Assembly: GCA_977016875.1 (NCBI GenBank)
Contig: CDRNST010000175.1
Location: 1,488,001-1,552,000, forward strand
Direction: 5' to 3'
Source: Pavona decussata
Lineage: Eukaryota
DNA: 64,000 nt
Part shown: positions 1-64,000 of the stretch, piece after piece
Numbering within the stretch: the stretch's first letter is position 1
How the letters are laid out: the number at the start of each line of letters is the position of its first letter
The notes under the pieces: generated by a model
Seen by the model: the letters and a program-made list of their open reading frames with translations, nothing else
Database searches by the model: none
Told to the model about the DNA's origin: nothing
Translations under genes and position numbers: made by a program

Positions 1-12270: not shown

Positions 12271-13594
12271 GATAAAGAAAGTTATGAATCCTACTTTATT
12301 TCATATCACATACATGTACATAATTTAATTAAACAATATACATGCATCCAAAGGTACGAGTTTTTGCTTTTGGTCTAAAGATGCATATTAATACGTATGG
12401 AATTAAATTAATATTATTGTTTGTCCTAAACTTGCTTGCAATGTCATGGCAAGCTAGAGGCTCGATTTTAGTGCTAAAGCGGATTTGAAAGCTGCGTTCA
12501 TGTAATATTTGTGATGATTATAATTAAGTTACGTGTCAACTCCTATTGTTTCGGACGAAGGCTCAAGTTTACAAAGAGAGCTTGAAACATGTTCTACTGT
12601 GGTCAACACATGTAATTTTAATTAGATTTCTTTCATCCCTTTGCGTAATTTCAGGTGCTCAACAAGGTGAGAAAAACTTTTGGTCAATTGAAGTCACGTT
12701 GAAAGTACAAGTCATTTGTTCGTGTAACCTATAATACAATGTTTTCGTTTGACGGTCAAAAACTAGTGAAAACCGTCACAAAATTTCATAAAGCGCTCAA
12801 TTTCCTGGTGGATATGGAGTATCATGACATAATTTCTTATCAATACATTGGTAAAGTCAATAGCTCTACTGCACAATTTTTCAAAAATATTTTATTATTT
12901 TACATCAAAATAGTTTCTAAGAAAACGTTCACTAATCTCGCAAATCTCTGTCGTCTTACATTTTTAAATAACCTAAATATGGATGCAGGAGTATTTTCCT
13001 TCCTTGCACAGGCGAAGTGACAAGGCAGAACTTGACGGTGAAAATTTTCCCTTCATTTTAATTGCAGTCGAGTAAGCTGGCTTCCTTTTTCTGCACTTTT
13101 TTTACTTATCACATTAATATGCAAGGTAGAACTGGTTTTTCCTTGTGTTGAAGAGTTTTGATTTTTTGTGAGATCATCACGGCGCTACTATAGAAGAAAG
13201 AAAATGCCCTTGAAAAATGCCCTTTGGACAACGGCTCAAGCTAAATTAAATCATTTATGCTAATAATTTACTCAGGATTGTAAAAAGGTCAGCCAGTTTA
13301 GGACGTTTTTCCTGGATTTGAACTCTGACATTTCTCGGCGATTTCCTTCAGGGCTGGTGGAATTTCAAACTTTGCCTTTTTGAATAAACGAAGGACAAGA
13401 AAGCCAAAGGAAAACACATCACCGGTGCGATGTGCAGAAATTTTTTCATGGCTTTCTCAATGTTGTCCTTCGGTTTTCGTAACCTGGCTTTAACGATCTT
13501 GTGGCTCTTTTCAAAATCGATTATAACTGGCTTGTTCTCCGCCCCGTCAATAACTACATTGTTGGCTTTTAGGTCGTTATGCATAAATCATCTT

Positions 13595-16500
13595 CAGGGT
13601 CCGACAAATATTTTTGGCAAAACCTGTCCCTGGGCAAGAGGCATGTCAAAATCACTTGCCCAGCAGAATGAGCTAGTTGTCCCAGTTAATAATGGTAGAG
13701 GACAAGCGATTCATGGAACTGTAGCAAAATCAATTCACGTTATAGTTTAGGAGCCATAATAACAATAACAACTTAAGTTAAGGACTTACATTAAATAACA
13801 TTAACAATGCATCTGAGTGATGTTATGAATAAACTGCAATCACAGAACTTGAAGCTGTCTTATATTTCTACTAAAGTCTCACTAACATTTACAGAGGATT
13901 GCTTTGGGACCACAATGCGAGATTATTGGTAACGGCAACATCGCAAAAGGTGACTTAATTTAAAGCTCAACTGGATTACAACATCCTGTGTACATGCCAC
14001 ATACAAGTTGTCTGCAAGTACAGTTGTGGATACGTCAAGACATAATTAAATATATGTAACGTTAAAATTTATTGACTGGCAGTCCTCAGTCAAACTGGTG
14101 AAGTTACCGACAGAACCAACATAATTTGTGATATTCATCAACGCAACATAAATTAATTGTACACACTTGCAAAAACTGGCATTGATAATGCCAACAATGC
14201 AAAACGCTTATGTGTTTTAATCAAAGTCATTGTACTTTTTCAGATTAAACGATTTCTTCGTCAGCTGACTCAGATGCTGAATCCACTTTAATAGGTAGAA
14301 CATTTTCTGGAGCCCTTTCAGGACCAGGCAGGGAAACAGTTACTGTTAGATTTTGCGACTGACAACATGAGGATGTAGCTGTAGCAGTTTCTGCAGGTCG
14401 AGGAGGAACTCGGGGGACTGGCATCTTGTGGCCAGCAGTATTTCTGCCACCAGGTCCGCTGGTGAACCATTTGTTTATAGCCTCTCCAGGATCAAAGTCA
14501 TCATCCGAAGGACCATCACAATTTATTTTCATCAAAGCTTGTAGAGAATCATCTGAAAGTCGATTACGCAAGGATGTTTTTATCCTGTTCATGGATGAAA
14601 ATTGGCGCTCACACTCTGCTGTACTTGGGCTCAGTGTGAGCATCACGTCCACCAACACAAGAATGTTCTGAAATCGGGCTGGGCGATCTCTTAGCCAATC
14701 CCCAAAAGCCTGCAGCAGTGGAAGTCCACGGAAATGTACAACATAGGTCTTCAGTGCCACCCATTCTTGGGATATTTTATTGCATTCTTCTTCTGACAAC
14801 TGCTCCTTAAAATGGTCAACTATTCTTTGAACCTCATTCCCACCAAAAGTTGCCAACTGTTCTTGCTCGTGTGGCCAGAACTTGAAGTTGAAGTTGAAGT
14901 AAACAAGAGGAGCTTCGATAAAGTTCTCAAATTGCGAGTTGAGGTATGTGATTGCATGTTCCAGCAGTTTCTGCATGTGACTGTCTTCTTTGTACGATGG
15001 AGGGGCCGCACCAGTAAGTTAAACTTTCTGGCTACCAAATTCCTTAGAAGCAGTGAGACTCTCATAGAATACTTTACTGTTCTTTCCCATGTGCTGTTTC
15101 AAGCTAGTAAGCTTCATTGTGGCTTCGTGTATGATATCTGGAACTTCAGGAATTGTAAGCTTCTCACGCTGGAAGATTTTAGAGGTTTCTGTGATAACAT
15201 CCAGCAAATCAAGTATAAAATGAAGCATCTTAACGAAACGTATAGTGGTGATCTCCTTGTGAACACTGGATGCCTTTTCTTTAGTTGTAGCATCCTGTGA
15301 TGCTCTACCAGCAGCATCTGCTGTGTGCATAACAGTTGAAGCAAAGTTTTTCTTGACTGCCACTAAAGCACGAGATTTGCTTGCTACCCACCTGATAGCT
15401 TTGACAGAAGAATAATTTGTGAGCATGGTGGATAAAAGATCTGCCATCTCAGCTAACTCACGACCTCGCTTTGGGGAAAAATGATAAAAATTGAATATGC
15501 TCTTGATGGTTGCCTCAAAAGTTTGGATATTGGGTATGGACTTTATTAAATCTACCACTGACCGTTCAAGTTTGTGTGCAACACAGTGGATTACAATGAT
15601 AGCTGGAAAATCTTTTTGTAAGAGTGCCCTAACACCAGATGTCGCACCCATCATGACAGAGGCCTCATCAAAGTTTGCTCCAATCAGAGAGGCGCCATGA
15701 TTTCCCTTCACGGCATTTATTCCTTGTTTCACTGCCTCGTACACCCCTGTTGCTTTTCCACTTTCTAGTGGCACAATCTTGGCTAACTCTGTGACCGGTT
15801 CTCCCTTATGGATGTACCTCACATACTGTTTCTTGCTCAACAACTGACCCATGGCCATCTGTGGAGCCATCTGCAACGACGGTCATAAACCTTGCACAAC
15901 ATATCTTGAAACTAACTCCATCAAGTAGTTGGTCAGCTATAGCTAGGACAAAGTCTTTACAACGCTGCTCATTCAAATAGTTTTCACGAAGATCGACACT
16001 ATTCTTCTTCTGCAGTTTTGTGAACCATTCAAAGTGACTGAAAGAGGGCAATGTTTTTATCAGCCAGAGACTGAATTGCAGTTTTTAAATTATTAAGTTT
16101 ATAACATTAACGTAGTAGAAGTCATAGTTCATGAAGAAAATAAATTTGAATTTTGTTTGTTGCAGTACAGGGATTTTATGAAGGGGGGGATTCAAATTTA
16201 ATTTTCTTACCTAAATAGGCGACAATTTTTGGCCCATTGCGTACGCAGTGTTGAAAAGACTTTTGAACTTTTGATGTTGTTCCTTTTGCGAACGAACAAC
16301 AGCTCTACCAATTGGCGTATTCTTTAGGGGTATGTTCATACGGTCATTTCTCATCACACAGGCAACGTGATTCGCACTCTTGGCATGGGCGTAAAGGGGC
16401 TCCTTTCTAAATTTCGTCGCTTCCTATTACCAGTGAGCTCTTTGGGCTCTTTGGCCACGCACAGCATATTTTACACTTCATGACACTGTGTGTTGTGTTC

Positions 16501-17018
16501 ATTGTCAGCCACAAAAACTCTTCCAACCATCTCGGTTGGAACACTCGTCTGCGTTTCTTTGTATCGTATTCCTTGTTGTATTCCTTTCGCATTTGGCTTT
16601 GTCGTACTTGGAGTACAAACAGTGTCGCAGGATTTCCTGACAAACTTATCCATAAATTATAATCAACCGTAACTTGAACTTTGATCCACGATATGGCAGA
16701 AAACATGTTATAAGGGGTTTAGCAGCCAGGCCTTCAGAGGTTTACGCGGGAACGTACTGGATATGAAACTCACGAAGAGATGTAAAATGGCGATCGAAAA
16801 GTAAAAAAAAAGTGATACGTGTTTATTGCATTTCGAAAGGCTTTGATGGCAATTACTCAAGGTAAACGTTTAATACTTAGATATCTATAATTTATTGCGC
16901 GGAATTGCTCGTAAGTCAAATGCTACGGCCTGGCGGGCTTTTTCTAGAAATAAAACACTTGCCCGGTGTTCTTTTCAACTTGTCCCGGGCGTCCGGGCCT
17001 AATATTTGTCGGATCATG
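13595..17018 (-). mobile_element. hAT DNA transposon (ZNF862-like transposase, hAT5-type 5-bp TSD), transposase frameshifted
   Basis: TIRs cagggtccgacaaatatt / catgatccgacaaatatt (16/18); flanks atctt / ctctt. TTF-type Zn-finger N-terminus (FQPRWLEEFLWL..MKCKIC), ADGSTD, FD.ASVM.G, HCVAHKL, RW, and dimerization motif STAECERQFSSMNRIKTSLRNRL. Confidence 0.9.
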
Positions 17019-17084
17019 CTCTTGCATGGATGTGCATCAATAGGGAACTTAAGCACCGACGACGAAACGAGAGGACGACGACGG

Positions 17085-17125
17085 CCGGAAGTCGAATTCT
17101 CACATTTGGGCGTACTGCGCATGTC
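17085..17125 (+). promoter_or_regulatory. Putative promoter module: ETS-type CCGGAAGT, 20-nt spacer, NRF1-like TACTGCGCATGTC
   Basis: Same motifs, spacing and distance from the terminus recur at 33255-33295 (minus) in the second element. Confidence 0.55.
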
Positions 17126-17363
17126 TTTGTTTGAGATTTCGTCGTCCACGTTGCGTCCACGACGGAATTTTTCCAGGAAAGCCGTTCTCTTGAAAACGTA
17201 AGTAGAAGTAGCGTCGTTAGGACTATGTTCAAAGGATTTTGATCTATTTTCACGAAGCTTGGTACCTGCTAAGGTTTTAGATTGCGAGTGGATCGCATTG
17301 GATGAATTTTTTTGCTTCTTTTGCAGGCATATTTCACAAGTATTTATTGAAACTCTTCTCAAT

Positions 17364-18261
17364 ATGGCCGCCTCCCTTTTGCCAGAGGAAGAAACCGAGA
17401 AAACGTAAGCTACAAACAGCTATGTATTTTGGTAGATTTTTCTTTTCGATACAGTGACAGCTTAATACATTTTTCGACCAACTTGGAACTTATTTGTTGT
17501 TTTTTATTGCATCTAGAAGCAAGTACTTCCAGTGGACGACAGATCATGATGTTATTATGTGTAGGGAAGTGCTCGTGAGCGAACCCTACAAATTCAAGCT
17601 AAGAACCCCTGAAAGAGGACAAGCCTGGGAATCCTTAGCTCAGCAGCTCAACAGTATTCATCAGCCGAAGTTCAGAGTAACCGCCAGATCCGTGCGTGAT
17701 CGGTTTTCACTGCTGTCGACAAAGTATGCACAAAAATTAAGAATGGAGGAGAGAGCTTCAGGTATCGAAGTGGAACACACAGAGCTAGAGAAACTGATAG
17801 ATGAAATCTTAGAGCGAGAGAAGGACGCAAAGAGGGAACTAGACTCAAAAGACCGTGAAAAGAAGAGTAAGGCCGACAAGGAAAAGGCTACAGCTGAACA
17901 AGTCAGGAAGCAAGCAATGGAGAGAATGGTTAAGCGAACAGGTGATGACCAGGAGAACAAACAAAGGAAGCCAAAGATCAGGCGAAGCACTGTTGATGCT
18001 ATAGATTACTTGAGAGAGAGATCAGAAAATGAGAGGGAGTATAAAAAAGAAGAATTAGAGATCAAGAAGAGAGAACTTGCTGTGCAAGCTGAAAAGCAAG
18101 ATCAAGCTCAAAAGCAACAACAGGCTATGTTTTCAGCATTAATGGCTCAAATTCAGCAGCAACAACAGCAACAGCAGAATGTGCAAGCAATGCTAGCAGC
18201 ACAACAGCAGCAGCAAACCAAGCTTCTGATGGCATTCATGGAGAATAACAAGAAACAGTGA
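17364..18261 (+). CDS. Myb/SANT-like DNA-binding accessory protein of Pangu element 1 (exons 17364-17404, 17517-18261; 261 aa)
   Basis: GT-AG phase-2 intron joins [14 protein letters not shown] to [11 protein letters not shown]...RGQAWESLA...SVRDRF...ASG, followed by a charged coiled coil and a Gln-rich tail; no stops. Confidence 0.85.
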
Positions 18262-18632
18262 ACTTGTTAAGCTTAGTTCAAGACTGTGAGTAATACTCTC
18301 TCATAAGATCAGTTTAAAAGCAATTTGCAGTTGAATTTGTTATGAACCCTCCCAGTTACTAGAGGTGTCTCTTAAGTTTTACATTTTACATTTGAATTGT
18401 TATAGAACTGAACCAGAAAAATGGTTGTTGCACGGTGTAGTGTAACCAGTGTAGAATTTAATGTTTTCATGGCTTCTAAACTTCACACAAATGTCAGCCG
18501 TACTTCCTATTGCTTATTTTGCAATTCTCTAGTGCATGCAGATTGTTGTGTTTTGAGTTTTTCATGAATAAACTGTGTTTATTATATTTGGAATGGTTGT
18601 GTTTGTGCTTTTTATTCAGTTATTAACCTTAA

Positions 18633-18833
18633 CCCTTTGAGCCCTAATTTCAAAGAACAAATTCTCCTATCTTGTCCTCATACTTTTCTTATAAAAGTAC
18701 TAGGGAAAAGTTATTAAAATACGAAAATTAACCTTGGGTGATCAGATCCTTAACTCTCATGACCTCAGGGGTTGAATAAGCATTGATATTACAAGGAGAA
18801 ATTTGATACGGATTACTGTTAGGGCTTAAAGGG
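18633..18833. mobile_element. piggyBac-type MITE inside Pangu element 1
   Basis: TTAA on both sides; TIR ccctttgagccctaa / ccctttaagccctaa (14/15). Confidence 0.85.
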
Positions 18834-19018
18834 TTAATTAAGTAAAAAAGGAGAAAGAAGATTCTTTAATGGATTTTTCAGTTCTGTTTTATTTTTACTC
18901 TCTAGTAATCAGTCAACCATCACTTCATAAGCATTTTTCTGAACTGCATGTACGTTTGGCTGCACAGCTTTCATATATAAGATATTACAAGCCACAAGTC
19001 GTTGGAACCTGTTCACTC

Positions 19019-20562
19019 CTAAGCAAAATAGTCTTCAAGTCTTGGTGGTCTGAGATCAAAATAAGTTGAAGTCAGGTTTCCATAGAAACATGTCAATGCA
19101 TTTCGAAGTATGACAGAAACCACATACATTTTCCCAACATTGTTTAAAAAGATTTTCAAATTTTTTTTGAAGTCGTTAAATTTAAAAGAGTTAATAATGT
19201 CACCAAATAGCCATTCGACCGAGCTCCTAACAGCACTCATTTTGCCATTGTATTCCTCCATTTGAGGAGTTAGAACACCATACTTGAAAGGGCCTTGAAG
19301 GTGTATCCTTAGTGGATAACCCGGGTCACCGTACACACAGAGTGGCTGGCCTGCTGGATTAAACGCAAACTGCTCCAAGTCATGAAGCAGCCCTGAGTCA
19401 GCTAGCATGCCTGCGTCATGCTTCCTTCCTTCTAAAACACACACACCAAAAAACATTATTATTAGCTAATTGATAAAATAATTTATAAATAGGAGCTGCA
19501 TTCATGTATATTTTAGTTAGGAAGGAACTGGACAAGGATTAGGGTTTGAGAGTGACTTCATGCACCACATTTTATCACCCATAGGGAGCGAAAATGTCAA
19601 CCACTTTCCTGAGGGTAGGGTGCGGGTGGGGGGCGTGGGGCTTACGTAGGGGAGTATTGGGGACTTGTGGAATGTTTGTGCCCTAGAGGTGGGAGGCTTC
19701 ATAAGATTTTTAATGGAAATAACTTAAAAAGCAACAGGAGCATGCCTTAAAGCATTGCCTCACATCTGGGTGAAGAGTGAAAGGTAAGTGAGGACCCCAC
19801 ATGACAGTTGTTTAATAAACAAAGTAACAAGTACCCTTTGTAAGACACTACCCAGAACAGTCTGTCAATATTTTGTACTTCTTAATTATTTTATAACTTA
19901 CCAATTGGACCATATAAGTTTGCTATCAAACCATTTGGTAGAGCCACGCTTTGAAACTTAAGGGCGTGAACCCGCTTGTGGCCATTGTAAAGAATTCGTT
20001 GGTGCTCTCCAGGCCGTGAAATGGGTCTAACGGTGCCATCTATGAACCCAAAACAGTTGTCCAAGGGAGCTCCCTTAGCTGTTATAGCATCAACGTAGGT
20101 CTGGAGGTTTGCAGGACTAAGAATTTCATGATTCCAGTGCAGTACCTTGTGTCCATGGGTATTGTAAATGTAGTCAAGCATTTGGTTGGTAATCATACTT
20201 AGAACTGGTACAGGTTTAGCAAATCTGTGAATCATATCGCCATACCTACAAGGGTACGACATTCGCTTGAGCAGCATGCATAGGCCTTCAATGCCGTCAC
20301 AAACGGAGCGTTGCTCACAGATTATGGTGTCTGGAATCCGTAGAACCTCTGCCAATGCTCGCACGTCTCGTTTGCGAAAACGAAACTCTGCTACACTTTC
20401 AGATTCATCGATCTCGTCAAGGTCAAAAGGTGCATAAACATCGTACGGAAAATCAGGGTCTCTCGAAGAATAAAGATCATGAAGTATAATAAATTCTTCA
20501 TCATCAATTAAGCCATCATCGTGGCTGATTGCAAGCAAATTGCGAAAGTCTTTGAACGCCAT
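19019..20562 (-). CDS. Harbinger-family (DDE_Tnp_4/HARBI1-like) transposase (exons 20562-19902, 19431-19019; 357 aa)
   Basis: MAFKDFR...FRFRKRD...GFIDGTVRPISRP...YNGHKRVHALKFQ...GPI|EGRKHDAGML...YGDPGY...RSSVEWLFG. D-D-E triad present; GT-AG phase-1 intron; spliced ORF open. Confidence 0.92.
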
Positions 20563-20629
20563 AGACAAGCCAAAACTATCGTGAGTGGAAGTGCCGTTGA
20601 CTCTCCGAAAGGTCGTCTGCTTAACTTTC

Positions 20630-20645
20630 AGTTTTCCCGCCGAAA
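20630..20645 (-). promoter_or_regulatory. E2F-type site (TTTCGGCGGGAAAA) upstream of the transposase
   Basis: Matches TTTTGGCGGGAAA at 25122-25134 in the second element, at a near-identical offset from the terminus. Confidence 0.5.
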
Positions 20646-21300
20646 ACGAAACCCTTGGTCCAGTCCTTCTCGGGTATGAAGCGTCGTCGTCGTCCAATTC
20701 GTCGTCGGTGCTTAAGTTCCCTAATACCTCACATGTTTGCTTTAATATATTTGTGCACTTGACAACATCTTGAATAACGCCTTCTGAAGCAGCTTTCAAA
20801 AGTGTTACACTTTGACTGTCCAAAGGGTGGAACTGTAGAACCAAATAATGTGGTGCCTGCTCAGTGCACAAGCCAAAGAGATGTGGGATTCCCCAGTGGT
20901 CTCCAATACCTGTAATTGCTGCTTCTTCACGAAGCACTTCTCTTTTTTCTGATTTGATGAATCCATTCCTTTTATCTCTTTGGCAACGACTCTGAATTCA
21001 TTGCGATCCAATTTATTGGGTTTTGTGCACTTTCAATAAAGCCCTATGGATTTCTTTAAAAGCAGGAGCCTCTGTTTTCGTGACTGTACTCGTTTCTCCA
21101 GAGCAAACATCGATACGTTTCCGCGGAATTTTTGCGGCCAACATGATCTCCTCTTCCAATTGACTTATCCGCTCGGACTTTAAATTCGATAAGGTTACCG
21201 AATACTTGCTTCTCGACAAAGTATTGGCCACTGGCGATGGATTGTTCGATTTGATGGGTTTCTTTTTTTTGGCTATGGTTCTAGCACTTCCCTTGCGTCT

Positions 21301-21435
21301 GGTTCATGAGTCTTCTCATTCTTCTCTCTCCCTTTTGGCACCTCCACTATTTGTGGGCCACGAGTCTTCTCATTCTTCTCTCTCCCTTCTGGCACCTCCA
21401 CTATTTCTGGTCCACAAGTCTTCTCATTTTCTTCG
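21301..21435. repeat. 54-bp tandem repeat (2.5 copies) in the kinase N-terminal region
   Basis: Units start at 21301, 21355 and 21409 (...agtcttctcatt...). Confidence 0.85.
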
Positions 21436-21889
21436 CCTTCACATTTTCTCCTCTTCCACGCTTTTCTCTGTTTCTATTCTCTTTTATCGAATGCGCTCTT
21501 GAATGGTAATTTCCACCCCTAACTCACTCTCCTTTTTTGCGAAGCTCCTCTCGCTCGTTTGAATCTACTGATGGTTTATTCACACGTCACAGGAAAAGGA
21601 TTCTATTTAAAGTAGCATGTGAACTCTAAACAAAGATCATCGTTCTTGACCTCCATTTAACCCAAATATCAAAATACAAATTCCTTTTTCGTGTCCCTAT
21701 ACGTCTCCCTGAAAAATAGTTAGGAGAACTTGTTTGATATCAAGCGTTGTGTGATCATGTCCTTAATTCTCATAACCTATGTAATTGACAAGGTGTTAAA
21801 CGGAGATCACACGTGAAGATTTTCTTTTTTACAACGGTAGGGTTTAAACAAGTCCTTTGGTGGTGAAAGAGACATGGATTTGCGCTTTA

Positions 21890-22147
21890 CCTTTTCACAG
21901 AAATGTTGTTTGTGTACTGCAAAGTTTAAAACTTTCATCCTGATTCAAAAGCATGTGGAACGAAAGCACACGCGGGAAGCTAATCGAGCCGTGAATGTGG
22001 TATTCTTAGACAACGAGGAGAACGAGATTGTAGTGCCCAATATTAAAACTATCAAATGGAGATCGCAAGATTTTAAGACAGGATATCTGTCATGGCTGGC
22101 AGGGTTGATGGAGCAGATCAACGCTTCCCTGAATCCTCGTTTACGCG
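21890..22147 (+). pseudogene. Orphan exon with C2H2 zinc finger, head-to-head with the kinase
   Basis: ag|KCCLCTAKFKTFILIQKHVERKH...YLSWLAGLMEQINASLNPRLR|gtaag; neighbouring exons not found. Confidence 0.5.
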
Positions 22148-22199
22148 GTAAGTAGCGGATTAAGAACTAAGTGAATGAATTTCCCTCGTTTGATTACGG

Positions 22200-22620
22200 C
22201 CAGTGTGCGAGTCATGGTGGGACTTGCTGATTGAAGTGCTTGAACCGCGGCCGTGGCTGCTTCATTCTGCTTTATCTCCCTGGCAACGGCAGCAACGGAT
22301 TCCTGTACCAGGCGACGAAGACTATTTAACTGACCCTCCGTAAAGTTATTGTCATTTGCTGCATGGTCCAGGCGCGCTGTCTTAGCGTTGGAATTTTGTC
22401 TACATTGTGCCGACTGATTCAGTGTTCTGTCGTCGGTTTGTGCGGGGATAACAAAGGCGGAACCATTTAAGCGACTCAAAAGAGTGTTCCTATTTCCCGT
22501 GGAAAGAAGCTTTTTCTCTCTGCAAAGGTAATGAAGTTCTGGAAGGTCAAAGCATCCAGTACCGAGGGATCGACCCTAGCAGGATTGTTTGCGAGAGACC
22601 GTCGAGTTGGCATCATAACT
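22200..22620 (-). pseudogene. Possible DIRS/Ngaro gag-like N-terminal fragment
   Basis: MPTRRSLANNPARVDPSVLD.L...GTL.SRL followed by a low-complexity Ala/Gln helix; frameshifted; similarity by recollection only. Confidence 0.25.
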
Positions 22621-25200
22621 GTTGCAATAAGAAAGTTTTTCAGGTCGTAGATCCCCAAATGGCAAATAAGGTGCAGATTTGGAATAAAACTATACTACAT
22701 ATAAATTGGCTGCTCAACAAATTTTTCAACCTACTGACTGTAATTGTATATTCAGATTCTGTTTTTTTTTTTCTGACTTACCTATTTTGAGCACTAAACT
22801 TAACAAGTTGTTAGGTTCAACAATTTTTAACTGAATACTTGTTTCACCAGTACAAAAGGATGACCAGCTGAGGCAGCGGAATTCGTCAAGATAGTCATAG
22901 ACCACCATGGCATGTTTTGGAAATGTTATTGCATCTTGTATGCCAGGTTGTTGAAGTAAATATCTGATGTGCTTCTCCCCATCTGTGTATGCCGCTACGA
23001 ACTGCTCATTTTGAACAAATTTTGAGTGGACCTCTTCTTTAAGCTTGGCCTTAGTCTTCCGCAGTTCTTGTACAATGACATTCCTAATGACAGATACAAA
23101 GCAAGGAATTTCTTGTGCTTAAAAAATAACCTGTCATAAATTCAATTTTTTACTAGACTTTTCTCCCTTTTTTCTTCTTGAAAAGAACATAATCCAGTTT
23201 ATAATAAGGTTTTAATGATTTCAGAACTTGTAGTACTGTAAGTTGTAGGCGGCCATTTTCTTGATTTCTGGCAAAGGTTGAGTTTAGTGACCATCTCATG
23301 ATTAATTTTCGGTTTAAAAGGAAGTTCTGTTTGCAGTTCTTAGTTTGGTGTTTTATGTTCACATTGTTTTTGGTTTTCCTTGTCTTGGTAAAAATCATCA
23401 CTTGCTTCTTCATAAGAAGCAGATAGAGTATTTCTAACTTGTACATGTAAGGTTAATAACAGTTGTTGAAAAGGCAAAATGCCAGCGTGGTTTTTTTTTT
23501 TTTTGCATAAGTTAAAAAAATATTTGAGTAATTTGATTATTTTAGTAGTATTTTGTACCAATATGTGCTCATGCATTAAGGAAACAGTTATTATTTTTAT
23601 TTGTTATAATTATTTTATTTATTTATCATACCTGGGAAGAATAGGATTAAGACCAGTTTTCTCCGCCAGTTTGTTTCCCCAATGACCCCTCAAAATTGAA
23701 TTTATACTGGTTCTGGCCAGTGCTGAAGGAGGAAATAATGCCCACGTCAAAGTCGAAAAAGGCTTCGTGATGCTTTTTTACAAATGGTGGCATAAATGTG
23801 TTCTTGACAACTCTACCATCACAACAGTCTAGCATTGCCTCATGCAAGCTTTTCATTTGAAATTACTTCCGGTCACTTCTGTCGTCCACAAATTGCAGGA
23901 ATCGCTGGTCAGGTGTACACATTTTTTGCCTCCAGGCTTTTTTGCAGAGTCCGAGTCAAGGGGCCTTATGGCAGAAGAATGTCCAGAAATGGTGATGTCA
24001 CAAAAAAGGGATGGGAAAGTCCAGTGTAAACTTTTCCTTAATTCATTCAATTCGTCCTAAGCAGCCTCCCTGCCGATCTCACGCGAAACAAGAGGTACAG
24101 ATAACCTTGGCCATTCGGGGTAGGGCAAATACAACCAGTTCCTGGTCGGTCAATTGGCTGGTAAACAGTTCCCGAATCCTGGCACCTCTGTGGTAAGGAC
24201 TCAAAGTTTACGTTAAAAAAATACTTACTGCTTCTTTGCTGTTGACAACAGGCTAAGGGCGGTGATCAGGTAGAAGGAGTAATGTCTTGATAAATTTCCC
24301 TTGGACGCAAATGAATTTTGGCAGGTTTCAAAAGTCACTTTAGCCACTTTTCTTTCCGGAGAAAACATCGTAAACTAATTTAACGGATTTAAAGGCCAAA
24401 ACATCAACAACCATTGTAGCCAATTGACATACAAACACTTTTCAGAATTGTAGAGAAAAGCAATCTTTGGGCTTTCTATTTATTTAGTATGGAGAAATCC
24501 GCAGTTTTCGAGACCTATCGGCAGCGCGCTTGCCAAACAGGCTTTTTCGCTGTGCCTTTTTTTTTTTTAACGATGTGGGACATTAATCATTAATGGAAGC
24601 TCGGTAGGAGTGAAACACTTTCCAGAATGGCAGGGAAAAGTAATCTATAGGGCTTTATTTCTTTCTATTAAGTTTGGAGAAATCCGCAGTTTTCGAGACC
24701 TATCGAGTGGCCATATGCAATTAAAAAATCGACGAGTTCGTTATTTAGTCCATAATGAAGTGTCATTTGCTAAAGACGTATGAAAACCAGTTTTGACTGC
24801 CGCGCGGACTGCGGGCTCAATCCCCGTATGGCAGGAGGCACTTCAATTTGATCATAATGCATCCATCTTACTTGTACTCTCTGCTGCTTCTCTGTTTTCC
24901 GCTTCTTGTTTGAACAGCTGTTGTCACTACTGCCCTGCCTCATTCGGTTCAGGAGACCAGATAGCCGGTTGACTGTTCGCAATGAAAATGTAGTAGGTGG
25001 TGATCTCGCCAAGGCCAATCCTTCTTCACTATGGCCACTTATTAGGGACCTTAAGCAACTCACGACGACGGCCCAGTGGACGCCGGCCGTGAGTGTGGGA
25101 AACTAGGTCGAGGTCGACGTCTTTTGGCGGGAAACACAAGATTAAGCAAACAAGAGGACGACGGCATTTTTTTCTGAGGTCTTTGCCACTTCAGTTAGAT

Positions 25201-26778
25201 ATGGCATCCCTGAGAGATACTCGAGAAGCTTTATTGTTTGCATACTCTGAAGATTGGTTGGATGACGTAGAATTTCTCGTTTTGAATGAGCTCAACACTT
25301 CTAAAAACCTCGACTTTCCCTATGATTTGTACGACCAGTTTGATTTTGACGATATCGACGAAGCCGAGTGTATTGCCGAATTTCGTTTTGAGAAGCGACA
25401 CATTCTGCTACTAGAAGAGGTGCTACAGATCCCGCCTTTAATGAAATGCAACCAGAGATCGGTTTTCACCGGAACGGAAGGACTCTGTATGCTTCTTAAA
25501 AGGCTTGCTTACCCTTGTAGATATTCAGACCTCATTCATCGTTTTGGCAGACCAGTTCCTGTCCTAAGCATGATTACCAATGAAGTCATAGACCACATAT
25601 ACGGGACCCACCATCACAAGATAACTAACTGGAATGATGATATTCTGAACCCTATTGCCTTGCAAACGTACGCAGATGCAATTTCAGCAAAAGGAGCACC
25701 TTTAGCAAACTGCTTTGGATTTGTAGATGGGACAGTGAGACCAATTTCTAAACCCGGAGAACGCCAACGAGTGATGTATAACGGTCACAAGAGAGTTCAT
25801 GGCATCATAATTTTTTTTTTCTTTTAAGGTATGTTTTTGCGAAATTGCAGTAAGTCCATCTCAAGGAGAAATAAAAAATTCCTTGACATTCAAAGGCTTT
25901 CTAACAGCATTTCTTTCAAAGTCATCTCCATCAGTTTTCACCTCATCAACCCATTTTTATTTGCCTGCAGAGAAGCAAGGTTTCTTTGAAAACAGAGGGA
26001 CAATAACATTGATTTTCCTGAAACGGTTTTATGTTTGCTTGTACCTTTAGATAGTACTTGTGAGAATCCCAGGTATATAGTTAGTGTCCCAAATGCAATA
26101 TGAGAACAAAGTTCCTGTCCCCTAGCTGGATTTTATGTGGGAAGAGGAAGGGGGGGGGGGGGGGGGGTTAAGCCTACATGCAGCAGAAAATTCATTGGGA
26201 GAAATAGCACTACCTGATAACCTCCCCAGTCAGTGGATCCCAATGGCCTATGGGGGTTTGAACACACCCACTGCACCCTCCTACTGATAGGCAACATCAT
26301 TACATTTGGAAAAGCATTAATTAAGTGCAAATATTTTGTTCTTCCATGTCCATATCCACTGTGAAGAAGGAAGAAAGCATGATGCAAGCATGTTGACAGA
26401 ATCTGGGCTTTTGAGGCAACTACAACAGAATGCACTGTCACCTGCTGGCCAGCCTATGTGTATCTATGGGGACCCTGCATACCCACTGAGGGTACATTTG
26501 CAGGGTCCATTCAAGAATGCCCACTTAACTCCTCAGATGCAGCAGTTTAATAAGTGTATGAGTGAAGTTAGAGTTTCTGTTGAATGGCTTTTTAATGACA
26601 TCATAAATTATTTTAAGTACATGATTTTAAAAAAAATCTCAAGGTTGGTTTAAGTAGTGTAGGGAAAATGTACTTTGTATCAGCACTTCTTCGCAATGCT
26701 CTGACATGCCTATATGGCAATTCGACATCCAAGTTTTTTGATGTTCAACCTCCAAGGCTGGAAGACTATTTTGCATAA
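25201..26778 (+). pseudogene. Harbinger-family transposase of Pangu element 2, disabled
   Basis: MASLRDTRE...GFVDGTVRPISKP...HKRVHGI, then loss of the end of exon 1 and its donor near 25806. Exon 2 from 26367 (EGRKHDASML...GDPAYP...SVEWLF) has a frameshift near 26620 and ends PRLEDYFA*. Confidence 0.9.
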
Positions 26779-29616
26779 ATTTGAAGACTGAATTCCTGTA
26801 ATGTAAAGTATGTTTAATCAACAACCACTTTCTTCCAACAAGTAACAAGCAAGTAACCAAACTGTAAAGAACAGACCATTAATTTGTTGAGTTAGTAAAC
26901 AGATGAAAAACATCCAAAGTCCCTTGTCATACATCTTCTCTTCCATCTGTCATATAACTGAATATCTTGTTTACAAAAAACACAATTTAAAAACATCTTG
27001 ATTTTGATTTTAAAAAATGTTTGATTCTTGCTTTATAAGAAAACAAACAAGTGCAAAAACCAGATACCCCTAGTAAGTCATAACTTGCAATAAAAAAACT
27101 GTAACTGAACAAATCTCAACCTGCTGAATTTGATCCAGGTGTACTTTTTCTACTTTTTAGCAAACTTTTCCACAATTGCTAACATAGTTTGGTTTTGCTG
27201 CTGACTTTGTTGCATAAAAGCTGCTAACATATCTTGCATCTGCTGTCGTTGATTGACCTGTGGCAGTTGCATCTGTTGCAAAATATTGTTTTGTTGATCT
27301 ACAATTTTCTGCTGCTCAGATCTCCTTTGAGTCAGTTCTTCTTGCTTTATCTTCGTGTCGTTTTCCAATTTCTCTCTCATAAAGTCAAGAGTGTCTGAAC
27401 CACTACGTCTTGCTTTCTTCTTGTGCCCTGAAGCTGTCTCTCCAGTGGCTTCTTTGCGCTTCTTGCTTTGTCCAAGTTTTTCCATAGCTTGAAATTTCAT
27501 TTCTTCTGCATTTGCTTTGTCCTGCAATTCACTCTTTTTACCTGATTCCTCAATTAGATCTAGCTCTACTTGAGCTGCTTTTTCTTTCTCAGCTATCTCC
27601 TCTAAAGCAGCATCAAGTTCGGAAAGTTCTGGCACTTCAATTCCTGAGGCTCTTTCTTCTTCTCTTATTTTTAGTTTAAAGTTCCTCAGCAAAATCTTTG
27701 CTCGGTCTCTGACAGACTTCTGTGAAACTCGGAAACGTGGTGCATGAATAGCATTCAGATGAGTTGCAATAAGGTCCCATGCCTGTCCACTCTCCCTACT
27801 TCTGTTCTTAAATTTATAAGGTTCAACTGCCAACATCTCTCTGGCTAAGAGTACATCGTGTTCTTTTGACCATTTAAATGCTGGCAAGTTCCTAGAATTA
27901 CAGAGAAGAAAAAATTACCTATAATATTTTAACAAATTTAAATGATTTCCAAGGTATTGATTGTTTGAATAGAGTATACCAACAGACTTCAAATCAAGTA
28001 GTCCTCGTGTAAAAGTTTTGGCATAGGATGGGGTACTCTAGGATAAAAGGGGAACATTTTTGGAAAAGCAAATGAATTTACTATATAAATAGGAAATGTT
28101 TCCCCCAAAAAAACAACAACACCAAACAAGCAATGAAAAAGGAAACAAACATCAAATTTGGGGCTTTTTGCTACTAACTGAGTCAACTAATCTCAAATTC
28201 CATCCATTCTCCTTCCCAAACAAAAAAATATGTACAATTATCTCTGTCAACAGCCACAGCTACAATGGGCTACGTTCTGTAAACAAACAGATCACTGTGT
28301 TGCATATCATGGCTCACATTTCAGGGCTTCAATTCCCTTAAAATATAGATAATTTTGTTACTACGTGTTAAAATGATTTGCAATTGAATTATTGAGTCTT
28401 CGTTCGGAGGGGCTTGCAACGATTATCTTCGGGGATCCAAATTAAAGCTAACAGAAATGATATTTACAACCTTCACGACAGCAATAATTCTGCTTAGCAA
28501 GTTCAAAAGGACACATAATCAAACAATTAAATTGGAGAAATTAGTTCTGAGGGATATTCGACAGGTTAAACAGTGGACGGATTGTAGCATGTCAAATTGA
28601 AGGGAAAAAATCTCGCAACACAAATCACCAACTATGTAAAAAGTTTCTCGGAAGTATTCGTGCGCTTAATTTCTTAGAACCTGCCATACCGAAAATACAA
28701 CTTTCATTAAGAGTTTGCACTGAAAAATCCAATTCTAGCTTGAAAGAAAGGGCGCTTTCGCAGCCAAATTTCTTCTAAACGTAATTCAAAATAAAACTCC
28801 AAGAAAAGCCCTTACTTACGTAGCTCTTTCAGATGTTTGTTCACAGGAAGGTATAAAAATATATTATCGGACACTTTTTACCTCTTCGGCTCTATTGAAG
28901 CTCGCGATGGAGAAACAGCCGATTTATTCTTCCTCTAAAATAGTAATAGAGTACTCTTTATAGTCCCAGAAGATAATTGCGTAAAAAGCGTCACATTTCC
29001 CACAAAACTTACTCACAGAGGCTCGATTGGATTGATCGATTATCGGACATGCAAATCTATTATCGGACATGCGAATCTATTATCGGACATATGATACAAC
29101 TATTGTTTGGTGCCCAAATTTGGGAAGTGTGAGGGTCAGAACATCATGTAGGCCTACGTATAATGTCCCGGGACATAACCATGTGTAATATACATAACTT
29201 TACATGACTTATAGATAACTTTACATGACGTACTGACCAGATCAGACAGATCATCAATAATATTTCTATGATATATGTAAGTTTGCTACGTTTATTCTCA
29301 CGTGACAAGGTATTCAAGAACAAATATGTGAGCAAAGAGTTTCTTCTTGTTTATGATACAGACTGAGGGAAAAAGGGGTACTGTATACAATTCTGTTAGT
29401 TTAATATTTCGGAATGCTATTGCTTATGATGACCCAAAACATAAGCTTGCATCAACAACAAAGTTTCTTTGTAACTTAAAGCTACCTGTCAACTGTTCGC
29501 AGTTCAATGTCACTTCTTCTTAAATGATCTGCATGAGGGCCTAATTTTAGTGTAGAAGAACGTAAATTATTTCTTTAATCTAGGAGCAACAAGAGCTTAC
29601 AAATTTTTTTGGTTTT

Positions 29617-32115
29617 TTAATAGTCATTGTGGCTTGGGAAGCCCCGAACTTCACACTCCTCGCAGGTGTAGTCCACGAGTGTGTTGAAAGAATCAAGCAC
29701 TGGCAGATCCGTGCATTGAAAGTGGAACCATCCCCCGCAGTAATCACACTCTACCCATGGGTTTTCTTCTTCGGTGTAGTATTCTTTGCCGCACTTCGCA
29801 CAATGGTACTTTTCCTTTTCCTCTGCGGTCGCCGTCTTCTTTCTCTTTGCACGTGAACCATTCTTCCCCTTCTTTCCCCTATTATTTTTTTGGGCTTCTT
29901 TTGCTTCTTCCTTTCTTTTCTTTTCTTCTGCCTTTGCCTTCATTTTCTCTTTCCTTTCCTCTGCTTTCTTTTTCTTCTCCGCTGCCGTTCTCTCTCTCTC
30001 TTTTCTCTTTTCTTCTTTTTCCTTCTTTTCTTTTTCCTTTCTTTCGTTTTCTGACTGTAACGCAGCTACAAACAATTGGCCTGTTATACAGCTGTTGCTA
30101 GGATTCAGCGCGTTGTTCCCCCGTTTTCTGTTTGCGGTAGTTTTTCTTCTCAGATCTAACATTATGCTGCACAAATCTCCGTCGATATGAACAGATCCAA
30201 ATGGTGTGGAGATGGTGTAAGGCGATGGTTCCGCGCTGGAAGGAGGAGAAGGGAACACTCGAACTTCATCACTTTGGGACATGTTCACGGGCGAAGTGGC
30301 AGCTGGTGCTAATGGTGTGGAGGTGCTGTAAGGCGATGGTTCGCTGGAAGGAGGAGAAGGGAACACGGGGACTTCAGCACTTTGCGACACGTTCACGGGC
30401 GAGGTGGCAGCTGGTGGTACACTCAACATTGTCGGCAGTAGAGGACAGCCCATTTGTAGACAGTCACAAAAGCCGAATCCATCGCAAGTACAGTGGCAGG
30501 CGGACTGGCACGGGCAATTTGCGTTAACCTTGTCTCCTCCGATATCTCTGAACAACTCCCGCCATGTGTCGTACTGGTGGTCGCCGTCTATGTCATAACC
30601 GTTCTGAAATCGCCGTCTGAATCTCTCTCTCTCCGTCCTCCCAATTCTCTTCTCTAACGATGTCAGTGTTTCATAGGCTGCTGATATGCCAGGAGAATTG
30701 GATTGTGTACTTGGCGTACTTGGCCCACTGGGTGTCGATGAGAGAAATGGGTCCCCTTGAAGAAGCGATGGGCGTGGTGGAGTAATGGGCACATCAACCT
30801 CATGCATTAGTGGGAGTTCCATGCAAGGGGAAGCAGGCTCGGTAGCAAAACCATCTTGTCCCACTGTATCATCCTCAGTTGGAGGAGAGCTTTCACTAGT
30901 GGGTGGATCTGAATTCCTGATGGCGTCTCGGCTGGATGAACCAATGGTTGGCGCTAGCTTGGAGTAGTCAAACTGGGTCGGATCAAACGGATAGATACCA
31001 GCCCGTCTAAATCCTCCCCGGATGACTTGTGGAGTATTACTTGAGTGCCAGGCAACGTTAAAGATCTTAGCGAAATTACGCTGATTGACCACCATTGAAG
31101 CAATATGGTTGAAAGCTGCGCACGCCCTCACCCATCCCCGTTTCAGCGGGCCAAACAAGGACAAGTCCAGAGGCTGGAGAAGATGAGATGAATGAGCAGG
31201 CAAGCAGAAGACAAGGATTTTGTTTCTGATTGCTGTTTCGATTACGTCTTGCGTGACGTTCGCTTTGTGGCCATCAACCAAAAGCAAGACAGGCCGTTCC
31301 TCGGGAATATGTTTCAGAAACAGTTCATTGAACCACTTTAAATAGAGGTCCTTATCTATCCAGCCAGACTTCTGTGCTGTAAATAAGGTGTTTGTCGGTG
31401 CGCCCTCTTGAACCCCATTTGGTACGCGCCCACTTTGACTCTTATAGATCAACATGGGAGGTAGGCTATTCCCTGCAGCAGATGAGCAGGCCAGCACTGT
31501 CACTTTTTCATGCTGCCCTTTGGAAACGCGTGGAATGTGTTTTGCACCTCTTGCTGCGGCCACCGTCTTATTTATACTGTCAAACTCAAAGCCGCTCTCG
31601 TCACAGTTGAAAATCAAGTGCGGTTTCTCCAATAATGACCCATAAGGATTATCTGTGAGGGTTTCATAAAGGCGCTCGTAGAATTGCTCTATCGTTGTCC
31701 TGTTTACTAACGTGCGGACGATTCCAAAGTTTTGCGTCGCTCGCATAGAAATTTCAGGATTTCGCTTTAGAAAGTGTCGCCACCACATCTCTGAAAGGCA
31801 CCCCTCTACCTTTTTTCCTCGCTTAACGGCGATCTGCGTGGCCATGTACAAAATTATTTCTTTACTTTTACCATAGCCTTGCTTACTGACGTCAATCAGA
31901 TAACTGGCAAGTTTCTTTTCGTCCTCCGCGCTTAACATTCGTTCTGGGCCACTTAGAGCTCCGTGTTCAGTTCGCCCACTTATTCTATCCCCAAGAGTTG
32001 ATTTAGGGACATTCCAATCTGCAGCCGCTTTTCTTACGGAATCTCCATTTCTTACGGCCTCCATGGCAGCAACCATGTTTTCTTCCGTCCAAGTTTTTCT
32101 TTTTTTTGGTGGCAT
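29617..32115 (-). CDS. pogo-family transposase, 832 aa from MPPKKRKTW: HTH-psq, CENP-B HTH, DDE_1, Cys cluster, K/E coil, C-terminal PHD finger
   Basis: Uninterrupted ORF; FNCDESG, LLVDGH, QPLD (35 residues between the last two Asp); CAKC..WVECDYCGGWFHFQC..YTCEEC. Confidence 0.92.
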   Translation of the reverse strand: MPPKKRKTWTEENMVAAMEAVRNGDSVRKAAADWNVPKSTLGDRISGRTEHGALSGPERMLSAEDEKKLASYLIDVSKQGYGKSKEIILYMATQIAVKRGKKVEGCLSEMWWRHFLKRNPEISMRATQNFGIVRTLVNRTTIEQFYERLYETLTDNPYGSLLEKPHLIFNCDESGFEFDSINKTVAAARGAKHIPRVSKGQHEKVTVLACSSAAGNSLPPMLIYKSQSGRVPNGVQEGAPTNTLFTAQKSGWIDKDLYLKWFNELFLKHIPEERPVLLLVDGHKANVTQDVIETAIRNKILVFCLPAHSSHLLQPLDLSLFGPLKRGWVRACAAFNHIASMVVNQRNFAKIFNVAWHSSNTPQVIRGGFRRAGIYPFDPTQFDYSKLAPTIGSSSRDAIRNSDPPTSESSPPTEDDTVGQDGFATEPASPCMELPLMHEVDVPITPPRPSLLQGDPFLSSTPSGPSTPSTQSNSPGISAAYETLTSLEKRIGRTERERFRRRFQNGYDIDGDHQYDTWRELFRDIGGDKVNANCPCQSACHCTCDGFGFCDCLQMGCPLLPTMLSVPPAATSPVNVSQSAEVPVFPSPPSSEPSPYSTSTPLAPAATSPVNMSQSDEVRVFPSPPSSAEPSPYTISTPFGSVHIDGDLCSIMLDLRRKTTANRKRGNNALNPSNSCITGQLFVAALQSENERKEKEKKEKEEKRKERERTAAEKKKKAEERKEKMKAKAEEKKRKEEAKEAQKNNRGKKGKNGSRAKRKKTATAEEKEKYHCAKCGKEYYTEEENPWVECDYCGGWFHFQCTDLPVLDSFNTLVDYTCEECEVRGFPSHNDY
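30198..30418 (-). repeat. In-frame tandem duplication (~36-37 codons x2) within the pogo transposase
   Basis: PAATSPVNVSQSAEVPVFPSPPSSEPSPYSTSTP / PAATSPVNMSQSDEVRVFPSPPSSAEPSPYTISTP. Confidence 0.9.
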
Positions 32116-34467
32116 TTTGACCCTAAGGATGTGGATGATTATCTTAGAAATGCTCTTAAGTACATTTCCTTTACTTCTTTTACTCACCGATTGACCCACC
32201 CAGGAACCCCACCCTATTCCTGGTAGTGCCCCACCCCTTTTCTTACAGATCCACTTCCTTTCACCGAATAGTATGTTTTTTAAAATTGTAAAATTACTAC
32301 ATTTTACCACTAGAACGTCAGACATAGTATTGTAAACCGTTTCCTGGAATATCCCCTTTTGTCAATGAAAGACATGGGTCGGTATTAAAAAAAACTCAGA
32401 AAATCACGTAAAATTATAAATTGAGGAGCTAATTTCTCATTTCCCCTTGTTAACTGATCAAGGACCACATAAATAAGCCAAAATATAGCATTTTAAGCTT
32501 AACTTACCTGGATATTTGGAAATCCTGGACAAAATTCCCGCCAGACACATTGCGCACGCAAATCCTGTTTCGGTATGAAAGCTGGCCGTCCGATAATAGA
32601 TCGCAGGCGTATACAGGCAAAAACACCTTTAACCAGCGGTTGATCGCAAAAAACAGCCCCAATGGACTCATGGGAAAGAAAATGGAGGACAAGGTTGCGA
32701 TCGGCGAGTTTTCAGGGCAATCTCAGCAGTTTTGCGCCCGTTATTGAAATTTTTTTTTTTGTCGAGGGAAATTTGTTGGGAAAATCAAGCGCCATGGTTG
32801 TTGAAGGTAAGAAAACTAATTTCATTTTATATTTCCGCGGATTTACGACAGACAACTTGGTACACGCGGCGATTACATGCCATCTAGTCAAAGTGTTGGT
32901 GTTTCATAACCTTTTTTTTATTATTTTAGTGGAAAACAAAGTTTTTCCGTTTTTGTCCGATAATGTGTGGCGTCCGATAATATATATTTATACCTGAAGC
33001 CATCTTTGATTCCAGCTAGTTCACTGAAAACGAGAAAGTTCGTAAATGAATAAACAGCACATTCTCGTCAAATAGCACCACAAAATTTTTCTTCGATCTT
33101 AGAAAGCCCAAAACAACACTCACATGTGATTTGTTTCCTTAAAATGAGCAGGGAAAGAGAAAATAAGGAAATAAATGCTCACCTTCTGACGACGCCTTCA
33201 AAACCATGTGTCGCCCGACGTCGAGAGCTGAACGACGACTCAAGTTTTATCGCTGACATGCGCGGTAGCTGCAAATATTGCACTTTTACTTCCGGTCGCC
33301 CAATTTGGCGTCGTCGTCGTGAGTTGCGTAATGTCCCTATTATGTTGGCTGGCAGACGACGTTATTCACTAGAATTGGAACATCGCAGTCCTCCTGCACA
33401 GTTTCTACTTTGGCACGTTTCGTAGCTTAGTCCTTCTCCAAAGAATCACGATGCTCCATTGATTGACTGTCCTTTAGAGCTGCTCTCTCGTTGGAGGTTC
33501 CCAACAACCGTCCAGATGGAGGGGAGCTTATAGTCGTACTGTGTTTGCTCTCAAAAGCAGGTGTAAGTAAATTAGCCTCATCATCTCAGTCGTTGACATA
33601 GTGAAATTCAGGCTCTCTCTTCTTTACCTTTTAGGTCTTGACAGGTTCATTGAAATAATAGCTTGGATATTGCAAGCTCAATTGAAGCCTTCAAAGCTAC
33701 AAAGCACGTGGTTCAACTTAAACGAAAACACAGAATGAAAATTCATGAACCTTTCGCTTCCTCTACCCCAAAATATACTCCACTTTATAAACATCTGTTC
33801 TTGATGTTCTTTTGACCGGTGGACACAAAGCTTTTTGCTCGTCTACAGTGGAAAAGCCTTGCAACCTTTTGTAAAAACCGTTCGCGTGACGGGACGAAGT
33901 GTTGAAAAAATTCAGGGTCAACCGCGTTTAGTCTGTGAGGAGACAAATACCGAAAGTCTAAAATTAGCGAATCACGGTTTGAGTAGTACAATAGGTTAGG
34001 TTGTTTAGACGTCTGTTTAGACTAGAACCCAGACTCCTTGTTGTGGTTGTCACAAAGGAATGGAATATTCTGTGAACCACCTGGAAACTTTGTCTTATTG
34101 TTGATCCTCAGCCACTACTTGGAGGTTTTTCAGGACATTTGTATGGGTTGGAGTACAAACACTATACACGGCATGGATTTCTTTACCACTAACTCCACCC
34201 CAGAATGAATCCATTCCTTCTTTTAGTTCAGTGATACATGTAAAGGGCTTGTAAATACGTTCTGTCTCAGATACATGTAGAAGAATTTTCTTGGTGTTTG
34301 AGGTACTTGGACAGCTGTTACACCGTAATCACAGAGAATCTGTATCACATCTTCAGCTGAAAAAGGTTGCACACCAAGCAGGGCTTGTTGAAGGATTTTA
34401 CGTTCCTTTTCATGAAAGGATTGGAATAAAAAATTACTGTGACACCTGTCCGACCACGGCTTGCAGT

Positions 34468-64000: not shown

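Follow-up and report, generated by a model that had tools for sequence, protein, structure and literature searches.

Pangu transposons of the coral Pavona decussata carry, at one end only, a short module in which the ETS-type motif CCGGAAGT and the NRF1-type half palindrome TGCGCATG are held at a fixed distance from each other upstream of the gene ORF2, and this arrangement recurs across about 20 diverged families. The conserved module itself is solid, and the promoter mechanism proposed for it is putative. Based on sequence comparisons, we favor, with a probability of roughly 0.6, a model in which RNA polymerase II would transcribe ORF2 of coral Pangu elements from a strictly spaced promoter that lacks a TATA box and has the two motifs as its upstream part.

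Results

The window, by which we mean the whole 64,000-nucleotide stretch of P. decussata DNA that was analyzed, holds an intact two-gene Pangu-type transposon of 3,681 bp, element A (17042–20722), which is bounded by a pair of terminal inverted repeats (TIRs) opening with AGGGAACTTAAGCA and has an AAT target-site duplication (TSD) at either end. The two genes point inward, ORF2 from the left end (plus strand) and the transposase gene from the right end (minus strand), one transposase exon (19022–19456, minus) matching PF13359, DDE_Tnp_4, at 38.7 bits in a Pfam search. On the ORF2 side, the TIR AGGGAACTTAAGCACCGACGACGAA (17042–17066, plus) is followed by the ETS-type motif (17085–17092, plus), 43 nt inside the terminus, and by TGCGCATG (17116–17123, plus), which includes an ATG at 17121 and whose GCGCATG begins 24 nt beyond the ETS motif, 75 nt inward from the terminus. 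Exon 1 ends at 17197 with a strong 5′ splice site, GTAAGTA (17198–17204, plus), 74 nt past TGCGCATG; the position of this donor is kept across families, and the homologous donor is used in the spliced RNA contigs of a related family. Exon 2 (17327–17404, plus) carries the ORF2 ATG at 17364 in the context AATATGGCC and has a homologous exon in RNA contigs L058 and L059 and in the gene model P0013. Exon 3 (17514–18261, plus) encodes the ORF2 body, made up of a helical DNA-binding-type N-terminal domain and a long coiled coil. An E2F-like sequence, GGCGGGAAA (20633–20641, minus), is located ~81 nt inside the transposase-side terminus, outside the module. Family A comprises seven copies (L001–L007) that are 99–100% identical over their first 359 nt and retain intact ORF2 frames of 267 aa. 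Thus, to judge from these copies, the family may recently have been, or may still be, active in this coral.

The window contains a second, diverged Pangu family, element B (25044–33338), in the opposite orientation to A, with an ATT/ATT TSD and an AGGGA terminus at 33338. Its ETS-type motif CCGGAAGT (33288–33295, minus) again lies 43 nt inside the terminus, and 24 nt beyond that motif comes its GCGCATG (33257–33263, minus), with C in place of T before it. The 5′ splice site GTGAGCA (33176–33182, minus) ends exon 1 at 33183, 77 nt after the ATG of the motif, the same distance as in A. Exon 2 is interrupted by a nested pogo-like element (28849–32995, minus) that carries a 902-aa ORF (29617–32325) and is bounded by 24-nt TIRs (28849–28872 and 32972–32995) reading AGGTATAAA; the insertion point is nine bases past the ORF2 ATG. 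The 5′ part of the exon (32996–33023, minus) holds that ATG (33003–33001) in the context AAGATGGCT, and the 3′ part (28820–28846, minus) is in frame with exon 3 (27150–27891, minus; the ORF2 body, 42% identical to that of A) only once the insert and one copy of its apparent 2-bp TSD, TC, are removed. Because its exon 2 is split in this way, B cannot make ORF2. The sequence previously taken as the end of B's exon 2 is in fact the junction with the nested element, and a candidate exon 2 of 30 nt, ending in CAG before GTATAAAT and with its ATG out of frame, was rejected for this reason. Computed removal of the insert and one TC copy places the exon-2 ATG in frame and leaves the ATG of the upstream motif out of frame. 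Two further features of the pogo-like element are recorded here: the frame of B is restored only on the assumption of a 2-bp TC duplication, as opposed to the usual TA, and the 902-aa ORF has a PHD-like cysteine cluster at its C-terminus.

The preliminary description of this DNA had proposed that A and B share a position-locked module embedded in otherwise diverged sequence, and the comparison bears this out. In both elements CCGGAAGT begins exactly 43 nt inside the ORF2-side terminus, AGGGA at 17042 and 33338, and is followed after exactly 20 nt by the 13-mer TAC(T/C)GCGCATGTC, which reads TACTGCGCATGTC at 17113–17125 (plus) and TACCGCGCATGTC at 33255–33267 (minus). These are the only two matches to the 13-mer pattern in the whole window, against 0.04 expected. 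A and B agree at 8/8 positions of the ETS 8-mer and at 12/13 of the 13-mer, and the surroundings mostly differ, as was claimed, with 9/20 identical positions in the spacer, 5/18 at positions 26–43, and 31/76 at positions 85–160. The window has two other occurrences of CCGGAAGT, both of which were dismissed as chance matches: that at 23865 is without promoter-like context, and that at 55896 lies inside an SH3-like coding exon.

Pattern counts over the 602-Mb coral genome (1,180 contigs), with the backward pattern as control, reveal how strictly the two motifs are spaced. With 21–24 nt between CCGGAAGT and YGCGCATG there are 110 matches against a single backward control, compared with nine matches (two controls) for the 21 gap lengths from 0 to 20 nt taken together and seven (three controls) for the 21 gap lengths from 25 to 45 nt. 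Counts at shorter and longer gaps are thus so much lower that the ETS-to-GCGCATG distance must be regarded as locked. A gap of exactly 24 nt before GCGCATG gives 87 exact matches, and 139 when up to one mismatch is allowed, the setting in which the control for this gap was counted (nine matches). The 24-nt arrangement is, by these counts, nearly confined to the transposons in this genome, and the fixed spacing is not in use elsewhere in the host, so that copying of a host promoter does not by itself account for the module.

Unrelated spacer sequences divide the 110 matches into ~18–20 families, and one representative per spacer type was compared, 17 of them being Pangu-type ends. Two landmarks that are independent of the search pattern keep their places: the terminus lies 41–44 nt upstream of the ETS motif in 17 families and 65 nt upstream of it in one further family, N2, and among the family representatives a GTRAGT donor follows 101–114 nt, mostly 113–114 nt, beyond the ETS motif. 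In 12 representatives an ORF2 homologue, 36–63% identical to that of A, lies downstream of the module. Ungapped pairwise comparison of 14 families gives an identity of 34% for the spacer and 30% for the 59 nt past the second motif, close to random. Some families are closely related to one another (H, L, and O; E, I, and Q). The flanking subterminal repeats likewise vary by family (GACGACG, GGACGCG, and CTACGGC) and the two motifs are invariant, a difference that would fit repeats read by co-evolving proteins of the element and motifs read by proteins of the host. One pattern match, L033, was rejected as a transposon end; it is a chance match in a retroelement gag-like region with zinc-knuckle coding sequence. 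We also observed two deletion derivatives of family C, L018 and L019 (contigs C213 and C382), with breakpoints just past the ETS motif and inside TGCGCATG, respectively, so internal deletions can remove part of the module.

Samples chosen without reference to the motifs lead to the same arrangement. A search of this genome with the ORF2 protein yielded 311 candidate loci, of which 150 were scored; by coordinates, an exact copy of the module precedes ORF2 in matching orientation at no fewer than 59 of the 150, and a copy with one mismatch at two more, these being lower bounds because at the other 89 loci the module is not among the matches listed. Homologues of ORF2 bear names from Montipora, Acropora, and Desmophyllum. 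In other public assemblies, seven informative loci were picked by ORF2 protein alone. Five of these (L054, L055, L056, L057, and L060) carry the module with no mismatches, the terminus 41–44 nt upstream, and the donor in place. L052 is a decayed copy that reads CCGAAAGT and TGCATAAT, and L053, which represents one external family (one of the seven loci), has no module; the module is therefore not universal among Pangu families. L051, from Desmophyllum, was left out as uninformative, being truncated and situated behind a retroelement. The module is also present in the family closely related to A that is known from RNA contigs. Collectively, the motifs are present at the same spacing in about 20 diverged families from several assemblies.

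All of these families are homologous, some of them closely so, and the matches could in principle be functionless leftovers of common ancestry. We regard such passive inheritance as highly improbable. Outside the TIRs the surroundings have drifted to 30–34% identity, but 15–16 motif positions and the gap between them are unchanged in some 20 families and in five of the seven motif-blind loci; at ~35% identity per site, 16 identical positions would be expected by chance with a probability of ~5e-8 for one unrelated pair; and gaps outside 21–24 nt occur at background level. Recurrence across about 20 diverged families, at one end only, instead upholds the earlier proposal that selection keeps a position-locked module, composed of an ETS motif and GCGCATG, on the ORF2 side.

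Evidence on the gene structure comes from RNA. Two Logan contigs from two SRA runs, L058 and L059, derive from a family whose ORF2 is 79% identical to that of A and are spliced exactly as predicted, with an exon 1 ending in GAAAAC, an exon 2 containing ATGGCT, and an exon 3 that opens the conserved domain. Hence, ORF2 of this A-related family is expressed and its exon 1 is used. Both contigs continue past the terminus into different host flanks, for which reason they cannot place the transcription start, and part of the transcription may be read-through. L058 also carries a 518-aa ORF without a Pfam family (L058:3–1556, minus), arranged head-to-head with the ORF2 side (L058:1638 onward) and with its start codon ~80 nt outside the terminus; this arrangement may reflect divergent transcription from a shared region or insertion beside a promoter.

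The ATG within TGCGCATG raises the question of whether the motifs act at the level of RNA or translation. On transcripts beginning at the ETS motif or upstream of it, the ATG could open an upstream ORF or serve as an alternative start codon, and a part of the conservation would then be due to translational control or to an N-terminal extension of ORF2. Several observations are in keeping with this. The motif is present inside RNA contigs; the distance from the ATG to the donor is exactly 77 nt in eight families; in A and its expressed relative L059 the ATG shares its frame with that of exon 2 and no stop separates the two; and in 10 of 18 families (11 of 19 with L060) the frame of the motif's ATG stays open as far as the donor, compared with 4–5 of 18 for the other two frames, which hints that some transcripts include the ATG. 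The frames are, however, not independent between families, which share subterminal repeats at equal offsets. Moreover, the frame closes early in E, R, L054, and L055 although their ORF2 bodies are intact, in B it is not in phase and meets a stop within exon 2, no residues are conserved among the exon-1 peptides, and the invariant TGCGC before the ATG together with a non-G at +4 is unlike a start-codon context. Wherever exon 2 can be read, it contains a conserved Met-Ala(-Ser/Thr) start, which is also the one used in the RefSeq-type model P0013. With this start in exon 2 and the motif's ATG out of frame or closed in several families, we infer that exon 1 is non-coding. In B, the upstream ORF of an mRNA that included the motif's ATG would be out of frame and would overlap the real start, and in several families such an mRNA would have short upstream ORFs; such a harmful upstream ATG favors a transcription start downstream of TGCGCATG. 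On balance we consider action at the RNA level unlikely, and the promoter reading remains the preferred one.

A further alternative concerns the proteins of the transposon itself. The motifs fall inside the first 85 nt, where they are surrounded by subterminal repeats that element proteins probably bind, they are spaced with an exactness that is unusual for pairs of independent host factors, and they are kept in short non-autonomous derivatives present in many copies, C (1,018 bp), D (809 bp), and K2 (1,529 bp). They might accordingly serve as cis sites for these proteins, for example as an asymmetric-end signal for a complex of transposase and ORF2. The two ends of the elements nevertheless differ in a way that is difficult to reconcile with this idea. 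None of the 14 transposase-side termini that could be paired with ORF2-side ends has the ETS motif, yet a signal for transposition itself would be expected at both ends. At 10 of these 14 termini there is instead an exact E2F-like sequence, GCGGGAAA or GGCGGGAAA, at +78 to +93 (A, at 20633–20641 on the minus strand, and C, E, I, J, P, Q, R, L055, and L057), and three more have variants of it: S, G (in reverse orientation), and L054 (GGCGCGAAA). A different host-type motif is fixed before each gene, an arrangement that fits gene-specific promoters. The motifs on the ORF2 side have also stayed invariant while ORF2 proteins have diverged to 36–46% identity and the obvious subterminal repeats have co-diverged; they match well-known host motifs for which the host encodes the factors; and their retention in short derivatives is explained by breakpoints that lie further inside. 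For these reasons a role as binding sites for the element's own proteins appears quite unlikely compared with the promoter model. As to the surroundings of the E2F-like site, we note that a block resembling GGACTGGG(T/C)CGAG precedes it and that a second copy of CTTAAGCA follows.

The host possesses candidate readers for both motifs of the ORF2 side. CCGGAAGT fits the high-affinity ETS consensus, (A)CCGGAAGT with its GGAA core, and is exact in every family representative and in five of the seven motif-blind loci; a profile search found 26 ETS-domain matches in the genome. About 14 of them fall within 180 kb on contig C23 (965805–1145318), a clustering that suggests tandem expansion of one ETS gene type. 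There is one clear NRF1 orthologue, a 511-aa open frame on contig C76 that matches PF10491, Nrf1_DNA-bind, at 387.5 bits. The second motif had been described as NRF1-like, and this label is tentative: TGCGCATG covers 8 of the 12 positions of the palindrome YGCGCAYGCGCR, which NRF1 recognizes as a homodimer, and these eight are invariant, but agreement at 9–10 positions is confined to some families. K, K2, and L054 reach TGCGCATGCG, with 10 positions, and most families continue with TC, AC, or CN. Single good NRF1 half-sites can work. Nrf-1 and ETS promoter motifs are older than eumetazoans (PMC4773876). A host-like promoter at L049:390–500 (contig C120, near 2277660), found as a pattern match that is no transposon end, holds within 110 nt two tandem copies of CCGGAAGT, a reverse ETS core, CGCGCGCATGC, and the YY1-type GCCGCCATTTTG, and combines two CCGGAAGT with GCGCATGC and GCCATTTTG; a near-identical string of motifs occurs on contig C228.

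A third host motif had been suggested in the preliminary description, in which the start codons of both elements were placed in a YY1-like AA(T/G)ATGGC context. The context is present at the exon-2 ATGs of A (17364) and B (33003, minus), but its interpretation as a YY1 site fails. AAnATGGC, as part of exon 2, is separated from the upstream module by at least 230 nt and one intron, occurs at the start-codon exon of only ~5 of 18 families, and is absent in L059, the closest relative of A; it is accounted for by a Kozak context combined with the conserved Met-Ala start. That YY1 sites resemble the Kozak context has been pointed out before (PMC4773876). The assignment of ORF2 to Myb/SANT proteins is tentative, with a resemblance at the level of fold only. 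Searches with ORF2 retrieved neither a Pfam family at E ≤ 0.01 nor a match among PDB sequences; the N-terminal helical domain of its AlphaFold model (pLDDT 84) resembles the DNA-binding domain of Sap1, with a target-normalised TM-score of 0.70–0.73 (E 0.015), and that of Zeste, with a target-normalised TM-score of 0.64–0.67. On the strength of this model it is plausible that ORF2 is a DNA-binding partner of the transposase.

Discussion

Taken together, these features can be assembled into a model of the ORF2 promoter. Reading inward from the terminus, the TIR and the family-specific subterminal repeats would be followed by CCGGAAGT at +42 to +45, then by a 24-nt spacer of unconstrained sequence (~31 nt from center to center, or three helical turns), and then by TGCGCATG at about +75. 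A protein of the host ETS family would bind CCGGAAGT, and the NRF1 orthologue, or another reader of TGCGCA, would bind the second motif. Transcription would start downstream of TGCGCATG, roughly between +85 and +130, and ~74 nt past TGCGCATG the strong 5′ splice site would end a non-coding exon 1, with the ORF2 ATG in exon 2. The nearby 5′ splice site may also give direction to motifs that are otherwise bidirectional. Each of the two motifs includes a CpG, and methylated copies would be expected to be closed. In human promoters, NRF1 sites precede the start, whose position is set by the most 3′ factor (PMC11269187); a start downstream of TGCGCATG would agree with this position rule. Similarly, the U1/5′ splice-site motif has been identified as a directional promoter element (10.1101/2023.06.27.546584).

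The elements fit the published definition of the Pangu group. Pangu, a member of the PHIS superfamily, is described as having 3-bp 5′-ANT-3′ TSDs, TIRs of 11–40 bp that start with AG or GG, a length of ~3.5 kb, and two ORFs, one of them a PIF/Harbinger-type DDE transposase (PMC4482050). The coral elements show ANT TSDs (AAT/AAT in A and ATT/ATT in B, and also in C, D, G, I, P, Q [TTT], S, L054, L055, and L057), termini that begin AGGGA or AGAGA with TIRs of ~25–34 nt, and two ORFs, of which one includes a DDE_Tnp_4 transposase and the other, ORF2, is without a Pfam family. A second ORF without known motif is common to the published elements and to ours. The published account, whose Pangu families come from Crassostrea, Hydra, Nematostella, insects, and fungi among others, lists one anthozoan and no scleractinian, does not treat promoters, and does not contain the regulatory module (PMC4482050). 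The preliminary description had regarded such a module as undescribed for PHIS elements, and we too found none for PHIS or Pangu elements in the searchable literature. Two possible sources were set aside: a coral MITE paper concerns piggyBac elements, and a coral ATAC preprint contains no motif data.

Three known systems offer points of comparison. Transposable elements with internal promoters built from host factor sites are known, and in the 5′ UTR of human L1 a YY1 site positions initiation. Like these, the putative Pangu promoter would place sites for ubiquitous host factors just inside one end, at a fixed distance from the terminus. It differs in that it is carried by a two-gene cut-and-paste DNA transposon, apparently with two promoter types, one per end, in that the sites are ETS and TGCGCATG rather than YY1, and in that about 20 families keep a single spacing to the nucleotide. 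Certain pairs of core-promoter elements, TATA with Inr and Inr with DPE, are strictly spaced. The present module shares with them two short motifs at a distance fixed within 1–2 nt and free sequence between, but its motifs resemble activator sites and not elements contacted by TFIID. Finally, vertebrate CpG-island-type housekeeping promoters with ETS/GABP and NRF1 sites resemble it in their core motifs, the absence of a TATA box, a nearby 5′ splice site, and position-dependent factor effects (PMC11269187; 10.1101/2023.06.27.546584). These promoters, however, have no single fixed ETS-to-NRF1 distance, and the second motif of the module is a partial NRF1 site. Thus, elements with promoters made of host sites were known; a nucleotide-locked combination of ETS and TGCGCATG across some 20 families of DNA transposons, accompanied by another module at the partner gene, has no description in the literature searched.

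A broader and more tentative reading joins the two ends. Under it, a nucleotide-fixed grammar, consisting of the ETS motif, 24 nt, TGCGCATG, ~74 nt, and a 5′ splice site, would have been kept through the whole radiation of the family, paired with an E2F-type module at the transposase gene, and a single host complex would read both motifs of the ORF2 side. We hold this to be possible but doubtful. If it is true, the DNA-binding partner would be made broadly and the transposase would be gated to dividing cells, and the elements would disclose a cnidarian core-promoter syntax so far undescribed from host genes.

The promoters of cut-and-paste DNA transposons are poorly known, and the module suggests how a two-component transposon splits regulation between its two genes. 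Furthermore, about 20 natural replicates that keep 16 bases and one distance amid randomised sequence would amount to a ready-made mutational scan of a putative cnidarian promoter, in animals whose promoter syntax is almost unexplored and in which compact constitutive promoters would help transgenesis.

Follow-up and report, generated by a model that had tools for sequence, protein, structure and literature searches.

To our knowledge, a few model elements apart, little has been established about how DNA transposons confine their activity to the cells that carry heritable copies, or to the stages of the cell cycle that yield a net gain. Two two-gene DNA transposons that lie side by side in a 64,000-nt stretch of the Pavona decussata genome (G000:C175:1488001-1552000, referred to here as the window) raise this question in a concrete form. 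Ahead of each transposase gene stands a short word that resembles a binding site for host E2F/DP. The original prediction read these words as conserved E2F-type sites that could tie transposition to the cell cycle, and assigned the partner gene at the other end of each element to a separate, constitutive promoter. Are the words maintained as host-factor sites, and what would such sites do for the element?

Both transposons have a clear anatomy. Element 1 is complete and runs along the minus strand at 17042-20722, with termini AGGGAACTTAAGCA and an AAT target duplication (20723-20725 and 17039-17041). Its transposase-side TIR (AGGGAACTTAAGCA) occupies 20709-20722 on the minus strand, and its transposase is encoded on the same strand by an exon 1 that extends from the ATG at 20562 to about 19945 and an exon 2 ORF at 19019-19456; the partner ORF is on the plus strand (17494-18261). 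Element 2 spans 25044-33338 on the plus strand, is interrupted by a nested pogo transposon (28849-32995) and has termini AGGGACCTTAAGCA with an ATT duplication (25041-25043 and 33339-33341). The transposase-side TIR (AGGGACCTTAAGCA) lies at 25044-25057 (plus strand), the transposase starts at the ATG at 25201 and continues in a second-exon ORF at 26336-26653 (plus strand), and the partner ORF is at 27150-27887 on the minus strand. The two-exon transposase of each element has a Pfam match to DDE_Tnp_4 (in exon 2 for element 1). The partner ORFs, convergent with the transposase genes, have no Pfam match in either element.

AAT or ATT also flanks other genomic copies, which gives a 5'-ANT-3' duplication, and the element termini read AGGGAAC and AGGGACC, an AG/GG start. 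Han et al. (2015, PMC4482050) define the Pangu group of the PHIS (PIF/Harbinger-ISL2EU-Spy) superfamily by a 5'-ANT-3' TSD and AG/GG termini; its members are about 3.5 kb long, have one ORF for a DDE transposase and another in which no domain is known, and had been reported from one anthozoan and one hydrozoan. On sequence criteria (ANT duplications, AG/GG termini and coding layout), both elements are Pangu transposons as defined in that source. Their nearest named protein relatives come from Montipora and Acropora. The two TIRs of element 2 (25044-25070 and 33312-33338) differ from each other in the key word, which reads TTAAGCA on the transposase side but TTACGCA on the partner side.

The E2F-type site of element 1, TTTTCGGCGGGAAAAC, lies at 20631-20646 on the minus strand and has its core, GGCGGGAAA, at 20633-20641. 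That of element 2, TTTTGGCGGGAAAC, lies at 25122-25135 on the plus strand and has the same core at 25126-25134. The features described for these sites in the original prediction were all recovered. Counted from the GGG of the terminus, the core begins at nt 81 in element 1 and nt 82 in element 2 (nt 82 and 83 from the true terminus, the A of AGGG that adjoins AAT or ATT). The bases in front of it are TTTTC in the first element and TTTT in the second, in keeping with the reported TTT(C/T), and a second TTAAGCA follows in both (20618-20624, minus strand; 25142-25148, plus strand). By the same GGG count, the ATGs (20562, minus; 25201, plus) lie 160 and 157 nt in. The core fits the E2F consensus (TTTSSCGC or the longer TTTSSCGSSAAA), as had been proposed, and the longer form is matched at 12 of 12 positions in element 2 and 11 of 12 in element 1, where the site has one extra base (TTTCGGCGGG). 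Six near-identical genomic copies of element 1 carry the same word at the same place.

The window itself holds three GGCGGGAAA matches where 0.38 would be expected, a count that 2 of 100 shuffles also reach. This excess is weak taken alone. Two of the three matches occupy homologous places in the two elements, and the context of the third (43179) is unrelated; having no Pangu features, the third match was set aside as a Pangu-linked site. The main support for the word comes from a survey across families and not from the window count.

For this survey, the 602-Mb genome was searched with transposase exon 1, exons being taken one by one and not as a joined spliced protein, and at least 150 matches at 44-100% identity were found. 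We collected 118 loci, of which 115 could be oriented on their ATG, and grouped their 220-nt upstream regions into 38 families at 80% identity. TTTSSCGC, on either strand within 200 nt before the ATG, is present in 19 of the 38 families, compared with 2.0 in dinucleotide-preserving shuffles. When GGCGGGAA is admitted as well, this strict E2F word is found in 24 families against 2.35 expected (shuffle maximum, 9), counts that are partly non-independent because the families share ancestry. The comparison with shuffled controls suggested alongside the original prediction thus came out in its favour: the word is position-locked and kept far beyond two copies. Neither the 130 nt flanking the element on the outside nor the first 150 nt of coding sequence holds a strict E2F word in any of the 38 families. 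Matches to TTTSSCGSSAAA at 11 or more of the 12 positions occur in 12 families (0.21 expected) and perfect matches in four (about 0 expected), and equal control windows elsewhere in the same leaders hold no match of ten or more. Where both copies of the terminal word can be anchored, a gap of 7-10 nt separates the end of the best 12-mer from the internal terminal-type word, and a second anchoring gave this gap in 23 of 26 families.

An unbiased ranking of 8-mers by the number of families that contain them leads to the same place. GCGGGAAA is found in 11 families, GGCGGGAA in 10, and CGCCAAAA and CGGGAAAA in 9 each, so that the E2F words come just behind the terminal word CTTAAGCA (13 families) and level with the terminal repeat AGGGACCT (10 families). 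This ranking indicates that the word was not cherry-picked. The word precedes the ATG by 60-110 nt and is bracketed by the terminal repeat and the internal word, in a layout that is common to most of the families: the terminus TAGGGAMC-TTAAGCA, CGACG-type repeats, a block of the form GACTGGG..GAG.ACGYCGT, the E2F-type word, an A/T-rich spacer of 7-10 nt, the internal copy of the terminal word, a leader of 30-110 nt and the ATG. About four families with intact ends are without a good site (L042, L092, L107 and the decayed L076). Across the genome, GGCGGGAAA followed at 5-12 nt by TTAAGC occurs 47 times, compared with 13 for the reversed control, and several families are more numerous than in our sample, with 11 copies carrying AAAAATAAAAAC spacers and 10 carrying AAAAAGAAAC.

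The word extends to other anthozoans. Both copies examined from the sea anemone Actinostola carry the module, one as TTTTCGGCGGGAAA and the other as CCTTGGCGGGAAGG, and a sea-anemone relative (L119) has the word of element 1 at the place it occupies in element 1. One family is present in several coral-associated assemblies, with TTTTAGGCGGGAAAA at different insertion sites and one copy decayed at CpG. An element from the jellyfish Rhopilema keeps the terminal and internal words and has no canonical E2F word; no E2F word was found in an element from the weevil Sitophilus or in three distant Pangu relatives. Judged by these comparisons, the word is conserved at a fixed place in about 30 diverged families of corals and sea anemones, and the site is, in this sample, a trait of the anthozoan Pangu radiation and not of Pangu overall.

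Could such conservation arise without any function, because the word was handed down by a shared ancestor or because chance produced it in subterminal sequence rich in CG? The families do all have a single ancestor, and CGACG-type repeats abound in the region. We nevertheless consider this explanation highly improbable. A chance origin is ruled out by the shuffles (24 families observed, 2.35 expected) together with the flank and coding controls. Simple inheritance is countered by the state of the surrounding sequence: the leader around the conserved blocks has no similarity between families, whereas the word is still kept, as widely as the terminal repeat. It is countered also by the way in which the word varies. 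The forms found among families include TTTTCGGCGGGAAAA and TTTTGGCGGGAAA, TTTGGCGCGCAAA and TTGGCGCGAAA, TTTGGCGCCAAA, and GCGCGGGAAAA, as well as the flipped forms TTCCCGCCAAAA, TTTCCCGCCAAA and CCCGCCAAA. Their core types (GGCGGG, CGCGGG, GGCGCG, GGCGCC and CCCGCC) all fall within the E2F consensus. On the family protein tree, the core type switches at least 11 times, including within clades that have 87-94% SH-aLRT support, on a tree that is built from short sequences and weakly resolved (12 of 31 inner branches reach 80%). Repeated switching inside a consensus speaks against passive descent. An alignment of 28 best sites, which is partly circular because the sites were chosen by score and which serves as an illustration, has a fixed central CG, four S positions that are nearly always G or C in about equal mixes, and a preserved A-run.

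If the word is functional, the first question is whether it serves the transposition reaction or the host transcription machinery. A probable subterminal word of the former kind is present in the same leaders. The internal TTAAGCA lies 91 nt after its terminal copy in element 1 (20618-20624, minus strand), 8 nt beyond the E2F 12-mer, and also 91 nt after it in element 2 (25142-25148, plus strand); in about 25 families the spacing is 90-93 nt, and the internal word is confined to the transposase end. Internal and terminal words change in step across families (TTAAGCA with TTAAGCA, TTTAGCA with TTTAGCA, TTACGAA with TTACGAG, and TTAAGAT with TTAAGTT). Given this co-variation with the terminal-repeat word, the internal TTAAGCA-type word probably provides the transposase with a second binding site. 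A further block adjoins the E2F-type word on its upstream side; in element 1 it reads GGACTGG...GGGTTTCGT (20647-20668, minus strand), and its family consensus is GACTGGG..GAG.ACGYCGT. It is nearly as widely kept in families as the word. A different host factor or a protein of the element might bind it, or it might be a cis-element for transposition.

By analogy, the E2F-type word might itself be a subterminal cis-element that is bound by the transposase or the partner protein, its likeness to E2F sites being a coincidence. Its position invites this reading, lying as it does between two copies of the terminal word, within a conserved subterminal block and at a constant distance (7-10 nt) from the internal word. 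The behaviour of the word across families makes it quite unlikely. The E2F-type word, unlike the internal word, has no coupling to the terminal-word class. Its G/C swaps, its use in both orientations and its relocation all stay within the consensus of a host factor; in the TTACG-type families (L050 and L108) and in L066, E2F words are found downstream of the internal word, kept but differently placed. Distant Pangu elements, moreover, transpose without the word.

The opposite ends of the elements bear on the same point. Asymmetric subterminal sites are common in DNA transposons, and a word present at one end would be in line with a cis-element of that usual kind. Against this, no E2F word is present at the partner ends of the two window elements, the two that were compared. 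Those ends carry a different pair of motifs: in element 1, CCGGAAGT at nt 44 and GCGCATG at nt 76 (17085-17123, plus strand), and in element 2 the same two motifs at the same element positions (about 33255-33295, minus strand). The transposase ends of the 38 families contain 0 matches to CCGGAAGT and 1 to GCGCATG. The two-promoter arrangement that had been proposed for opposite ends therefore stands as a difference in motif content in the two window elements, with the E2F word at one end and CCGGAAGT and GCGCATG at the other; the regulatory meaning attached to it is a separate matter, to which we return below.

We then considered which host factor the word would serve. Host promoters active at G1/S (those of TK, PCNA, DHFR and CDC6) have TTTSSCGC-type words close upstream, in either orientation, and many have them in pairs. 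The Pangu sites resemble these in sequence, in their nearness to the gene and in occurring in either orientation, and differ in that the elements usually have a single site where many host promoters have two. The coral genome provides its own examples. At the thymidine kinase gene of the host, TTTCGGCGCGAA and TTTGGCGCC lie a short way ahead of the likely ATG. In the 3.3 kb around PCNA, the sole E2F words are GCGGGAAC and TTTCCCGCC, which stand together 1.3 kb upstream and precede an apparent 5'-UTR intron, at the likely upstream promoter. In these two genes, which make up the host comparison, the words are the same as those of the elements, which is supportive and falls short of a test. E2F_TDP domains are encoded at no fewer than four loci of the same genome (Pfam, over the cut-off).

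The case for E2F is a match to a consensus, and short GC-rich words are bound by several families of factors. Another host factor that favours a CG-centred GC core with an A-run might use the site, or the word might be a generic CpG-type core-promoter feature, and expression of the transposase need not then track the cell cycle. A related possibility comes from the CDE/CHR elements of G2/M genes (DREAM/MuvB), in which a GGCGG-type word is likewise followed by an A/T-rich stretch. The CDE/CHR reading was rejected, because the CHR hexamer (TTYGAA-type) expected about 4 nt downstream is not enriched (3 of 26 versus 1.8, P about 0.27); the lack of this partner element also leaves some room for a factor outside the cell-cycle programme. 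Three observations nonetheless render a different factor unlikely. The variants GGCGGGAAA, GCGCGAAA, TTTGGCGCCAAA and TTCCCGCCAAAA correspond to the classical E2F set, these variants are incompatible with an Sp1-type GGGGCGGGG site, and the same words stand at the host TK and PCNA genes.

The reading to which we incline, with confidence a little above even, is that the word is a selectively maintained element of the proximal promoter, bound by host E2F/DP, that couples transcription of the transposase to proliferating cells and allows its repression in resting cells. According to this model, host E2F proteins would bind the candidate word ahead of the Pangu transposase coding sequence, in its promoter or 5' leader. 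Transcription of the transposase would then follow the host proliferation programme, with the gene active in stem, germ-lineage and embryonic cells that are cycling, and kept repressed by Rb/DREAM-type complexes where cells are at rest. For the element, the benefit could take either of two forms. Transposition during or after replication might add copies; alternatively, in animals whose germline is not set aside early, expression might be directed to the cycling cells of the stem and germ lineage. S-phase gating, which the original prediction put forward, is one possible rationale, and the targeting of proliferating stem or germ-lineage cells fits equally well. E2F binding, promoter function, dependence on the cell cycle or proliferation, and the copy-gain benefit are all points that we infer from the conservation and consensus match described above.

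A broader proposal concerns both ends of the element. The partner gene would draw on a different set of motifs at its own end, namely ETS and NRF1-like words. It is possible, but in our view somewhat doubtful, that anthozoan Pangu elements have long kept a split promoter logic of this kind, with an E2F-dependent promoter for the catalytic transposase and an ETS/NRF1-type housekeeping promoter for the DNA-binding partner, so that the active complex would form in cycling cells only, whether stem, germ-lineage or embryonic.

Transcript data touch on these ideas at two points. A Logan contig from another coral (SRR34027909_38436, L121) is a spliced transcript that encodes a full-length, 357-aa transposase of the element-1 family. 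Its site is mutated (GGAGGG), and it starts 100 nt outside the element, a start that points to read-through and not to internal initiation; the contig would seem to derive from a decayed copy transcribed by read-through. Transcript contigs from the weevil start at or near the terminus.

E2F words have been described in DNA transposons before. As relayed in PMC5950925 and PMC12595863, Henaff et al. (2014, Plant J 77:852) described DNA transposons of Brassicaceae, including PIF/Harbinger-type elements, that carry the E2F words TTSSCGSSAA and are bound by E2F in vivo. The likeness to the coral elements is evident, both being DNA transposons with E2F-consensus words inside them, and PIF/Harbinger belonging to the superfamily of Pangu. 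The Brassicaceae sites, as those sources present them, belong to MITEs, which are non-autonomous, and are discussed as having been amplified, with host regulation perhaps rewired or diluted as a result. The coral word, a candidate E2F site, has by contrast a fixed place before the transposase gene of autonomous elements in about 30 diverged animal families. Fixed placement and conservation across about 30 families point to a role for the element itself. The Pangu description (PMC4482050), in its parts on termini, TSDs and ORFs, mentions no internal promoter motifs. Within the open-access literature, we found no position-locked E2F-type site that precedes the transposase gene of an autonomous element and is conserved in tens of families, and the work found there on E2F in transposase promoters consists of the plant MITE studies, together with unrelated ATAC-seq papers. 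Transposon promoters built from host transcription-factor sites would thus be the kind of feature already known, and what appears to be new here is a position-locked, family-wide E2F-type site.

The element offers a compact object for study: a single 12-mer with CG at its centre, whose place in the 160-nt leader is known, with dozens of natural variants and with natural negative controls in the families and taxa that lack the site. Should E2F bind it, the activity of coral and anemone transposons could be read directly from the host proliferation programme, and each insertion would scatter a proliferation-responsive site in the genome, as has been shown for the plant MITEs. The split promoter logic, if true, would be the first conserved control circuit wired to the host cell cycle to be described for a eukaryotic cut-and-paste transposon.

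The nested pogo had been cited as a third instance of the motif. An E2F-type word (TGGCGGGAATTTT / TGGCGGGAA) is indeed present at 32535-32543 on the minus strand, about 210 nt before the pogo ORF, and was dropped as extra support for the Pangu sites. At least seven genomic copies of this pogo are near-identical, a family without diverged copies, and its word is for that reason uninformative on conservation. The ORF encodes 902 aa with DDE_1, HTH_psq and PHD domains, and the word sits just before CAG/gtaagt, a likely splice donor, which suggests a short non-coding first exon. Elsewhere in the window, a 420-aa ORF at 40870-42132 (minus strand) resembles a reverse-transcriptase fragment of a non-LTR retrotransposon.
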